Shown here: piece by piece, positions 1 to 64,000 of the stretch | Numbering within the stretch: the first letter of the stretch is position 1 | How the letters are laid out: each line of letters starts with the position of its first letter | From: Candidatus Latescibacterota bacterium | GTDB taxonomy: Bacteria > Latescibacterota > UBA2968 > UBA8231 | Assembly: GCA_965248265.1 (NCBI GenBank) | Contig: CBDFJF010000002.1 | Span: forward strand, 1,568,001 to 1,632,000 | DNA: 64,000 nucleotides | Direction: 5' to 3' | The notes under the pieces: generated by a model | The model's database searches: none | The model's input: the letters and a program-made list of their open reading frames with translations, nothing else | Told to the model about the DNA's origin: nothing | Translations under genes and position numbers: made by a program

Positions 1-60
1 CGCCGGTAAAGGTCGAGGTCAGGAAGGAAATGAAGATCAGGTAGAGGGTTTCCATCTACC

Positions 61-2046
61 TTAGAGTCGGTCGATGGCCTCGCGCGCGGCAGCCGTCATT
101 CTCGGGTCGCCGCGCCATTTCTCGATGAACGTCGCGTAGGCTTCCCTTGCAGCGCCCGGCCGGCGGGACTGCTCATGGAGGGTGCCCATAGCGTAATACG
201 CTCTGATGAAGTTGGGATCGATCCGCAAGACTTCCTCATACGAGGTTCGGGCCTCGTCGAATTGCTTCAACTGCAGGTAGGCGCTGCCGAGATTGAAGCG
301 CGCTTCTGTGTGGTCGGGAGCGGCTTCGACGGCTTTGCGGAAGTGCTCGACCGCCTGCTCAACCTCGCCGCCGACAAGAGCCAGGTTACCGAGATTGTGC
401 CAGCCTTGAGCGTAGGAAGGATTGATCTCGACTGTTTTGGCGAACGCCTGCTGCGCTTCCTGCGGTCGCTGGGACAGCCGGTGAATGTTGCCGAGGGTAA
501 GGTAGATCCCCGGTTCATGCGGATTGCGCTGAAGCAGGGTTTCAGCCAGCACTTTGGCTTCATCGAGTTGGCCGCTTTGTGCCAGCAATTGACACAGCTG
601 CAAGCCGGAAGACAAGAGACCAGGATCGATGGACAGCAGTGCCCGGTACTGGATGATCGCATCCGTGGTCTTACCGAGCAGGCGGTAGGTCTGCGCCAAT
701 CCCATGCGTGCCTCGGTGTTTTCCGGACTGCCATACAGTGTGGCCTTGTACCTGGCCACCTCATCGGATAGCTGATTCAGCCGTTGAGCCCTCTGCGTCA
801 GGAGCTCAGCCTCGTTCGTGCCTTCCCGAAGTAGAGCAGCAAGATCGCGCGTGCCCTGCAGATGGGATGGGTCCGTTCGCAGAACCTGGCGCAGCGGCTC
901 GACCGCCTCCTCCTTCCTGCCGGAGCTACGGTAGAGCACACTCAGCTCGTAGTGGGCGTCGATGTCACTGGGCGTGAGTTCGAGCGCGCGCTGCAGCGCG
1001 GCTTCGGCCGGTTCGTACCGTCCAAGCCCGGTGAGAAGACTGCCGATCATGAGATGGGTCGCGGCCTCATCGGTTCTCCCCAACAGGGCTTTCTTCAGCG
1101 TCGCCTCGGCTTCCTCGTTGCGGCCCTGCTCAATGTAGATCTCTGCAAGACTGCGCAGGGCCGGAGTCAGGCGCGGTTCAAACCGCACCGCTTTCTCGAT
1201 CAGAGCTATGGCCTCCACGGGCTTGCCCAGATCCCGCTTTACCGATCCCAGCCGATACAGGGCCAGCGCATAGGTCGAATCGATCTGCAGGGCTTCCTCG
1301 TACTGGTGCGCGGCCTCGTCAAGGCGTAGCATAGCTGTGTAAATTCCGCCCAACCCCACATGAATCGATGCGTCCGGTAGAAGCTTGATGGCCCTGCGGT
1401 AGGACTGAATGGCCTTGTCGAAACTTCCTTCCGTCGCGTAAAGGCTACCCAGGAGTCGATGGCAGGGGGCGAAGCTGCCGTCGAGCTCGACGCAGCGCTC
1501 CATGGCCTCGGCTCCTCGCTCCATGCTGTTCATCTGAATGAGAACCTGACCCAGGTTGTACTGAGACTTGGCCTCGTAAGGAGCGTGCCGCTCGGCCATT
1601 TCAAAGGCGTCGAGGGCCGCTTCGAGGTCACCTAGCTGGTGCGCGATGCGACCGAGATTGCTGCGTGATTCGGCGAGAGTCGAATCCAATCGGAGCGCGG
1701 ATTGAAAGAAGCGTCTGGAGCTTTCCAGGTCGCCACTGTATGCCGCCAGTTGTCCCAGGCCCTGGTAAGACAGGGCATAGGTAGAGTCGATCTGCAGGGC
1801 TCTCAAGTAGCTGGCCTCGGCTTCGTCGAATCTCTGGCTACGCACCAGGGCCACGGCGAGGTTGTGATGGGGCAGATGGTCGGTGGGGTTGGCCTCGATA
1901 TCGGCGGAGTAGCGCGCGACGAGGTCGGCATCGCTCTCCTGCTGCTGGGTATCCTGTGGCTCATCATCGTTGCCGCAGGAAAGCAGCGCGGCCGTGAGAA
2001 CTATCTTGAGAATAGGTGTAGATCGTAGTAGGTACCGAATCTTCAT
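61..2046 (-). CDS. Tetratricopeptide-repeat (TPR) lipoprotein
   Basis: Tandem ~34-aa TPR units over almost the whole length (e.g. AEASYLRALQIDSTYALSYQGLG, ARFNLGSAYLQLKQFDEARTSYEEVLRIDP). The likely start is ATG 2046 (MKIRY...), followed by a hydrophobic stretch and lipobox-like LLSC. Confidence 0.9.
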   Translation of the reverse strand: MKIRYLLRSTPILKIVLTAALLSCGNDDEPQDTQQQESDADLVARYSADIEANPTDHLPHHNLAVALVRSQRFDEAEASYLRALQIDSTYALSYQGLGQLAAYSGDLESSRRFFQSALRLDSTLAESRSNLGRIAHQLGDLEAALDAFEMAERHAPYEAKSQYNLGQVLIQMNSMERGAEAMERCVELDGSFAPCHRLLGSLYATEGSFDKAIQSYRRAIKLLPDASIHVGLGGIYTAMLRLDEAAHQYEEALQIDSTYALALYRLGSVKRDLGKPVEAIALIEKAVRFEPRLTPALRSLAEIYIEQGRNEEAEATLKKALLGRTDEAATHLMIGSLLTGLGRYEPAEAALQRALELTPSDIDAHYELSVLYRSSGRKEEAVEPLRQVLRTDPSHLQGTRDLAALLREGTNEAELLTQRAQRLNQLSDEVARYKATLYGSPENTEARMGLAQTYRLLGKTTDAIIQYRALLSIDPGLLSSGLQLCQLLAQSGQLDEAKVLAETLLQRNPHEPGIYLTLGNIHRLSQRPQEAQQAFAKTVEINPSYAQGWHNLGNLALVGGEVEQAVEHFRKAVEAAPDHTEARFNLGSAYLQLKQFDEARTSYEEVLRIDPNFIRAYYAMGTLHEQSRRPGAAREAYATFIEKWRGDPRMTAAAREAIDRL

Positions 2047-2178
2047 GGGGACTCTTGCAGAGAGAGTGATTGGCGATGAGGTTTGCGCAACAGAAAATAC
2101 CATGTTTCACCGTTGAGTCGAATCCCTACTGAGTTTGATCCTAAACTTGCTGTTGACCAGCAGAGACTGGAGGTCATT

Positions 2179-2541
2179 TTGCCTGACGATGAGTTCTACA
2201 CGCGGCCGATGTTCCACGTTCGAGAGGTCGGTACGAGCATCGCCTACTACTGTGAAAAACTTGGCTTCACCAAGAGCTGGGAATTCAACGTCATCGCACA
2301 GGTGGGTCGCAACGGACTTGACATCATTCTGGATGCGGGCAGCGATATTCCCAGAGCCGCCGTGCCGTCCGTCATCAGCATGTCCGTTGGCGATCTCGAT
2401 GGTTTACACCAGGACCTGGAGAAACGCGGCGCGAAGATAACGGCTCCTCCTTTCGACGTTGACTGGCAAGAAGGCATCCGCCAGTTCGACGTGGAGGATA
2501 TCGACGGAAACATTCTCGTTTTCTGGGGTGACGAAGCGTAG
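2179..2541 (+). CDS. VOC/glyoxalase/bleomycin-resistance family protein
   Basis: SIAYYCEKLGF and WQEGIRQFDVEDIDGNILVF motifs. TTG start at 2179 after GGAGG. Confidence 0.85.
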   Translation: MPDDEFYTRPMFHVREVGTSIAYYCEKLGFTKSWEFNVIAQVGRNGLDIILDAGSDIPRAAVPSVISMSVGDLDGLHQDLEKRGAKITAPPFDVDWQEGIRQFDVEDIDGNILVFWGDEA

Positions 2542-2583
2542 TTCGGGCCTGACAGGTGGAAGCCAAAGTCGATCGGCTGAATC

Positions 2584-3051
2584 ATGGGCAGAGAAATCGA
2601 GAGAAAGTACCTGGTGCAGGACGATCGGGTTCTTCAAGGGTTGGACGGTGTGTATTTCAAGCAGGGGTACATTCAAGGGCGCGAGCGTGTCGCTGCGCGC
2701 ATCCGGATCAAGGACGGCAGGGGATTCATCACACTCAAGGGGGAGGCGAAGGGGATTTCACACAGCGAGTTCGAGTACGAAATTCCCCTGGACGACGCCG
2801 AGGCAATCTTGGAGCAGTTCTGTGAGAAACCGTTTATCGAGAAAACACGATACGAAATTGAGCACGCGGGACTGGTGTGGGAGGTTGATGTCTTTCACGG
2901 CGACAACGAAGGCTTGGTAGTGGCTGAAGTCGAGCTGGAGCGAGAGGATCAGAAGGTGGAGCTGCCGCCGTGGGTGGGGGAGGAAGTAAGCCAGGATGGG
3001 CGCTACTACAACGCCAGTCTGACTGTCAATCCGTACAAGAATTGGGGATAG
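2584..3051 (+). CDS. CYTH-domain protein (triphosphate tunnel metalloenzyme)
   Basis: EIERKYLV (ExExK), RIRIK, EFEYEIP, KTRY, WEVDVF and AEVEL motifs. Confidence 0.92.
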   Translation: MGREIERKYLVQDDRVLQGLDGVYFKQGYIQGRERVAARIRIKDGRGFITLKGEAKGISHSEFEYEIPLDDAEAILEQFCEKPFIEKTRYEIEHAGLVWEVDVFHGDNEGLVVAEVELEREDQKVELPPWVGEEVSQDGRYYNASLTVNPYKNWG

Positions 3052-3076
3052 CAGCTCACTACAACGGTTAGCCTAG

Positions 3077-5446
3077 TTACCGAGCCAACCGGTATCGCAG
3101 CACCAGAAACAGCTCGCGCCCAGGTTGTGGGTGATAAGCAGGGATGAAACCTGAGGGGTTTTGCACCGTGGGCTGCAATTCGTCGACGGGACGCACGCCC
3201 GAACCCGATTGGCGTCCGATTCCCGCGTAGTCTTCGCCGAGCAGGTTGCGGACGATGAGCTGTGGTTCCAGCACAGAATTGCTGCCGAGCAGATCGTGGC
3301 CGGTGAGGGCGAGGTCGACGAGGAAGTGGCCATCCATGAAGCCGTCCGGCGACGCTTCGGTCACGTAGTCGTATCCCATGGCGGCGAGGGTAGCGTCGGT
3401 CTTGGGTTGGAAGTAGAGGTTTGATGCCGGCGCCTTGATCTGTCCTCGCCATCTGGCCCGCAGGTTGGCATTGACATGAGGGTGCTGGTAGTTGAGTCCG
3501 GCGTTCGCCTTGTGGGCGGAGATGTTGTCCAGGTCGTCACCGTCTTCCCCGCGTGTCAGGCTGTAGTTGGCGAAAGCGAAGAGCCGCGGCCCGATCTGGA
3601 AATCACCGGTCAAGCTGAGGCCATGGACGCTGGTCGAGCCGATGTTCTGGTAGTAATCCAAATGCTGCCCGGACGGGCCAATCGGCACCTGCGTTGGATC
3701 CGGGTTGGGTGCTACAACGATGAGATCGGTCAAGCGGCTGTAGAAGAAGCCGCCACGGACCACCGCTCTCTCGCTGAAGTGGTAGGACAACTCGGTTTCT
3801 CCGGTGGCGATCTCTTCGGGCTTGAGCAGCTCGTTGCCACGCCATTCATCGAACTGCTCGAAAACGGTCGGAGCTTTGAAGGCCTCGCCGTAGAGCAGCT
3901 TGAACCCCAAGCCGTGACTCGGATTGCGCACGACGCCGAGTCGCGGGTTGAACACGTGGCCGTACTCGTCATCCCCATCGAAACGCAGTCCGGCCGTGAT
4001 GGTGTGCTCCGGATTCAGCCGATATTCGTACTGTCCGTACAGGGCAGCGTTCTGGGAGAAGAACACTGGTTGCACAGATCGTTGCTCATTCGTCCAGGTC
4101 GATCCGACGATCGTCGAGTTGGCATCCTGGTCTGGTCCCAGAGAGATGCCCCAATGCTCCTTGATCTCCTGCTCGAGCTGCAAACCTACGACGAGGCCAC
4201 TCCGCTCTGACAGGTCGAGGTTGAGCTGCTGCTCCAGGCCGACGACGAAACCCTCACCGTGGTACCCCTTTTTTTTATCCGCCACCTGGGGATCGCTGCC
4301 GTTGTCGACACTCTGGTATTGGTAGGTATAGGTGAAACCGGTTTCGGGCAGAACGCGATCGCTGCGAAAGTAGGTGCGCGAGTGGGACTGAAGATTGTCC
4401 GTCAGCGCGGACTCGTAGGCGGCATAGGCGGCGTAGCCGCGGTGGTGAGCCCGGTAATCGATTCCAGCCGTGTTGGCGAAATACTCGTAACCGACGACCT
4501 CGCTGCCCAGTGCTTCGTCCTGGTCCCAGAAGTTGAAGCCGATGGTGAATCCGTCCTTGGTGACGCGCCCCCGCAGGAAGATATCGTCGATGTCCGTGCC
4601 GAATCCATCGGCTACCTGCAGGCGGCTGCCATCGGTGTTGCGCTCATTGGCGATGTTGCCGAACTCCGTCGTCAGCACCGAGTCCGGCTGGGCATTACCG
4701 TGGAAATAGCGGCCCGGATCCTGCCGTTCATCGCCGCCGTCTCCATCGCTGCGATACCATCTGCCGGCAAGCTGCAGGCTGACGCCGTTATCGAAACGAT
4801 ATCTCGCCATGCCTTCCGGGGACACCGTCCCATGCTGCCCCCCTAAGCCCAGTGCCTCGACGGTGAGCCCGGGAGGGGCCTCTGTTGCACTGCGGGTAAT
4901 GACGTTCACCAGGCCGGCATAGGCATTGGCGCCGTAGAGGGCTGACCCGGGGCCGCCGATGATCTCGATCTTCTCGACATCATTGAGCATGAAGTCGTAA
5001 CCCACGTGCCGGGCCCAGCCGTTGGAGACGTCGTTGATGACGATACCGTCTTCCATGACCAGCATCTTCGTCTGTCCAACGTCACCGACACCGCGATAGA
5101 GAAAGTGCGTCGGGTATTCCCCCGCCGGCTGCCCGGTGGTAAAGTCGAAACCGGGCACATCCTTCAGGGCATCCTCCAGGTTCAGGTACCCGCGCCGCTG
5201 AATCATCTCGCGGGTTATTACGGTGACGCTTGCAGGAGCCTCGGCTACGGTCTGTCCCTTGCGCGCGGGCGTGACGACGGTCATGTCCATCAGCATGTCC
5301 AGGTCCGTACCGAGCAACTCATCCAGCTCGTCGGCCATGGTCTCGCCAACATGCAGCAGACTGGTCATGACCGTGGTGAGGACGGCGCATCCTCTGAGGT
5401 AGCGCCGCGAAACGGTTCTAACTCTAAGCGCTGAATCCTGACTCAC
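3077..5446 (-). CDS. TonB-dependent receptor
   Basis: Plug motifs APASVTVITREMIQRRGY and VEKIEIIGGPGSALYGANAYAGLVNVIT, alternating beta-strand pattern, VRNLL and PGRELFLVLRY near the C-terminus. GGAG RBS before the GTG start. Confidence 0.92.
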   Translation of the reverse strand: MSQDSALRVRTVSRRYLRGCAVLTTVMTSLLHVGETMADELDELLGTDLDMLMDMTVVTPARKGQTVAEAPASVTVITREMIQRRGYLNLEDALKDVPGFDFTTGQPAGEYPTHFLYRGVGDVGQTKMLVMEDGIVINDVSNGWARHVGYDFMLNDVEKIEIIGGPGSALYGANAYAGLVNVITRSATEAPPGLTVEALGLGGQHGTVSPEGMARYRFDNGVSLQLAGRWYRSDGDGGDERQDPGRYFHGNAQPDSVLTTEFGNIANERNTDGSRLQVADGFGTDIDDIFLRGRVTKDGFTIGFNFWDQDEALGSEVVGYEYFANTAGIDYRAHHRGYAAYAAYESALTDNLQSHSRTYFRSDRVLPETGFTYTYQYQSVDNGSDPQVADKKKGYHGEGFVVGLEQQLNLDLSERSGLVVGLQLEQEIKEHWGISLGPDQDANSTIVGSTWTNEQRSVQPVFFSQNAALYGQYEYRLNPEHTITAGLRFDGDDEYGHVFNPRLGVVRNPSHGLGFKLLYGEAFKAPTVFEQFDEWRGNELLKPEEIATGETELSYHFSERAVVRGGFFYSRLTDLIVVAPNPDPTQVPIGPSGQHLDYYQNIGSTSVHGLSLTGDFQIGPRLFAFANYSLTRGEDGDDLDNISAHKANAGLNYQHPHVNANLRARWRGQIKAPASNLYFQPKTDATLAAMGYDYVTEASPDGFMDGHFLVDLALTGHDLLGSNSVLEPQLIVRNLLGEDYAGIGRQSGSGVRPVDELQPTVQNPSGFIPAYHPQPGRELFLVLRYRLAR

Positions 5447-5476
5447 CTGTAACTCCTTCCGATACCGGAAAATCGA

Positions 5477-5660
5477 ATGAAGATCGGCATCATCGGCTGT
5501 GGCAGTATGGCGGCCGGGCTGGCTGGTCTGGCAGACTCGATCGAAGATAAAGCAAAATCACTGGCAACTGAATTGAAAGCACAAGCATACTGCGGAAGCG
5601 GATGTGGTGGATCTTGTTGCGCAGGGGGCCGCCAGCGCGGCCTTCATGTCCGGCTTCCAC
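5477..5660 (+). pseudogene. N-terminal remnant of a Gfo/Idh/MocA-like oxidoreductase
   Basis: MKIGIIGCGSMA Rossmann start and ADSIEDKAKSLATELKAQAY, after which similarity decays. The right boundary is approximate. Confidence 0.6.
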
Positions 5661-5731
5661 CAATCGGGGACAAGGTGGGTCCCGATGTGACCTGTTCCGC
5701 CTATTACCAAAACGCGCATATGGGTCTCCTG

Positions 5732-6634
5732 TCACTCTTTCAATGAGTCGGGTCGGGAGTCCAACGAGTCCGACTCCGGCATGGGCAAGCGCCAGGAGTA
5801 GCGACTCATGAGCTCGTGATCCGAATCCCCGGATTTCCGGCGAGCATAGGCGGTGAGGGGCAGGTAGTAATGGACCTCCGAATTCATCCTGATGAATCCT
5901 TCCCCGTAGGCAACCGTGCCGCCGCCGAGGCTGCCGTCGCTGGTCTCGGTGCGCTTGCGGTTGTAGGCGCCCGCGTAGCCCTGGCTGACCAGACACTCCA
6001 TGGCCGCGAATTTCTTGTCGATGACATCGGTGGTGTCGATGAAAACATCGTTGGTGTACCCTCCACGGGAGTCCCATAGGCCGTCGCGCACCCTAGCCGC
6101 TCCCCCTCCGAAGAAGAACACCTGCGCAGTGCGATGGGGCGGATGGCGGTCACCCGGGTCCACGCTGCCGGCATGCTGTAGGGCATGCAACACAATCTGG
6201 CCGGCCACGGCATGCGCGCGCACGTGCCCGTCCCCCTCGAAGGGGTAATGGGTCAGCACGATATCGGGACGCAACTGGCGTAGCAGGCGGGCCAGTCGGC
6301 TGATGATGTCCCGCTCCACCAGCAGGATGCCATCATCCACACCCATGAAGTGAACATCCTCCACGCCCAGGATCTTGCACGCGGTCACGATCTCCTGAGC
6401 TTTCACGTCGGAACGGTCACCCATCAACTGTTCCAGCTCTTCGGCGTCCGGGATCTCCTCGCGGTGGTACATCGCGTCGCTGATGACGGCGTCGTGGACA
6501 CGTGCCCCGTGGGTGAGCGAGATGCAGGCAACATAATCGCCGCGAGCCGTGTGGTGTGCCATGGTACCCCCGCTCTGATCGAACACGTCGGCCGGATGGG
6601 CGCCAATGGAGACGATGCGCAAAGGTTCGGACAT
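5732..6634 (-). CDS. PIG-L/LmbE family protein, GalB (4-oxalomesaconate hydratase)-like variant
   Basis: GAHPADVFDQSGG (H-x-A-D instead of H-P-D-D), SLTHG, LRPDIVLTH, DTTDVIDKKFAAMECLVSQ, YGEGF. Confidence 0.8.
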   Translation of the reverse strand: MSEPLRIVSIGAHPADVFDQSGGTMAHHTARGDYVACISLTHGARVHDAVISDAMYHREEIPDAEELEQLMGDRSDVKAQEIVTACKILGVEDVHFMGVDDGILLVERDIISRLARLLRQLRPDIVLTHYPFEGDGHVRAHAVAGQIVLHALQHAGSVDPGDRHPPHRTAQVFFFGGGAARVRDGLWDSRGGYTNDVFIDTTDVIDKKFAAMECLVSQGYAGAYNRKRTETSDGSLGGGTVAYGEGFIRMNSEVHYYLPLTAYARRKSGDSDHELMSRYSWRLPMPESDSLDSRPDSLKE

Positions 6635-6800
6635 GAGTATTCTCCTCTCTTGGGAACGAAAAGGGCCCGTTTCGATATTCTGTCAAGGCGCTAAGGTCGA
6701 TCTACGGCCAGTGTTTCCATGGCAGGGCGGTCGGTCACGAACAGCTGGTTCTGTCGCTGGACATCGGCGAGGTGGTCGAAGGTCTTGTAGGTGAAACTCG

Positions 6801-8594
<1,794 letters not shown>

Positions 8595-9020
8595 GGTGGA
8601 ATTCGGCTTGGTGATGCGGTGGAGGGTTCCGACTATGGCGGCGCTAACAGTATAAGGTGTATGGAAGGACAGGTCATTGAAGCGATCACTCCTCATGGTC
8701 CCGGGATTCTGTAGATCTTGCCGTGCAGGGTTGGGCGAAAATCCGAGCCCCGGATCATTCAAAACGCGGCGATGTACAGGGTGCCGTCGGGGCCAAAGGC
8801 CACATCCAGAGGATGTTCGTGAACACAGGGTTTGTGACCGATGCCGAACGGCGTGGTCTCTGGTCCGACGCACGGGAATTCGATGAAGTAAGCGAATTTC
8901 CCATGGTGGTGAGCTTACGGAAATCCGACCAACACGTCAGGTGATCGGCCGGTTGCGGCACAGGTGGCAATACACCATCATTGCAGCTGTCGTGAAGAAC
9001 GTATCGGCTCAGGCGAAAGA

Positions 9021-10295
9021 ATGGATCAGGCGATGAACAAAGCGCAATGGAAAAAGACGGCGTTACGGGAAATCGAAGAAAGAATCGGTGAGTTTGAAAA
9101 ATTTCTGGGTGATGTAATCCGCATTCCCACAGACAATCCTCCCGGTGACACGACCGAATGTGTCAGGTTTCTCGCCGATCATTTAAAATCCTGCGGCCTG
9201 CCAACCGATATTTACGAACCAAAAGAAGGAAGACCGAACCTGGTATCGTATCTAGCCGGGGGATCGGGGAAACCCAACCTCGTTCTCAATGGTCACATCG
9301 ATCAATTTCCCGTGAATGACAAAGAGCTGTGGTCTTTCGATCCCTATTCAGGTGAATGCAGAGATGGCAAGATTCTCGGCCGTGGATCGGGGGACATGAA
9401 AGCGGGTTCCGTGGCTTCACTGTTATGCCTCCAGCTCTTCCGTGAGTTGAACATACCCCTTGAAGGGCAGCTTACTCTGACACTGGTGTCCGATGAAGAA
9501 TCGGGAAGCAGATGGGGCAGCCGCTGGCTAATAGAAAATGTTCCAATGACCAGGGGTGACAGCTGCCTGAACAGTGAGCCTACGCGCATGACAGAGGTAC
9601 TGATCGGTCACAAGGGGATGTTCTGGCTTCGGGTCACAATCAACGGACCGGGAGGACATGCAGCCCTCCCATCGGAGGAAAACGCTGTCGCCATGGCAAT
9701 GAAGATCGCTCAAGCCGTCACGGCGATACAAGGCTGGAAACTTCCCCCTCCCGCTGAATTGGCTGAGACGATAAAGCTTTCCAAATCATTGACAGAAACT
9801 GGACCTCAGACAACGGGACAAGGCTGGGTGGTAGATTCCACGACTGTAAGCATAGGATCGATCAAAGGGGGTGTACAAGCCAACACGATACCGCCGTACT
9901 GCGAAATGGAAATTGATCTGCGACCTCCCATAGGTATCACGGGAGCGGAATTGAAGGCCAAGGTGGAAGAGGTTATTGAGAGTACGGATCTCAACACGGA
10001 CCTCATAACAACAGAATGGTATTTGGATTTCGAGCCGGCCTACTCTTCACCCGAAGATAGGATCGTCACACTTACCCGGGATAACGCTGAGATAATCACT
10101 AAAGAAAAGGTCGATATCACCACGAGTTATGGTTCGACCGACACTCGTTTCTGGTGGGCAGAGGGAATCCCGGCGGCTGTTTACGGAACGGATCTTTTCA
10201 ATATCGGAGAGGCAGACGAATGCATTCTCCAGAAGGATTTCGAAAACTGCATCAAGGTGCATATGGCTACTGCGATCGACTACCTTTGCTCCTGA
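9021..10295 (+). CDS. M20 family metallopeptidase/deacylase (ArgE/DapE-like)
   Basis: NGHID, GRGSGDMKAG, SDEESG, SEPT, GGHAA, GSTD motifs. Visibly more AT-rich than the flanks. Start could be 9021 or 9033. Confidence 0.9.
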   Translation: MDQAMNKAQWKKTALREIEERIGEFEKFLGDVIRIPTDNPPGDTTECVRFLADHLKSCGLPTDIYEPKEGRPNLVSYLAGGSGKPNLVLNGHIDQFPVNDKELWSFDPYSGECRDGKILGRGSGDMKAGSVASLLCLQLFRELNIPLEGQLTLTLVSDEESGSRWGSRWLIENVPMTRGDSCLNSEPTRMTEVLIGHKGMFWLRVTINGPGGHAALPSEENAVAMAMKIAQAVTAIQGWKLPPPAELAETIKLSKSLTETGPQTTGQGWVVDSTTVSIGSIKGGVQANTIPPYCEMEIDLRPPIGITGAELKAKVEEVIESTDLNTDLITTEWYLDFEPAYSSPEDRIVTLTRDNAEIITKEKVDITTSYGSTDTRFWWAEGIPAAVYGTDLFNIGEADECILQKDFENCIKVHMATAIDYLCS

Positions 10296-10317
10296 TAGCA
10301 ACACTCGGAGGCTACCC

Positions 10318-11241
10318 ATGGAAATGCGCTATCCGCAGGCCTTGTTGGTGAGTTGCGAGTGTCCCTGGGACGACAACGAGGAACTGCTGGAGGACGTGTT
10401 CCGGACTGAGGTTCGCGCTACTCTGGCCAAAGGTTTCAATCACCTGTATGTCTTCGGCACGGCAGGGGAGGGGTACGCCGTTACCCTGTCACAGTTCAAA
10501 CAGATCGTCGAGGTGTTCTGGGAGGAAGTCGACAAGCCCGACACCTTTCCGATGGTCGGCATCATCGGCATGTCGACAGGACAGTTCGTCGAGCGCATCA
10601 CCTTCGCCCGCGATCGGGGATTCCGCACCTTCCAGGTCGCCCTGCCGCCGTGGGGCATTCTGGATGACGACGAGTACATGACCTTTTTCAAGGATGTGTG
10701 CGGCAGTTTTCCCGATTGCCGTTTCATTCACTACAACCTGCCCCGAGCTCGCCGCCTGCTCAGGGGCGAGGACTATCGGCGACTGGCTGACGCTATCCCC
10801 AATATCGCCGGTACGAAGAACTGTCGCACGGACATCGACGACGTGGTGAACATCGCCACCTGCGCGCCGGAGCTGCAGCATTTCTACGGCGAAACCGGAT
10901 TTCCCATCGGGTGCCTCTACGGCGAGTGTTCCCTGCTGAGCTCCTACGGCGCTCTCTTTCCGAGCAAGACCAAAGAGTTCTTTCAGTACGGTGTCGACAA
11001 GAACTGGGACAAGCTGTTTCCGATGATGGCCAAGTACAACGAGGTGATGATTGCCTTCGACGAACCGACTCTGGCACGGGAGGGCATCGATGGTTGCTAC
11101 GACAAAATGATCGTGCGCGGCAGCGGCGTCGACATGCCACTACGCATGCTCTCACCCTACCAATGCTTCGACATGGAGGTGTACGAAGCTGTTATGCGAA
11201 ACATGCGTGAGCGCTATCCAGATTGGCTCGACGCGCAATAA
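10318..11241 (+). CDS. Dihydrodipicolinate synthase/N-acetylneuraminate lyase family aldolase
   Basis: FGTAGEGY, HYNLPR and GTKN (Schiff-base Lys). GGAGG RBS before ATG 10318. Confidence 0.85.
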   Translation: MEMRYPQALLVSCECPWDDNEELLEDVFRTEVRATLAKGFNHLYVFGTAGEGYAVTLSQFKQIVEVFWEEVDKPDTFPMVGIIGMSTGQFVERITFARDRGFRTFQVALPPWGILDDDEYMTFFKDVCGSFPDCRFIHYNLPRARRLLRGEDYRRLADAIPNIAGTKNCRTDIDDVVNIATCAPELQHFYGETGFPIGCLYGECSLLSSYGALFPSKTKEFFQYGVDKNWDKLFPMMAKYNEVMIAFDEPTLAREGIDGCYDKMIVRGSGVDMPLRMLSPYQCFDMEVYEAVMRNMRERYPDWLDAQ

Positions 11242-11309
11242 CAGGCCGCTGCGTCATGCCGTCCTGGATGGCCAGGTTGGCACGCCTACCTGGACAAAGC
11301 GATTGCAGA

Positions 11310-12056
11310 ATGATAGAGCTGGACGCCAACCTGTCTGAGGATGAATGGAGGGAGTTGCACAGCTCGTATGCTGAGCTGAGAAGTCAAGTCATCACCATCA
11401 AGCACCCTGGGTTTCCACACGGGTTGTGGTTCCTGCGCCTTCCTGAACAGATAGCGACTGACCAAGATCCGAAGACCGGTCCTTATCAGGTCGGCATGAC
11501 CTGGGTGAGAGTCGAAAAAGGTTGGAGATTCGCGCCCGGTCCCATAGACGGGTTGGACGGCACTGTAGAGGCGACTATATCATCCTCAGCGGCCGGCGCG
11601 ATTGACTTTGTTTTAGCTGTTCGCAATCAATCCCAAATGCCCTGGAGAAGGGCATTGGCCTGGCTGTGCTTCAATCATTCACATGCGATGGAGTACTACC
11701 GTTATCGCAATTTCGTCTGTTGTGATAGGGGAATCGTAATGACCCCGCCAAAGACCGAGGAACACTACTGTCTTCCCGGCCATGATCGCGAATGGTGGAG
11801 CAAGGGGAAGGTTTATCCAGAGGTCCCCTTTATCGGAACCAGTTGTACTATGGACGGCGGAGAACCCTTTTGCGTCGCCATCGCTGCAGAAGAAGCCATC
11901 ATGGTTGGGCAGAGCCCCGGATGGCCCTGTACGGACATTGCCCTGCTTTTCGGTGATGTCATGCCGGGGAACACCTCGGCGGTTCGTGGAAAGATATACT
12001 TCAGCAAAGGGACGCCCGAAGAAGCGTTGGAGCTCTACAGGCAAGACTTTGGATAA
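11310..12056 (+). CDS. Hypothetical beta-rich protein (paralog of 46759-47571)
   Basis: Open ORF filling the gap. C-terminus CTDIALLFGDVMPGNTSAVRGKIYF...ALELYRQDF resembles that of 46759-47571. Start uncertain. Confidence 0.7.
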   Translation: MIELDANLSEDEWRELHSSYAELRSQVITIKHPGFPHGLWFLRLPEQIATDQDPKTGPYQVGMTWVRVEKGWRFAPGPIDGLDGTVEATISSSAAGAIDFVLAVRNQSQMPWRRALAWLCFNHSHAMEYYRYRNFVCCDRGIVMTPPKTEEHYCLPGHDREWWSKGKVYPEVPFIGTSCTMDGGEPFCVAIAAEEAIMVGQSPGWPCTDIALLFGDVMPGNTSAVRGKIYFSKGTPEEALELYRQDFG

Positions 12057-12090
12057 TCATTCGGAGGAAGCAGTTTGAGATGAACGCCGT

Positions 12091-12543
12091 ATGAAGATTC
12101 TCGTGGATGCCGATGCCTGCCCGCGTGCAGCGAAAGAGATCCTCTTCCGTGCCGCCGAACGAACCAAGGTCCCGATGACACTGATCGCCAACCAGTACAT
12201 CCGCGTACCCAAGTCCGCATATATCGACAGTATCGCCGTTGCCGCTGGCACGGATGAAGCCGATGATCGTATCGTCGAACTTGCCGAAGCTGACGACCTG
12301 GTGATCACGGCCGACATTCCGCTGGCCGATCGTGTTGTCAGCAAAGGGGCCACGGCTCTCGATCCCCGGGGTAAGCTACTCACCCAAGCCAACATCAAGG
12401 AGCGCCTCGCCACCCGCGACCTGCTCGAGGAGTTGCGCAATGCCGCTCTCGTCGACGGGGGCCCCGCCTCCTATGGACAGCGAGACAGCCAGGCCTTTGC
12501 CAATGAGCTGAACAAGATCCTGCAGTCACGCCCCTCAACCTGA
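12091..12543 (+). CDS. yaiI: YaiI/YqxD (UPF0178) family protein
   Basis: MKILVDADACP, ADDRIVE, DLVITADIPLA, ALDPRG, FANELNK. Confidence 0.92.
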   Translation: MKILVDADACPRAAKEILFRAAERTKVPMTLIANQYIRVPKSAYIDSIAVAAGTDEADDRIVELAEADDLVITADIPLADRVVSKGATALDPRGKLLTQANIKERLATRDLLEELRNAALVDGGPASYGQRDSQAFANELNKILQSRPST

Positions 12544-12594
12544 CATGCTACCACGGTTATTCTGGCACCAGCGCTCACTCCAAGCCGAATGGTG

Positions 12595-13374
12595 TCAGCC
12601 GAAAATGACCGGGTTCAAGTCGTAATCATCCAGGTTCGAAATGACTGCGGTCTCCTGATCCTTCCTGGGCCAGGAGTTTTCCGTTCTCATATGGATCGCG
12701 AAACTGCGACGCGGTCGACCGGAGGTATTGGGGTGACTGCCGTGGAAGGTCAGCTTGTGATGAAAGGCAACCTGCCCGGCTTTCAGAAGCACCGGCACCG
12801 CTTCGCACTGGCTGCCCTCCGGCGCATTGATCGCATCCTGAAAGGAATCATGCGTGGTGTCAAAGAAATTCCCCTGATCGAGAAAACCCCATTTGTGTGA
12901 GCCCCGTACATAGAGCATCGGTCCGCAATCATCACTGACATCGGTCAGGGCTACCCATGCCGTGAAGAGCTCACTCTCCTCTTCCCAGAATCCCCAGTGG
13001 TCGCGGTCCTGATGCCATCCCACTTTGGTTTCGTGTGCACCCAGGCCGGGCTTGATCAGCAGCTGCACGGCCCAGACCTGCACCCATCGTGCACCCGTAA
13101 TCGCAGCGGCCCATTCTCCGAGAGCTGGATTCGAAACAAATTGTCGTATGGTGAGATCGGCGCGGTGGGAAGAGTCGATCTTGATCATCTTGCCCGGCGG
13201 TCCGACCGAAGGGTCGAAGGGACTCCGAGGGGCGATGCCGGTTTCGTACTGCCCGGATGCTACCAGATCCTGATGTGATATGGCCTTGGCAACAGACTCT
13301 TCATCAAAAAGAACGGGAGAAAAACAAAACCCCTGTTCCTCGAATTGCAATTTCGCTTGTTCGTACTTTGTCAT
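12595..13374 (-). CDS. Phytanoyl-CoA dioxygenase family Fe(II)/2OG enzyme
   Basis: VGWHQD, FTAWVAL, GPMLYVRGSHKW, FHHKLTFHGSHPNTSGRPRRS. Confidence 0.92.
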   Translation of the reverse strand: MTKYEQAKLQFEEQGFCFSPVLFDEESVAKAISHQDLVASGQYETGIAPRSPFDPSVGPPGKMIKIDSSHRADLTIRQFVSNPALGEWAAAITGARWVQVWAVQLLIKPGLGAHETKVGWHQDRDHWGFWEEESELFTAWVALTDVSDDCGPMLYVRGSHKWGFLDQGNFFDTTHDSFQDAINAPEGSQCEAVPVLLKAGQVAFHHKLTFHGSHPNTSGRPRRSFAIHMRTENSWPRKDQETAVISNLDDYDLNPVIFG

Positions 13375-13415
13375 TTTCCTATGGCACGCCTATCGTGGTA
13401 TGATGCGTGCGTCCG

Positions 13416-14810
13416 TTACTCGAACCACAGCGAGAAGATCTCCGCGTCGCGCAGACTCAGCCGCACACTCCAACCCCCATCGTACGGTTTTTCTGAAGCG
13501 GAGTTCTGCCACTGGATGACGTGGTCGAGCGAGTCGCCGTCGAACGGCTGGCAGGTGTCGGCCTCAAACCCGGGTACTGCCTTCCCGTTTTCGTCCAGTA
13601 GTTCGGCTGTGATCTGGCCCCGTGACGCGTCGGCGTTGAGGTGCAGTTCACGACCCGCCGGTACAGGCACCGTGATCAGTTCGCCACCCCCGTCGACAGC
13701 TCGAAGCCCCACCAACCTGTCCCTCTGCCATCGCGCCAGGCCGATGGCCCGCTTCATGTCCCCTTTTCTGTGCGTGCCATGGGGCCGGTCCATGGCGAAG
13801 TAGTAGAGCCGCAGCTCGTCGCCGTTCTCGACAAACGACTTGGCCGAACGGATGAAGCCGCCGTCCCATTCACCGCGCCTGCCCATCTCCAGGATGCGCT
13901 TGCGGTCTCCGACCCGCTCCCATTTGCGGCCGTCGCGGCTACTGATGAGCTGAACGTCCATGACGCCTTGCGTGTTGAGGCCGATGTTGCCCGTCATGGT
14001 GTCGGTCGAGCGCAGGATGTCCATGAAGCCCAGCAGCAACGGTCCGTAGCGGAATATTGGGATGCCGTAGATCTGCGAGGCTTTGTCCGGATCACCGCCC
14101 GCCCACTCATCGTCGATCTGGTCGGGGATCACGGCAGGCAGAGGCAGCGTCCAGTCCAGCGCGTCCTCACTCACCGTCCAGTTCTGGATACGGCGTCTCC
14201 TTCCCCGGATCTGCAGGTGACACTTGACCATCCCACGAAAGAGGTTTTCGCGTTCATCGTACATGTAGAATCCGACATCGTGAAAGCGTGGAATCACCGG
14301 TTCCGACGACCAATCCGTCCACCTCAGTCCGTCCTCGGAAAAACGGACGTAATGACTGAGCCCACTGAGCGCGAGCAGGGTGTAGCGCCGGCCCGGTCCC
14401 AGCTGCGGCGTGTGCAAGACGTTCGAGTACTGATGGGGGCGGCTCTGCGGGTTGAGGAAGATATTGCTTTCCATCGATCCTTCGGGGTCGGCGAACTGAC
14501 CCAGTGCAGGCCGGCGCCACTCGATGCCGTCGTCGCTCTCGGCGTACATCGACCAATTGACCGCCTTCGTTTCGCCTCGGCCCCCGATGCCCGATCCGTA
14601 CCACATTCGGTAGAGACCCTCTTCCTTGAGGACTGTCCCGAGCATGGGCTGGCCACACTCCCACGGCCGGTCGCCACGCAGAACAGGATTGCCCTCGTAC
14701 TTATCGCCCGGATGGATACGGCGCTGAAGGCCATCCATCGACTGGATCTGCGCGTCGTCGATAAACAAGACCCGGTCCTCGGAGCTGGGAGAACTCGTAA
14801 CGGGCGTCAT
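13416..14810 (-). CDS. Five-bladed beta-propeller glycoside hydrolase-like protein (GH32/43/130-like) with C-terminal beta-sandwich
   Basis: LFIDD, NPVL..DRPWE, YRMWY, YAESDDGIEW, SEDGLRW, SSRDGRKW, WDGG, LHLNADAS...GQITAEL. The start overlaps the upstream stop (ATGA). Confidence 0.75.
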   Translation of the reverse strand: MTPVTSSPSSEDRVLFIDDAQIQSMDGLQRRIHPGDKYEGNPVLRGDRPWECGQPMLGTVLKEEGLYRMWYGSGIGGRGETKAVNWSMYAESDDGIEWRRPALGQFADPEGSMESNIFLNPQSRPHQYSNVLHTPQLGPGRRYTLLALSGLSHYVRFSEDGLRWTDWSSEPVIPRFHDVGFYMYDERENLFRGMVKCHLQIRGRRRRIQNWTVSEDALDWTLPLPAVIPDQIDDEWAGGDPDKASQIYGIPIFRYGPLLLGFMDILRSTDTMTGNIGLNTQGVMDVQLISSRDGRKWERVGDRKRILEMGRRGEWDGGFIRSAKSFVENGDELRLYYFAMDRPHGTHRKGDMKRAIGLARWQRDRLVGLRAVDGGGELITVPVPAGRELHLNADASRGQITAELLDENGKAVPGFEADTCQPFDGDSLDHVIQWQNSASEKPYDGGWSVRLSLRDAEIFSLWFE

Positions 14811-16216
14811 GGCTCCCACCACAGTGAAAAGAGTTCGGCATTTCGCAGCTCCAGATGGATGCGCACTGTGCGACCGGCCAACGAAGAGAGGTCGCCGTTT
14901 TTCCATTCGAGTAGATGGTCGAGAGCGTCGCCGTTCATGGGCTCACATTCCGCGACCGAGAAACCATCGATTGGTGTTCCGTCCTCCTCCGCTAGCGAAG
15001 CGCGTAAACTCCCGCTGGAAGCGTCGGCATTCACGCGCAGGCGGCCGGCGGCCACGGTCGCCGTGGTCTCGACGACGCCGTCCTCTCCGGTCGCCAGTCC
15101 GACGAGCCGATCTCGCGGCCAGGACGCCATACCGATGCTCTTCGTCCACTGGCTCCGCAGAAGCGCACCCGGAGTCTTCCGGCACCCGGTGTAGTAGGCG
15201 ACAACCCTGTTTCCGTCCTCAATCAGCGAGTTGCCCATCCACACGTATCCACTATCCCAAAACGAGTCGGTAGACTCGTCAGAGTCGTCAGACTCGTCGG
15301 AGTCGTCCGACGCCCCGCCGCGCTCCAGGATCGGGCGTCGGTCTCCCACGCGATGCCAGATCTTGCCGTCCCTGCTGGACACCAGCTGGACATCCATCTC
15401 GCCGTCGAGTCCGCCGCCAATCACCCGGCCTCGCAGCACCTGGAGGAAGCCCAACAGCATCGGACCATAGCGCGTGATCGGCATCGCCGGGAAGAAGGTA
15501 CTGTTACTGCGGTCGCCGCCGGCCCATTCGGTGTCCGCTTCGTCGCGATTGATGACAGGGCGGGGGAGGGACCACTCCAACCCATCCGTGCTCTGCGTCG
15601 CGTACAGCTGTGCTTCCCAGCGTGCATAGGAAATCAATCCCCGAAATTTCTCGTCGACCTCGTCGTACATGAACCACCCGATCTCGAAACCGGGGATGAC
15701 AGGCGTCTCCGGCCCGTCGCTCCAACGTACCCCGTCGTCGGAGTAAGCGGCAAAATGACCGTTGTAGGGCAGATCGTAGCCGCTGCCATAGGAGAGCATG
15801 GTGTAAGCGTGGCCTGCCGGCGCGTGGGGTCTGCAAAGGACGGACGGGTGGATGTCCCGGTCGAATTTCGTCCTGACCAAGGTGATGTTGTTGGCGTAGG
15901 AACCCATCGCATCTTCGGTCACGCCGAGCTCGGGCTTCGACCACGCTAGACCGTCATTGCTCTCCGCGTACAGGTGGAGTGAACGGATGAAGGAGTCGAT
16001 CCCGATAGGATCTGGAGCCATCGCGTAAGATTGGTACCACATCCGGTACCGACCGCCCTCTTTGCGAACGGTCCCCAGCGTCGTCTCCGCTCCCTCCCAT
16101 TCGCGGTCTGATGAGACGACCGGGTTTCCGTGCTTGCGGGCGGGGTGGATCCGGCGTTCCACGCCCTGCATCGAGGTGATCTGGGCGTCGTCGATGAAGA
16201 GGATCCTGTCCGTCAT
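14807..16216 (-). CDS. Five-bladed beta-propeller glycoside hydrolase-like protein (tandem paralog of 13416-14810)
   Basis: Same motif series: LFIDD, NPVV..DREWE, YRMWY, YAESNDGLAW, SSRDGKIW, LRVNADAS. ATGA overlaps at both ends. Confidence 0.75.
   Translation of the reverse strand: MTDRILFIDDAQITSMQGVERRIHPARKHGNPVVSSDREWEGAETTLGTVRKEGGRYRMWYQSYAMAPDPIGIDSFIRSLHLYAESNDGLAWSKPELGVTEDAMGSYANNITLVRTKFDRDIHPSVLCRPHAPAGHAYTMLSYGSGYDLPYNGHFAAYSDDGVRWSDGPETPVIPGFEIGWFMYDEVDEKFRGLISYARWEAQLYATQSTDGLEWSLPRPVINRDEADTEWAGGDRSNSTFFPAMPITRYGPMLLGFLQVLRGRVIGGGLDGEMDVQLVSSRDGKIWHRVGDRRPILERGGASDDSDESDDSDESTDSFWDSGYVWMGNSLIEDGNRVVAYYTGCRKTPGALLRSQWTKSIGMASWPRDRLVGLATGEDGVVETTATVAAGRLRVNADASSGSLRASLAEEDGTPIDGFSVAECEPMNGDALDHLLEWKNGDLSSLAGRTVRIHLELRNAELFSLWWEP
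15264..15310. repeat. Degenerate 9-bp tandem repeat encoding SDDSDESDDSDESTDS
   Basis: gactcgtca/gagtcgtca/gactcgtcg/gagtcgtcc units read directly from the sequence. Confidence 0.85.
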
Positions 16217-17199
16217 GGCGATTGTAGCGCCGCCTGCTTGGTAACGGCTTCGATCATCGCCTGTATGTAACCATTGGCGAATGCTCGTCCGCGATGGTCC
16301 CAGGGTGTGTCGCCGTGTGTGTGGGGTACGTGATCGTCGATGAAAAAGCCGTGGTAGCCGGCCTCGTAATAGGTCTTCATCGCCCGGTACATATCAACGT
16401 GGCCGGTGTTGATGAACTCCTCGTGAAAGCGCTCCGGGTTTGGGCCGGACACGTTCCTCCAGTGCACGTAGAGCACCCGGTCGCGCTCGACCATCTCCTT
16501 GATGAACCCGTAGATGTTGTCGCCGGTCGAGTCGGCCATCTCGGCGAAGGTACCCTGGCAGAATTCGATGGCGTTACACGGGGAGTCGACGATGTCGAGG
16601 CAGCGACGGTAATCGTCGTAGGAGCTGAACAGCTGCGGGATGCCGGCGAGGGACTCGACGGGAGGATCACACGGGTGGATGCCGAGCCGGATTCCTTCCT
16701 CCTCAGCCACGGGAGTGATGGTCCTTATCCAGAGCTCGAGGCTCTCCCACATCTCCGCTCTGGTGTAGACGCGTCCATGAGTCAACGGCAACTCCCGCAC
16801 GGCCTCATAGTCAAATGCCGTGGCCATCGCTCCGCCGCGGACGGCGACCTGAGGTGTTCGCCACACGAAGGATGGCATCCAGTGGTAGCCGAATATGGGG
16901 ATACCGGCACGGGCCATGTTGCGCACGTTCGTGATCATCCTGTCGATCTGTTCATCGCGCCTGGGGCCGTTGAGGATGATGTGGTCATAAAACGAGATCG
17001 GCACGTTTTCTATCGCAGTGAGCTTCATGCCGTACTCTTCGACGGTAACACGCAGTTTGATCAGATCATGCAGCGCCCACGTCCCATCGTACTCAGGCAG
17101 ATGTTGAGTGCTGGGGATGATGTCGGTGGCGCCGAACTGCTGGGCGTACCGCAGGGATTCGGCTGTAGGAGCGATGTTGCTTCCGAATCCTACTCTCAT
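16213..17199 (-). CDS. Mannonate dehydratase (UxuA)-like protein
   Basis: VRNMARAGIPIFGYHWMP, GIRLGIHPCDPP, EFCQGT, YVHWRNV, FHEEFINTGHVDM, DDHVP. Confidence 0.88.
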   Translation of the reverse strand: MRVGFGSNIAPTAESLRYAQQFGATDIIPSTQHLPEYDGTWALHDLIKLRVTVEEYGMKLTAIENVPISFYDHIILNGPRRDEQIDRMITNVRNMARAGIPIFGYHWMPSFVWRTPQVAVRGGAMATAFDYEAVRELPLTHGRVYTRAEMWESLELWIRTITPVAEEEGIRLGIHPCDPPVESLAGIPQLFSSYDDYRRCLDIVDSPCNAIEFCQGTFAEMADSTGDNIYGFIKEMVERDRVLYVHWRNVSGPNPERFHEEFINTGHVDMYRAMKTYYEAGYHGFFIDDHVPHTHGDTPWDHRGRAFANGYIQAMIEAVTKQAALQSP

Positions 17200-17200
17200 T

Positions 17201-18301
17201 TCAGCTTTTTTCTACCAAACGGCAGCAGCGCACGTAGGTGACTTGCTCTTCGGTGACGTAGAAGGCGACGATGATGGTTCCGTCTGATAGCTGCGTGATC
17301 GATGGGGTCCCGAACGTGAAGTGATGGTACGAGTCGAAAGCGTCCTCGACGAGGTCACGCTTCCTCGACAGCACGGGTGCGCTCCTGACGCGGGCGGGCT
17401 CGATGCCCCACAGCTCGAGATGATGCTCCTCATCGAAACTCGCACCGCCGTCATCAGATAGCACCGCGCGCACGCCCATCGGTTCGCGGCGGTGGTTGGT
17501 CACGGCGATCACGCGGCCACTCTGCAGACACAGCACGTCGGTTACCTGGCCCCAGAATCTGGCGTTCTGCGGATCGCTCCAGGTTTCACCGGCGTCTCTC
17601 GAAAACGCGGTGTGGACGTTCAGCCCCGAGTCACTTTTCATGTCATGGGTCCAGAATGCAGCCAGCAGACTGTCGTCGGCAAGCTGCGTCAGGCGAAGGT
17701 CGAAATAATACCTGTTGTCAACCGGCCCCTGAACCCGCCGCCACGGTTCCCACGAGCGAGCGCCGTCGTGGGATCGAGTGATGGTGGCCGCCCAATCCGG
17801 TGGCTCGTCGTCGGTTCGATCCTCACCCCACTCACCGGCGGCTATGATGGTGCCATCTGCCATCGTCAACAGGTTGCCACCAGGTCCCATGCGATCGAAT
17901 GGGGCACTGTCTATGGGAGCGAGCGCCGACCAGGTATCTCCGCGGTCCTGAGAGGTGGCGACAAGCTGTCCATCCCCTGTACCGCTGCGGGGGTAGCGCA
18001 CGCAGGCGACGGTCTGTCCGTCTGCAGTTACGCCGAAGCCGCCGGGAAGCCGCCAGCCTTCAACTGCATCTGGGGGTTCGGGCAGTTGGCCGGCGCGATC
18101 CCAGGTCACTCCTCCATCTGTTGAACGGTGGATGACGACAACGCCGTCGTCGCTCTCTCGGGCGGTAGCATGCCGGCACATGCACAGCAGCGTGTCGTCA
18201 GGCAACGCCTGAATCGACGGGAAGGCGACGTACTCGTTTTTCAGGTTGGGATGGGGATTGCGATAGATCTCGCAGTGCCCGGATACCTCGAGATGGGCCA
18301 T
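17201..18301 (-). CDS. Sialidase/BNR (Asp-box) repeat protein
   Basis: AFPSI and Asp-boxes STDGGVTW, SQDRGDTW, SHDGARSW, SRDAGETW, SDDGGASF. Confidence 0.85.
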   Translation of the reverse strand: MAHLEVSGHCEIYRNPHPNLKNEYVAFPSIQALPDDTLLCMCRHATARESDDGVVVIHRSTDGGVTWDRAGQLPEPPDAVEGWRLPGGFGVTADGQTVACVRYPRSGTGDGQLVATSQDRGDTWSALAPIDSAPFDRMGPGGNLLTMADGTIIAAGEWGEDRTDDEPPDWAATITRSHDGARSWEPWRRVQGPVDNRYYFDLRLTQLADDSLLAAFWTHDMKSDSGLNVHTAFSRDAGETWSDPQNARFWGQVTDVLCLQSGRVIAVTNHRREPMGVRAVLSDDGGASFDEEHHLELWGIEPARVRSAPVLSRKRDLVEDAFDSYHHFTFGTPSITQLSDGTIIVAFYVTEEQVTYVRCCRLVEKS

Positions 18302-18530
18302 GGTCTCACATGCCGTCGTTGGGGGTCAGCGAATTTCCAGCGAACGTAGCAATACTCATCCCTGTTTGCCATGATGTCAGGGTGCAGGACCCTGTCCGGC
18401 AGGGGGAAAGAAGGCAGGGTGAATTCTTCACAATGGGGGACTGGGTTTTCGTATATATTCCATACTATAGTGTTACGAAGTGTTTACTCGAACTTGTAGC
18501 TCGTAATTCCTCCGCCTCGGAAGCGGTGCC

Positions 18531-19232
18531 ATGAAACCTGCGACGAAAGCCGCTCTATTCGGGCTCTGGGCCCTCGTGCTCTCAAGCGGTTGCGGTTACG
18601 GTGACGATGTGGCTTACAGCCCGTCGGCTCCTGCCTACGATGCGGAAAGGGATCTGGGCCGGCCAACCACCGCCACGATTCAAGACCGCACCGGCAAGAT
18701 CTGGGACGTGGCTCACGCGCAGGAATACGGCATGGTGTCATCCGGCTTCGAATTCGGTCTGGGACCTTATGCCATCAAACCCATAATGAACCCGCAGATG
18801 CTCTCCGCGGGCGATTTTAACTACCCTTCGAACCACGACAATTTTCGCGTCATGGGGGTTAGGCTGAACGGTTTCATCCGCGCCTATCCCCTGGGCATCT
18901 TGACAGGGCACGAAGTTGCCAACGAGCAGTTCGGAGACGCGCACGTTGCCGTGGCCTACTGACCACTGGTCGATCTGGCTGCCGTGTACAGCCGAGAGAT
19001 TGACGGCGAAATTCTGACCCTGAGCGCCAGTGGATGGACCTATCGCAGAACCTTCGTGCTGTTCGACTACGAGACCGAAAGCATGTGGTACCACCTGCAA
19101 GGTGACGACGGATTGACCTGCATCAGCGGTTTCTACGCCGACCGCAAGCTGCCTGAACTCGAATCCAGCCTTACGCGCTGGAACCTTTGGAAAGCGGAAT
19201 TTCCGGATTCAGAGTTCCTCAAGTACCCCTAG
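18531..19232 (+). CDS. DUF3179-like lipoprotein, probable selenoprotein (in-frame TGA at 18960-18962)
   Basis: ORFs 18531-18962 and 18984-19232 are in the same frame. Read-through gives RAYPLGILTGHEVANEQFGDAHVAVAY-U-PLVDLAAVYSREIDGEILTLSASGWTY...LFDYETESMW...TRWNLWKAEFPDS, colinear with DUF3179 (YCPLC). Lipobox LSSGC. Confidence 0.85.
18963..19004 (+). promoter_or_regulatory. Candidate bacterial SECIS stem-loop
   Basis: GTCGATCT (18969-76) pairs with AGATTGAC (18997-19004, one G-U pair). GGCTG (18977-81) pairs with CAGCC (18989-93). The loop CCGTGTA starts 19 nt after the UGA. Confidence 0.7.
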
Positions 19233-19348
19233 GATTGCCGGCCCTTCTCGTTAGGAACCAGCCCCACTTTTGAACCCAAGTTCGCCAAGCATGCTATAAG
19301 GCGGTTAGACAAAGGCGTCGGAGGAGAGAGTCCATGAGGGTCGGTCTA

Positions 19349-20254
19349 CTACACTGGCTTGCGATCCTTCAGGTTCTGTCCCACATACCGGTACCCAGGC
19401 ACATTGCCGGCGCAATGCGTTCCGCGAAACAGCGTCTTCCGCATCGCGGGCATCCGTTCCACCAATGCCTCAGGCGGCTGCCATGGGCTCCACCGGGACC
19501 CGACGCTGTTGTAGAGATTAAAGATCGCCACCCGCTCGTCGTCTGCATTGGTCCAGGGGCACGTGCTGTGCGCCAAGGCCTCGGTAAAAAACAACACCGA
19601 CCCTGCCGGGCATTCATAGGTGTCCCACACCGCCGAATGCGGGTCTTGTATTGACTCGGGCGCGGCATAGGCCGCCTTGTGGCTGCCCGTGGCCAGGAGT
19701 GTCCCGCCCTGTCCCATCTTCACAGGGGCCAATTCCCACACCACCCGTGTCAGGCCACTGAACGACTTGCCGGGGATGCTTTGATAGTGGTGTGAGTCGT
19801 AGGCGAAGCGGAATAAGCCGCTGCCATTGTGCGGACCGAAAACCCCTTCTCGTTCGGGTGTGGCCGCCGGGTTGCGCAAGCCGCTACTCTCCATGCGAAA
19901 GCCATAGCACTCCGGGCTCGACAGATGTGGAAAAGCCAGGAATTCGTTCAAAAAACCCACCACGACTGGATGGTCCGTCAACTTCTGCAGTGGGCCGGCG
20001 ACATGGCTGCGCTCGTGCTCTGGCAGTGACTTCGGATTTCGCACCACCCTCAACGCGTATTCACGCATCGCCTCGATCTCGTCATCGGCCAACACGCCCG
20101 GCACCAACAGCCATCCCCGCGTATCAAAGAGGTACTTCTGCTCCTGCGTCAACGCTATCACCGGTTCGCCATCGGCGTTCCTGGTGGGTAGGTCGCCTTC
20201 GGTAATCTCCAACTTATGTCCCAGATTCTTGTCTACTACGTATGCTTCGCTCAT
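19349..20254 (-). CDS. Divergent PhyH-family Fe(II)/2OG enzyme with H-x-G motif (halogenase candidate)
   Basis: LTQEQKYLFDTRGWL, PHNG at the WHQD position, RVVWEL, GGTLLATGSHK, GSVLFFTEALAH, ERVAIF. Confidence 0.85.
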   Translation of the reverse strand: MSEAYVVDKNLGHKLEITEGDLPTRNADGEPVIALTQEQKYLFDTRGWLLVPGVLADDEIEAMREYALRVVRNPKSLPEHERSHVAGPLQKLTDHPVVVGFLNEFLAFPHLSSPECYGFRMESSGLRNPAATPEREGVFGPHNGSGLFRFAYDSHHYQSIPGKSFSGLTRVVWELAPVKMGQGGTLLATGSHKAAYAAPESIQDPHSAVWDTYECPAGSVLFFTEALAHSTCPWTNADDERVAIFNLYNSVGSRWSPWQPPEALVERMPAMRKTLFRGTHCAGNVPGYRYVGQNLKDRKPV

Positions 20255-20415
20255 CTATCCGTTGCTCCTTGGACTGTCTTCGCTGGCCAGTTTCTTGTCC
20301 GCCAACACCAAGACCGCCAGGGCGACCAGTTCCACGACGGTAGGCGGTACCGACGCAGGGTCAAAAACAGGGGTATTGACAGCAGTCCTATGAAAATCTT
20401 TAGGCCCTTGTTCAT
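20255..20415 (-). pseudogene. Internally deleted small membrane-protein gene (DUF4345-like)
   Basis: GGAGG + MNKGLKIFIGLLSIPLFL is joined out of frame to FDPASVPPTVVELVALAVLVLADKKLASEDSPRSNG-stop at a T-run. Confidence 0.55.
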
Positions 20416-20510
20416 AAAATCCTCCCGCGTATAGTTGATAGGTACAAAAATAAACCAGAGGCAGCCATGCCGCACAATCCGGACGCGGCTGAGTAAAGAA
20501 AGACGATCAG

Positions 20511-21428
20511 ATGACACCATTCCAGGAGAGACTTCGAGGCAGCATCCCCGCGATGATGACGGCGTTGAACGAAGACCTCACCGTCGATCGAGAGGCCATG
20601 AGCAAGACGGCACGCCGTCTGCTCGACAACGGTTCACGGGGGGTGGTCGTGCTCGGTACGACTGGTGAGTTCGCCGGGATCGATGACGACCAGCGTGAAT
20701 TCGCGATCCGCAGTGTCGTCGACGAAGTCGGCGGACAGGCCCCGGTGATTGTCGGCTGCGGCCAGCCAAACGTCCGCCGAACCCATGAGCAGGCCAGGGC
20801 CGCCGCTGACCTTGGCGCCGACGGCATTCTCGTCAACCCTCCCTTCTACTTTCCCATGACCCAGGATCAGGTCGTCTCCTTCTTCGGCGATCTGGTCGGT
20901 GCTTCACCCCTTCCCGTCATGCTCTACAACATCCCCTCGATGACGATGGTGTCAGTGGAGCCGTCCACCATACCGAAACTGCGGGACGTTGGTGTACAGG
21001 GTACCAAAGACAGTTCCGGAATCCCCGCCAACACCCTCGCCTACCTTGCTGCGCTCAGCTCCGGGTCGGACTTTCGCGTCGTTGTCGGCGGTGAGACCTT
21101 TTTTCTGCACCTGCTCGATGCTGGTGTCTGTGCCACCACCGGCCTGGTGCCCAACGTCGCGCCGCAATTGGCCGCACGCGTCCACGCAGCCTGGCACGAG
21201 GGAGACTACAAGGCCGGTTTCGCCGCCCAGCACCGAGCCAATGCTTTCGCTTCCGCTCTTCGCGGACTGCACGAATTCGTGCCGGCCGCCGGCAAGGCTG
21301 TGCTCAACCGGCTCGGTCTGATGGAGAAGTGGGTTGCGCCCCCCAAGACGCCCATGACCGATGAAGAAGCAGACCGCGCTTTCGAGACCGTGAAGTCATT
21401 CCTGCCTGAGTTCGATACAGAGTCATGA
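20511..21428 (+). CDS. Dihydrodipicolinate synthase family protein
   Basis: LGTTGEF, PVIVGCG, PPFYF, MLYNIP, GTKDSSG. Confidence 0.92.
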   Translation: MTPFQERLRGSIPAMMTALNEDLTVDREAMSKTARRLLDNGSRGVVVLGTTGEFAGIDDDQREFAIRSVVDEVGGQAPVIVGCGQPNVRRTHEQARAAADLGADGILVNPPFYFPMTQDQVVSFFGDLVGASPLPVMLYNIPSMTMVSVEPSTIPKLRDVGVQGTKDSSGIPANTLAYLAALSSGSDFRVVVGGETFFLHLLDAGVCATTGLVPNVAPQLAARVHAAWHEGDYKAGFAAQHRANAFASALRGLHEFVPAAGKAVLNRLGLMEKWVAPPKTPMTDEEADRAFETVKSFLPEFDTES

Positions 21429-21449
21429 GGCGGAGTCCATCGAGCACTG

Positions 21450-22256
21450 TCAGCTATCGCCCTTGGCCTGCGTCGCTTCACGTTTCTTGGCCGCGTAGGT
21501 GTCGGTCTCGAGTTGCCAGTAAAAATCCCGGGCCTTCTCCAATGGTGGCTGACTCACCTTGAAGCCGAGTACGAAGGCGCGCCGGGGCTCCTCGGAGGTG
21601 TTGGGCGGCGTGTAGTGGCAGGTCCTGCTGTAGTGGAAGGTTGCTCCTCCAGCGGGCAGTGGGCAGGCAACGGCCGTCGATATATCGAAATGGCCATCGT
21701 CCATCTCCAGGCCGTGGATTTTGGGATTGTTGTCGATGTGGTGATGTGGCGCCACCTCGGCGCGGTGGGTTTGGGGGATGAAATGCATGCACCCGTTTTC
21801 AAGCGTGGCCGGTTGAAGGGGCATCCACACGCTCAGGGCCAGGTCGTTGCTGGCTGGGTCCCAGTAGGCGATATCCTGGTGCCACGGCGTGGCGACGCCG
21901 ATGCGGGCCGGCTTGAGGATGGCGTGAGCTCCCACGACTTCGCATCCCGGCCCCAGCAGCTGCGTGCTGATCGCTAAGGCATTGGCCTCGTACAGACTGT
22001 CCCTCAGGTCGTCGGCGTATTTTCGGGGTTCCAGGATTTGCGGCAGAGCGGGCTCGGTGCCCTCCTCGTCTGGACCGGCAAGGTCATACTCATGGCCCTC
22101 CTCGCGTCCGGCCCGGCGCGCGAAGATCTCGTCGTAAGCCAGGCGCATCCGCTCCACCTCTTCATCGGTGGTGATTCGTTCGACGGCCAGGTATCCCTGG
22201 TCGCGGAAGAGGTCGACTTGCTCCCTAGTAACGGTGATCATCGACTGCTGTCTCAT
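21450..22256 (-). CDS. Phytanoyl-CoA dioxygenase family protein
   Basis: TPWHQD, SVWMPL, NGCMHFIP, GGATFH...CHYTPPNTSEEPRRA. Confidence 0.92.
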   Translation of the reverse strand: MRQQSMITVTREQVDLFRDQGYLAVERITTDEEVERMRLAYDEIFARRAGREEGHEYDLAGPDEEGTEPALPQILEPRKYADDLRDSLYEANALAISTQLLGPGCEVVGAHAILKPARIGVATPWHQDIAYWDPASNDLALSVWMPLQPATLENGCMHFIPQTHRAEVAPHHHIDNNPKIHGLEMDDGHFDISTAVACPLPAGGATFHYSRTCHYTPPNTSEEPRRAFVLGFKVSQPPLEKARDFYWQLETDTYAAKKREATQAKGDS

Positions 22257-22283
22257 AGTAGCTGACCTTTCAGAGAGGATACC

Positions 22284-23684
22284 TTATAGACGATAGGCGA
22301 ACACCTTCGCCTGAAACATCTTCACGCGAATAGCCACCATCTCGCCGGCGCTAGAGATATCGCTGTTCCCATCCCAGGTGACCACCTGGTCTTCTTCATC
22401 TCCCACCAGGCGATCGCACACGTCAAACGTGAAACCTGCTATGGGGTCTACATCCGGGCAGTTCTTTGATGGTATGGCCCGCATCAATTCCACGCTAATC
22501 CAGCCACCGGGTGCGCAGCGGTAGTTGAGGCGTAGTTCCTTTTCCCTGCGAAACACCGTGGCGATGGTGAATCTTCCTTCGCTCTCGGTTTCCATGCCGC
22601 ACAGCCGATGCGCTCGCCAGCGCGCCCACCTCTTCTCGTCCGGCACCATCTCCGGAAAAAGAGCCGGCTTGTAGGCTTCGTCGGACGTGTGGGTGGTCGA
22701 ACGAGCCAGATATTGCAAGGCCCAATAGCCTTCTGGAAGCACCACCGGAGGGGCGCACGGGTAGAGCTGGCCCTCGTCCCCGCTTCCGCGCTTGCCCAGG
22801 TTGAGGACGGCGCGACGCTCCGGGCGGGTCCACACCAGACCGTCGCGACTGAAGGCGAGCTGCAAGTCCACGTGATCGGTTACCATGTGGAAAACTGGGA
22901 GGATTATTACGTGAAGATCCTGCCGGCCCGGATAGGGGAAGTAGCAGGTCCCGTAGAACGATATGTCCAGGGGGTCCTGTGCATCGGGATGGAGCAGGAG
23001 CTTGGCCGCGGGCCAGTGGCGGAAGTCCTTGGTCCGTGCCAGCCCCACCGCGCGGCGCACCACCTCGGTCTCGGGTAGGCCGGTGCCCAGACCTTGAGGT
23101 TCTATGGGGGCGCATCCCTGGGGCTGCAGGAAGGCGAAGTAGGTCTTGCTGTGCGCGTCGAAACCTGGTGAAATGCCGCCGTTGACGGAGTAGTTAGCGA
23201 GGGGTTCCTCGATCTTGGTCCAGTTGATGCGGTCCGGAGAAGTCCGGCCCAGCATCTGACCCTTGAGAACCACCTTGCGACCGCTGTAGTCTGGTCCTTC
23301 GTACTGTTCAGCGCGCCAGCATTTGTCCGCTTCATCGTGGGGCACTTCCTCGCCTGTTTCGCGGTCGAGCCAGAATCCCTTGGCGTCCATGGCCTTGTAG
23401 CGTTCGGCGGGCGGTGCCGACGGATCTTCGAAGCCCTCGGGCTTCCATTCCTCTTCGGGTATCGAAATCGGCTCGCATCTCTGGGCCTCTTCCACCCGCA
23501 GATTCACCCCGATCGGCGCGTCAAACAGCTCGTACCTTCCGTCGCGGGTGACGCTGCGGTGGCCCGGGAAGATCTCCTGTACGTCCACAAGAGCCATCCA
23601 GGTGCCGGGATTGAACCGGGGGCGCACCCAGTCGCCGGGGAAGTAACTACCGCGTGCCAGAATATCCTCCATCTCACCAGCCAT
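22284..23684 (-). CDS. Beta-propeller glycoside hydrolase-like protein (same family as 13416-16216; probable in-frame deletion)
   Basis: FEDPSAPPAERYK, SPDRINW, TKDFRHW, DLQLAFSRDGLVW, LRLNY...GWISVEL, FQAKVFAY. Confidence 0.72.
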   Translation of the reverse strand: MAGEMEDILARGSYFPGDWVRPRFNPGTWMALVDVQEIFPGHRSVTRDGRYELFDAPIGVNLRVEEAQRCEPISIPEEEWKPEGFEDPSAPPAERYKAMDAKGFWLDRETGEEVPHDEADKCWRAEQYEGPDYSGRKVVLKGQMLGRTSPDRINWTKIEEPLANYSVNGGISPGFDAHSKTYFAFLQPQGCAPIEPQGLGTGLPETEVVRRAVGLARTKDFRHWPAAKLLLHPDAQDPLDISFYGTCYFPYPGRQDLHVIILPVFHMVTDHVDLQLAFSRDGLVWTRPERRAVLNLGKRGSGDEGQLYPCAPPVVLPEGYWALQYLARSTTHTSDEAYKPALFPEMVPDEKRWARWRAHRLCGMETESEGRFTIATVFRREKELRLNYRCAPGGWISVELMRAIPSKNCPDVDPIAGFTFDVCDRLVGDEEDQVVTWDGNSDISSAGEMVAIRVKMFQAKVFAYRL

Positions 23685-23697
23685 CTTTTGACTCCTT

Positions 23698-24546
23698 TCA
23701 CCACGCGGGTTTCGGGTTCAGCTCTCGTGTCCACTGGTCTATCACGTCGCCTTCTGCCGACACCGCTTCTCCGCGAATAGTCGAGTCTTCGAGCGCGAAG
23801 CGCACGTAGGTCTGCCTGTCGTCGAAGGCCTGGGTGTACTCACTCGGCTTCTCACCCATATCGTCGAAGAAGATGTCAGAGGCGCTGGTCATGATCTGCA
23901 ATATCGTCTTGTAGCGGACCCGCTCGTAGGCGTGAAGATGACCACATAGGTACAGATCGACGCCCTCGTCGAGCAGCATGGGAAGCAAGAGCCCGCTGGT
24001 ACCCCGCTCCTCGTCGCGCAGTATGGAGTGGTCCACCAACCAGGGCGCCACAATAATGGGATAGTGCCCGACAACTATTGTACACCGAGCCTGCCTTTTG
24101 GCCCGCAGATCGCGCTTCAGCCAGTGCGCCTGCGCGCCGTCCTTAAAACCACCGCGATGCCTGCCAGTAAGGACATCCAGATTGGCGATATGCACGCCGC
24201 GGATGGTCTTTGCGTGGTAGGTTGTCTTGCCCTGGCGGCCCACCTGTTTCAGATAGTTCCCAGAGGAAGGCGGTGATCCGGTCTGGTCGTGGTTGCCGAT
24301 GGTCGATATCACCGGGCACTGCCCCTGCAAAGGAGCCATGACGCGATGGTAGGCCGCCCACATGAGCTCGACCCTGTGGACTTCCTCGGGATCGTCGTTG
24401 ACTGCGCCGGCGACGTGGTCACCACCATGGATGACAAAATGTGGCTTTTCAGCCGCGACCCGCTCGATCAGCAGTCGTCGCCGTTCCTCGTGTTCGTCGA
24501 GATCTGGTTTCAACTGCAAATCACTGACGAAAATCCAACGGGTCAT
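23698..24546 (-). CDS. Calcineurin-like metallophosphoesterase
   Basis: SDLQ, GGDHV, IGNHD, GHYP, CGHLHAYER. Confidence 0.9.
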   Translation of the reverse strand: MTRWIFVSDLQLKPDLDEHEERRRLLIERVAAEKPHFVIHGGDHVAGAVNDDPEEVHRVELMWAAYHRVMAPLQGQCPVISTIGNHDQTGSPPSSGNYLKQVGRQGKTTYHAKTIRGVHIANLDVLTGRHRGGFKDGAQAHWLKRDLRAKRQARCTIVVGHYPIIVAPWLVDHSILRDEERGTSGLLLPMLLDEGVDLYLCGHLHAYERVRYKTILQIMTSASDIFFDDMGEKPSEYTQAFDDRQTYVRFALEDSTIRGEAVSAEGDVIDQWTRELNPKPAW

Positions 24547-26021
24547 TGGCCAGTCCGTGTGGGGTATGGACCGAAGTGTACGATTACCTCTACATCGACA
24601 ACGCTGATGTCACCGTAGAGATCCTCCGGTCTGCTGTGAAGGGTGACTTCGAGGGTGTTGCGTCCCCTTTGAGGCCGGATCTTCTCCAGCTCGATCTCTA
24701 TCCATTGCGACTCGTAGGGCGCGACCAGGCCACCATACGATCGGACCGCTGTCTCTCCTGCCAGCGAATTCCCGTTGAGCGCCATCGCCACATCATCCCC
24801 CGTCACCGTGTTGAAAAGGTTCACGCGTAGCAAAACGTGCCGTACCTGTTCCTCGTCAGCGGCGAGGTCATCAGATAGATAAAACGGGATCGTCGCCGAA
24901 CCGCCGACAGATATGTGCTGTGGAAGTGCCCTGTCGTAGCCAACGGCGGCGTTGGACTCGTCTCGCCACGGGAGGAAGTAGTGCTTGGACTTTCCGCTCG
25001 CAAGGTCCGGGTCGCCCAACTCGCTGAGCAGGGCGCGTTCCGCGTCGCCGAACGGCCACTTGAAGAACCAGGCGTACAGCCCGTCCACCCCCTTATCCAG
25101 GTGGTTGGAGGCGGCCGCACGCACCATTTCCGGCCGGGCATGCACGATGTGGTTGAAACGCCGGTCATCTTCGATGTGGTAGTACGGGTGCAGGAATCCA
25201 TAGACCGAGGTATCGGCTGCATGCGCCGCCTCGATCAACCACTCCATCGGCATGTCCCCGTCCAGGTAGCAGGGTTGATAGACCAGGGGCACGACGTAGT
25301 CGAGGAGGCCGTCCTCGAGCCAACGCCTCACGTCGAGGCCGGCATTCAGACACATCTCTTCGGTGGGAAGAACCCGCGCGCCGACAATTCCAGGTTTCCC
25401 CGATCGGCTCCGGACCATGTCCGTGACCCTGCCGATGAGCTCTGTCATGATCGCAAGACTCTGGCGGCCCTTGTCGACCTCGAAGTAAAAGTCCGAGAAG
25501 CAGAAGTCCAGCTCGACGCCGTCGGTGGGATAGTCGGTCACCAGCTCCTTGAGAACCGAGAAGTGGTGGTCACGAACTTCCTGGTGTGCGTGATCGGCTC
25601 CACCGCGCATCCGTACGCTCACCGACTGTTCCGGGACTGGAATCCGGTGTCTGTCCTCCAGGCCGGCGTATCCCGTTAACCTGAGGCTTGCTATGAAGTC
25701 GATGCCCTTGTCATGAGCCCGGTCGATGAGGACCCGGAGCGGATCGTGGCCCTGGTCGATGAGCGTCCTCAGATTTTTCCACGTGCGCCATTCAATGACT
25801 GACTCCATCCTTTCCCTGTCGTCTCCAAACATGATCCCGTGTTTTGACGGATAGAACAGGCCGTCGGTCCGCTCCACACCGTACACGAAGGTGTCGACCC
25901 CGGTGCCGGCGACCTCGTCAATAGCCCGCCACGCCTCCTGAAGTGTCATGGGCGGTTCGATGACAAACAGGTAGTAATGACGAGCGTCGTTGAAGTAGAG
26001 GGTACGCTTGGTTCGGGCCAT
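24543..26021 (-). CDS. Glycoside hydrolase-like TIM-barrel protein (GHL10/DUF187-like) with C-terminal beta domain
   Basis: YFNDARH, DPLRVLIDRAHDKGIDFIASLR, EVRDH...ELVTDYPTDGVELDF, GLDVRRWLEDGLLDYV. Confidence 0.65.
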   Translation of the reverse strand: MARTKRTLYFNDARHYYLFVIEPPMTLQEAWRAIDEVAGTGVDTFVYGVERTDGLFYPSKHGIMFGDDRERMESVIEWRTWKNLRTLIDQGHDPLRVLIDRAHDKGIDFIASLRLTGYAGLEDRHRIPVPEQSVSVRMRGGADHAHQEVRDHHFSVLKELVTDYPTDGVELDFCFSDFYFEVDKGRQSLAIMTELIGRVTDMVRSRSGKPGIVGARVLPTEEMCLNAGLDVRRWLEDGLLDYVVPLVYQPCYLDGDMPMEWLIEAAHAADTSVYGFLHPYYHIEDDRRFNHIVHARPEMVRAAASNHLDKGVDGLYAWFFKWPFGDAERALLSELGDPDLASGKSKHYFLPWRDESNAAVGYDRALPQHISVGGSATIPFYLSDDLAADEEQVRHVLLRVNLFNTVTGDDVAMALNGNSLAGETAVRSYGGLVAPYESQWIEIELEKIRPQRGRNTLEVTLHSRPEDLYGDISVVDVEVIVHFGPYPTRTGQ

Positions 26022-26184
26022 TCAGAACACTCCAGAACAGGGCTGTGGAGACACTGTACATCCGGGATGGTTAGCGCACAAGGCGAGCGGCTTCTGTCGA
26101 TATTGCAGGGTCAACCACACATAGGTACATTGGCGGTCCTCACTAACGGTTCAGATTGACGGACCAGATTACTACAGGCCGGAA

Positions 26185-27009
26185 ATGACCACTGCGTCGC
26201 AGCCCGACATCGATCAACTCGTCAACGAACTCCACATCAACGGCTTCGTGGTGTTCGAGGATCTCATACCCGTAGAAACCATTGACCGGATCTACGCCCG
26301 GTGCAAGCCGATGATGGATCGGATCGAGGCCTGGAATTCGACCGTGCTGAAGGGCGAGCGCTCGACAGGCCAGGGCCGTGTGACTCAGAAACAGCGGTTC
26401 AAGATCTACCCGCCCTTCGAAACGCCGTTCAGTGATCCTGTCATCACCGAGAACCCGCTGGTCCTGGAGCTACTCGAACGGGTCTGGGGCACCGAGGACA
26501 TCGAGCTCCATTCATACGCCTCAAACTGTCCGGCTCCGGGTACCGAATACCAGAACTGGCACCGCGATGGAATGTTGATCGCGCCCAACCTGGCCCTTCC
26601 TGTCTATCCATCCCTTGGGCTGAACTTCTCCCTCGTCGATACGAACGAAGACAACGCCAGTACCGAGATCATCCCCTGTACGCATCACTGCTCCATCGAA
26701 AGCCTGCACCACATCCCCGGCTCCGAAACGGCTCAGTCATTGAACGAGGTTATCGAGGCGGGGCGCTATCCGTCCAAGATGCGCCTGAACCTCAAGCGCG
26801 GCAGCGCCTGGATCGTCGACCCGCGAATCATTCACCGCGGCATGCCAAATCGCTCCGACCACACACGTATCATGCTGGGTGTCGGTTACACCCAGTCGTG
26901 GTTCGGAGGACGTGGCGACGACACGGTGCCGGAGCTGACGCAGGACCAGTTCGATCAACTGTCCGAGCGTGGCAAGCGCCTGCTGCGAAACTGCACGATC
27001 GTCGATTGA
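26185..27009 (+). CDS. Phytanoyl-CoA dioxygenase family protein
   Basis: QNWHRD, STEIIPCTH, DPRIIHRGMPNRSDHTR. Confidence 0.9.
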   Translation: MTTASQPDIDQLVNELHINGFVVFEDLIPVETIDRIYARCKPMMDRIEAWNSTVLKGERSTGQGRVTQKQRFKIYPPFETPFSDPVITENPLVLELLERVWGTEDIELHSYASNCPAPGTEYQNWHRDGMLIAPNLALPVYPSLGLNFSLVDTNEDNASTEIIPCTHHCSIESLHHIPGSETAQSLNEVIEAGRYPSKMRLNLKRGSAWIVDPRIIHRGMPNRSDHTRIMLGVGYTQSWFGGRGDDTVPELTQDQFDQLSERGKRLLRNCTIVD

Positions 27010-27032
27010 GTCGGGTCGGGGAGAGTCTCTCC

Positions 27033-27770
27033 ATGAACAGCCATCAAGCGATCGCCCACCTCGACGAGCACGGATACGTCATACTCGAGGGTGCGCTGAC
27101 CCCGGATCAGGCCAATCAGCTGCGTGATCGCTCAGCCGAGCTCATCACGCAAGAGCGGGCAGCCAGTGGCGAGTACATCTATCTGGACGGCAAATCACAG
27201 CGGGTCTGGAATCTGGTCAACAAGGGGCGTATCTACGAGGAGATGATCCAGCATCCGAGGGTGCTGGAGTTACAGGAGTACCTGCTGGGTGACGATTGCA
27301 TACTGAGCAGTTTTACGGTCAATCTCATCGGGCCGGGGTCGGCGGGCGGGCGGTGGCATAGCGACTCGCCGCCGATTTGCACTTTTCCCGATCCGCTGCC
27401 GCCGAATGCTTTCTGCGCCAATACCATCTACGTGCTCGACGACTTTTCCCCCCAGAACGGAGCGACGTGGATGGTGCCTGGCAGCCACAGGCGCGACCAC
27501 AGGCCCGAGCCGCAGGGGGAGTACGACGACGGGATCCAACTTGCAGCGCACAAGGGTGACATCGTCGTCTTCAACGGCGGGACCTGGCACGCCAGCGGCG
27601 CCAATCACACCTCAAGCGAGCGGATGATCCTGCTCGGCTTCTTCTGCCGCTCGTTCGCGAAGCCGCAACAAGACCTGTTCAGGCTGGCGCAGCCGGAACT
27701 CGTCGAACGGGCGACGCCGACGCTCAAGCGGTTGCTGGGGTTCGAGTCGCAGTCCGGACTAAGGACTTAG
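27033..27770 (+). CDS. Phytanoyl-CoA dioxygenase family protein
   Basis: QRVWNLVNKG, WHSD, DDFSPQNGATWMVPGSH, WHASGANHTSSER. Start ATG 27033. Confidence 0.92.
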   Translation: MNSHQAIAHLDEHGYVILEGALTPDQANQLRDRSAELITQERAASGEYIYLDGKSQRVWNLVNKGRIYEEMIQHPRVLELQEYLLGDDCILSSFTVNLIGPGSAGGRWHSDSPPICTFPDPLPPNAFCANTIYVLDDFSPQNGATWMVPGSHRRDHRPEPQGEYDDGIQLAAHKGDIVVFNGGTWHASGANHTSSERMILLGFFCRSFAKPQQDLFRLAQPELVERATPTLKRLLGFESQSGLRT

Positions 27771-27786
27771 GAAACGGATCCTGAGT

Positions 27787-28578
27787 TCACGCCCACTCTT
27801 CGCAACCCCGAAACGACATGTGCTCGCCGGCGACGTATCGCGGCTGCTCCTTGTAGTCATTCACACCCGGCACCGGCTCTCCTCGAAACAGGTAGGCACA
27901 GGGCCAATCGGTCGTGATGCGGGTGGTCGGCGGCATATAGATGATGGAGCCGCCGCGCCGCCACTGATCACTCGTGTTCTGGTTGGAGCTGTGCAGGGTT
28001 AGTGGATGATGAACGGAGATGTCTCCCGGGTTCAGCTCGATGTCGCAAGCCCGACTGTCATCGATGACTTCGGGCGCGGCTTCCGAACCGAGCAGGTTGC
28101 GCTTGTCCGGAGACGCCTGATGGGACAATGAGCCTTGCCGGTGCGACCCTGGAATGACCCGGACACATCCGTTTTCGCGCGTCGTCTTCGTGACCGCGAA
28201 CCAGACCACGATCACCTCCATCGGTTCGAGCGGCCAGTAGTGTGCGTCCTGATGCCAGCGAACCTCGAGACCCTTGCGCGGCGGCTTTGCAATGTAGTCG
28301 GCGGCGAAAAAGGCGACGTTGGGGCCCACGAAGGCCTCGGCCACATTCAATAGCCGCTCATCTGACAGAAAGCGAAGCCAGAAAGGGTCGGATGGAATCA
28401 ACCGATGGCCCAGACTTTCCGGCCGCAACTCAGGGTGCCGTTCGATCAACCAGTCGACGTGCCGGTCCAGTTCCTGAACGAAATCCGCATCCAGGACGTT
28501 GCGGACTACGACGGCTCCGTCGCGCTGATGCGCCTCCTGAATCCCACTCAAGTCTTCAAGACTGAACTCACTGATCAT
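27787..28578 (-). CDS. Phytanoyl-CoA dioxygenase family protein
   Basis: WHQDAHYWPLEP, ENGCVRVIPGSH, HHPLTLHSSNQNTSDQWRRG. Start ATG 28578. Confidence 0.92.
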   Translation of the reverse strand: MISEFSLEDLSGIQEAHQRDGAVVVRNVLDADFVQELDRHVDWLIERHPELRPESLGHRLIPSDPFWLRFLSDERLLNVAEAFVGPNVAFFAADYIAKPPRKGLEVRWHQDAHYWPLEPMEVIVVWFAVTKTTRENGCVRVIPGSHRQGSLSHQASPDKRNLLGSEAAPEVIDDSRACDIELNPGDISVHHPLTLHSSNQNTSDQWRRGGSIIYMPPTTRITTDWPCAYLFRGEPVPGVNDYKEQPRYVAGEHMSFRGCEEWA

Positions 28579-28625
28579 GGCTGCAGCTCCCTGCTTTTTT
28601 CGGACGGAACGCGTCTTCGAAATGG

Positions 28626-28655
28626 ATACTACGTTGCAAGATTCCGGCGTGTCAA
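28626..28655 (-). promoter_or_regulatory. Sigma70-type promoter for the 27787-28578 PhyH
   Basis: Minus strand TTGACA (28655-28650), 18-nt spacer, TAGTAT (28631-28626). A second TTGACA at 28711 faces the divergent gene. Confidence 0.5.
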
Positions 28656-28773
28656 ACTTCACGCTGTGGGCTCGCTGGCTCACGAATGACACTACGTCCT
28701 ATACTATTCGTTGACACGTATGACTCGACATGGATAGCGGTCGTTTCCCGCCGCTGAAGGAGGGCCAAAAAAA

Positions 28774-29601
28774 ATGAGATCTTCGGAATCTTCGCTTCAA
28801 GCCGATTTCCAGAAGGACGGTTTTTACATTTCGAAAGAGCCCGCTCTCGACACAGATCTGGTCAATCGAGCTCGTGCCGGCATGGACCTGCTGCGTGAGG
28901 GGGTGTACGACACTGGAACGCCGCATGCGGGAGGAAAATGGAAACCGGGGGATGATCCCAACAGCTTGTGCAAAATGGAAATCCCCCAGCTGGGCAACCT
29001 GGCTATAAGGGAGTTGATAACCTCTGCGGAAATCGGACGCCTGGCAGCGGCGGCCACCGGAGCGGCGATGATCCAGGTCTGGTGGGTGCAGCTGTTGTAC
29101 AAGCCACCCACACCCGACGACGAGCAGGCTCCGAACCGGGTGGGCTGGCACCAGGATTGGAACTACTGGAAGCCGAGTTGGGAAGATGGGAGCGAACTGT
29201 TTACCGCATGGGTAGCGCTGTCCGATGTCGAGGTGGATTCAGGCCCCATGCGTTTCGTACGCAGCAGCCACAAGTGGGGACATGTCGACGGCAGCGACTT
29301 CTACAGTCAGGAGACAGGCCAGGGGGGAATCGAGCCACCGCAAGGAAGCGAGTGGGAGGAAGTACCAGCGCCGATGCCGGGGGGTGCCCTGAGTTTACAT
29401 GACAAGCTGACGTTTCATGGCAGCGACATCAACAGGTCCTCCCAACCGCGGCGCAGCCTCGCTGTGCATCTGCGCACCGAAAACAGCCACCCGCAAGGCA
29501 ACCCGAAAGAAGGGACATGCAGGTTCATGGACCAGGAGGAGATCTGCCCCGTGATCTACGGTGATCCGTCTCTGAGCGCTTTTTCCCCAGCGGACGCCTA
29601 G
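28774..29601 (+). CDS. Phytanoyl-CoA dioxygenase family protein (close paralog of 12595-13374)
   Basis: QVWWVQLLYKP, VGWHQD, SELFTAWVAL, KLTFHGS...RRSLAVHLRTENS. Confidence 0.92.
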   Translation: MRSSESSLQADFQKDGFYISKEPALDTDLVNRARAGMDLLREGVYDTGTPHAGGKWKPGDDPNSLCKMEIPQLGNLAIRELITSAEIGRLAAAATGAAMIQVWWVQLLYKPPTPDDEQAPNRVGWHQDWNYWKPSWEDGSELFTAWVALSDVEVDSGPMRFVRSSHKWGHVDGSDFYSQETGQGGIEPPQGSEWEEVPAPMPGGALSLHDKLTFHGSDINRSSQPRRSLAVHLRTENSHPQGNPKEGTCRFMDQEEICPVIYGDPSLSAFSPADA

Positions 29602-29602
29602 T

Positions 29603-30429
29603 ATGAGCGCCAACGACATCACCGTTTTCACGAAACCGTGGGACGGGGAAGTGGGTCTGGAAGAGCTGGGCAAGAAGATGAAGGAGATCGGTGTCCAGGG
29701 TGTGGAACTGCCGGTGCGACCGGGGTACCAGGTCGAGCCTGAGAACATCGCCAAGGACCTGCCGAAGGCTGTCAGGATCCTTGGTGACCAGGGCATCAAG
29801 ATCGGCTCCGTCGCGGGTTCGGTCGACGAGCCTACGATCAACGCCATGGGGGAGTGCGACGTTAAGATCCTTCGTATCTGCGTGGGCATCGACATGAGCA
29901 TCGGCTACATGGCGACGGAGGAAAAGCTGCGGAAGGAGTGGGAATACTGATTCCGCAGCTCGACAAGGCGGGTGTGAACATCGGTGTCCAGAATCACTGC
30001 AACAACATGGTGGGAAGTGCCATCGGCATCATGCATCTAATTGAGAAATACGATCCGAAACACGTGAGCGCTGTCTATGATCCCGCACACTGCGGTCTCG
30101 ACGGCGAACCCGAACTGATGGGCCTTGACATTTGCTGGTCACACCTGAGCCTGGTCAATCTCAAGAGCGCTTACCGCCAACGCACCAACGGCTACGACGA
30201 ACCGGAGGCTGCTCACCTCGACATCTGGTCAACCTGCCGTCACGGGCTGTTCTCATGGCGCAACGTGGTGACAGAGATGAAGAAGCGCGGATACGATGCC
30301 GATATCTGTTTGCCGGCCGAATACACCGCCTTTGAGGACGGGAACCCGACCGGGATGCAGATGGGAGACACCTGCCTGGACTCTCTGAAAGTGGATATCT
30401 CGTACCTAAAGCAACTGATGGCCGAGTAA
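29603..30429 (+). pseudogene. Sugar phosphate isomerase/epimerase (xylose isomerase-like TIM barrel), frameshifted near 29945
   Basis: The N-half (VFTKPW, GVELPVRPG) stops at TGA 29948-50. The C-half (VQNH, YDPAH, VNLK, AEY) continues in the -1 frame. Confidence 0.8.
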
Positions 30430-30510
30430 AGTCGAGCGCCCAATTCCAGGACTGAAACGAAGCAGTAGCCGCCGCTTCAGCAGACCTTCGCTCCACTTGG
30501 CAACGAATCA

Positions 30511-31373
30511 ATGATAGAAGGATGCCCATTGCGAGCCCGTTCTCACCACCGACGGCTTTACCCAGCGCGAGCTCTCCTGACGATAGTCTTCGCATTCACG
30601 TTACCTATTTCTGCTGCGGCTCAACGGAATGTGAGCACAGCGCGAGGCCTGACCGCTGATCCAAACGCTCCGAACTTCGCATTTGAGCAGCGTGGCAGTG
30701 TTCGTGCAAGGTTCGCGATTCTAATTCCCGTAGTTGCCCACGACACATCGGGCCCGTTCATATCCCTGTTCCCACTCGTAGAACTGCACGATGGTCGAAA
30801 CTCGGATGTCCTCCCGGTGAAGTCGCTCCCGAACGAGTTCTGGCGGGGACGGTTCGGTGTTGAGGTAGGATGGCAGGTTCGCTTGCCAACAGCCCGTTCC
30901 CCGACGTTGCGAGTTGCAGTCGGGGCCGAGCACGAAAGCGATCACAAGAGCTACGATGTCGAATACTACGAGCGCAATCTCAATGATTACTTCTTGCGTG
31001 CTGACCTGTTTTGGCCATTGCAGCGAGGCTTTGTCTCGGGGGCGCTTATCGAACGTTTCCACTCGAATACGCACACTCGGGTGTGTGCTGGCGATCGGCA
31101 CAGTTTTGAACAAGCAGTAGAGTTCACGGCGAGTCTCCAACCCTGGACGTCAGACCGCTTTGCCCTGTTCGCCAGCGTTTTTGCTTCCCGGCTATTCGAA
31201 GCTGATTGCATTGCCAATGAGGCTAGTCTGGTGACGAAGGCAGGGTTCAGCAATGTCTCGCGACACGGCGTGTGGCAGCTGTACTTGTCGATACAAAAGG
31301 GGATGTTGGCCAGAACCCGGGCTGGACTGCAACAAGGGGGGGGCTGGGGTTGGCGTGGAGTCCTATGCTCTAA
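30511..31373 (+). CDS. Putative outer-membrane beta-barrel protein with a -1 frameshift near 31300
   Basis: Signal-like LLTIVFAFTLPISAAAQ, amphipathic strands, EHESDH. The -1 frame continues DVGQNPGWTATRGGLGLAWSPML-stop, which removes the 200-nt overlap with the next gene. Confidence 0.5.
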
Positions 31374-31420
31374 CACTTATTTCGCTGGCGGTGATCGGCA
31401 AGGCACACGGAAGGAAAGCC

Positions 31421-32452
31421 ATGGATGTTCTCGAACGATACGTAGCAATCGACAACAAATGCGCCTGGCCGAATCTCACCCTCATGCCGGACGGCAGCAT
31501 CATTGCCGCCGTCTTTGGCGAGCCCTGTCACCTGTTGTGGGAAGGTGCGGCGGAATGCTGGCGCAGCCAGGATGGTGGCAGAAGTTGGTCGTTCTTGAGT
31601 GTGCCGGTTCCCAACGAGAAGGGAACTAACAGAGGCAACCTGGCTGTGGGTCTGACACACTCAGGTGCGTTGGTCGCCGTGTGCAGCGGTCGAGACAACG
31701 TCAGCCCGAAGGGAGTGCGGCCTGATCCCGACGACGACGAGGGCAGTCTCGTACTGGCGCCCATCGTATCAAGGTCGGAAGACGGCGGCACCACCTGGGC
31801 CCCCGAAAACCAGTTGTTTGCCCCTGTAACCGGTGAGGTAAAACCGTATGGCGACATTGTCAGGCTGCCGGAAGGTCGGCTGGCTGTTTCATGCTATTCG
31901 TCGACGGACGAATTCGCGGTCGACGAAAGCGGTGATAGCGCCTGGATCTATTTCAGCGATGATGACGGGCGAACCTGGGGTGATGCCCGGCTCATCGGCG
32001 ACGGTTATAACGAAACCGACCTTCTGGTCCTGGGGGAGGGTAAGCTGCTGGCTGCAAGTCGCACAAACAGAACCGCCGAGACCGGGATTTTCGCCTCGAG
32101 TGACGCAGGGCAATCCTGGACCTGTCGGGGTCCGGTAACACAGCCCCGGCACATGCCGGCACATCTTCAGCAGCTGCAGGACACGTCGATCTTGCTAACC
32201 TATGGCGTGCGCCTGCGGGGTATGCTCGGTGTCTGCGCCAGCATCAGTCGCGATGAGGGTGCCACCTGGGATGATCCGCGTGTTCTGTTCAACACACCAG
32301 CCTACCAGTCGGATACCAGCAGCAAAGGAACGGACGGAGGGTATCCGGCCAGCGTGCAGTTAACCGACGCCACCATTGTCACTGCCTACTACTGCGAACA
32401 CATTCCCATGCATTCTCGCTATCACATGGGTGTCGTACGGTGGCGGCCATGA
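31421..32452 (+). CDS. Sialidase/BNR (Asp-box) repeat protein
   Basis: AWPNL and Asp-boxes SQDGGRSW, SEDGGTTW, SDDDGRTW, SSDAGQSW, SRDEGATW; DGGYPASV. Confidence 0.88.
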   Translation: MDVLERYVAIDNKCAWPNLTLMPDGSIIAAVFGEPCHLLWEGAAECWRSQDGGRSWSFLSVPVPNEKGTNRGNLAVGLTHSGALVAVCSGRDNVSPKGVRPDPDDDEGSLVLAPIVSRSEDGGTTWAPENQLFAPVTGEVKPYGDIVRLPEGRLAVSCYSSTDEFAVDESGDSAWIYFSDDDGRTWGDARLIGDGYNETDLLVLGEGKLLAASRTNRTAETGIFASSDAGQSWTCRGPVTQPRHMPAHLQQLQDTSILLTYGVRLRGMLGVCASISRDEGATWDDPRVLFNTPAYQSDTSSKGTDGGYPASVQLTDATIVTAYYCEHIPMHSRYHMGVVRWRP

Positions 32453-33057
32453 ATGAGCTGCTTCCCGGTCTGCACCACTGGCGGACCCACAATTCCGATA
32501 TTGATGGCGATGTCGACTGCTACTGGGCAACCTCTGCCGGCGTCAGCTATGTGTTGGATCCTCTGGCGCCCTCAGCAGGCCTTGATGTCTTCGATGGCGA
32601 CAGGGCGCCTTCCCACGTTTACATGACCAACCGCCTGCACGATCGCAGCTGCGATGAGTTCGCGCAACGATTCGGCGCTACCGTGTGGTGTCCGCGCGCC
32701 GGTCTGCATGAGTATGCCGATGGCAGCTTGAACGTCACCGCCTACGATTCCGGTGAGCTGCCTGGAGGCGTGCTGGCTTTCGATATCGGCGTCATCTGTG
32801 CGGACGAAATGGCTTTGTTGCTACCGGTGGACGATGGCGTGCTGGCCATTGCCGACAGCTTCATTCGTTACGGAGATGACATCGGCTTCGTACCGGACTA
32901 TCTGATGGGTGACAATTCCGAGGACATTAAATCGCGTACCAAGACTCGGTTTCTGGAGCTGTGCGAGGAAGTCGACTTCGAGCATCTGGTCTTCGCTCAT
33001 GGTACGCCGATCATCGGCGGGGCGCGCGACATCCTGGGGCGGTTCTGCGAAGGGTAG
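32449..33057 (+). CDS. Degenerate metallo-beta-lactamase-fold protein
   Basis: VLDPL, MTNRLHDRS, IADS, FEHLVFAHGTP. ATGA overlap with the upstream gene. Confidence 0.7.
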   Translation: MNELLPGLHHWRTHNSDIDGDVDCYWATSAGVSYVLDPLAPSAGLDVFDGDRAPSHVYMTNRLHDRSCDEFAQRFGATVWCPRAGLHEYADGSLNVTAYDSGELPGGVLAFDIGVICADEMALLLPVDDGVLAIADSFIRYGDDIGFVPDYLMGDNSEDIKSRTKTRFLELCEEVDFEHLVFAHGTPIIGGARDILGRFCEG

Positions 33058-33196
33058 GTAGGTACACCGCGAGCACCGTGTGGGGGTGTGAAGCGACGCT
33101 ACTTCCCGGGTTCTGGCCAATCTGCTACGCAGGTCTCTTGCCCCGCGAACCGTTGGCAGTTGGTTTTATGCTTACCCCCTACGTATATTCTAGATT

Positions 33197-33646
33197 ATGA
33201 AAATGCCTAAGGAAATCCGTGAGCAGTTTCGGCGTCACGGCCGCGACGGCGGCCAGGCTCGGGCAGAGCGCATGAGTCCGGCCGCGAGACGAGCGGTGGC
33301 ACGTCGAGCCGCAACTACGAGGTGGATTCGACAACGTTTCGGGGCTTCGAGTTTTGAAGCACTGGGCTTGCCCGGTGGAGAGGTGATCGACACTGGTCTT
33401 GCCGATCTCGCCGCAGGAAAAGCGACGGAGGAGAGCATGCTAGTCTCCCTTGCGGCGTCTCGCCTGCGTCGAGAAGGTGTGCCCATCGGGCAGGTTCATT
33501 CAGACCCTGAAGATCGTCTCTACGATCTGCTAGCGCGTTCCAGCGATCTGGCACACGCTCGGTACGGCGCCTACCTGCGCCAAGCCACTTCCTTTGCAGA
33601 CGCGTGTCACGTAGCACGCATCGATCAGCGCGAAAGTGCGCGGTAA
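33197..33646 (+). CDS. Hypothetical two-part protein, putative antitoxin/regulator
   Basis: Basic N-terminal motif GRDGGQARAERMSPAARRAVARRAATTRW, then helical LPGGEVIDTGLADL...PEDRLYDLL...AHARY. Overlaps the downstream NTase gene by 11 nt. Confidence 0.7.
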   Translation: MKMPKEIREQFRRHGRDGGQARAERMSPAARRAVARRAATTRWIRQRFGASSFEALGLPGGEVIDTGLADLAAGKATEESMLVSLAASRLRREGVPIGQVHSDPEDRLYDLLARSSDLAHARYGAYLRQATSFADACHVARIDQRESAR

Positions 33647-34175
33647 GCTCACACGCGAGGGGCTCAAGAGCCTGATGAAGGAACTCGCGCGGTCATCGGC
33701 GGATTCGCAGTCGAGCAGAGTCTTCATTGTCGGGGGTGGGACGGCGGTTCTCTCAGGTTGGCGCGCTTCCACCATCGACGCCGACCTGCACAGCGACAGC
33801 GACGAAGTCTTTCGAGATATCCAGGCTATCAAGGAGCGCCTCCAACTAAATGTCGAGTTCGCGCGTCCTGAACAATTCGTTCCCGAACTCGCCGGTAGCG
33901 AGACACGCCACGTCTTCATCGAGACGATTGGTAGCGTGAGCTTTTTCCATTACGATCCCTACGCGCAGCTGTTGTCAAAGATTGTAAGGGGGTTCGACAG
34001 GGACTTGGAGGATGCCAGGAACTTTTTCTCGAGCGGAATGGTCGATGTGGAGCGCTTCCGGTCCCTGGTGTACCAGATTCCCGAAGCGGCTTACTCATTG
34101 TACCCGGCTCTTTCCCGGACAGCCGTCGAGGGAGCCGTGGATGGTTTCCTGGATGAAGGGGAGAGCCAGTCTTGA
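33636..34175 (+). CDS. DUF6036/AbiEii-like nucleotidyltransferase
   Basis: IVGGGTAVLSGWRASTIDADL (GG...R.T.D.D) and LSKIVRGFDRDLEDA. Confidence 0.78.
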   Translation: MRGKLTREGLKSLMKELARSSADSQSSRVFIVGGGTAVLSGWRASTIDADLHSDSDEVFRDIQAIKERLQLNVEFARPEQFVPELAGSETRHVFIETIGSVSFFHYDPYAQLLSKIVRGFDRDLEDARNFFSSGMVDVERFRSLVYQIPEAAYSLYPALSRTAVEGAVDGFLDEGESQS

Positions 34176-34208
34176 CCCAGGAAGTCTCCACGTTCATCGT
34201 TGCCCTCT

Positions 34209-35273
34209 TCAAGACTCGAGCTGGGCCGCGACCTGGTTGAGAACGCGATGAATTTCGGCCAGGGCTTCTGAATCGATCCCTTGTCCCAGGAGACGCCAGC
34301 TGGCAGGGTTGGTGCCGCCTGCTTCCAACGGTTCGTAAAGAAACTGGATCGCCAACCGAAAGGTTCCCGCGCGCTCACGGTCATGAAGCGTGGCTCGAAC
34401 GATGCGTCCCAGTAGCCAGAATCGCGGCGGAATTTCCGCACGCACGTCTTCGATGTTGTGGGGCAGGCTCAGGCTGGCTTGGATGGTGAGCAGAACAAGG
34501 TCAGGCCGCTGCAGCGCGCGCTCCATGTTCTTTGCAGCGGACGTCGCTGCCAGCACCAGCGCAAGCTCCTCGTCTCCCTCGATCTGTATTCCAGTCACGC
34601 TGAAATTCACTACCCGCACTGTGCACGGGTCGGAGACTGTGAGTCCTGGAGTGGCTGCGATCAGTCGTTCCTGCTTTTTCTGATTTTCCGGCGCGGGTAG
34701 ATTGGTCAGGCTCAGGGAGCACGCCATCGAAACGTAGCGAACAGCATCACCGGTCGGTAAGCTGTCATTGCCATGCACCGATGAGCCGTCGAAGGAAAAG
34801 CGCATGATTTCACGTCTGTCGGCATTGGTCACTTCACCCTGAGAGCGGACTCTATAGAGCCGTCCTTTCTCCAAACCTAACCGATTCCGCAAGCGCCTGG
34901 ACAGACGCCGGCGGGTTACAAATCTCACCGTCAGGGTGTAGGGTATGCCAGCGTGATTGAAGCGTATGCTCATGAGCTTGGTCAGGAGCCGGACCCTGCG
35001 GGGTGGATCAGAAATGGCGACGTAAAAACCTGTCAGCTTGCGCGAAATTTTCCCCGAGCTGTCTCGCAGGATCAATCCACGACCGCCCCAAGTCTGCTCC
35101 CCGTCTTGGTGACTGGTCACAAAGACTTCGTTCACGGAGACGTCATCGAGGTAGTCGAGAACGCGCCGCCGTTCGTCGCGCGCCTGGCGGCGGCGTAGCA
35201 TAACCACGGCGACAGTGGCCGCAGCGAGGAGGATGAGGAGGCCGGCAAGAGCCCACGATGTATCGAATGTCAT
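34209..35273 (-). CDS. Membrane-anchored PilZ-like protein
   Basis: N-terminal TM helix (WALAGLLILLAAATVAVVML), RREIMR (RxxxR), NFSVTG (NxSxxG), GRIVR...LAIQF. Confidence 0.6.
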   Translation of the reverse strand: MTFDTSWALAGLLILLAAATVAVVMLRRRQARDERRRVLDYLDDVSVNEVFVTSHQDGEQTWGGRGLILRDSSGKISRKLTGFYVAISDPPRRVRLLTKLMSIRFNHAGIPYTLTVRFVTRRRLSRRLRNRLGLEKGRLYRVRSQGEVTNADRREIMRFSFDGSSVHGNDSLPTGDAVRYVSMACSLSLTNLPAPENQKKQERLIAATPGLTVSDPCTVRVVNFSVTGIQIEGDEELALVLAATSAAKNMERALQRPDLVLLTIQASLSLPHNIEDVRAEIPPRFWLLGRIVRATLHDRERAGTFRLAIQFLYEPLEAGGTNPASWRLLGQGIDSEALAEIHRVLNQVAAQLES

Positions 35274-35280
35274 CGTTCGA

Positions 35281-36027
35281 TCAGTAGGTCGCTCGTCCGC
35301 CGCTGACATCGAAGCACTGCCCCGTGGTGAACGTCGACTCCTCCGAGGCGAGGAACAGGATGGTCGCCGCTACTTCCTCGGGCCGGCCGAGTCTGCCGAG
35401 GGGGATCTTCGATGTCAGGAAATCAACGCGTTCTCTTTCCATCCCCTGCAGTATCGGAGTGTCGATCAAGGCCGGTGCTACGCAGTTGACGCGGATGCCG
35501 TCCGTCAGGACTTCCTTGGCGAGTGCCTTGGTAAAGCAGATGACCCCCGCCTTTGACACGGAGTAGGGCGCCATGTTGGCGTTCCCCTCCTTGCCGGAGA
35601 TGGATGCCAGGGAGACGATGGCTCCCGCCTTTTTCGGGATCATGTGGCGGACAGCGGCGCGCGAGCACAGGAAGGTCCCCGTCAGGTTGATGTCCAGGAC
35701 GCGACTCCAGTCCGCCTCGTCGAGGTCCCTCACGGGTGTGTCGCTTCCGACAATGCCGGCGTTGTTGACCAGAATGTCTACGCCACCAAGCCGATCGACG
35801 ACTTCGGCGAAAGCCCGGTCCACTTCGTCTGCCCTGGCCACGTCAGCGCCGACGGCGATGGTGGATCCCCCGATCTGCTCGGCTGCCCGCTGCGCTGCGT
35901 CCAGATCCACGTCCAGGATGGCAACCTGTCCTCCTTCGGTGGCAAAACGCTGGGCGATGGCATAGCCGATGCCCTGCGCCGCTCCCGTGACAACGGCGGT
36001 TTTCTGATTGAGCGGTTGTGCATTCAT
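35281..36027 (-). CDS. Short-chain dehydrogenase/reductase (FabG-like)
   Basis: TGAAQGIG, LVNNAG, YSVSK, VNCVAP. Confidence 0.93.
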   Translation of the reverse strand: MNAQPLNQKTAVVTGAAQGIGYAIAQRFATEGGQVAILDVDLDAAQRAAEQIGGSTIAVGADVARADEVDRAFAEVVDRLGGVDILVNNAGIVGSDTPVRDLDEADWSRVLDINLTGTFLCSRAAVRHMIPKKAGAIVSLASISGKEGNANMAPYSVSKAGVICFTKALAKEVLTDGIRVNCVAPALIDTPILQGMERERVDFLTSKIPLGRLGRPEEVAATILFLASEESTFTTGQCFDVSGGRATY

Positions 36028-37586
36028 AGGACACCTTCCTTCGGTGTGCTGTCCGCTGGTCCTCCGGTTGTGAAAACCCGGAAGTGTCCGTCCTGGTATG
36101 TTCTCCGCAAGGCGGTGCAATCCTCCAGCTGTTCCTCGGTGACAACGTGTGTCACTCCATATCGCGATACAATCTCTCGCAAGTGGTGACAACGCGACTC
36201 GGCTGCCCCTTCATAGAATTGGCTGGCATCCTTCACTCGGGCATGCCAGTCTATGACCTCGATGTCTCGGTACGGATGCGTCTTGTAATCCACCAGGATT
36301 GCCGCACCCGTACGCAACCTGAATCGATCCATCCAGATCGGTATCAAATAGAGGTCGCTTTTTGACTTTGTGGCGTCCACGAAGTTCATCATCGGAATGT
36401 AGTCTTCTTCGATGAGATGCCTTTGCTTGAGGTGGAATCCAACGACTCCCGAAAGAAAAAGTAACCCGAGTATCGTCATACAGGACCAATCTATCGACTT
36501 ACGGAATTCTTCAACTTTGTCATTGTGTTTTTGCATGAAAAAGGATACGGCCCCGGCCACCAGAATAGCGGCAGCCAAAGGCATCAGAAAACTGGAAATA
36601 CGCCAGGGAAATAGCAGTGCCATGAATTTGCTCTCAGTCGAGACCTGAATCAGTGTCAGCGACGCGCTCAAGGCGAATGGTATTCCCAGGACAAGACGCA
36701 AACCTCTCTGCTTCCTCAACACGCAGAGCGTCAAGACAATGAGAGCAATCTTGAATGAGGCTCGGCTGTCAATCCAATTGCTGACCACGGCGTGGTGTGG
36801 AATCCGGTAATCGATCAGAATGCTCTGGGCATGATCGAGGCTCTCCGGAGAGGTGGGCGCGAAGGATGCGTAGGTGTACAGAACGACGGGTATGACGATG
36901 ATTACTCCGAGCAAACCAGTATAAAGTGCTTCTCTGTAGTTTTTATCGTGCAGAACGAGTGCGCTCATGTACGACAGGACGAGTGATGCCGCACTCAGGA
37001 GGTACGAGGCGTGCACGGTGGCCGCGACGCCCAACCACAGTACGGCAATCAGTGGTTTCTTGCGGAGGAAGACATATATCGATAACAGCAGAAAGACACC
37101 AAAAGTGCTGGGTTGGAATACCGATCCCAGGATGTATTGCTCTGCTACTCCGTCCTGAAAAAAAGCCCTCATATCGACGCCGGTCGCCTTCGACGTCAGC
37201 CATTGGAAAGCACCAGAGCTCATGCCGGCAACGACAACGAAGCTCAAACGATACGCTCTGCTTGACCGGTCGATTTCCCAGGCAATCGAGACGATCCCCA
37301 TGGTGCTGTAAATGAAGACACCGAGGATCAGTGCGTAGTAGACGTAGAAGAGGACCTCGGATAAGCAGGTATACGTTGTGTGTATCAACAGGCTGAAGAC
37401 AGGGAATGGATCTGTCGTGTTTGCCACCCAATCATCAGCCAGGTGTCCCAGACCGCCCTCGGCCAATCCACGCAACAGGTAGGTGTTTTGATTCGAAGTA
37501 TACAGGGGGCTCTGCACGTAAGCGACGGAAAAAATCGTCCCAAGCCATAGAAACCATACAATCGACGATCGGCGTGATGTGGGCAC
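36024..37586 (-). CDS. Polytopic membrane protein (DUF6798-like, possible GT-C glycosyltransferase)
   Basis: Many TM segments; SNQNTY, DPFPVF, FQPSTFG, RIPHHA, FPWRIS, FRLRTG...VDYKTHP. GTG start at 37586 after GGAG. AT-richer than the flanks. Confidence 0.65.
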   Translation of the reverse strand: MPTSRRSSIVWFLWLGTIFSVAYVQSPLYTSNQNTYLLRGLAEGGLGHLADDWVANTTDPFPVFSLLIHTTYTCLSEVLFYVYYALILGVFIYSTMGIVSIAWEIDRSSRAYRLSFVVVAGMSSGAFQWLTSKATGVDMRAFFQDGVAEQYILGSVFQPSTFGVFLLLSIYVFLRKKPLIAVLWLGVAATVHASYLLSAASLVLSYMSALVLHDKNYREALYTGLLGVIIVIPVVLYTYASFAPTSPESLDHAQSILIDYRIPHHAVVSNWIDSRASFKIALIVLTLCVLRKQRGLRLVLGIPFALSASLTLIQVSTESKFMALLFPWRISSFLMPLAAAILVAGAVSFFMQKHNDKVEEFRKSIDWSCMTILGLLFLSGVVGFHLKQRHLIEEDYIPMMNFVDATKSKSDLYLIPIWMDRFRLRTGAAILVDYKTHPYRDIEVIDWHARVKDASQFYEGAAESRCHHLREIVSRYGVTHVVTEEQLEDCTALRRTYQDGHFRVFTTGGPADSTPKEGVL

Positions 37587-37597
37587 GGGTGAATCTC

Positions 37598-37990
37598 CTA
37601 CATGGGCGAGATCAGGTTGCCCCGCATCCCGGTGAGCCAGTCGATGACCAACCAGGTTCCGGCTACCGTCGCCTCTCCCAGTATCAACCCCAGAAACAGC
37701 GGCTTGAGCTTGTAGTAGAGTCCGGCGCCTCCGTACCTGAGGATGGACAGCTTCAGCAGCCATGCCACGAACACGGAGAACCAGATCTGGCCGGTCATCC
37801 AGCCGACACAGATGACGAAACCAAGCGGGTGCAGGGGCCACCAGTGCAAGCGGTGCTGGGCAAGCATCAGTAACCCCTCGATGGCGGCGCCCAAACCGGT
37901 GAACAGCCAACCCCGTATGTCGGGGGTGCTGGGGTTGAGAATGGGACGCGACTCGGTGAGGAATAAATGGGCGCTTTTCAGACTGGCGGT
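37598..37990 (-). pseudogene. C-terminal remnant of a DUF6785/DUF6784-like membrane transporter
   Basis: HRLHWWPLHPLGF...WFSVFVAWLLKLSILRYGG...KPLFLGLILGE. No room for the long N-terminal part before the divergent gene at 38114. Confidence 0.65.
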
Positions 37991-38113
37991 CAAGAGAGGG
38001 GTGTGAGCCGTTGGCGACGAATCGGTGAATCGCTGAGTTTGCACCTCCTGATGCACAGCCGGCCTGTGTCGCCGGAACATCTAACAAACACAAGGATCTC
38101 TATAGGAGTTACC

Positions 38114-38902
38114 ATGAAACTGGGCTTGATGCAGGTCCACCCGGTGGAACCGAGCGAACTGCGGTCACTGGGTTTCGAAGCAATCCAGATGTTCTTCAAG
38201 GGAAATCAGCACGACGATGCCCTCGATCTCGCAACAGAGGAGATCGATGAGACGTTGAAAGCCGGAGACTCGGTGTTGGCGGCGATGACCCTGCACATGG
38301 ATCTGGTGGGGCCGCAGGGAGCGGTACCGGCCGACATCGAACGGGCGGTGCGTTGCGTTGCCAAGACGGCTGCGTTAAAGGGGCGGTTTGGCGACAACGA
38401 GAAGCCTGTGCTGGTTTGGCATCCCTCCAAGTACCCGGAAGACGATGCGACCGACGACCAGGCGGTAGTCGATGGCCTATGTGAAGGACTCGGGGCGATG
38501 TGCTCGGCAGCGGAACAACAAGGAGTCGTGGTCGCCGTCGAGATCACTCGCCCCGGTAGCGTGGGAGGAGCTGAAGCGTTTCTTCGGATCAAGGATCGGG
38601 TCGGCTCTGAGGCGCTGAAGGTGTGTATGGATGCGGCCAACTTTGTTCCCGACCGCACTCCTCTGAAGCGAGCGGTGAGAATGCTGGGTCCGGATATCAC
38701 CATCGCCCATGGCAAGGATTCGCGTTTTGATGAGAACGGAGAGGCCTGTCACTACGGTCCCACAGGCTCTGGCGTGTTGGATTACCAGGAGTATATCGGT
38801 TGCCTGCTGGAATACGCTTCAGTGCCGTACTTCGTGCTTGAGTACTATCAGTCACGTGAGGATTTACTGAAGGCGCGGGATATCGTCCAGCAGTACCTGT
38901 AA
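38114..38902 (+). CDS. Sugar phosphate isomerase/epimerase (xylose isomerase-like TIM barrel)
   Basis: LGFEAIQ, VAVE, CMDAAN, AHGKD, GSGVLDY, VLEY. AGGAG RBS. Confidence 0.88.
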   Translation: MKLGLMQVHPVEPSELRSLGFEAIQMFFKGNQHDDALDLATEEIDETLKAGDSVLAAMTLHMDLVGPQGAVPADIERAVRCVAKTAALKGRFGDNEKPVLVWHPSKYPEDDATDDQAVVDGLCEGLGAMCSAAEQQGVVVAVEITRPGSVGGAEAFLRIKDRVGSEALKVCMDAANFVPDRTPLKRAVRMLGPDITIAHGKDSRFDENGEACHYGPTGSGVLDYQEYIGCLLEYASVPYFVLEYYQSREDLLKARDIVQQYL

Positions 38903-38929
38903 CACAACATCGGCATGCTCGTCTCGGAA

Positions 38930-38999
38930 GCCACCACGTGAGGTAGCGCTCGAAGACCCCGAGGCCTTTGCTTTGATCCCTTGTCTGTTGCTCGTCCAT
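38930..38999 (-). pseudogene. N-terminal stub of an ACR3-type arsenite efflux gene
   Basis: MDEQQTRDQSKGLGVFERYLTW matches the ACR3 N-terminal FERYLTxW motif, then similarity ends. Confidence 0.5.
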
Positions 39000-39077
39000 A
39001 CGCAGTGTGGCTACCTTGCCTTCCCGTAGAACAGGTGTTACGGGAATATTGCAGAGCCTCAATACAGCGCGGAGCAG

Positions 39078-39851
39078 ATGATGCAGGAGCAAAACGCAGA
39101 TCCGTTCAAGCTAGTGGGGCAAGTAGCTCTCATAACCGGTGGCGGCACTGGAATAGGTCTCGGGTGTGCCCAGGCCTTCGTGGCCCAGGGCGCCAAAGTG
39201 GTGATCAGCGGCCGTCGCGAAGATGTTTTGAAGAAGGCGGTGCAGGAACTCGGTCCTCAAGCCGATTTTCGCGTGCATGATGTAACCGATTTTTCCGCTG
39301 CCGACGGCCTGATCGAATCAGTCGAAGAGCAGCATGGTGCACTGACCGCTCTGATCAACAACGCCGGCCACGCGGTCAAAAAACCAACGGTGGAGTTGAG
39401 TGAAGAGGAGATGCTCGGCGTCTTCGACGTTCATGTGCGTGGAGTTTTTTCACTGAGCAAACATGCGGCTACACGCATGATGGAGTCCGGTGGAGGCAGC
39501 ATCCTCTTCATGGCATCGATGGCGTCACTGATCGGCATTCCCTACATCGCCGCGTACGCGGCGGCCAAGTCCGCTCATCTGGGCATGGTGCGGACAATGG
39601 CAGTAGAATGGTCGCCGAAAGGAGTACGCGTTAACGCCATCGCCCCGGGATGGATTCTCACCGATATGACCAGGGAGACGGTGCTCAAAGACGCCGAACG
39701 GGAAAAAAAGATTCTAGCCCGCACACCGATGGATGAGTTTGGCGAACCAGAAGACATCGGCTGGGCAGCGGCGTTCCTGGCCTCTCCGGCCGCCCGATTC
39801 ATCACCGGTGTTTGTCTTCCGGTCGATGGCGGGGTTTCGATCGGGTTCTGA
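39078..39851 (+). CDS. SDR oxidoreductase (gluconate 5-dehydrogenase-like)
   Basis: TGGGTGIG, INNAG, YAAAK, VNAIAPGW, RTPM. Confidence 0.92.
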   Translation: MMQEQNADPFKLVGQVALITGGGTGIGLGCAQAFVAQGAKVVISGRREDVLKKAVQELGPQADFRVHDVTDFSAADGLIESVEEQHGALTALINNAGHAVKKPTVELSEEEMLGVFDVHVRGVFSLSKHAATRMMESGGGSILFMASMASLIGIPYIAAYAAAKSAHLGMVRTMAVEWSPKGVRVNAIAPGWILTDMTRETVLKDAEREKKILARTPMDEFGEPEDIGWAAAFLASPAARFITGVCLPVDGGVSIGF

Positions 39852-39852
39852 T

Positions 39853-40749
39853 ATGTTCGAGGGCTTTGAACGCAAAACGGTGGCGGTAAATGAGGTAGCA
39901 ATCAACCTGGTGCACGGCGGCAGCGGTCCTCCTTTGTTGCTGCTGCACGGATACCCGCAGACACATGTCGAGTGGCACAAGATGGCTCCGGAGTTGGCCA
40001 GGCAATTCAGCGTCGTCGTGCCGGATCTGCGCGGCTATGGCGACAGCTCCAAGCCACCCGCTGCCGACGGCGATCTCAGCGTCTACTGCAAACGCACGAC
40101 CGCGCGGGATCAGGTCGAGGTTATGGCTGAACTCGGCTTCGACTCCTTCCATGTCGTCGGGCACGATCGCGGCGTCAGGGTCGGCCAACGCATGGCACTG
40201 GATCATGGCGATTGTGTCAAAAGTCTTACCTCACTCGATGTGGTACCCTCCCAGGCGGCCTTTGAAAGCATGGACAGTCAACTGGCGTTCTCATGGTTTC
40301 ACTGGCATCTGATGCGACAACCGTCGCCGCTGCCGGAGACGATGATCGGCAACAGTGTCGAGATGTACCTGGATTTTCTGTTGGAGACCTGGTGCTCCAC
40401 TGAGGGTGCGATTACGGATGAAGCGCACGCCGAGTACCTGCGCTGTTTCAGGGATCCGGAAACAATTCGTGCCAGCTGTCTTGATTACCGCGGCGTGGAA
40501 CTCGATCTGCAGCATGATGAGGTCGATCGGGGACGCAAGCTGGATTGTCCGGTGCTTGTGCTATGGGGTGGGGTCATGCCCAAGAGGCCCGGCTGGCAGA
40601 CGGGAAGGAGCCTGGACATGCTTGAAGTGTGGCGGGAGCGGGCTCATGACGTGCGTGGGAAGACCTTGAACTGCGGGCACTTCCTGCCGGAGGAGAGGCC
40701 AAAGGAGACAACGGCGGAGATTCTCGGGTTCTTGCGGGAGATAGATTGA
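39853..40749 (+). CDS. Alpha/beta hydrolase, haloacetate (fluoroacetate) dehalogenase-like
   Basis: LHGYPQTH, DLRGYGDS, GHDRG (Asp nucleophile plus Arg), FHWH, DYR, GHFLPEE. Confidence 0.85.
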   Translation: MFEGFERKTVAVNEVAINLVHGGSGPPLLLLHGYPQTHVEWHKMAPELARQFSVVVPDLRGYGDSSKPPAADGDLSVYCKRTTARDQVEVMAELGFDSFHVVGHDRGVRVGQRMALDHGDCVKSLTSLDVVPSQAAFESMDSQLAFSWFHWHLMRQPSPLPETMIGNSVEMYLDFLLETWCSTEGAITDEAHAEYLRCFRDPETIRASCLDYRGVELDLQHDEVDRGRKLDCPVLVLWGGVMPKRPGWQTGRSLDMLEVWRERAHDVRGKTLNCGHFLPEERPKETTAEILGFLREID

Positions 40750-40784
40750 GGCAAGGGAACGATGAATCCGATCAACAGCTGCCG

Positions 40785-41270
40785 ATGACTGACTCAGAGC
40801 AACCTTTGCCCGGGATCCCGGATGGAGATGTCCACAGGTCTTCCATGTGGGGGCTCGATCCGGACTGGACTCTCCTCTTTATCGGCTGGCTCATTGCCTG
40901 CGCATCGACCCTGGGAAGTCTGTTCTTCAGCCACGTCATGGAATTCGCCCCATGCGTTTTGTGTTGGTACCAGCGGATATGTCTGTTCCCGCTGGTCATC
41001 ATCCTTGCGCGTGGACTCTTTCCGCTCGACCAGGGTGTCGTCAAATACGCCTTGCCATTGACGGCCGTTGGCTGGTTACTGGCAGCCTATCACTGCCTGA
41101 TCTACGCGAAGTTGATCCCGGCCAGCATGCAGCCCTGCGGCAAGGGTGTATCATGCACAGAGGAGTACCTGGAACTGTTCGGGTTCCTGTCGATCCCGTT
41201 GCTTTCCCTGATTTCATTCACCACGCTCATGGTCATCCTGATCATCCTACGGAGGAGAAGTCTCGAATGA
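40785..41270 (+). CDS. Disulfide bond formation protein B (DsbB/BdbC family)
   Basis: GSLFFS, PCVLCWYQRI, second Cys pair PCGKGVSC, four TM helices. Start uncertain. Confidence 0.9.
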   Translation: MTDSEQPLPGIPDGDVHRSSMWGLDPDWTLLFIGWLIACASTLGSLFFSHVMEFAPCVLCWYQRICLFPLVIILARGLFPLDQGVVKYALPLTAVGWLLAAYHCLIYAKLIPASMQPCGKGVSCTEEYLELFGFLSIPLLSLISFTTLMVILIILRRRSLE

Positions 41271-41917
41271 AGCGCATCCTGTTTGCCGCAACTGGCCTTG
41301 TCCTGATCGCGGGTTTCTTTCTTGGCGCCTCGTACTACAAGACATGGCGGGCAGCAGAACTCGGCTTCATGGCTCAGTGGCAGGCCTCGACCTTCGTTCG
41401 GCCTCATTCGCCCACGCTCGGGAGTGACGACGCCAAGGTCTACATCGTCAAATTCACGGATCCCGCGTGCGAGACTTGTGCGTCTTTTTCGCCGCTCATG
41501 AAGCAGGCTATGGACGCCTTTCCGGGCCAGATCAAACTCGTCATCCGCTATGCCCCCTTCCATCAGGGAGCCGACGTGGCCGTCCGCATCCTGGAAGCGG
41601 CGAGGAGGCAGGGCAAATTCTGGGAAACCCTGGAGTTGCTCTATCGGCGACAGGACACCTGGACTCGGCACCACCGTGTACTGCCTGGTGAAATCTGGCC
41701 GTTGCTGCCCGAGGTGGGCCTCGACGTCGAGCGTGTGAAAATAGATGTGAAGGATCCGAGCATCGCAGCGGTTATCGAGCAGGATCTAGCCGACGCCAAG
41801 TCGTTGGGCGTCCGCAAGACGCCGGGTTTCTTCGTCAACGGCAAACCACTCGAGCCCTTCGGGACCCGGCCCCTGGTGGCATTGATCAAGGCCGAGATCC
41901 AGGACAGGTATCCTTAG
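41267..41917 (+). CDS. DsbA/BdbD family thiol-disulfide oxidoreductase
   Basis: N-terminal anchor, FTDPACETC, RYAPFH, GVRKTPGFFVNG. ATGA overlap with the DsbB-family gene. Confidence 0.9.
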   Translation: MKRILFAATGLVLIAGFFLGASYYKTWRAAELGFMAQWQASTFVRPHSPTLGSDDAKVYIVKFTDPACETCASFSPLMKQAMDAFPGQIKLVIRYAPFHQGADVAVRILEAARRQGKFWETLELLYRRQDTWTRHHRVLPGEIWPLLPEVGLDVERVKIDVKDPSIAAVIEQDLADAKSLGVRKTPGFFVNGKPLEPFGTRPLVALIKAEIQDRYP

Positions 41918-41948
41918 AGCCCGCGCCGGGACCTTCTATACCGGCCGC

Positions 41949-44600
41949 TTATCTTCCCTCATCCCGAATCTTCTGCTCCCGGGCGGCGATGAGCTCGAGG
42001 GCCTGATCCAGGGTAACGTCTTCGGGCTCACGCCCCTTGGGGATCGTGGCGTTGACATTACCATCGGTCACGTAGGGGCCATAGCGGCCACTCTTGACCT
42101 GAATCAGCGCCTCGGACTTCGGGTGTTTGCCGAGTTCAGCAAGCACCTTCCCGGAGCGGCCGCGACCGCGTCCGCTGGGTTGCTTGAGGAGTTCGACAGC
42201 CTCTTCGACCGTGATGGAGGCGAGCTTGCCGTGATCGGCTAGACTGCGGCTCTCATTGCCCATCTTCACATACGGTCCGTAGCGGCCATCCAGGGCGGTG
42301 ATCATCTCTCCTGTGGCCGGGTGAGGACCGAGTTCTCTAGGAAAGCTCAGCAGCATGAGGGCATCCTCCATCGTCACCGACGCCACCGACATGTCCGGCC
42401 ACAGACTGGCCATCTGTGGCTTGCCGCCGCGCTTGACGTTGCCCTTCGGAGTCAACTCCGGATCGCCGCGCTGCACGTAAGGACCGAACCGACCGGTCTT
42501 GACGTAGATCGGTTTGCCCGTTTCGGGATCGTGGCCCAGTTCCTTGTCTCCCTGTTCTGCTTCCTTCAGCAGCTGCAGCGCTCGCTCTACCGTCAACTCG
42601 TCGGGAGCGATATCGTCCGGGACGCTGGCACGCAGGTCCTGATCTCCGATCTGCACGTAGGGTCCGTAGCGGCCCACGCGGCAGACGATCTCCTCGCCTT
42701 CGGCGGTGTGTCCCAGCGGAATGGCACAGATCGCGCGCGGATCAATTTCGTCGGCATGGGAGCCGATGAGATCCTTCAGACCTACCTCGGCGAGGTGGTC
42801 GCCCTCTCCGCCGGGTTTCTTGCCGAAGTAGAAATCGTGCAACCATGGAATCGGGTCCGCCTCGCCCCGGGAGATGGAGTCCAGGCCGTCCTCCATGCGG
42901 GCGGTAAAACCGAAATCCACGAGGTCAGGGAGATGCTTTTCGAGCAGATTGACGACAGCAAAGGCGGTGAAGGTCGGCACCAGAGCCGTACCCTTGTGAC
43001 CCACATAGCCGCGGTCCTGAATAGTCTGGATGATGGTCGCATACGTGGACGGGCGGCCTATCCCACGCTCTTCCAGCTCGCGAATAAGGCCTGCTTCAGT
43101 GTAGCGACCCTTGGGCTGGGTGAAGTGCTGCTGCGACTCGATGCGTTCGGCCGCCACCTCCTGACCCTGTTTCACCGGTGGCAGGACCTTCTCCTGATCG
43201 TCGAGAGCAGCCGCGGGGTCGTCACTCCCCTCCACGTAGGCTCGCAGGAAGCCGGGGAAGGTGATGACCTTGCCGGAAGTGGAGAACACGGCGTCGCCCC
43301 GCTCACCGGCCGGGGCGCTGATGCGGACGTTCGTTCGCATGCCAGTGGCGTCCTTCATCTGCGAAGCGACGGTACGCTTCCAGATCAACTCGTAGACGCG
43401 CAGCTGATCGCCATCCAGCTGGTTGCTGACCTGTTTCGGCGTGCGGAAGCTCTCGCCGGCAGGTCGGATGGCCTCGTGGGCCTCCTGCGCGTTCTTGGAA
43501 CGGCTGCGGTATACCCGCGGCTCGTCCGGTAAATACTCCACGCCATAGAGATCTTTCACCTGCGCCCGGGCGGCGTTGAGGGCCTGCGTCGACAGGGTCG
43601 TCGAGTCGGTCCTCATGTAGGTGATGAAGCCGTTCTCGTACAAGCTCTGGGCAAGGCGCATGGTGCGTTGCGCCGTGAAACGAAGCTTGCGTCCCGCTTC
43701 CTGCTGCAGGGTAGAGGTGATGAAAGGGGCGTAAGGCTTGTTGGTGAACGGTTTCTCTGTCACCTGGGTGACGGTGAAGGTCTGGGCGTCAAGCGTTTCG
43801 GCCAGCTCGGCGACGTCGTCCGCGCGCAGGTGAACGACGGCGTCTGCGTCTTCGAGTTGTCCCGTGGTGTCGACGAAGTGCCTTCCCGCAGCCACCGGCA
43901 GCTCTCCAAGCTCGATCAGGCTGGCGGTCAGGCCCCCGTCCTCCTGGGTCTTGAAGTCGGCCTCCAGGTCCCAGTACTCAGCCTGCACGAAGCGCATGCG
44001 GATGCGCTCGCGCTCGACAACCAGGCGGGTGGCCACCGATTGGACGCGACCGGCGGAGAGCTTGGGTTTGACCTTACGCCACAGTACCGGCGAAACCTCG
44101 TAGCCGTAGAGTCGATCGAGGATGCGCCGCGATTCCTGGGCGCTGACCAGTCGCTGGTCGATGTCCCGTGTCGACTCGAGCGCGGCTTGAATGGCAGGCT
44201 TGGTGATCTCATCGAAGACCATACGACGGACCGGCACCTTGGGTTTGAGCACCTCGACCAGGTGCCAAGAGATGGCCTCTCCCTCGCGGTCTTCGTCGCT
44301 GGCGAGGTAGAGGGCGTCGGCTCCCTTGAGGAGTTTGCGGAGTTTCGTGATCTGCGCCTGCTTCCCGGATGGGACAACGTAGAGCGGAGTAAAGCCGTCG
44401 TCGACGTTCACCCCGAGACGAGCCCAGGGCTTGTTGCTGGCGGCGGCGGGGATCTCGCCCGCCCTGGAGGGCAGATCGCGAATGTGCCCGATCGAGGACT
44501 CGACGACGTAGCCCTTTCCAAGGTAGCTCTCGATCGTACGGGCTTTGGCCGGGGATTCAACGATTACTAATGAGTAGTTCTTGTCGGCGGTCTTAGCCAT
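41949..44600 (-). CDS. topA: DNA topoisomerase I (type IA) with C-terminal GRxGPYV repeats, no Zn ribbons
   Basis: IVESPAKA, GHIRDLP, DEDREGEAI, SAGRVQS, ITYMRTDS (catalytic Tyr), GIGRPSTY, four GR(Y/F)GPYV repeats. Confidence 0.97.
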   Translation of the reverse strand: MAKTADKNYSLVIVESPAKARTIESYLGKGYVVESSIGHIRDLPSRAGEIPAAASNKPWARLGVNVDDGFTPLYVVPSGKQAQITKLRKLLKGADALYLASDEDREGEAISWHLVEVLKPKVPVRRMVFDEITKPAIQAALESTRDIDQRLVSAQESRRILDRLYGYEVSPVLWRKVKPKLSAGRVQSVATRLVVERERIRMRFVQAEYWDLEADFKTQEDGGLTASLIELGELPVAAGRHFVDTTGQLEDADAVVHLRADDVAELAETLDAQTFTVTQVTEKPFTNKPYAPFITSTLQQEAGRKLRFTAQRTMRLAQSLYENGFITYMRTDSTTLSTQALNAARAQVKDLYGVEYLPDEPRVYRSRSKNAQEAHEAIRPAGESFRTPKQVSNQLDGDQLRVYELIWKRTVASQMKDATGMRTNVRISAPAGERGDAVFSTSGKVITFPGFLRAYVEGSDDPAAALDDQEKVLPPVKQGQEVAAERIESQQHFTQPKGRYTEAGLIRELEERGIGRPSTYATIIQTIQDRGYVGHKGTALVPTFTAFAVVNLLEKHLPDLVDFGFTARMEDGLDSISRGEADPIPWLHDFYFGKKPGGEGDHLAEVGLKDLIGSHADEIDPRAICAIPLGHTAEGEEIVCRVGRYGPYVQIGDQDLRASVPDDIAPDELTVERALQLLKEAEQGDKELGHDPETGKPIYVKTGRFGPYVQRGDPELTPKGNVKRGGKPQMASLWPDMSVASVTMEDALMLLSFPRELGPHPATGEMITALDGRYGPYVKMGNESRSLADHGKLASITVEEAVELLKQPSGRGRGRSGKVLAELGKHPKSEALIQVKSGRYGPYVTDGNVNATIPKGREPEDVTLDQALELIAAREQKIRDEGR

Positions 44601-44638
44601 GTATCAATTGCCTTCAGCTTGATTATGGGCGACGCAAC

Positions 44639-45655
44639 TCAGACACGCTGGCTGTTGTTCGCTGCCCTGATGATTCCGGCCATGAACCCGACGGCAAAGG
44701 CGTACCCCTGGAACTGCGGGCCGGTATCATTGATGGTGCGGGGCAAGTGGGCTACCGCCAGGAAGGAGTCCACTCCGACTTCATTGAAGGTGCGGACGAC
44801 GTCGAAGAAGTCGCAGTCGGCCTCGTCGAGAAAACACTCGTTGAATCGGGGCACCGTTCCCTGGACCCCTTGAGCGTGGCCGTATAGGATCTGGTCGCGC
44901 TCGCCGAACTGCCGGATCGAAGCCGGGATATCGGTCCCCATGGCGGTCCAGTTACCCAGACACAGATTCACCGCACTCGCCGGGCTGTCAGCCAGGTCCA
45001 GGGCGCGCTGGAATCCCTCCGGGTTGTGGAAGATTCGCGCCACTCCACCGACGCTCGGAGTCGGCGGATCGTCGGGGTGAAGCCCCATGCGCACGCCGGA
45101 TTCCTCGAGGACCGGCACCACGGCGCGCACGAAGTATTCGTAGTTCTCCCACATCTCCTCGGCGCCGTACTCCCGGTCGCGAAACAGGGGGGCCTTGTCT
45201 ACGTCCGCCATGTCGAGGAGGTCGCTCTGCGCACCACCTCTGGACGGATAGCTCGTGGAGGTTCGTGTGGAAAACCGCTGCACTCCCGGGCCGACCATCC
45301 AGTTGTATCCGTAATAGGGAATGCCGGCGCGCCCCATGTTGCGAATGGTCGTGAACAGATTCTCCAGCTGCTGTTCCCGTCCCGGCAGACCCAGCATTAC
45401 GTGATCGAAACACCAGCTCGGGTGGGGATTTTCCATGCTGGCCAACCTCATGCCAAATGCTTCAACGCGCTCGCGCAGCTGCAACAATTCGGAGTAGTCC
45501 CAGTAACACCCCGTCTGATCCTCGACGTCCGGCGGAAACTTGCTTTTGAAGTCGTGAATGCTGTTAAACCCGCCGACTATGTCGGTAACCCCGTACTGCT
45601 GTAGGAATTGGAGAAAATCGTCGCCGACGTCACTTATGATGACTCCCACTCGCAT
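44639..45655 (-). CDS. Mannonate dehydratase (UxuA)-like protein, divergent
   Basis: IRNMGRAGIPYYGYNWM, MWENYEYF, LHPDDPP, LCLGNW. Confidence 0.85.
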   Translation of the reverse strand: MRVGVIISDVGDDFLQFLQQYGVTDIVGGFNSIHDFKSKFPPDVEDQTGCYWDYSELLQLRERVEAFGMRLASMENPHPSWCFDHVMLGLPGREQQLENLFTTIRNMGRAGIPYYGYNWMVGPGVQRFSTRTSTSYPSRGGAQSDLLDMADVDKAPLFRDREYGAEEMWENYEYFVRAVVPVLEESGVRMGLHPDDPPTPSVGGVARIFHNPEGFQRALDLADSPASAVNLCLGNWTAMGTDIPASIRQFGERDQILYGHAQGVQGTVPRFNECFLDEADCDFFDVVRTFNEVGVDSFLAVAHLPRTINDTGPQFQGYAFAVGFMAGIIRAANNSQRV

Positions 45656-45853
45656 GGTTTATTGTCCCTTCGTTCGTGAAAACGCCCTGCCAAGGCTCAG
45701 CGGCGAAGTAGCATCTATATTCTCCGTGAACGGATTCCCGCGACAGCGGGTTCAGATCTGGGGTCTGCAAACAGTAGCCAACCACCACAGTCCGGGCAAA
45801 AGGCAGACAATCGCAGGGCCTCGTGTAAGGGAACTGCGCATAAGAGGATTACC

Positions 45854-46720
45854 ATGACGACCAGACCAATCAAACCCGGCGAGCAGTTCAGCGAGGCAAG
45901 AACCCGGGAAATCGTCGAACAGTTGCATCGTGATGGTTTCGTGCACATTCCCGGGGTGCTGACAGCGGACGAGGTTTCCGTCTTGCGCGACAAAACCGAC
46001 GAGCTATTTGCCGATCCTGTCCTTGCCGAACGAGTGAATCTCGAGCTCGCCGACAGGAGATACATCGAGCTGAGGGAACATGAGGAATCGGGGGAGAAAC
46101 TCCCGCTCCTTTTGAGAAATACGATCGAGCTCGATCCGATCTTCAGGGATATGCTGCTGCGGGAGCCGATCTTCGGCCTGGCTGAAGCGGTGGTGGGAGA
46201 AGACTGTAAGTTCTGCGGTCAAAATGTCATCCGGAATCTTCCGGGAGTGACTATTAACCGATGGCACGTTGATGGGCCGGTTCATTTTCCATTGCCGGAG
46301 AACGTCCCACGGCACGATCCGCGGATTCGGATGCCAGTCTTGTGGCTGACTGTCCAGATCGCGCTGTCTGACACCCCGTCAATCGAGTACGGCCCGACAC
46401 AGTACGTCCCTGGTAGTCATTGTGCCGGGCGTGTGCCCAACGATCCGGACCACCCGGAGTTCGAGGGGCGAGGGCCCACTTCAGTTTTCTGCAAAGCAGG
46501 CGACATCTATTTGCACGACCCCCAGTGCTGGCACCGGGGCGCTCCAAACCGATCCGACCGTACTCGCTATCTCATGCAAACGGAGTATGCAGCCCCGTGG
46601 GCATGGTGGCGGTTCAACCTGTCCAATCGTGTTCCCGTCCCCGACAAGGCGCTCGAGACCGCGAGTGAACGGCTGCTGCGCGTATTGGGTCTGAATCGCG
46701 CGAACGACAAGGAGAGGTGA
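45854..46720 (+). CDS. Phytanoyl-CoA dioxygenase family protein
   Basis: WHVD, GPTQYVPGSH, QCWHRGAPNRSDRTR. Confidence 0.92.
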   Translation: MTTRPIKPGEQFSEARTREIVEQLHRDGFVHIPGVLTADEVSVLRDKTDELFADPVLAERVNLELADRRYIELREHEESGEKLPLLLRNTIELDPIFRDMLLREPIFGLAEAVVGEDCKFCGQNVIRNLPGVTINRWHVDGPVHFPLPENVPRHDPRIRMPVLWLTVQIALSDTPSIEYGPTQYVPGSHCAGRVPNDPDHPEFEGRGPTSVFCKAGDIYLHDPQCWHRGAPNRSDRTRYLMQTEYAAPWAWWRFNLSNRVPVPDKALETASERLLRVLGLNRANDKER

Positions 46721-46758
46721 GAGTCAAGCTGGAAACTGAGCGCCGAGGCAGCGTTGCT

Positions 46759-47571
46759 CTATCCGGGAGACCCCACCTCGGTCGATCGTGAGTGCTCAGG
46801 GAAATCCGCTTCGTAGCGCTTGAGCAACGCCGGGATATCCGAGGCTGTCACGTAGATCCTTCCGCGCAGTCGCTTGGTCTGGGCGGGCTGAAGATCGTCG
46901 ATCCTGAAGTCCGAGTGCAGACAGGCGATGATCCCCTGGAACAGATTCTGGTAGGGTTGCCAGGCGGCCGCCATCACCAGCTTCTCATCCTTGGAGAAAC
47001 ACCCGATCAGTCCGTTGCTGGGGACCAGGTCGCTCAACGGGTGCGGCTCGACATCGCGGCGATCGACGTGCGCCGGACACCACACCTGGCCGGGCATCTC
47101 GATCGCCTCCACGGCCCAGGGCTCGACGGGTAGCCGGCGCAACTCGCCATCCAGGAATATGAAGCACTTTGGCAGGTAGGAGTGCTTGTCGGCACCCGTG
47201 AAGGCATCGACGATGATGCATGGCGCGCCCCAGGCCACGTCCGACGGCTGCTCGCCGTGATTGGTCGCGGTCACGTCGAATTCGACGACATCGCCATTTA
47301 CCGTGATCCGGTGCTCGACGACGACCCCGTCTTCCAGTTCGCAACGCAGTTCCAGCCACCGGCCGTCGGGATCGGCAGCCACCAGAGCCGTCGTGTGGCG
47401 GGTGACCGCTTCGGGGAAACTGGCATGTGAGCCGGGGCGCATGTAGAGCTCTACATACCACACGCGGATGCAGCCCGGCAGACCGTCACCGTTGATGACG
47501 ACGTGGCCGATGCGCTCTCCCGGAGTCCAGGACAGGTGAAGGGTATGTTCGTTCGTCATTGTGCTGACCAT
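46759..47571 (-). CDS. Conserved hypothetical protein (possible galactose-mutarotase-like beta-sandwich)
   Basis: ELYMRPGS, DGVVVEHRI, YLPKCFIF, PGQVWCP, PSNGLIGCFS, CLHSDFRI...RGRIY. Confidence 0.75.
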   Translation of the reverse strand: MVSTMTNEHTLHLSWTPGERIGHVVINGDGLPGCIRVWYVELYMRPGSHASFPEAVTRHTTALVAADPDGRWLELRCELEDGVVVEHRITVNGDVVEFDVTATNHGEQPSDVAWGAPCIIVDAFTGADKHSYLPKCFIFLDGELRRLPVEPWAVEAIEMPGQVWCPAHVDRRDVEPHPLSDLVPSNGLIGCFSKDEKLVMAAAWQPYQNLFQGIIACLHSDFRIDDLQPAQTKRLRGRIYVTASDIPALLKRYEADFPEHSRSTEVGSPG

Positions 47572-48112
47572 TCCATGTCGATTCCGGCAAGATAGCAGGA
47601 TCTACGCCTGTTGCACAGGTCGTGGGACGGGACGAACTCGCCGTCCCGGGCAAAGCGGATCTTGCTGAGCCTTGAGTACGACTGCCGCACATTGGTGCCG
47701 CGACAGACACTTCCCCGGTTTCATGCTGTCGCACTGTGACGGACGGTGATTGGTGCCATGCGAGCCTGCGGCTTGCCTTCGCCAAACGCCGTCCGGCGAA
47801 GCCCAGAGCCCGCCAGATTGGCCGTCTTCGATCAACACTGCCGGAAGCGCCGTGCGACTCGCCCTCCGCACAGCACGAATATCGTCTGAAAAAATTGCCC
47901 GCAGTGACAATCGCGTCTCACCACCAGGCCGTTGTATCAAAACCATTCTCAGACAGAAGGGTATTTGCGATGGCAATCACGAACGGATGCCCACGCGTTG
48001 ACAGTACTTTAGTAAAGTGTGCTAACCAATGTTGCCAACTCAAAGCGCGGCACAATCGGACTATTGTGTTCAACCTGTTGCAGTCGAAACAGTTACGGAC
48101 ACTACGAAAAAG

Positions 48113-48128
48113 GGGCACAGAGCTTGCT
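48113..48128 (+). promoter_or_regulatory. Sigma54 (-24/-12) promoter candidate
   Basis: GGCACAGAGCTTGCT is GG-N10-GC with GGCAC and TTGC cores, about 90 nt upstream of the kinase start. Confidence 0.6.
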
Positions 48129-48219
48129 ATCTCCGTGGTGAACACCTACTCCTTCGACGGAACGGCAGTCTCGGACAAAAGCTGCCCCCTGAAGCAGCCA
48201 TCATAATTAGGAGCACGAC

Positions 48220-49884
48220 TTGCTGCGTCAATCCATCAGGACAAAACTGATCGCCAGTATCGGGATCCTTGTAATCTCAATCGTCTCTTTCGGACTGATC
48301 TACTTTCCGGACCGGCTCCGCGAGCAGGCAGACGAATCGTTCGACCATGAGCTGGAGATCTTGTGCAAAGCGCTGGCTCTCGGGATCGGAGTCGGCCTCG
48401 AACACAACGATTTCGAAAGCATTCAGAAAGCCATCGATTTCGCCAAAGAGGACAAGGGCGTCCAGATGATCCGTGTTCTCGATATTGATCAACAGGTGAT
48501 CGCCGCTTTCCCGGAGACGGCATCAGATGAGTTTGCCGGTCTCAGCGTGGGTCTGACGAGAACCTCTGATTCAGTCGCGTTCTGCTCGCCCTTCTACACG
48601 GGCGAAGAGCAGTACGGGTATGTGGTTATCATCAAGTCACGTCACAGAATCGAACAAGCTGTCAATCTGGGGAGGAGTCGGTTCCTCGCGGTCGGAGTCT
48701 GCATCCTTCTGCTGTGCACGGTTGTGGTTTTCTTCATTTCAACGATGGTCTCCAAACCAGTCAACGAGCTCATTGACGCAACGGCCAAGTTCTCCAGAGG
48801 GGACTACGAGGCTCGAGTCAAAGTCTCTTCGCTGGACGAAGTCGGGATTCTTGCGGAGAGCTTCAACGAGATGGCCGAAACCATTGACGGTGCGTTGACC
48901 GAGATCGGACTGCAGCGCAATGAGGCAGCCAACACCGCCGAGCAACTGGAGAAGGAACTCGTTCGGCGCAAGCAGACGGAGGCGGATCTCCAGAGCGCTC
49001 AGGAAGACCTGGAAGACCGTGTGCAAGCGCGAACAGCGGAACTCACCGAGTCCTACGATCATTTACGCCAGGAAGTCTCGGAGAGGGAGCGGGCAGAGAA
49101 GGAACTGGAGGAACAGCGCGTCCTGTCCGTGCGCTCTGATCGCTTGCGATCTCTGGGTGAAATGGCAGCCGGAATCGCGCATGAGCTGAATCAGCCTCTG
49201 GTTGCGGTTCGGGGTATGATGGAGCACCTCCTGATCGCCCAGGAAAAGGGCTGGGACTTCAGTCGTGACAGACTCCGAGACAAGCTGGTTCAGGTCGTGG
49301 ACCAGGCGGATCGAATGGCGCATATCGTCAACCACGTGCGCCTTTTCGCCAGAGAGGCGGGCAAACCCGAACTCGGGAACGTGGACATCAACGAGGTCGT
49401 CACATCGAGTATCGACATGCTTCGAGCCCAGTTCAATTCACACGGCGTCGTTCTCGATGTCCAGCAGGAAACCGATGTCTCCAATGTTCTCGCGAACGCG
49501 TTTTCTCTCGAGGAAGTCTTACTGAATCTTCTAAGCAACGCCCGTCACGCTGTGGAAGGAAGCTCCAATGGCAGCGTGGGTACCGTTCGAGTAAAGACGA
49601 AGTCAGCGAACAGGCAGTTGGGAGGGGTGGGGGTCATGATCGAGGTGTCGGACAACGGGACCGGGATTCCGGAGGAGATCCTCGAGAAAGTGTTCGATCC
49701 GTTTTTCACCACGAAGGGCCCGGATGAAGGAACAGGTCTTGGGCTCTCGGTTTCGAAGAGTATCGTCGAGACCTTCGACGGACGACTGCAGATCGAGTCC
49801 ACGCCAGGGGAAGGAACGGTCGTCTCGGTTTACCTGCCAGTGACCGAAGCGACCACGGGCGCAGAAGTAGTGGATCCCACTTGA
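48220..49884 (+). CDS. Membrane sensor histidine kinase (HAMP-HisKA-HATPase, NtrB/DctB-like)
   Basis: Two TM helices, HAMP (DEVGILAESFNEM), H-box AAGIAHELNQPL, N-box NLLSNA, DNGTGI, FFTTK, GTGLGL. AGGAG RBS before TTG. Confidence 0.94.
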   Translation: MLRQSIRTKLIASIGILVISIVSFGLIYFPDRLREQADESFDHELEILCKALALGIGVGLEHNDFESIQKAIDFAKEDKGVQMIRVLDIDQQVIAAFPETASDEFAGLSVGLTRTSDSVAFCSPFYTGEEQYGYVVIIKSRHRIEQAVNLGRSRFLAVGVCILLLCTVVVFFISTMVSKPVNELIDATAKFSRGDYEARVKVSSLDEVGILAESFNEMAETIDGALTEIGLQRNEAANTAEQLEKELVRRKQTEADLQSAQEDLEDRVQARTAELTESYDHLRQEVSERERAEKELEEQRVLSVRSDRLRSLGEMAAGIAHELNQPLVAVRGMMEHLLIAQEKGWDFSRDRLRDKLVQVVDQADRMAHIVNHVRLFAREAGKPELGNVDINEVVTSSIDMLRAQFNSHGVVLDVQQETDVSNVLANAFSLEEVLLNLLSNARHAVEGSSNGSVGTVRVKTKSANRQLGGVGVMIEVSDNGTGIPEEILEKVFDPFFTTKGPDEGTGLGLSVSKSIVETFDGRLQIESTPGEGTVVSVYLPVTEATTGAEVVDPT

Positions 49885-49949
49885 TTCCCGGCAAGTCACA
49901 ATACCTGGATGGTCAGGCCTTTCTGACCTATCTGTGTCAGGGGTATGTG

Positions 49950-51848
49950 TTACTTCCATTTGACGACGACCAGGTTATACAGCCACAGATGCGGTACCGC
50001 GAAGCTCACGCTCCCGGTGCCCGCTGTCGCCTCGATCTTCCTCACCGAACCGGGGGAGAAGTCCGGGGACATCACGGTGACCGCGTCGAGGGATCTGCCT
50101 TCCGGTTTGCGCAGCTCGACCGCCATGTCCTCCGCCGAGAGCTTGGCATCGTAATTGATCATGTGGACCAAGGTAGTGTTCAGTTGAGTCTTCTCGGCGA
50201 CATTGATCAGCGTTGTGTTGGGTGCGTCGACGCGGATCTGGCGGTCGCCCTGCACTGCATAGTCGATCGCAGCCTCGATCTGCTCCAGGCTTGCTGGCAG
50301 GGCCTCGCGCCAGAAATCCTCTTCAGGTTCTCCCGGCAGGTAGACTGAGCGACCACGGCCCACCTCGTTCCGTACCGCGTCTTCGGCGGCCTGACCATGG
50401 TGGTGTCCGAAGACCTGGCAGAGGGCGAAGTCATCTCTGATCCGATACTTCTCATCGTACAGGGAAGTCGCACCGGTAGCGATGACCGCCCCGCCCCGCT
50501 CCACGAATCCGGCGATGGCCTCGGCTTCCTGGTCGCTCATGCAGGCCACATCGGGCAGGACGAGTACACGGTAGCCATGGTCCTGCAGGACCTGGCGGTC
50601 GACGACGACATTGAACGGGATATGGAGTTCGGCCAGCGCCTGGGCCATGCCCTGAATGCTCTTGGGCAACCCGCCCCTGCGGACAGCCTGGTCGGGGTGG
50701 TACCATTTTACCGTAGGGGCAGAAACGAAAATGGCGACGTCCGCCGGTTCGATGACATCGTTGTAGAACTGCTGGTTGTTTTTCAGGAAGGCGTAGTAGC
50801 GTTTGACGCCGGCTCGCTTGACATCCTCCTGTTGCAGTACGTTGGCGATGATGTACTGATACAGACCACCGAAAGCGATCGACTCGGCGATTCCACGCAT
50901 CGAGTCCTCAGGAGTGTAGACGTTGTCCGGCGAGTGGGCTCTTGAGAAGACTGGCTTGTCGCTGAGGGCGGTCGCGTACTTCCAATCCACCGCCGCGTTT
51001 ATCGGCCTGGGCAGGCCGCCGGCAATCCCAATACGCGGCTGGGTGTTCCCTTCGAACAATAGGATGTCCACGACGTCGGCTAATTCCGTCGTCGCCGAAC
51101 CCTTGGCCCCACCTCCACCCACCCAGGGCGGGCATACGTTGGGGTAGACGACGATCTCCGGTTTCAGCTGCTTGGCGTGGGCGACAATCATGCGGGTAAC
51201 ATCGACCAGGCTGGCGTCTCTGAAGTCGATGAAAGCCTGCCACACAGGGTCGTCCCAGTCGGGCTCCGGTGGCAGAGCGCAGGGCCAACCGAGCCTGTCC
51301 TTCGTGTACGCCTCGAACTGCTCACGGCAGACGTCGCAATAGCAGGCCCAGGACCGGAAGAATCCCTCGCTCTCGGCGCCCGCCAGCCGGCTGGGGATGA
51401 AGTGATTGTCGTAGAACAGGCCGTCGACATCCAGCTTCACAGCCTCCGCGATCATCTCCTTCAACAAACCCCTCCAGCCGGGGTTGTTTAGGCACCCCAT
51501 GTAGCGCTCGGGGTCAGATCCGTAGAGCGCGGGGGTACCGTCCTGGCAGAGCATGATCCAGTCCTTCGACTCGGGGCGCTCGTGGAACATCGGTCTCCAC
51601 TGCAGGTTGGTCGTCTTCATGTAGGTGCTGACCCTGATGCCAGCTTCATGTGCCCGCTGCACGAAGGACTGGATCGCCTTCCACTTCCAGCGTTCGCGTC
51701 TGCCCGTCGTACCGGTGAAGCTGACGAGCGTCAGGTTGGCGTCGACCTCACGGGCGATGTCGATCGCTGTGTCGCCGTCCAGGTTGATGTAGGCACTGGA
51801 CATGTACCGGACCGTGCCCCGCTGGGCCCACTGCTGTGAGTCTGCCAT
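49950..51848 (-). CDS. Glycoside hydrolase-like protein with beta-galactosidase trimerisation (GATase1-like) domain
   Basis: TIM-barrel N-terminus (CLNNPGWR, VDGLFYD, CYCDVCR) followed by HIPFNVV...VLVLPDVACMSD...FVERGGAVIATG. Confidence 0.75.
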   Translation of the reverse strand: MADSQQWAQRGTVRYMSSAYINLDGDTAIDIAREVDANLTLVSFTGTTGRRERWKWKAIQSFVQRAHEAGIRVSTYMKTTNLQWRPMFHERPESKDWIMLCQDGTPALYGSDPERYMGCLNNPGWRGLLKEMIAEAVKLDVDGLFYDNHFIPSRLAGAESEGFFRSWACYCDVCREQFEAYTKDRLGWPCALPPEPDWDDPVWQAFIDFRDASLVDVTRMIVAHAKQLKPEIVVYPNVCPPWVGGGGAKGSATTELADVVDILLFEGNTQPRIGIAGGLPRPINAAVDWKYATALSDKPVFSRAHSPDNVYTPEDSMRGIAESIAFGGLYQYIIANVLQQEDVKRAGVKRYYAFLKNNQQFYNDVIEPADVAIFVSAPTVKWYHPDQAVRRGGLPKSIQGMAQALAELHIPFNVVVDRQVLQDHGYRVLVLPDVACMSDQEAEAIAGFVERGGAVIATGATSLYDEKYRIRDDFALCQVFGHHHGQAAEDAVRNEVGRGRSVYLPGEPEEDFWREALPASLEQIEAAIDYAVQGDRQIRVDAPNTTLINVAEKTQLNTTLVHMINYDAKLSAEDMAVELRKPEGRSLDAVTVMSPDFSPGSVRKIEATAGTGSVSFAVPHLWLYNLVVVKWK

Positions 51849-52024
51849 GGTTCAAACTCCTGTCTTTCGTTGCCCGGTGGATACCCTTTTTGCCTCGGCG
51901 CTAGAGGCTACGCCGTTGACAGGCCGGACACAAGATGGCTCATGTACGGTTGCCATTTACGCCGCTCCCGGGCTATGCTCCTTGGGTGTACGTCCACACA
52001 GACCAAGCAGACCAGGAGAACGAC

Positions 52025-53344
52025 ATGAGCAACATACCCATGACCCGTGCCGAAGAGGCCCTGGCGATCCACGAAACCCGGTACTTCCACGACTCCTCCT
52101 TCGTTGAGCTCGACGACGGCCGCATCATGCACTCGGCCTACGGGGTCTTCACTTTCTCAGATGATGGCGGGGTGACCTGGTCGGAGGAGTCGCGCCACCG
52201 CGACCGCAACGGCGACCCCGTCGGTGGCAGCGGGACCTCCCTGGTGAGGTTGTCGGAAAAAGGCATAGGCCTCGGGGTGCGGCGCCTCAATCAGGACGGC
52301 AAGGTCGGGCAGGAGGCGAGTGTCATCTTCCGGCGCTCTGAGGACGGCGGTGAGACATGGGAGCCGCCCGTTGAGGTCAGCTCCCCCGGAGTCGATACCC
52401 ATGCCTACCAGGACGTGCTGTTGCGCACCTCCTCGGGACGACTCATCTATCCGGTGTACACGGCGATGGGGAAGGGCACGACGAGTTTGAACGACTCGGA
52501 GCGGCCCGCTGTTGGCAAGCTCGTGAAGGGCCAGTGGGTTGCGGTGGGCGCTCACGATTACGACCCCAGGTTCACGACCGTGTACGTCTGCTACTCCGAC
52601 GACGACGGTCGCACCTGGGAGCGCAACCAGGACGGCGACCTGTTCATCCTGCTGGATTGGAATGCCTCCTTCAGCTACATCAATGAACCATCGGTGACCG
52701 AGGTAGCGCCAGGCACGCTGCTGATGATGTTGCGCACCGGTCTGGGCCGTCACTTCCAGGCATGGTCCTATGATAATGGCGAAACTTGGACGCGCCCGCA
52801 GCCCACGTCCCTGGCTTCGAGCACGACGCCATGCCAGATACGGACCCTGCCCAACGGCCACCTGCTGATGGTCTGGAACCAGGAGAGCGAAGCGGAGATC
52901 AAGCAGGGTTACGCCAGGACACGTCTGTCCGCCGCGATCAGCCGCAACGGTGGCAGCGTGTGGGAGTTTTTCCAGAACGTGGAGTCGATGCACGAGACCA
53001 CACGAGTCGAACCGGGACCCATCTGTCCGACACGCCCCGCCGAGATGCATTTCGATCCCGGGTCCGCCTCCCCCGAGCGGGAGGTCGAGCACATCCATCC
53101 GGCGGATGCGCACGGGCGGTGGGCGTACCCATCAGCGTTCGTGCTCAAGGACCGGGTCATCATTGCCCACACCTATTCTTACTATAAGGAGCATCCGACT
53201 GAGGCCCGTCTGGTTTCTAGCCGGACCGAAGAAGGGGCACCGAATCAGAAGCAGAAGGTGCTCCCACTGAGCTGGTTCTATGGCGGCAAGGAGCCCGCGG
53301 ACAACCCATTTCTGACCACGACACGAGAGCCGGCCCAGCCGTGA
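52025..53344 (+). CDS. Sialidase/BNR (Asp-box) repeat protein
   Basis: SDDGGVTW, SEDGGETW, SDDDGRTW, SYDNGETW, SRNGGSVW; EPSV, RTRL, AYPS. AGGAG RBS. Confidence 0.88.
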   Translation: MSNIPMTRAEEALAIHETRYFHDSSFVELDDGRIMHSAYGVFTFSDDGGVTWSEESRHRDRNGDPVGGSGTSLVRLSEKGIGLGVRRLNQDGKVGQEASVIFRRSEDGGETWEPPVEVSSPGVDTHAYQDVLLRTSSGRLIYPVYTAMGKGTTSLNDSERPAVGKLVKGQWVAVGAHDYDPRFTTVYVCYSDDDGRTWERNQDGDLFILLDWNASFSYINEPSVTEVAPGTLLMMLRTGLGRHFQAWSYDNGETWTRPQPTSLASSTTPCQIRTLPNGHLLMVWNQESEAEIKQGYARTRLSAAISRNGGSVWEFFQNVESMHETTRVEPGPICPTRPAEMHFDPGSASPEREVEHIHPADAHGRWAYPSAFVLKDRVIIAHTYSYYKEHPTEARLVSSRTEEGAPNQKQKVLPLSWFYGGKEPADNPFLTTTREPAQP

Positions 53345-53454
53345 GGCCGCTGGCAGCGGGGCGCCACAGCATCCCGAGGTGAGCTCTGCTCTGGCGATGT
53401 TTCAGAGGTTGGGAAGTTCTTGCATGGGTTGCACCCGACACGCACAATGAGGTC

Positions 53455-54720
53455 ATGGAGAACGCCGCACCCAAAGCCCGCATTTGCTGCCTCGATCTGG
53501 ACACGTTCTTCGTCTCGGTCGAGCGATTATTCCGGCCGGATCTGATTGGAAAACCGGTGGTGGTCGGTGCCCTCCCGGGAAGCCGGGGTGTGGTCACCGC
53601 TGCCAGCTATGAAGTGCGCGCCTTCGGGGTGCGCTCCGGGATGTCAATCGCCGATGCCTATCGGTTGGCACCGCATGCGATCTACCTGTCCGGGCGGCAC
53701 GGGGAATACAGCCAGTACGCCTGCCGGGTGAAGGAGATTCTCGAGCGTTACACACCGATCGTCCGAACGGCAAGCATCGATGAGTACTTCCTCGACTTCC
53801 GTTACTGCGAAGGAATGTACCGCGATGACGGTGACCGCGATGACGATGCGACCATCGAACGGGTCGTGCGCGAGGTGTGTCTGGCAATCAAGAACGAGAC
53901 CGGTCTGCCAGCCAGCGCCGGTATCGCGACGTCGCGACCGGTAGCGAAGATGGCCTCGAATGTGGCCAAGCCGGCGGGGGTGCGAATGGTGCGCTCAGGT
54001 GAGGAGCGCGCATTCGTCATAGCGCTTCCGTGTCGCAAGTGGCCCGGTGTGGGACCGGTTGCCGACGAACGGCTCCGCAAATCGGGCATCAACACGCTCG
54101 GCGATCTGCTGGCGGTGCCGGAGAGTTCACGCGAGCGATCCCTGGCCACGTCGGTGCGTCAGGTGGTTTCGGGTGAGGCCGACAACGGGCTCGGGCGTGA
54201 CCGGCCGGCGTTCCGCGAGCACGATCCAAAAGGGTTGACCCTTGGCAGCATCTCCAACGAGAGCACCTTCGGACATGATGTCGGCGACCTGGACGCCATC
54301 CTGGATCGTCTGCGCTCCCTTGGCGAGCGGGTCTGCTGGCGTGCGCGGCAAAGGGGCATCCTGGCGCGTACCATCACCCTCAAGCTCCGTTACGCTGACT
54401 TCGAGACCCTGACCCGGGCCCGCACCATCAGGGCGACGAATGTCGAGGCTCGGGTTCTCGCGTGTGTGAAGGAGCTCTTCCGGGATAACTACGACGGGCG
54501 TCGCCAGGTCCGTCTCCTCGGCATTGCCCTCTCAGGGCTCCAGGAAACGAGCTGTCAGCTCGAGTTGCAGTTCGACGAAGAGGCGCGTCCGCCCATGGAA
54601 AAAGCCATCGACGCTGTCCGCGAGCGCTTCGGATATGAGTCGATCCGCCTCGGACTGGCAGAGCGGTCGAGGCGGCGCTACCGCAACCGGCCCAAACCCG
54701 GTGCAAAAGTGGCTGGCTGA
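53455..54720 (+). CDS. dinB: DNA polymerase IV (Y-family)
   Basis: DLDTFFVSVE, AASYEVRAFGVRSGM, SIDEYFLD, AKMAS..AKPAG, SISNESTF, TLKLRY, VRLLGI. Confidence 0.94.
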   Translation: MENAAPKARICCLDLDTFFVSVERLFRPDLIGKPVVVGALPGSRGVVTAASYEVRAFGVRSGMSIADAYRLAPHAIYLSGRHGEYSQYACRVKEILERYTPIVRTASIDEYFLDFRYCEGMYRDDGDRDDDATIERVVREVCLAIKNETGLPASAGIATSRPVAKMASNVAKPAGVRMVRSGEERAFVIALPCRKWPGVGPVADERLRKSGINTLGDLLAVPESSRERSLATSVRQVVSGEADNGLGRDRPAFREHDPKGLTLGSISNESTFGHDVGDLDAILDRLRSLGERVCWRARQRGILARTITLKLRYADFETLTRARTIRATNVEARVLACVKELFRDNYDGRRQVRLLGIALSGLQETSCQLELQFDEEARPPMEKAIDAVRERFGYESIRLGLAERSRRRYRNRPKPGAKVAG

Positions 54721-54938
54721 CCAGAAAAAACTCCACCACCATTTCTGACGCAGTGTGACGCAGTTGAGCTATTGTGATTGAGGCAATATAGTATTACATG
54801 ATAGAATTTTACAGAAAGTAGTATAGAATGTCATGAAACCGCCGATAGATATAGACAGAGCCGAAGGGGTTCTCCCAGAATTCCTTCATCAACGGGTAAC
54901 ATTCAGAGTTCAGGCACACCAAGCCTGAGGAGGGTCAC

Positions 54939-55244
54939 ATGCGACGGACAACACCGACTACAGTGTACGGCCAGGAAGCATTCGCCGAAGAGCTATCGAT
55001 TGGGGTCGCTGAGGCACCCGCGGTCATCGCCGACGTCGAGATGGAGGCTGATTTAGTGGCGTGGATCGATGAGTTCGATGGAGCTGGCAGGGTATTCGGT
55101 CTGGAGGGAGATACCTGGCTCGCCGAGCCGGAGCGGCAGTATGGGGATCAAATAGCCGAACTGTTCGCGCTGGCCGAGGAATTCGGGGAGTGTGTCAGTC
55201 ACACTGAATCGGATGAGTGGATGGACGAAAACGAGGCAGGATAA
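54939..55244 (+). CDS. Small acidic hypothetical protein
   Basis: Strong RBS (GAGGAGG), an AT-rich upstream region, and a 101-aa D/E-rich ORF. Confidence 0.55.
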   Translation: MRRTTPTTVYGQEAFAEELSIGVAEAPAVIADVEMEADLVAWIDEFDGAGRVFGLEGDTWLAEPERQYGDQIAELFALAEEFGECVSHTESDEWMDENEAG

Positions 55245-55360
55245 CTGAGCAGAGCCTCGTTGTCCATGACCATCAGGCTGTTATGGATTTCGGATAGATT
55301 GTCCAACGCGTCGTCCCTGCCGCGGGTTTCCTCGGGGAGCAAGGCCGTTCGCTGGTTGCC

Positions 55361-56071
55361 CTACTTGTCCTGCTGCGCCTTCCACTGTTCATACTCGGCG
55401 AGGGTTTTAGTGTTCGGCGGATAATTGCCGACCAGACTGGCCCCATTCTCGATGCGTTTGATGATGAACTGCTCCTTCAGTTCCTGGGCCGCCGCCGCTT
55501 CGGCTACCTCATCGGCCAGGTGGACGGGGACGACGACGACCCCCTCGCTGTCGCCGACGATGATGTCACCGGGAAACACGGCAACGCTACCGCAGGCAAT
55601 CGGCACCTGAATCTCGCTTGGATGGTGGACGGTCTTGTTGGTGTGGGCATTCATGGCAGCGGCATAGGCGGCGATGCCTAACTCGCCAATAGCTGGACTG
55701 TCGCGGTATGCACCGTCGGTCACGATGCCGACGCCGCCCTTCTGTTGGATTCGCGTTGCCAGAATGTTGCCCATGGTTCCCGCACTGGTGATTCCTCGCG
55801 CGTCAATGACAAAGACTTCGCCCGGTGACATCTGTTCGATCCCCACTCGTTGCGGGTCAGTGAGGTTGTCCGGCTCACCTGCATCCAAGTCCTCGCGCGC
55901 GGGGATGTAGCGCAGCGTATAGGCCGGACCGGCCATCCTCATGCCCGGCTTCAGCGGCTGGACCCCTTGCATATAGGAATTGGCGAGTCCCTGTGCCTTG
56001 AGCGCGGAAGTCAGGGTGGCGGTGCTGGGTTGCATGAGTTTGTTCAGCGTATCGTTCGAGATCGCAGTCAT
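55361..56071 (-). CDS. RraA/HMG-aldolase family protein
   Basis: MAGPAYTLRY, VIDARG, GIVTDGAYRD, VAVFPGDIIVGDSEGVVVVP. Start ATG 56071. Confidence 0.9.
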   Translation of the reverse strand: MTAISNDTLNKLMQPSTATLTSALKAQGLANSYMQGVQPLKPGMRMAGPAYTLRYIPAREDLDAGEPDNLTDPQRVGIEQMSPGEVFVIDARGITSAGTMGNILATRIQQKGGVGIVTDGAYRDSPAIGELGIAAYAAAMNAHTNKTVHHPSEIQVPIACGSVAVFPGDIIVGDSEGVVVVPVHLADEVAEAAAAQELKEQFIIKRIENGASLVGNYPPNTKTLAEYEQWKAQQDK

Positions 56072-56431
56072 TGGCCGTACGGGTTGGGAGGGAAGATTGC
56101 GACCCGAAAACGGTAAGGATGTCCCCACGTTTGATCAACCGTGCCTCGTTCCGGTAGCCTGCGACAGGGAAGATCCGATTTCATCCAGTCCCATGACGCT
56201 GACTCCCAGCGAGCCTGCGGCAAAGACAGTCTCTCTGGACGCGGCTTTTGAAGAAGCCTCACGGTCCACATCGTTCGCATCAACAGACCACATCGACTGT
56301 GATGCCGTGCGTGCCGAACTGACGGAACGCCTCCGCTCAATCCGAATGCCTGAACAATACATCCAACGATCTGGTCCGTTCTGCAATCCAGCGTCAGATC
56401 GACGGAGTACTGGGACAGCTCGAGGACCTGG

Positions 56432-56611
56432 AGGATGACCCGAGTTGCGCCGTTGTCGGCAGTGAAGTCATCGAGTAACCAGATCGAATACAGACGTAGT
56501 AGTCACCAGGCTCCACGGCTTCACCCCAATCCGCGTGCAGGGCCAGTCGTCCGTGGCCCGGCAAGGCGGTACGACTGTTGAGCGACGACAGCTTGAATGG
56601 TTCCCCAACAC
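56432..56611 (-). pseudogene. Internal fragment of a PhyH-family gene
   Basis: The minus strand reads PFKLSSLNSRTALPGHGRLALHADWGEAVEPGDYYVC, then after a 1-nt deletion SIWLLDDFTADNGATRVI. Confidence 0.75.
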
Positions 56612-56762
56612 GAGGCTGTGATCACAGCCGGATTAACAGGCAGCAAAGCAATAAGGTCAATGACCCTCGTTGACCGGCAGCCATCAAGCCCGGTGGTTAT
56701 ACTAGCGGGATGGCCAGCATCCATTAGGGTCCACCCGACACTCGACGAAAGAGCAAGGTACC

Positions 56763-57776
56763 ATGGAATACCGCAACATGGGCCGCACAGGCCTAAAAGT
56801 CTCCGAAATCTGTATGGGGACGATGACCTTCGGTAGCGGCACGGATGCGGATGAGGCCCGACGCATGGTCGATCGGGCAATCGACGTCGGCATCAACTTC
56901 TTCGACACGGCGAATTCATACGGAGGCGGAGAGTCCGAGCTCAGTCTGGGAAAAGCGCTAGCGGGCAAGCGAGACCGCGTGGTCGTGGCCACCAAATTCT
57001 TCAACCCGATGGGTCCGGGGCCCAACGATTCCGGTATGTCGCGGGTCCACATCATGCAGGCAGTTGAGGCGAGCCTTCAGCGATTGCAGATGGACTACGT
57101 GGATCTCTACTACATCCATCACGTTGATCCCGAGACGCCGATTGACGAAATGCTACGCGCCCTCGACGACCTGGTGCGTCAGGGGAAGGTTCGGTACACC
57201 GCCTGCAGCAACTACCAGGGATGGCGGCTGATGAAGGCGTTGTGGACGAGCGATGTCGAAAAGCTTGCCCGCTTCGACTGTTATCAACCGCAGTACAACC
57301 TGGTGGTTCGCGACATCGAGCAGGAGTTGATCCCGATTTGCCAGTCTGAAGGGCTTGGGGTCGTCGTCTGGAGTCCGCTGGCCGGTGGTTTCCTCTCAGG
57401 GAAATACAAACCGGGTGAGCGGGTTTTGAGCGGGACACGGTCCGCTGATGACTGGGCATATCCACAGCAGTACTTCGCCGCCAACGCAGACGAGACGCTA
57501 CAAGTGGTGGCTGAGGTGGCCACACGGTTGGGACGCACTCCGGCACAGGTGGCGTTGCGTTGGTGTCTGGAACAACCTGCGATCACTTCCGCTATCGTCG
57601 GAGCGCGCACGCAGGTGCATCTGGATGACAACCTGCACGCGGCCGACTTCCGGCTCGTGGGCGAGGTGCTCGAGCGACTCAACAGCGTGTCCCATCTACC
57701 CGATCGCTATCCCGAGGCGATGGAGAAGCACATGGACGAGCGCCGTGCCGCCCGCGTCCAGATGCCAGGCTCCTAG
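56763..57776 (+). CDS. Aldo/keto reductase
   Basis: GRTGLKVSEICMGTM, FFDTANSY, VATK, SLQRLQMDYVDLYYIH, QPQYNL, WSPLAGG. Confidence 0.95.
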   Translation: MEYRNMGRTGLKVSEICMGTMTFGSGTDADEARRMVDRAIDVGINFFDTANSYGGGESELSLGKALAGKRDRVVVATKFFNPMGPGPNDSGMSRVHIMQAVEASLQRLQMDYVDLYYIHHVDPETPIDEMLRALDDLVRQGKVRYTACSNYQGWRLMKALWTSDVEKLARFDCYQPQYNLVVRDIEQELIPICQSEGLGVVVWSPLAGGFLSGKYKPGERVLSGTRSADDWAYPQQYFAANADETLQVVAEVATRLGRTPAQVALRWCLEQPAITSAIVGARTQVHLDDNLHAADFRLVGEVLERLNSVSHLPDRYPEAMEKHMDERRAARVQMPGS

Positions 57777-59035
57777 GCTGAATCCGTGCGACGAGGACTC
57801 AGAGACGACAGGGCCCCGAGCCGCCTCAATGAGGGGAAGAGGCCGGTCCAGGCGGCAACTACCACCAGGGTGCCGATGCCGCCGCTGATCACTGAGATGA
57901 CCGGTGTGAAGAAGTGGGCGACGGTTCCGGATTCGGCGCCGCCGAGCTCGTTGGACGAACTGACGAAGATGGCGTTGACGGCGGAGACGCGGCCGCGCAT
58001 TTCGTTGGGCGTGCTCATCTGCAATACGACATGACGAATCACCATGCTTACGTTGTCGAGGGCGCCTGTGAGAGCCAGCATGGTCATGGCCAGCCACAGG
58101 TTGTCGGTCAGACCAAAGCCTATCGTGGCCACGCCGAAGCCGGCGACAGAAACGAGTAGCATCCTTCCCGCTCGTTTCATCGGGGGCAGGTAAGCCAGCA
58201 GCAGGGCCGCGGTGAAGGCCCCAACAGCGGGTGCGGCGCGCAGCCATCCCAGGGCTGCCTCCGCGCTGATGTCGACACTGCGCAGGTCGATGATATCCCG
58301 GGCGAAAATGGGCAACAGGTAGACGGCGCCACCCAGCAGGACGGCGAACATGTCGAGGCTGGTGGCGCCCAGGACGAGTTTTGTACGCCAGACGAATTGC
58401 AGCCCTTCCACCACCTGACCCGTCATGTTGCCCCGCGGGCTGCGAGGGGCGTCCGGTAGAGCCATGAAGAACAAGAAGAGAATGAACACGGCCGAGGACA
58501 GCGCACTCAACAGGTAGGCTGCCGGGATGCTGAAGGCGATGATGAGCCCGCCCAGCGCGGGGCCGGCTATTCCGCTAATCTGTTGAAAGATGGTACGCCA
58601 CTTGATCGCATTCTCGAAAATCGGGGTTGGAACAAGCAAAGGCATGATGGCGCTTCGGGCCGGCCAGCCCAGGCGCAGGAACAGTGAATCGAGAAAGAGG
58701 ATCGTGTACATCCAGAAGATCGGGGCCTGGTACCAACTGCACACGGCGAGCGCGATGGACGTGAGTGTGGCGCCTGCGAGACTCAGCATCATCAACTTGC
58801 GGCGGTCGAAAACGTCGGCCAGGTAACCGGCGGGCAGGGTGAACAAGAGCATGGGTATCGCCTGGACAAGACCGACCATGCCCAATGCGAAGGCCTCATC
58901 GGTGCGTTCGTAAATCTCCCAACCGATGGCCAGACCCTGGCCGGCAGTACCTATGTTGACGAGGTAGGAGGTGATCAGGTAACGCCGAAAGAGCGGAACT
59001 CGCAGGGCGCTGTAGGGATCGTGGCCCTCGGTCAC
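57773..59035 (-). CDS. MFS transporter (DHA3/EntS-like)
   Basis: About 12 TM helices; GYLADVFDRRKL, LDMFAVLLGG, RGRVSAVN...SSNELG. Confidence 0.9.
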   Translation of the reverse strand: MTEGHDPYSALRVPLFRRYLITSYLVNIGTAGQGLAIGWEIYERTDEAFALGMVGLVQAIPMLLFTLPAGYLADVFDRRKLMMLSLAGATLTSIALAVCSWYQAPIFWMYTILFLDSLFLRLGWPARSAIMPLLVPTPIFENAIKWRTIFQQISGIAGPALGGLIIAFSIPAAYLLSALSSAVFILFLFFMALPDAPRSPRGNMTGQVVEGLQFVWRTKLVLGATSLDMFAVLLGGAVYLLPIFARDIIDLRSVDISAEAALGWLRAAPAVGAFTAALLLAYLPPMKRAGRMLLVSVAGFGVATIGFGLTDNLWLAMTMLALTGALDNVSMVIRHVVLQMSTPNEMRGRVSAVNAIFVSSSNELGGAESGTVAHFFTPVISVISGGIGTLVVVAAWTGLFPSLRRLGALSSLSPRRTDSA

Positions 59036-59054
59036 AGGCGAGGTGCTGTGACGG

Positions 59055-60170
59055 TCAATGAATTACCCAGAAGGCAGCTGCCGCCAGCGTTGCCGCCACC
59101 GGCAGCGTGACTACCCAGGACAGAATGATTCCGGAGATGACGCCTTTGTTTCCCGTCCTGGTGACCGTGCCGATTCCGAAGAGCGATCCAACCGAGACAT
59201 GTGTCGTCGACACGGCCAAGCCCAGGTGGCTGGCGAAGATGACGAGAATCCCTGTTACCAGGTTCGCGGTGAACCCCTGGCCGTGGTTCAGTGTGGTGAT
59301 TTCCTTGCTCATTTTGTGAGCCACTCTTCTGGCGCTCAGCAGCCCACCCAGAGCCATGGCGATGGCCACCGACCCCATGCTCACCTCGATAGCCATAGCC
59401 TCAACCGCGATCAACATGGCCACAATCTTCGGGGTGTCATTCAAGCCCCTGGCGAAGCTGACTACGCCGGCGCTGAGGTAGTGCAGTAGGTCAAGAAGCT
59501 TCTGTGCGTTGACTGCCAGGAACTGGCCGCTGTACCGGACGGAGCAATTCGGCTCCAGGTCCATCGAAACATCGGGAGCCGTCATGCAACGGAGGGACAT
59601 GGTGGCCGCGGGTTGAGGAATGGCGACTATCCGCTCGGTTTGACCGACACAAAAACACATCTCCTTGGTTACGCCGAAACGGATTCTGACGCATCTGAGG
59701 ATCATGTAGAAGATCGAAGCGAGGACAACGGCGATGAGTGGGCTCAGCAGAAGGGGCAGGAAGAATTTATTGCCGAGGATCAGCAGATTCACCTGGGCGC
59801 CCACGGCCATCAAACCACTGCCAACCAGGGCACCGATTAGACTGTGTGTGGTTGAAACGGGAAATCCGGTCAAGGTAGCCAGAATGACCGCCAGCGCTGC
59901 TCCGATGACGACGGCGAGGAGGAAGTCAGGTTGGCCGGCAACCACATTCGGAACCAGACCCTTGCCGGAGAAATTGTGGATCAGTGTTTGTGCCAAGAAG
60001 ACGGAGCAGACGGAACCGGCGGCCGTTGTCAGCGTTGCCCACCACAATGCCCGCCTGTAATCAGTGGTGTCGCTGCCGAACAGGGTTGCGACCCCTTTGA
60101 AGTTGTCGTTCGACCCATTGGCATAGGCCAGAAAACAGGTCGCAACGAAAAGCGCGGCAGCGAGGATCAT
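59055..60170 (-). CDS. Inorganic phosphate transporter (PiT family)
   Basis: NGSNDN, PVSTTHSL, GLNDTPK, VSTTHVSVG. Confidence 0.9.
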   Translation of the reverse strand: MILAAALFVATCFLAYANGSNDNFKGVATLFGSDTTDYRRALWWATLTTAAGSVCSVFLAQTLIHNFSGKGLVPNVVAGQPDFLLAVVIGAALAVILATLTGFPVSTTHSLIGALVGSGLMAVGAQVNLLILGNKFFLPLLLSPLIAVVLASIFYMILRCVRIRFGVTKEMCFCVGQTERIVAIPQPAATMSLRCMTAPDVSMDLEPNCSVRYSGQFLAVNAQKLLDLLHYLSAGVVSFARGLNDTPKIVAMLIAVEAMAIEVSMGSVAIAMALGGLLSARRVAHKMSKEITTLNHGQGFTANLVTGILVIFASHLGLAVSTTHVSVGSLFGIGTVTRTGNKGVISGIILSWVVTLPVAATLAAAAFWVIH

Positions 60171-60212
60171 GCAGAGGAAGTTTAACCCACAGCGAACATG
60201 AGTCCAAACGAC

Positions 60213-60253
60213 AAAAGGTCCGGCAACACCGCCTGAGCGGGATCGCCGGACCT
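60213..60253 (-). terminator. Probable intrinsic terminator after the Spy/CpxP-like gene
   Basis: Inverted repeat AGGTCCGGC...GCCGGACCT followed by TTTT on the minus strand. Confidence 0.5.
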
Positions 60254-60283
60254 GGGCACATCGTCAAAGTGGGGACGAGAACG

Positions 60284-60895
60284 TTACCTGAATCCTCGCT
60301 TGACCTGCCCCCAGCTCTGATCTTCCACTGCGGTGGCCGTGGAAATGGTCAGGGCGGCGGCGTCGACGTCCCCACCACTATCGGCTTCGTCTGCATCCCC
60401 CCGTCTGCCGTGTGCAGGACGTGATGCTCTGATCTCTTCGAGCAATGCCAGCTGTTCCTCGCTGAGAATTCCCTCGAAGGCCGTGCGGCGATCGTCACGC
60501 AAGGCAATCTTGTCCGCCTTCATGGCCTCCCGCACTTGAGCCAGTGCTTCTTGTTGCTCGTCGGTGAGACCCAGCGCCTCTACCAGCGAGCCACGGGCGT
60601 GTCGCCGGGATCCGCTCTCGCGGATCTCTTCCAACGTCGCCACCTGCTCTTCGGTGAGGACCTCGCGGAAGGCTGCCCGATGGCTCTCCCGCAGCGCCTG
60701 ATTGGCCTCTCCGAAGGCCTCTCTTAGGCCCGCGAGCTCGGCCTGCTGGTCCTCCGTGAGTGCCAGGGCCAGTGACACACGTGCGCCTCCGTGCCCTCTA
60801 ATGCCGCGGCCATGGGCTGACAGACTGATCGCGGAAGCCGCAACCAAGCCCAGCATGACGATCGGGATTACACCCGGGATCACACGCCTATTCAT
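60284..60895 (-). CDS. Spy/CpxP-like (LTXXQ motif) secreted protein with C-terminal SWGxxK motif
   Basis: Signal peptide; four L(T/S)xxQ motifs (LTEDQ, LTEEQ, LTDEQ, LSEEQ); C-terminus TAVEDQSWGQVKRGFR. Confidence 0.8.
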   Translation of the reverse strand: MNRRVIPGVIPIVMLGLVAASAISLSAHGRGIRGHGGARVSLALALTEDQQAELAGLREAFGEANQALRESHRAAFREVLTEEQVATLEEIRESGSRRHARGSLVEALGLTDEQQEALAQVREAMKADKIALRDDRRTAFEGILSEEQLALLEEIRASRPAHGRRGDADEADSGGDVDAAALTISTATAVEDQSWGQVKRGFR

Positions 60896-61039
60896 CGTTC
60901 ATTCCTCCACTTTAAGTGCCGGTCGAAACTGTTCATCTCCACCTCCCAAATGGGCTGCGGAGCGTTTCCTGCCCCGCGGTGTTGGAGATTAGACAGTGAG
61001 ACATGGAGGGACGTTTAATGGAGTCGAAAAAAAGGCCGG

Positions 61040-61774
61040 TCAATCCAAGCGCAGCGTTCCGGACCATATCTCGCTGGTGCCAGCCTCATCGTCGAGGAGT
61101 AGCTGGCCATTGTCACCGAAGCCCGTGAGGATGCCGCTGCGGTCGCGGTTACCGTCGATGATCCTGACCTGACGACCCAATCCCACACAGCACTTCTCCC
61201 AGCTTGCCCGCATCCCCGCGAAACCGTGAGTCATCCACTCGTCGAGTCTGGGTGAGAGCGGCGACAGCAAAGTGGTCAGTACCTCTTCCGGCAACGGTGT
61301 TCGGCGGGTTTCGATGAAAAGCGAGGTCGCTGGTTGGTCGATCTGCGCCCCTGCCTCAGTTGTGGACATACCGATGTTCAAGCCGATGCCGACGACGATG
61401 GTCCGTGGACTGCCCTTCACCAACTCGGGAAGGATTCCTGCAATCTTACGACCGCTGACGACGACATCGTTGGGCCACTTGGTCTGTGCTTCAACTCCGA
61501 AACCATCCAGGCAGGCTACCACGCCAAGAGCTGCGGCCATCGACAGCGAACAGAGTTGCGCCGGATCTACCGGTGCGCGTAAGACGAACGACGTGCACAG
61601 GTCACGGCCGGGCTGAGAGGTCCATCGATGCTGACCGCGTCCGCGTCCGGCTGTCTGATCCGTCGTCGCCAGAACGTAACCGGAGGGCAGCTGTTCGCCG
61701 GCTGTCAAACGATCTATTAGGACCGAGTTCGTCGACGTGACGCTGTCGACCCATTGAGGAGGGGCGAATTCCAT
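61040..61774 (-). CDS. birA: Biotin--[acetyl-CoA-carboxylase] ligase (no HTH domain)
   Basis: STN, QTAGRGR, KWPND, KIAGIL, GIGLN. Confidence 0.93.
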   Translation of the reverse strand: MEFAPPQWVDSVTSTNSVLIDRLTAGEQLPSGYVLATTDQTAGRGRGQHRWTSQPGRDLCTSFVLRAPVDPAQLCSLSMAAALGVVACLDGFGVEAQTKWPNDVVVSGRKIAGILPELVKGSPRTIVVGIGLNIGMSTTEAGAQIDQPATSLFIETRRTPLPEEVLTTLLSPLSPRLDEWMTHGFAGMRASWEKCCVGLGRQVRIIDGNRDRSGILTGFGDNGQLLLDDEAGTSEIWSGTLRLD

Positions 61775-61787
61775 GGTTGCGCGGACG

Positions 61788-62459
61788 TTACCAGTCAGGA
61801 TCGAAGTACTTGTCGAAGAACTCGATGCAGGCATCAGATATGGCCGCCATCGCCGCGATATTCCGTGTAGTCCTCGTAGCCCTGCTCCAACTCAGCCATG
61901 ACCCACTCAGCATCGCTATCGGCCAACCAGCAGATGGTATCGATGGTATGAGTGCCGTTGCGGAACAGCATGGCTCGCGCTCCGCTGAAGCCGCCGGTAA
62001 TCGTAAGTACTTCGCCGATTTCCCCGGGCTCAATCACCTTTTCGGCTGCGTGGCGCCAGACGGGCATCCATCGCCTGGTGTGGTCGATGGAGAGGATGGC
62101 GCCGCCCTTATCAACGGCTTGGAGCATGCGATCGGCGTCGGCCAGGCTGGTGGCCAGCGGCTTTTCGCAGAAAATCCCTTTGGCGCCGGCTTCAGCCGCA
62201 GCCACCACTGAGTCAGCGTGCTGGTGATCGCCCGTGGCCACGGTGACGATATCCGGCTGCTCCACGGAGAGCATTTCGCGGTAATCCGTGTAGGTCCTCA
62301 CCTTCGGGAAGTTGCTATTGAATTGATCGGCGAATTCTGTCCCAGCTCTTCAGACAGATCGCAGCCGGCGACCAATTCGGCGGCATCGCCTGCTTCGACA
62401 ACACCCTGGGCATGACGAACGCCGATACCGCGACATCCTATGACTGCAACACGAAGCAT
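61788..62459 (-). pseudogene. Gfo/Idh/MocA oxidoreductase, frameshifted and truncated
   Basis: MLRVAVIGCRGIG start, 1-nt frameshift near 62340, then YTDYREML...FCEKPLA...NGTHTID. It breaks after RGDGG into an unrelated tail (SDACIEFFDKYFDPDW). Confidence 0.8.
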
Positions 62460-62568
62460 GATCTGAAGCCTCCATATTCCTGCTTTGACGATTCGCTCAC
62501 GACTATTCTGCGGGTAAACTACGAAAATGCCTACATTGGCAACCACCCATACTCTACTGGAGTAAGTA

Positions 62569-64000
62569 ATGAAGTTGAAAAAATCGTTTTTCTGGTTGGC
62601 GGCCATCTCGCTGATCGCCTGCGCGGGCAGTATGAAGACGACGAAGGACACCTCGACGTTGGAAGCCTCGTCCCTCGACGAACTGCTGCCAGTTGATTCG
62701 CTGGTAGTCACTGGGCAGCTGGACAATGGCTTTCGCTACCTCATTCGAGCCAACGAAAAACCGGAGAACCGGGCTGAGCTGCGCCTGGTTGTCAACTTCG
62801 GCTCAGTACTGGAGACCGAACAGGAGCAGGGGTTGGCCCATTTCGTCGAGCACATGGCTTTCAACGGTACCGAACACTTTGCCAAACAGGAACTGATCGA
62901 CTACCTCGAGGCCATCGGCATGCGCTTCGGTGCCGACCTGAATGCCTACACCGGTTTCGACGAGACCGTGTACATGTTGACCGTGCCGACGGACAGCACC
63001 CAGTTCATGGAGCAGGGCTTCCAGATCCTCGAGGACTGGGCCCATGGTGTGAGTTTCGATGCCGAGGAGATCGACCAGGAACGCGGTGTCGTCATCGAGG
63101 AATGGCGCCAGCGCAAGGGGGCCAATCAACGCATGTGGGAAAAGCAAGCGCCGATTCTTTTCAAGGACTCGCGCTACGCCGAGCGCATGCCGATCGGTAA
63201 AAAGGCCGTTCTTGATAGCTTCAACCATGACACCTTGCGCGGGCTGTACCAGAAATCGTACCGACCAGAGTTGATGGGTTTCGTCGCCGTCGGCGATTTT
63301 GACCCAGCATGGATCGAGAAGCTGGTTATCGAGCACTTTTCAAGCCTGGTGCCGACGGCCGATGCGCCGGAGCGGACCATCTATCCGGTCCCCGACCACG
63401 AGGAAACCCTGTTTGCTATCGCTACCGATCCCGAAGCAACCGGGAGCGCTGTCAATGTCATCTACAAGCTTCCCGTGCAGAACCAGGGTACTGTCGGAAC
63501 CTACCGACGATCGCTGATCGAAAGCATCTATCACAGCATGTTCAACAAAAGGCTCAACGAACTGCTGCAACAGGCTGAGCCACCGTTCCTCTACGGCTAC
63601 TCCAGTCAGGGCCAGTTCGTGCGCGCGAAGGGGTTCTTCATTCTCGGAGCAGGTGTTGCAGACAATGGGTTCGACAAAGGATTGGAGGCCCTGCTGACCG
63701 AGGCCTCGCGGGTGCGCCAGTTCGGTTTCACGCGAACGGAGCTGCGGCGGGAGAAGGTGGAGATGCTGCGCGGCATGGAGCAGGCTTATCGAGAGCGTGA
63801 CAAGAGCCGGTCCGGCGGGTTTGCCTCTGAATATGTACGGCACCTGCTCAAGGGGGAGCCGATCCCGGGTATACGGAAGGAGTTCGAACTCCATCAGCAC
63901 CTGTTGCCAGGTATCGAGCTGGAGGAGGTGAACAAGCTGGCCAGTGCCTGGGTTGGGGAGGAAAACCGCGTCATCATGGTCGATGCGCCGGAGAAGCCGG
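62569..64000 (+). CDS. M16 family zinc protease (PqqL/pitrilysin-like) lipoprotein, partial at window edge
   Basis: Read manually because it is absent from the ORF track: MKLKKSFFWLAAISLIAC (lipobox)...LDNGFRY...GLAHFVEHMAFNGT (HxxEH)...NAYTGFDETVY...ERGVVIEEWR. Confidence 0.92.
   Translation, partial: MKLKKSFFWLAAISLIACAGSMKTTKDTSTLEASSLDELLPVDSLVVTGQLDNGFRYLIRANEKPENRAELRLVVNFGSVLETEQEQGLAHFVEHMAFNGTEHFAKQELIDYLEAIGMRFGADLNAYTGFDETVYMLTVPTDSTQFMEQGFQILEDWAHGVSFDAEEIDQERGVVIEEWRQRKGANQRMWEKQAPILFKDSRYAERMPIGKKAVLDSFNHDTLRGLYQKSYRPELMGFVAVGDFDPAWIEKLVIEHFSSLVPTADAPERTIYPVPDHEETLFAIATDPEATGSAVNVIYKLPVQNQGTVGTYRRSLIESIYHSMFNKRLNELLQQAEPPFLYGYSSQGQFVRAKGFFILGAGVADNGFDKGLEALLTEASRVRQFGFTRTELRREKVEMLRGMEQAYRERDKSRSGGFASEYVRHLLKGEPIPGIRKEFELHQHLLPGIELEEVNKLASAWVGEENRVIMVDAPEKP

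Follow-up and report, generated by a model that had tools for sequence, protein, structure and literature searches.

DUF3179 appears as a selenoprotein family, with the motif UxxC/T, in passages of two reviews (Zhang et al., Biomolecules 2022, PMC9312934; a 2026 AEM review, PMC13188914), and both passages credit the DUF3179 selenoproteins to Zhang and Gladyshev (NAR 2007, PMC1976440). An initial annotation of the DNA analyzed here had stated that some DUF3179 proteins are annotated as selenoproteins, in agreement with these entries. The Olavius algarvensis Delta 4 endosymbiont is among the organisms of the 2007 study (PMC1976440), and the short DUF3179 clade described below is found in a MAG of this endosymbiont as well (L098, GY-U-PLVNLAAVYSR). 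According to a passage of the 2022 review, bacterial selenoprotein genes need a stem-loop directly 3' of the UGA (PMC9312934); such a conserved stem-loop is present at positions 18976-18994 of the window, i.e., of the whole stretch of 64,000 nucleotides (64 kb) that was analyzed. The literature passages retrieved for Latescibacter and selenocysteine (Sec) had no bearing on the gene at 18531-19232.

Since the passages cited already count DUF3179 among the selenoprotein families, this gene is not a new kind; it is a new, well-supported member of a known selenoprotein family, ordinary in kind. It shares with the listed DUF3179 selenoproteins, as these passages describe them, the Pfam family, the Sec column, and a SECIS element directly downstream. 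It differs from them as follows: (i) the residue at +3 from Sec, which is Cys or Thr in the listed proteins, is Val here, and Val, Ala, Ile or Gln, mostly Val or Ala, in most of the clade; (ii) the short clade has a single repeat and ~180-240 residues, whereas the other form has two repeats and ~400 residues. Both UxxC and UxxT were seen in canonical-type Sec forms (L119 and L134; L122, L124 and L125, respectively). Compared to the canonical Cys-containing DUF3179 proteins, which have two tandem repeats, ~350-500 aa and usually the motif Y/W-C-P-L-C, the core repeat is homologous; unlike the protein studied here, the canonical proteins have a second repeat, Cys in place of Sec, and a second Cys at +3 in 69 of 85 domains (those of long form that bear Cys, drawn from the 150 best representatives), so that the YCPLC motif given for this position by the initial annotation was recovered. 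In a FastTree phylogeny (local support values), the canonical long forms group together in a single clade with good support, to which the short forms do not belong. As in the UxxC, UxxS and UxxT selenoproteins resembling thiol oxidoreductases, insofar as the source passages cover them, Sec is N-terminal in a motif derived from CxxC, and the UxxS and UxxT variants likewise have no second Cys; unlike the thioredoxin-fold selenoproteins, the protein is predicted to be a beta-sandwich. The features of the locus are:

18531..19232, + strand: complete putative Sec-protein coding sequence, with ATG start, TAG stop at 19230-32, and 233 residues, Sec being residue 144
18531..18593, + strand: predicted signal peptide and lipobox (MKPATKAALFGLWALVLSSG-C21), from the sequence pattern; the predicted lipid-modified Cys is residue 21
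18780..19223, + strand: single DUF3179 repeat, residues 84-231 (Pfam PF11376)
18867..19181, + strand: predicted Rieske-like beta-sandwich core, residues ~113-217 (AF2 model, VIA-align)
18960..18962, + strand: UGA, very probably Sec (U144), at the position of the first Cys in the canonical DUF3179 CxxC
18969..19004, + strand: extended hairpin with an extra 8-bp lower stem GTCGATCT/AGATTGAC, from the minimum free energy (MFE) structure of this copy only
18976..18994, + strand: conserved SECIS core, a 6-bp stem UGGCUG/CAGCCG with the 7-nt loop CCGUGUA, from conservation and a covariance model

The gene is a single frame of 233 codons on the forward strand, with TGA at 18960-62 as its sole in-frame TGA. 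Translation with table 11 splits it into two ORFs of the same frame, 18531-18962 (143 aa) and 18984-19232 (82 aa, GTG start), which the initial annotation had taken for one frame interrupted by a single TGA; the translation agrees, and reading the TGA as U yields a product of 233 aa with the context VAVAY-U-PLVDLAAVYSR. We consider it very probable, on the basis of sequence comparison, that 18531-19232 encodes one 233-residue protein in which the UGA at 18960-62 is decoded as selenocysteine. It should be noted that ORF pairs joined by a TGA, each ORF being at least 60 aa long, number 61 in the GC-rich 64-kb window; a Pfam domain extends across the TGA in one of these 61 candidates, the gene at 18531-19232. 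The split-ORF pattern is above chance solely by virtue of the comparative evidence, which is strong. The initial annotation had also called for a check of TGC or TGT at this site: contigs of four runs have no letter other than TGA at 18960-62, and this is not an independent check, because the runs represent one sample, probably the source of the assembly itself. No Pfam family was detected in the antisense, overlapping or nearby ORFs 18738-19100 (-), 18484-18741 (-), 18310-18534 (+) and 19334-19654 (+), and promoter and terminator scans produced nothing exceeding the shuffled expectation.

The match to Pfam PF11376 (DUF3179) is 113.4 bits (cut-off 27, E 1.8e-32), spans the TGA, and covers profile positions 6-148 of 292; the full two-repeat architecture of 292 positions is thus represented by one repeat, and because the match is limited to these positions, the protein is indeed short for its family, as initially described. 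When profiles were compared with hhalign, the short form matched the first halves of the long forms with E 3.9e-33 and the second halves with E 1.8e-19, the two halves of the long forms matched each other with E 4e-11, and the short form compared to itself had no internal repeats. In terms of these profile matches, the counterpart of the short form in the two-repeat canonical DUF3179 is the first half, the one that bears Cys. U144 is found where CxxC has its first Cys, and Val is found where it has its second.

The N-terminus, MKPATK-AALFGLWALVL-SSG-C, is positively charged, then hydrophobic, and ends in a lipobox pattern with Cys, which we take to fit the PROSITE-type lipobox rule. In 5/5 paralogs of this genome and in most relatives, the N-terminus is likewise hydrophobic and ends in [GAS]-C, and a lipobox was read by eye in 24/24 of the nearest cross-phylum loci (L055-L078), so that the lipobox pattern proposed in the initial annotation is both present and kept. 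The count of 24/24 comes from subjective inspection, which replaced a strict lipobox regular expression that matched 16/55 loci. The sequences from Desulfobacterota and Nitrospirota mostly have a plain signal peptide, with a lipobox in 5/31, again by eye. Because the predicted signal peptide ends in a lipobox, the protein is most likely exported and carries a lipid anchor at Cys21, which would place it in the periplasm or at the cytoplasmic membrane, on its outer face.

In the AF2 model, the pLDDT is ~97-98 for residues 45-233 and ~53 for residues 1-44; the segment after C21, to approximately residue 44, is a low-confidence linker. U144 is the last residue of strand 137-144, and the PLVD turn comes next. 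In an exhaustive structure search with VIA-align, the hits ranked 1-38 are all of the Rieske type; the best has Z 6.7, below the caution line of 8 of this tool, with an rmsd of 2.7 A over 91/106 residues, and the first non-Rieske fold follows at Z 3.7. At Z 6.7 at best, the predicted beta-sandwich core (residues ~113-217) superposes on Rieske [2Fe-2S] domains (ferredoxins, bc1/b6f subunits, oxygenase N-domains, AioB) and on cluster-less NirD-like proteins. Unlike the fold, the sequence has no similarity to Rieske domains (4-16% identity). The cluster ligands of Rieske domains are the motifs Cys-X-His and Cys-X-X-His, and none of these ligands is present in the protein sequence or in the conserved columns. 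Foldseek against the PDB with the model found no match at E<=0.001, a profile search of PDB sequences found 0 matches at E<=1, and a protein atlas search with a natural Cys homolog returned no usable match. These results suggest that the model resembles the Rieske fold, which is not family membership. A homodimer prediction for two copies of residues 35-223 of a Cys homolog (P0003) scored 0.00, which is uninformative either way.

To our knowledge, no DUF3179 protein has an assigned activity. Sec144 would act as the nucleophile in a selenol-based redox reaction outside the cytoplasm, the partner thiol being supplied by another molecule. This redox role, which we infer from the motif and from the general use of Sec, has about an even chance of being correct. 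Because the second Cys of CxxC is Val, Sec would be the lone reactive residue. The initial annotation had put forward C197 (in LTCISG) as a distal resolving residue, and this proposal did not hold: residue 197 in 21 close Sec homologs is Gly in 10, Cys in 7, Ser in 3 and Ala in 1, and C197 was rejected as a general resolving Cys since most of the column (all except 7/21) is not Cys. For the same reason C197 is no obligatory partner, and a partner Cys is, on the alignment of these homologs, dispensable in the short clade. The missing second Cys of the motif and the unconserved C197 both speak against classical dithiol redox chemistry. The CxxC of the canonical Cys-bearing domains (69/85) is a redox hint. 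Redox-related neighbors occur at some loci (Pyr_redox_2 at four, AhpC/TSA at three), and a DUF255-DsbD_N protein adjoins a paralog.

The alternative that survives best is that Sec is not a redox nucleophile and serves as a ligand for a metal or metalloid, e.g., Cu, Hg, Fe, As or Se species; we regard this as possible and on the unlikely side, and are equally tentative about its extension, according to which the short DUF3179 repeat is an extracytoplasmic binding, chaperone or sensor selenoprotein. The CxxC of canonical members is a classic metal-binding motif too, some relatives carry Asp, Glu or Gln, residues able to ligate metals, in place of Cys or Sec, and the predicted core resembles a fold that binds metal clusters, although the match is middling, below the caution line, and U144, by a rough linear mapping from which its position was inferred, appears to lie off the Cys-X-His and Cys-X-X-His loops. 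A lone Sec with no conserved Cys or His nearby in the sequence would also be a poor metal site, and H127 is conserved at only 72%. As to genomic context, a gene for an ArsS-type arsenosugar radical-SAM protein (432.7 bits, cut-off 300) adjoins one paralog, a neighborhood limited to this paralog and its close kin, and CusB/HlyD-type membrane-fusion genes are located a few kb away in two relatives.

Returning to the decoding of the UGA, the initial annotation had drawn a two-part hairpin 3' of the TGA, and the RNA folds as drawn, with an MFE of -16.8 kcal/mol: in the lower stem, GTCGATCT (18969-76) pairs with AGATTGAC (18997-19004), and in the upper stem, GGCTG (18977-81) pairs with CAGCC (18989-93) around the loop CCGTGTA (18982-88). 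The stability of this copy is at the chance level (z -1.27; 23/200 shuffles fold as well). Of the SECIS-like hairpin as initially proposed, the upper 6-bp stem and loop stand, with compensatory changes, and the 8-bp lower stem does not: across 29 homologs, 62.9% of its cells are paired and several of its pairs are mostly broken, so this stem is unconserved and probably outside the functional element. The conserved core corresponds to nucleotides 17-35, counting the U of UGA as 1, and begins 13 nt after the UGA. In the consensus 6-bp stem (RNAalifold and pair counts), three of the six pairs have compensatory changes, i.e., GC>AU at two pairs (three sequences each) and UA>CG at one, and CGTGTA is invariant in 29/29 homolog segments. 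Synonymous codons are frozen over the SECIS (GCT 22/23, GCC 23/23, GTG 26/26, TAC 26/26), from codon +6 to codon +11, whereas four-fold sites elsewhere vary, and pS is 0.37 across the SECIS codons compared to 0.67-0.69 in the flanks. The hairpin is found in 63/63 cross-phylum TGA loci, in two registers with a common 3' arm; pairing is complete in 22/24 loci (L055-L078) for register A and in 25/31 loci for register B, and in canonical-type Sec forms the paired positions are the same and the letters differ. A SECIS covariance model built from 17 sequences, all non-Latescibacterota, matches 18960-19007 with 65.4 bits (E 1.1e-12); this is the only site that the model finds in the 64-kb window, where the next score is 12.4 bits. 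Exact copies of the 17-nt core number five in the genome of 7.3 Mb, and every one of them follows a paralog's TGA. Rfam at E<=1 had no matching family for 18300-19500. In the proposed mechanism, the hairpin UGGCUG/CAGCCG with its loop CCGUGUA would recruit SelB with Sec-tRNA(Sec), and the UGA would be recoded.

The search of the genome for selA, selB, selC and selD that the initial annotation had suggested found all four above the curated cut-offs: the tRNA-Sec scores 68.9 bits and is called SeC(tca) by ARAGORN, SelA scores 472 bits, SelB 332.8 bits (cut-off 242), and SelD 352 bits, the SelD gene itself having a TGA. Among genomes of the family, SelB exceeds the cut-off in 18/18 carriers of the gene, and 0/7 of the SelB-less genomes carry it. 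With this complete machinery, the conserved hairpin at SECIS spacing, the co-occurrence with SelB and the alignment of the site with Cys, it is very unlikely that the UGA is read through as Trp, Cys or Arg by near-cognate suppression, or that TGA has been reassigned in this lineage. Three homolog records (P0156, P0157, P0161) do have W at the Sec column, from which it follows that some pipelines translate UGA as Trp; these records most likely stem from gene calling under a code with TGA=Trp. TGA is the commonest stop in the window, terminating 26/43 long ORFs, which shows that TGA has not been reassigned.

The alignment of a UGA site with Cys is the hallmark of Sec/Cys pairs. Here, the TGA aligns with Cys in the first halves of the long DUF3179 forms and in short Cys forms (e.g., P0002 and P0003), and the Cys homologs are uninterrupted through the site. 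Close homologs, the comparison that the initial annotation had proposed, keep the codon throughout: the TGA column is identical in 29/29 homolog segments with a TGA, which come from this genome and from relatives and have 27-69% identity, and when 151 genomes were sampled evenly across the phylum, one TGA was present in 32/32 matches with E<=1e-30. The 29 segments include the five paralogs of this genome. In the best 80 cross-phylum loci, TGA is present in 63 and Cys in 17, a share affected by scan patterns that favored the Sec clade. The Sec column is Gln, Asp, Glu, Ser or Arg in 12 of 27 short spanning representatives, and because of these relatives Sec is dispensable in part of the family. 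The ratio pN/pS is 0.39 downstream and 0.50 upstream of the TGA (21 sequences, 210 pairs); as measured by this ratio, the frame past the TGA is under purifying selection. In two relatives, copies are interrupted by an additional TAG and are probably pseudogenes. The least probable alternative, with hardly any chance of being correct, is that the TGA is an ordinary stop, making the locus either a pseudogene with a nonsense mutation or two small genes of 143 and 82 aa, as standard gene calling, the abundance of TGA-joined ORF pairs (61 in the window), the insignificant hairpin of this copy alone, and the copies with an extra TAG would have it; as far as sequence analysis reaches, the conservation data reject it, with the TGA at the identical column in every close homolog from many phyla, selection on the frame after it, Cys homologs running on through it, a Pfam domain spanning it in this one alone of the 61 candidates, and a conserved SECIS.

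With the UGA read as selenocysteine, the gene clearly exemplifies how standard pipelines split a selenoprotein into two, and it is mis-annotated in public gene calls. Such splitting, anticipated in the initial annotation, is common among the homologs: 27/150 of the best representatives end at residue 143 and 8/150 start at residue 152, and fragments account for 29/39 close matches in a large protein collection. None of these 39 matches is named a selenoprotein. NCBIfam has no model for the 18531-19232 protein, and therefore rule-based annotation has no NCBIfam means to name or rescue the gene. The short clade spans Latescibacterota, Calditrichota, Bacteroidota, KSB1, Desulfobacterota, Nitrospirota and other phyla, and this genome alone has five such short Sec DUF3179 genes; therefore, selenoproteome counts are underestimated for these largely uncultured phyla. 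Judged by the loci compared, the exported short clade has a strong preference for Sec. This preference, the dispensable partner Cys, and the predicted Rieske-like fold are starting points for experiments, and the current understanding of Sec decoding is unchanged.

A broader joint reading is doubtful in each of its parts: that the short DUF3179 proteins with a single repeat form a family of their own, widespread and made up of exported selenoproteins with mainly Sec and not Cys, is a speculative proposal; that they have a lone Sec, with no resolving Cys, on a Rieske-like beta-sandwich that is lipid-anchored in some phyla is just as speculative; and that the SECIS was rebuilt in two registers on a common 3' arm while the peptide LAAVYSR stayed fixed is put forward with the same low expectation. 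If this reading were true, the clade would consist of extracytoplasmic selenoenzymes, or of proteins handling metalloids, of a new type, and the tandem pairs of A-type and B-type genes, together with the adjacency to two-repeat DUF3179 genes, would point to hetero-oligomers that mimic the two-repeat form.

The copy in the window is flanked by UxuA-like, BNR, PhyH and DHDPS genes, i.e., it is located among unrelated sugar-metabolism genes. No constant partner gene was found among 134 neighbor ORFs of 53 cross-phylum loci (of the 157 ORFs listed for 55 loci, those of L074 and L075 and those overlapping the gene were left out), and none was found for canonical DUF3179 among 62 neighbors. This genome has four long canonical DUF3179 genes, one of which adjoins a short Sec paralog.

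At this locus, standard-code calling yields two open reading frames separated by a single TGA:

18531-18962 (+), ORF 1, standard-code call of 143 aa
18960-62 (+), TGA between the two ORFs
18984-19232 (+), ORF 2, standard-code call of 82 aa, sharing the frame of ORF 1

The initial annotation took the two for one frame broken by one TGA, and this is borne out: with the TGA read as selenocysteine (Sec, U), a 233-residue product results, with the context AHVAVAY-U-PLVDLAAVYSR. The contigs of four public runs contain no letters other than TGA at this site; these contigs are not independent, because they derive from one sample, probably the source of the assembly itself. As a chance baseline, the GC-rich 64-kb window contains 61 cases in which a single TGA links two ORFs, each 60 aa or longer. 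A Pfam domain extends across the TGA in only one of these 61 candidates, namely DUF3179 (residues 84-231) in the gene analyzed here.

We compared the site to homologous DUF3179 genes, which are either short (one repeat) or long (two repeats). The source genome encodes four long forms without stops and five short forms, each with exactly one TGA. Among 40 relatives, all matches with at least 48% identity have one TGA, and most long forms have none. The TGA column is identical in 29/29 TGA-bearing segments of the alignment, and the first repeat of long forms has Cys in this column (TFCPLTGT, TYCPLTNS). In a sample of 151 genomes taken evenly across the phylum, 17 genomes, all of one family, match at E<=1e-30, and TGA is found in 32 of these 32 matches. 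The best 80 cross-phylum loci include 63 with TGA and 17 with Cys, a ratio biased by scan patterns that came from the Sec clade. Some short relatives carry Q, D, E, S or R in the Sec column, and six of these form one clade in a FastTree phylogeny. One 230-aa homolog (P0152; 69% identity, same lipobox) has YTSEAGLAAVY in place of Y-U-PLVxLAAVY and, judged by its sequence, is a close relative that appears to have lost both Sec and Cys. Two copies contain an additional in-frame TAG (G015:C1:3730771-3731310 and G012:C8:19270-19965, in two related genomes) and are probably decaying paralogs (pseudogenes) or assembly errors.

The source genome (7.3 Mb, 2 contigs; window at C2:1568001-1632000) was searched for selA, selB, selC and selD, and all four are present:

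Source genome, tRNA-Sec, 68.9 bits; ARAGORN call tRNA-SeC(tca)
Source genome, SelA, 472 bits
Source genome, SelB, 332.8 bits versus a cut-off of 242; SelB wing domain also detected
G000:C2:1010876-1011799 (locus L016 of the source genome), SelD, 352 bits; in-frame TGA in the context TCG-U-AAK

The SelD of this genome is a selenoprotein as well, and its TGA is followed directly by a strong hairpin with a GGUC loop (-23.3 kcal/mol). TGA is the commonest stop, ending 26/43 long ORFs of the window, and therefore the code is standard and the recoding site-specific. SelB scores above the cut-off in 64 of the 71 genomes of this bacterial family; it is present in 18/18 genomes that carry the gene, and the gene is found in 0/7 family genomes without SelB, a co-occurrence that represents consistency rather than statistical proof because the genomes are kin.

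The hairpin noted downstream of the TGA folds as described (-16.8 kcal/mol) and is not more stable than shuffled sequences (z -1.27; 23 of 200 shuffles as good). Neither hairpin stability nor a TGA-joined ORF pair is special alone. An RNAalifold consensus for 29 homologs, aligned over the TGA with 12 nt of 5' and 72 nt of 3' flank, includes the following elements:

18976-81 paired with 18989-94 (+), SECIS stem of 6 bp, UGGCUG/CAGCCG (RNAalifold columns 29-34 with 42-47)
Between these two arms (+), SECIS loop, CCGUGUA

The proposed SECIS-like hairpin stands in its upper part, with compensatory double changes at three of the six stem pairs and CGTGTA unchanged in 29/29 homologs, whereas the 8-bp lower stem, with 62.9% of cells paired, is not conserved. 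Synonymous sites are fixed exactly across the hairpin (GCT 22/23, GCC 23/23, GTG 26/26, TAC 26/26); AGC is found in 22/26 cases, and AGT is accompanied by the complementary pairing change in three of its four occurrences. Four-fold sites outside the hairpin vary freely, and pS is 0.37 at codons +1 to +12, compared to 0.67-0.69 in the flanks.

A hairpin is present in 63/63 TGA-bearing loci from many phyla, in two registers with a common 3' arm (nt 30-35, the U of UGA being 1): (i) register A closes a 7-nt loop (CCGUGUA) with pairs 17:35 to 22:30, all of which can form in 22 of 24 loci of the Latescibacterota/Calditrichota/Bacteroidota type (L055-L078); (ii) register B closes a UGUA tetraloop with pairs 19:36 to 25:30, all of which can form in 25 of 31 loci of the Desulfobacterota/Nitrospirota type (L079-L109). 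In register B loci, the peptide LAAVYSR is unchanged and is encoded by other synonymous codons (GCG GCU); between the two sets of loci, the RNA structure has been rebuilt beneath a constant protein sequence. Canonical-type Sec forms pair at the register A positions with very different letters (CGGGAG/CUCCCG, UUGCUG/CAGCAG, CGGCUA/UAGCCG). A covariance model trained on 17 sequences, all from phyla other than Latescibacterota, has a single significant hit in the 64-kb window, 18960-19007 (+), at 65.4 bits (E 1.1e-12), the runner-up scoring 12.4 bits (E 1.1); it also recovers the four paralog sites, and coding homology accounts for part of that score. There are five exact copies of the 17-nt core in the genome, each located 17 nt past the TGA of a paralog. 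No Rfam family matches the hairpin.

Downstream of the TGA (codon +13 to the end), pN/pS is 0.39, compared to 0.50 in 100 upstream columns (21 sequences, 210 pairs), and uninterrupted Cys homologs exist. Together with the conserved TGA, the Sec machinery and the SECIS evidence, these observations leave very little room for two separate genes or for a nonsense mutation. Comparative evidence indicates that this is very probably a genuine selenoprotein gene, mis-split by gene callers.

The splitting reported in the initial annotation recurs in public records: among the best 150 representatives, 27 stop at residue 143 and 8 begin at 152, and 39 close matches in a large collection comprise 29 fragments, 3 proteins with W at the Sec column, 6 Cys forms and 1 divergent sequence, the sole name given being "hypothetical protein". 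The three W records (P0156, P0157, P0161) are full-length homologs and most likely represent calls made with a TGA=Trp code, a second route of mis-annotation. NCBIfam has no model for the short Sec-DUF3179 protein.

DUF3179 membership and the short length for the family are both supported: the Pfam match covers only profile positions 6-148 of 292, i.e., one repeat, and long forms show two matches each. In hhalign comparisons, the short-form profile matches first halves of long forms at E 3.9e-33 and second halves at E 1.8e-19, and the halves themselves align at E 4e-11; therefore, the canonical protein is an internal duplication. By profile similarity, the predicted product has just one repeat, which is of the Cys-bearing type and carries a conserved extension at its N-terminus (ITDRTGKxWDVTHA...). 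CxxC predominates in canonical domains, occurring in 69 of the 85 that bear Cys in the set of 150 best representatives; as noted initially, V replaces the second Cys here (U-P-L-V), and most of the clade has V or A at +3. The suggestion that C197 (LTCISG) is a distal resolving Cys fares less well: it cannot be an obligatory resolving residue, its column being G10/C7/S3/A1 in 21 close Sec homologs and Cys in 14/27 wider short forms. The N-terminus (MKPATK, AALFGLWALVL, SSG-C21) reads as a lipoprotein-signal-like pattern, in agreement with the lipobox proposed earlier, and the lipobox Cys is kept in 5/5 paralogs of the source genome and, by eye, in 24/24 loci of L055-L078 (three with an unusual residue at -1) and 5/31 loci of L079-L109, the remainder having plain signal peptides. 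Export appears to be general and lipidation clade-specific.

A confident AF2 model, computed from an alignment of 52 rows, is mostly beta; pLDDT is ~97-98 over residues 45-233 and ~53 over the signal peptide and linker. U144 lies at the end of strand 137-144 and C197 within strand 194-199. Foldseek found no match to this model in the PDB at E<=0.001. With an exhaustive structure aligner, ranks 1-38 are Rieske-type domains (Rieske ferredoxins, bc1/b6f Rieske subunits, Rieske-oxygenase N-domains, AioB and a NirD-like protein), and the first different fold has Z 3.7. The best match, 3dqy_A (rmsd 2.7 A, 91/106 residues, model residues ~113-217), has Z 6.7, under the tool's caution line of 8, and the Rieske-like fold is thus a lead and not a finding. 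Rieske ligand motifs were not found in the protein, and rough linear mapping would place U144 off the Rieske cluster loops.

Our best guess is that the protein would have a lone-selenol extracytoplasmic redox role, at roughly even odds. The main rival, in which Sec would serve as a metal or metalloid ligand, is possible and distinctly less probable. A paralog at 76.8 kb lies in a cluster whose order is kept in locus L048 of a related genome (G008) and which is common to close kin only:

G000:C2:68000-86000 (L050), paralog cluster of the source genome

The cluster encodes a gamma-glutamyltranspeptidase, a GntG-type PLP aldolase, an 825-aa DUF255/Thioredox_DsbH + DsbD_N protein, short Sec-DUF3179 gene(s), a family-less small ORF, a two-repeat DUF3179 protein, an alginate-export porin and an ArsS-type arsenosugar radical-SAM protein (TIGR04167, 432.7 bits versus a cut-off of 300), a content that might point to metalloid or thiol chemistry. 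In the neighbourhoods of cross-phylum loci and of canonical forms, no gene proved to be a constant partner across phyla.

DUF3179 is listed, with the motif UxxC/T, in the selenoprotein tables of two reviews (Zhang et al. 2022, PMC9312934; a 2026 AEM review, PMC13188914), both of which credit the 2007 study of Olavius symbionts by Zhang and Gladyshev (PMC1976440); the name is absent from the new-families section and figure legends of the latter. One further paper has a DUF3179 protein merely as a table entry, and a full-text literature search for DUF3179 found no functional study. The gene thus adds a member to a selenoprotein family that was already known. No description of the short, exported UxxV/A-type clade as such was found in the available portions of the two reviews and the 2007 paper, and, as far as can be checked, this analysis is the first to observe both the SECIS in two registers and the Rieske-like fold.

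Close relatives are labelled Candidatus Latescibacterota; the short clade is also found in Calditrichota, KSB1, Bacteroidota, Deferribacteres-labelled, Krumholzibacteriia, Desulfobacterales, Nitrospirota and Thermoleophilia MAGs, and in a MAG of the Olavius algarvensis Delta 4 endosymbiont (L098). In a quick FastTree tree of 135 rows, canonical first halves cluster as one clade with support (Cys 30, Sec 10), and the short forms split in two (Sec 47, Cys 6, other 7; and Sec 30/31). The Sec state changes at least 11 times on the tree, with 5 changes forced by well-supported branches. The 18 carrier genomes have 33 copies overall, and 7 of them have tandem pairs. Tandem Sec-DUF3179 arrays are located as follows:

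G008:C1:4802548-4804577
G021:C4:1987225-1989227
G010:C1:39029-40444
G003:C701:418-1753
G101:C10:2089244-2090734

These arrays consist of two or three short genes of differing subtypes (ITDRTGKxWDVTHA beside ITDRxGERFDITHA), often near a two-repeat DUF3179 gene; the subtypes could possibly form a hetero-oligomer.

The copy in the window stands alone amid unrelated genes (UxuA-like, BNR, PhyH, DHDPS). At 51935-53542 (+), 17201-18301 (-) and also 13419-16216 (-), the window has several BNR/sialidase-like genes and two adjacent large paralogous ORFs with no Pfam family but clear mutual sequence similarity; this fits a glycan-degrading lifestyle and is unrelated to the Sec gene.
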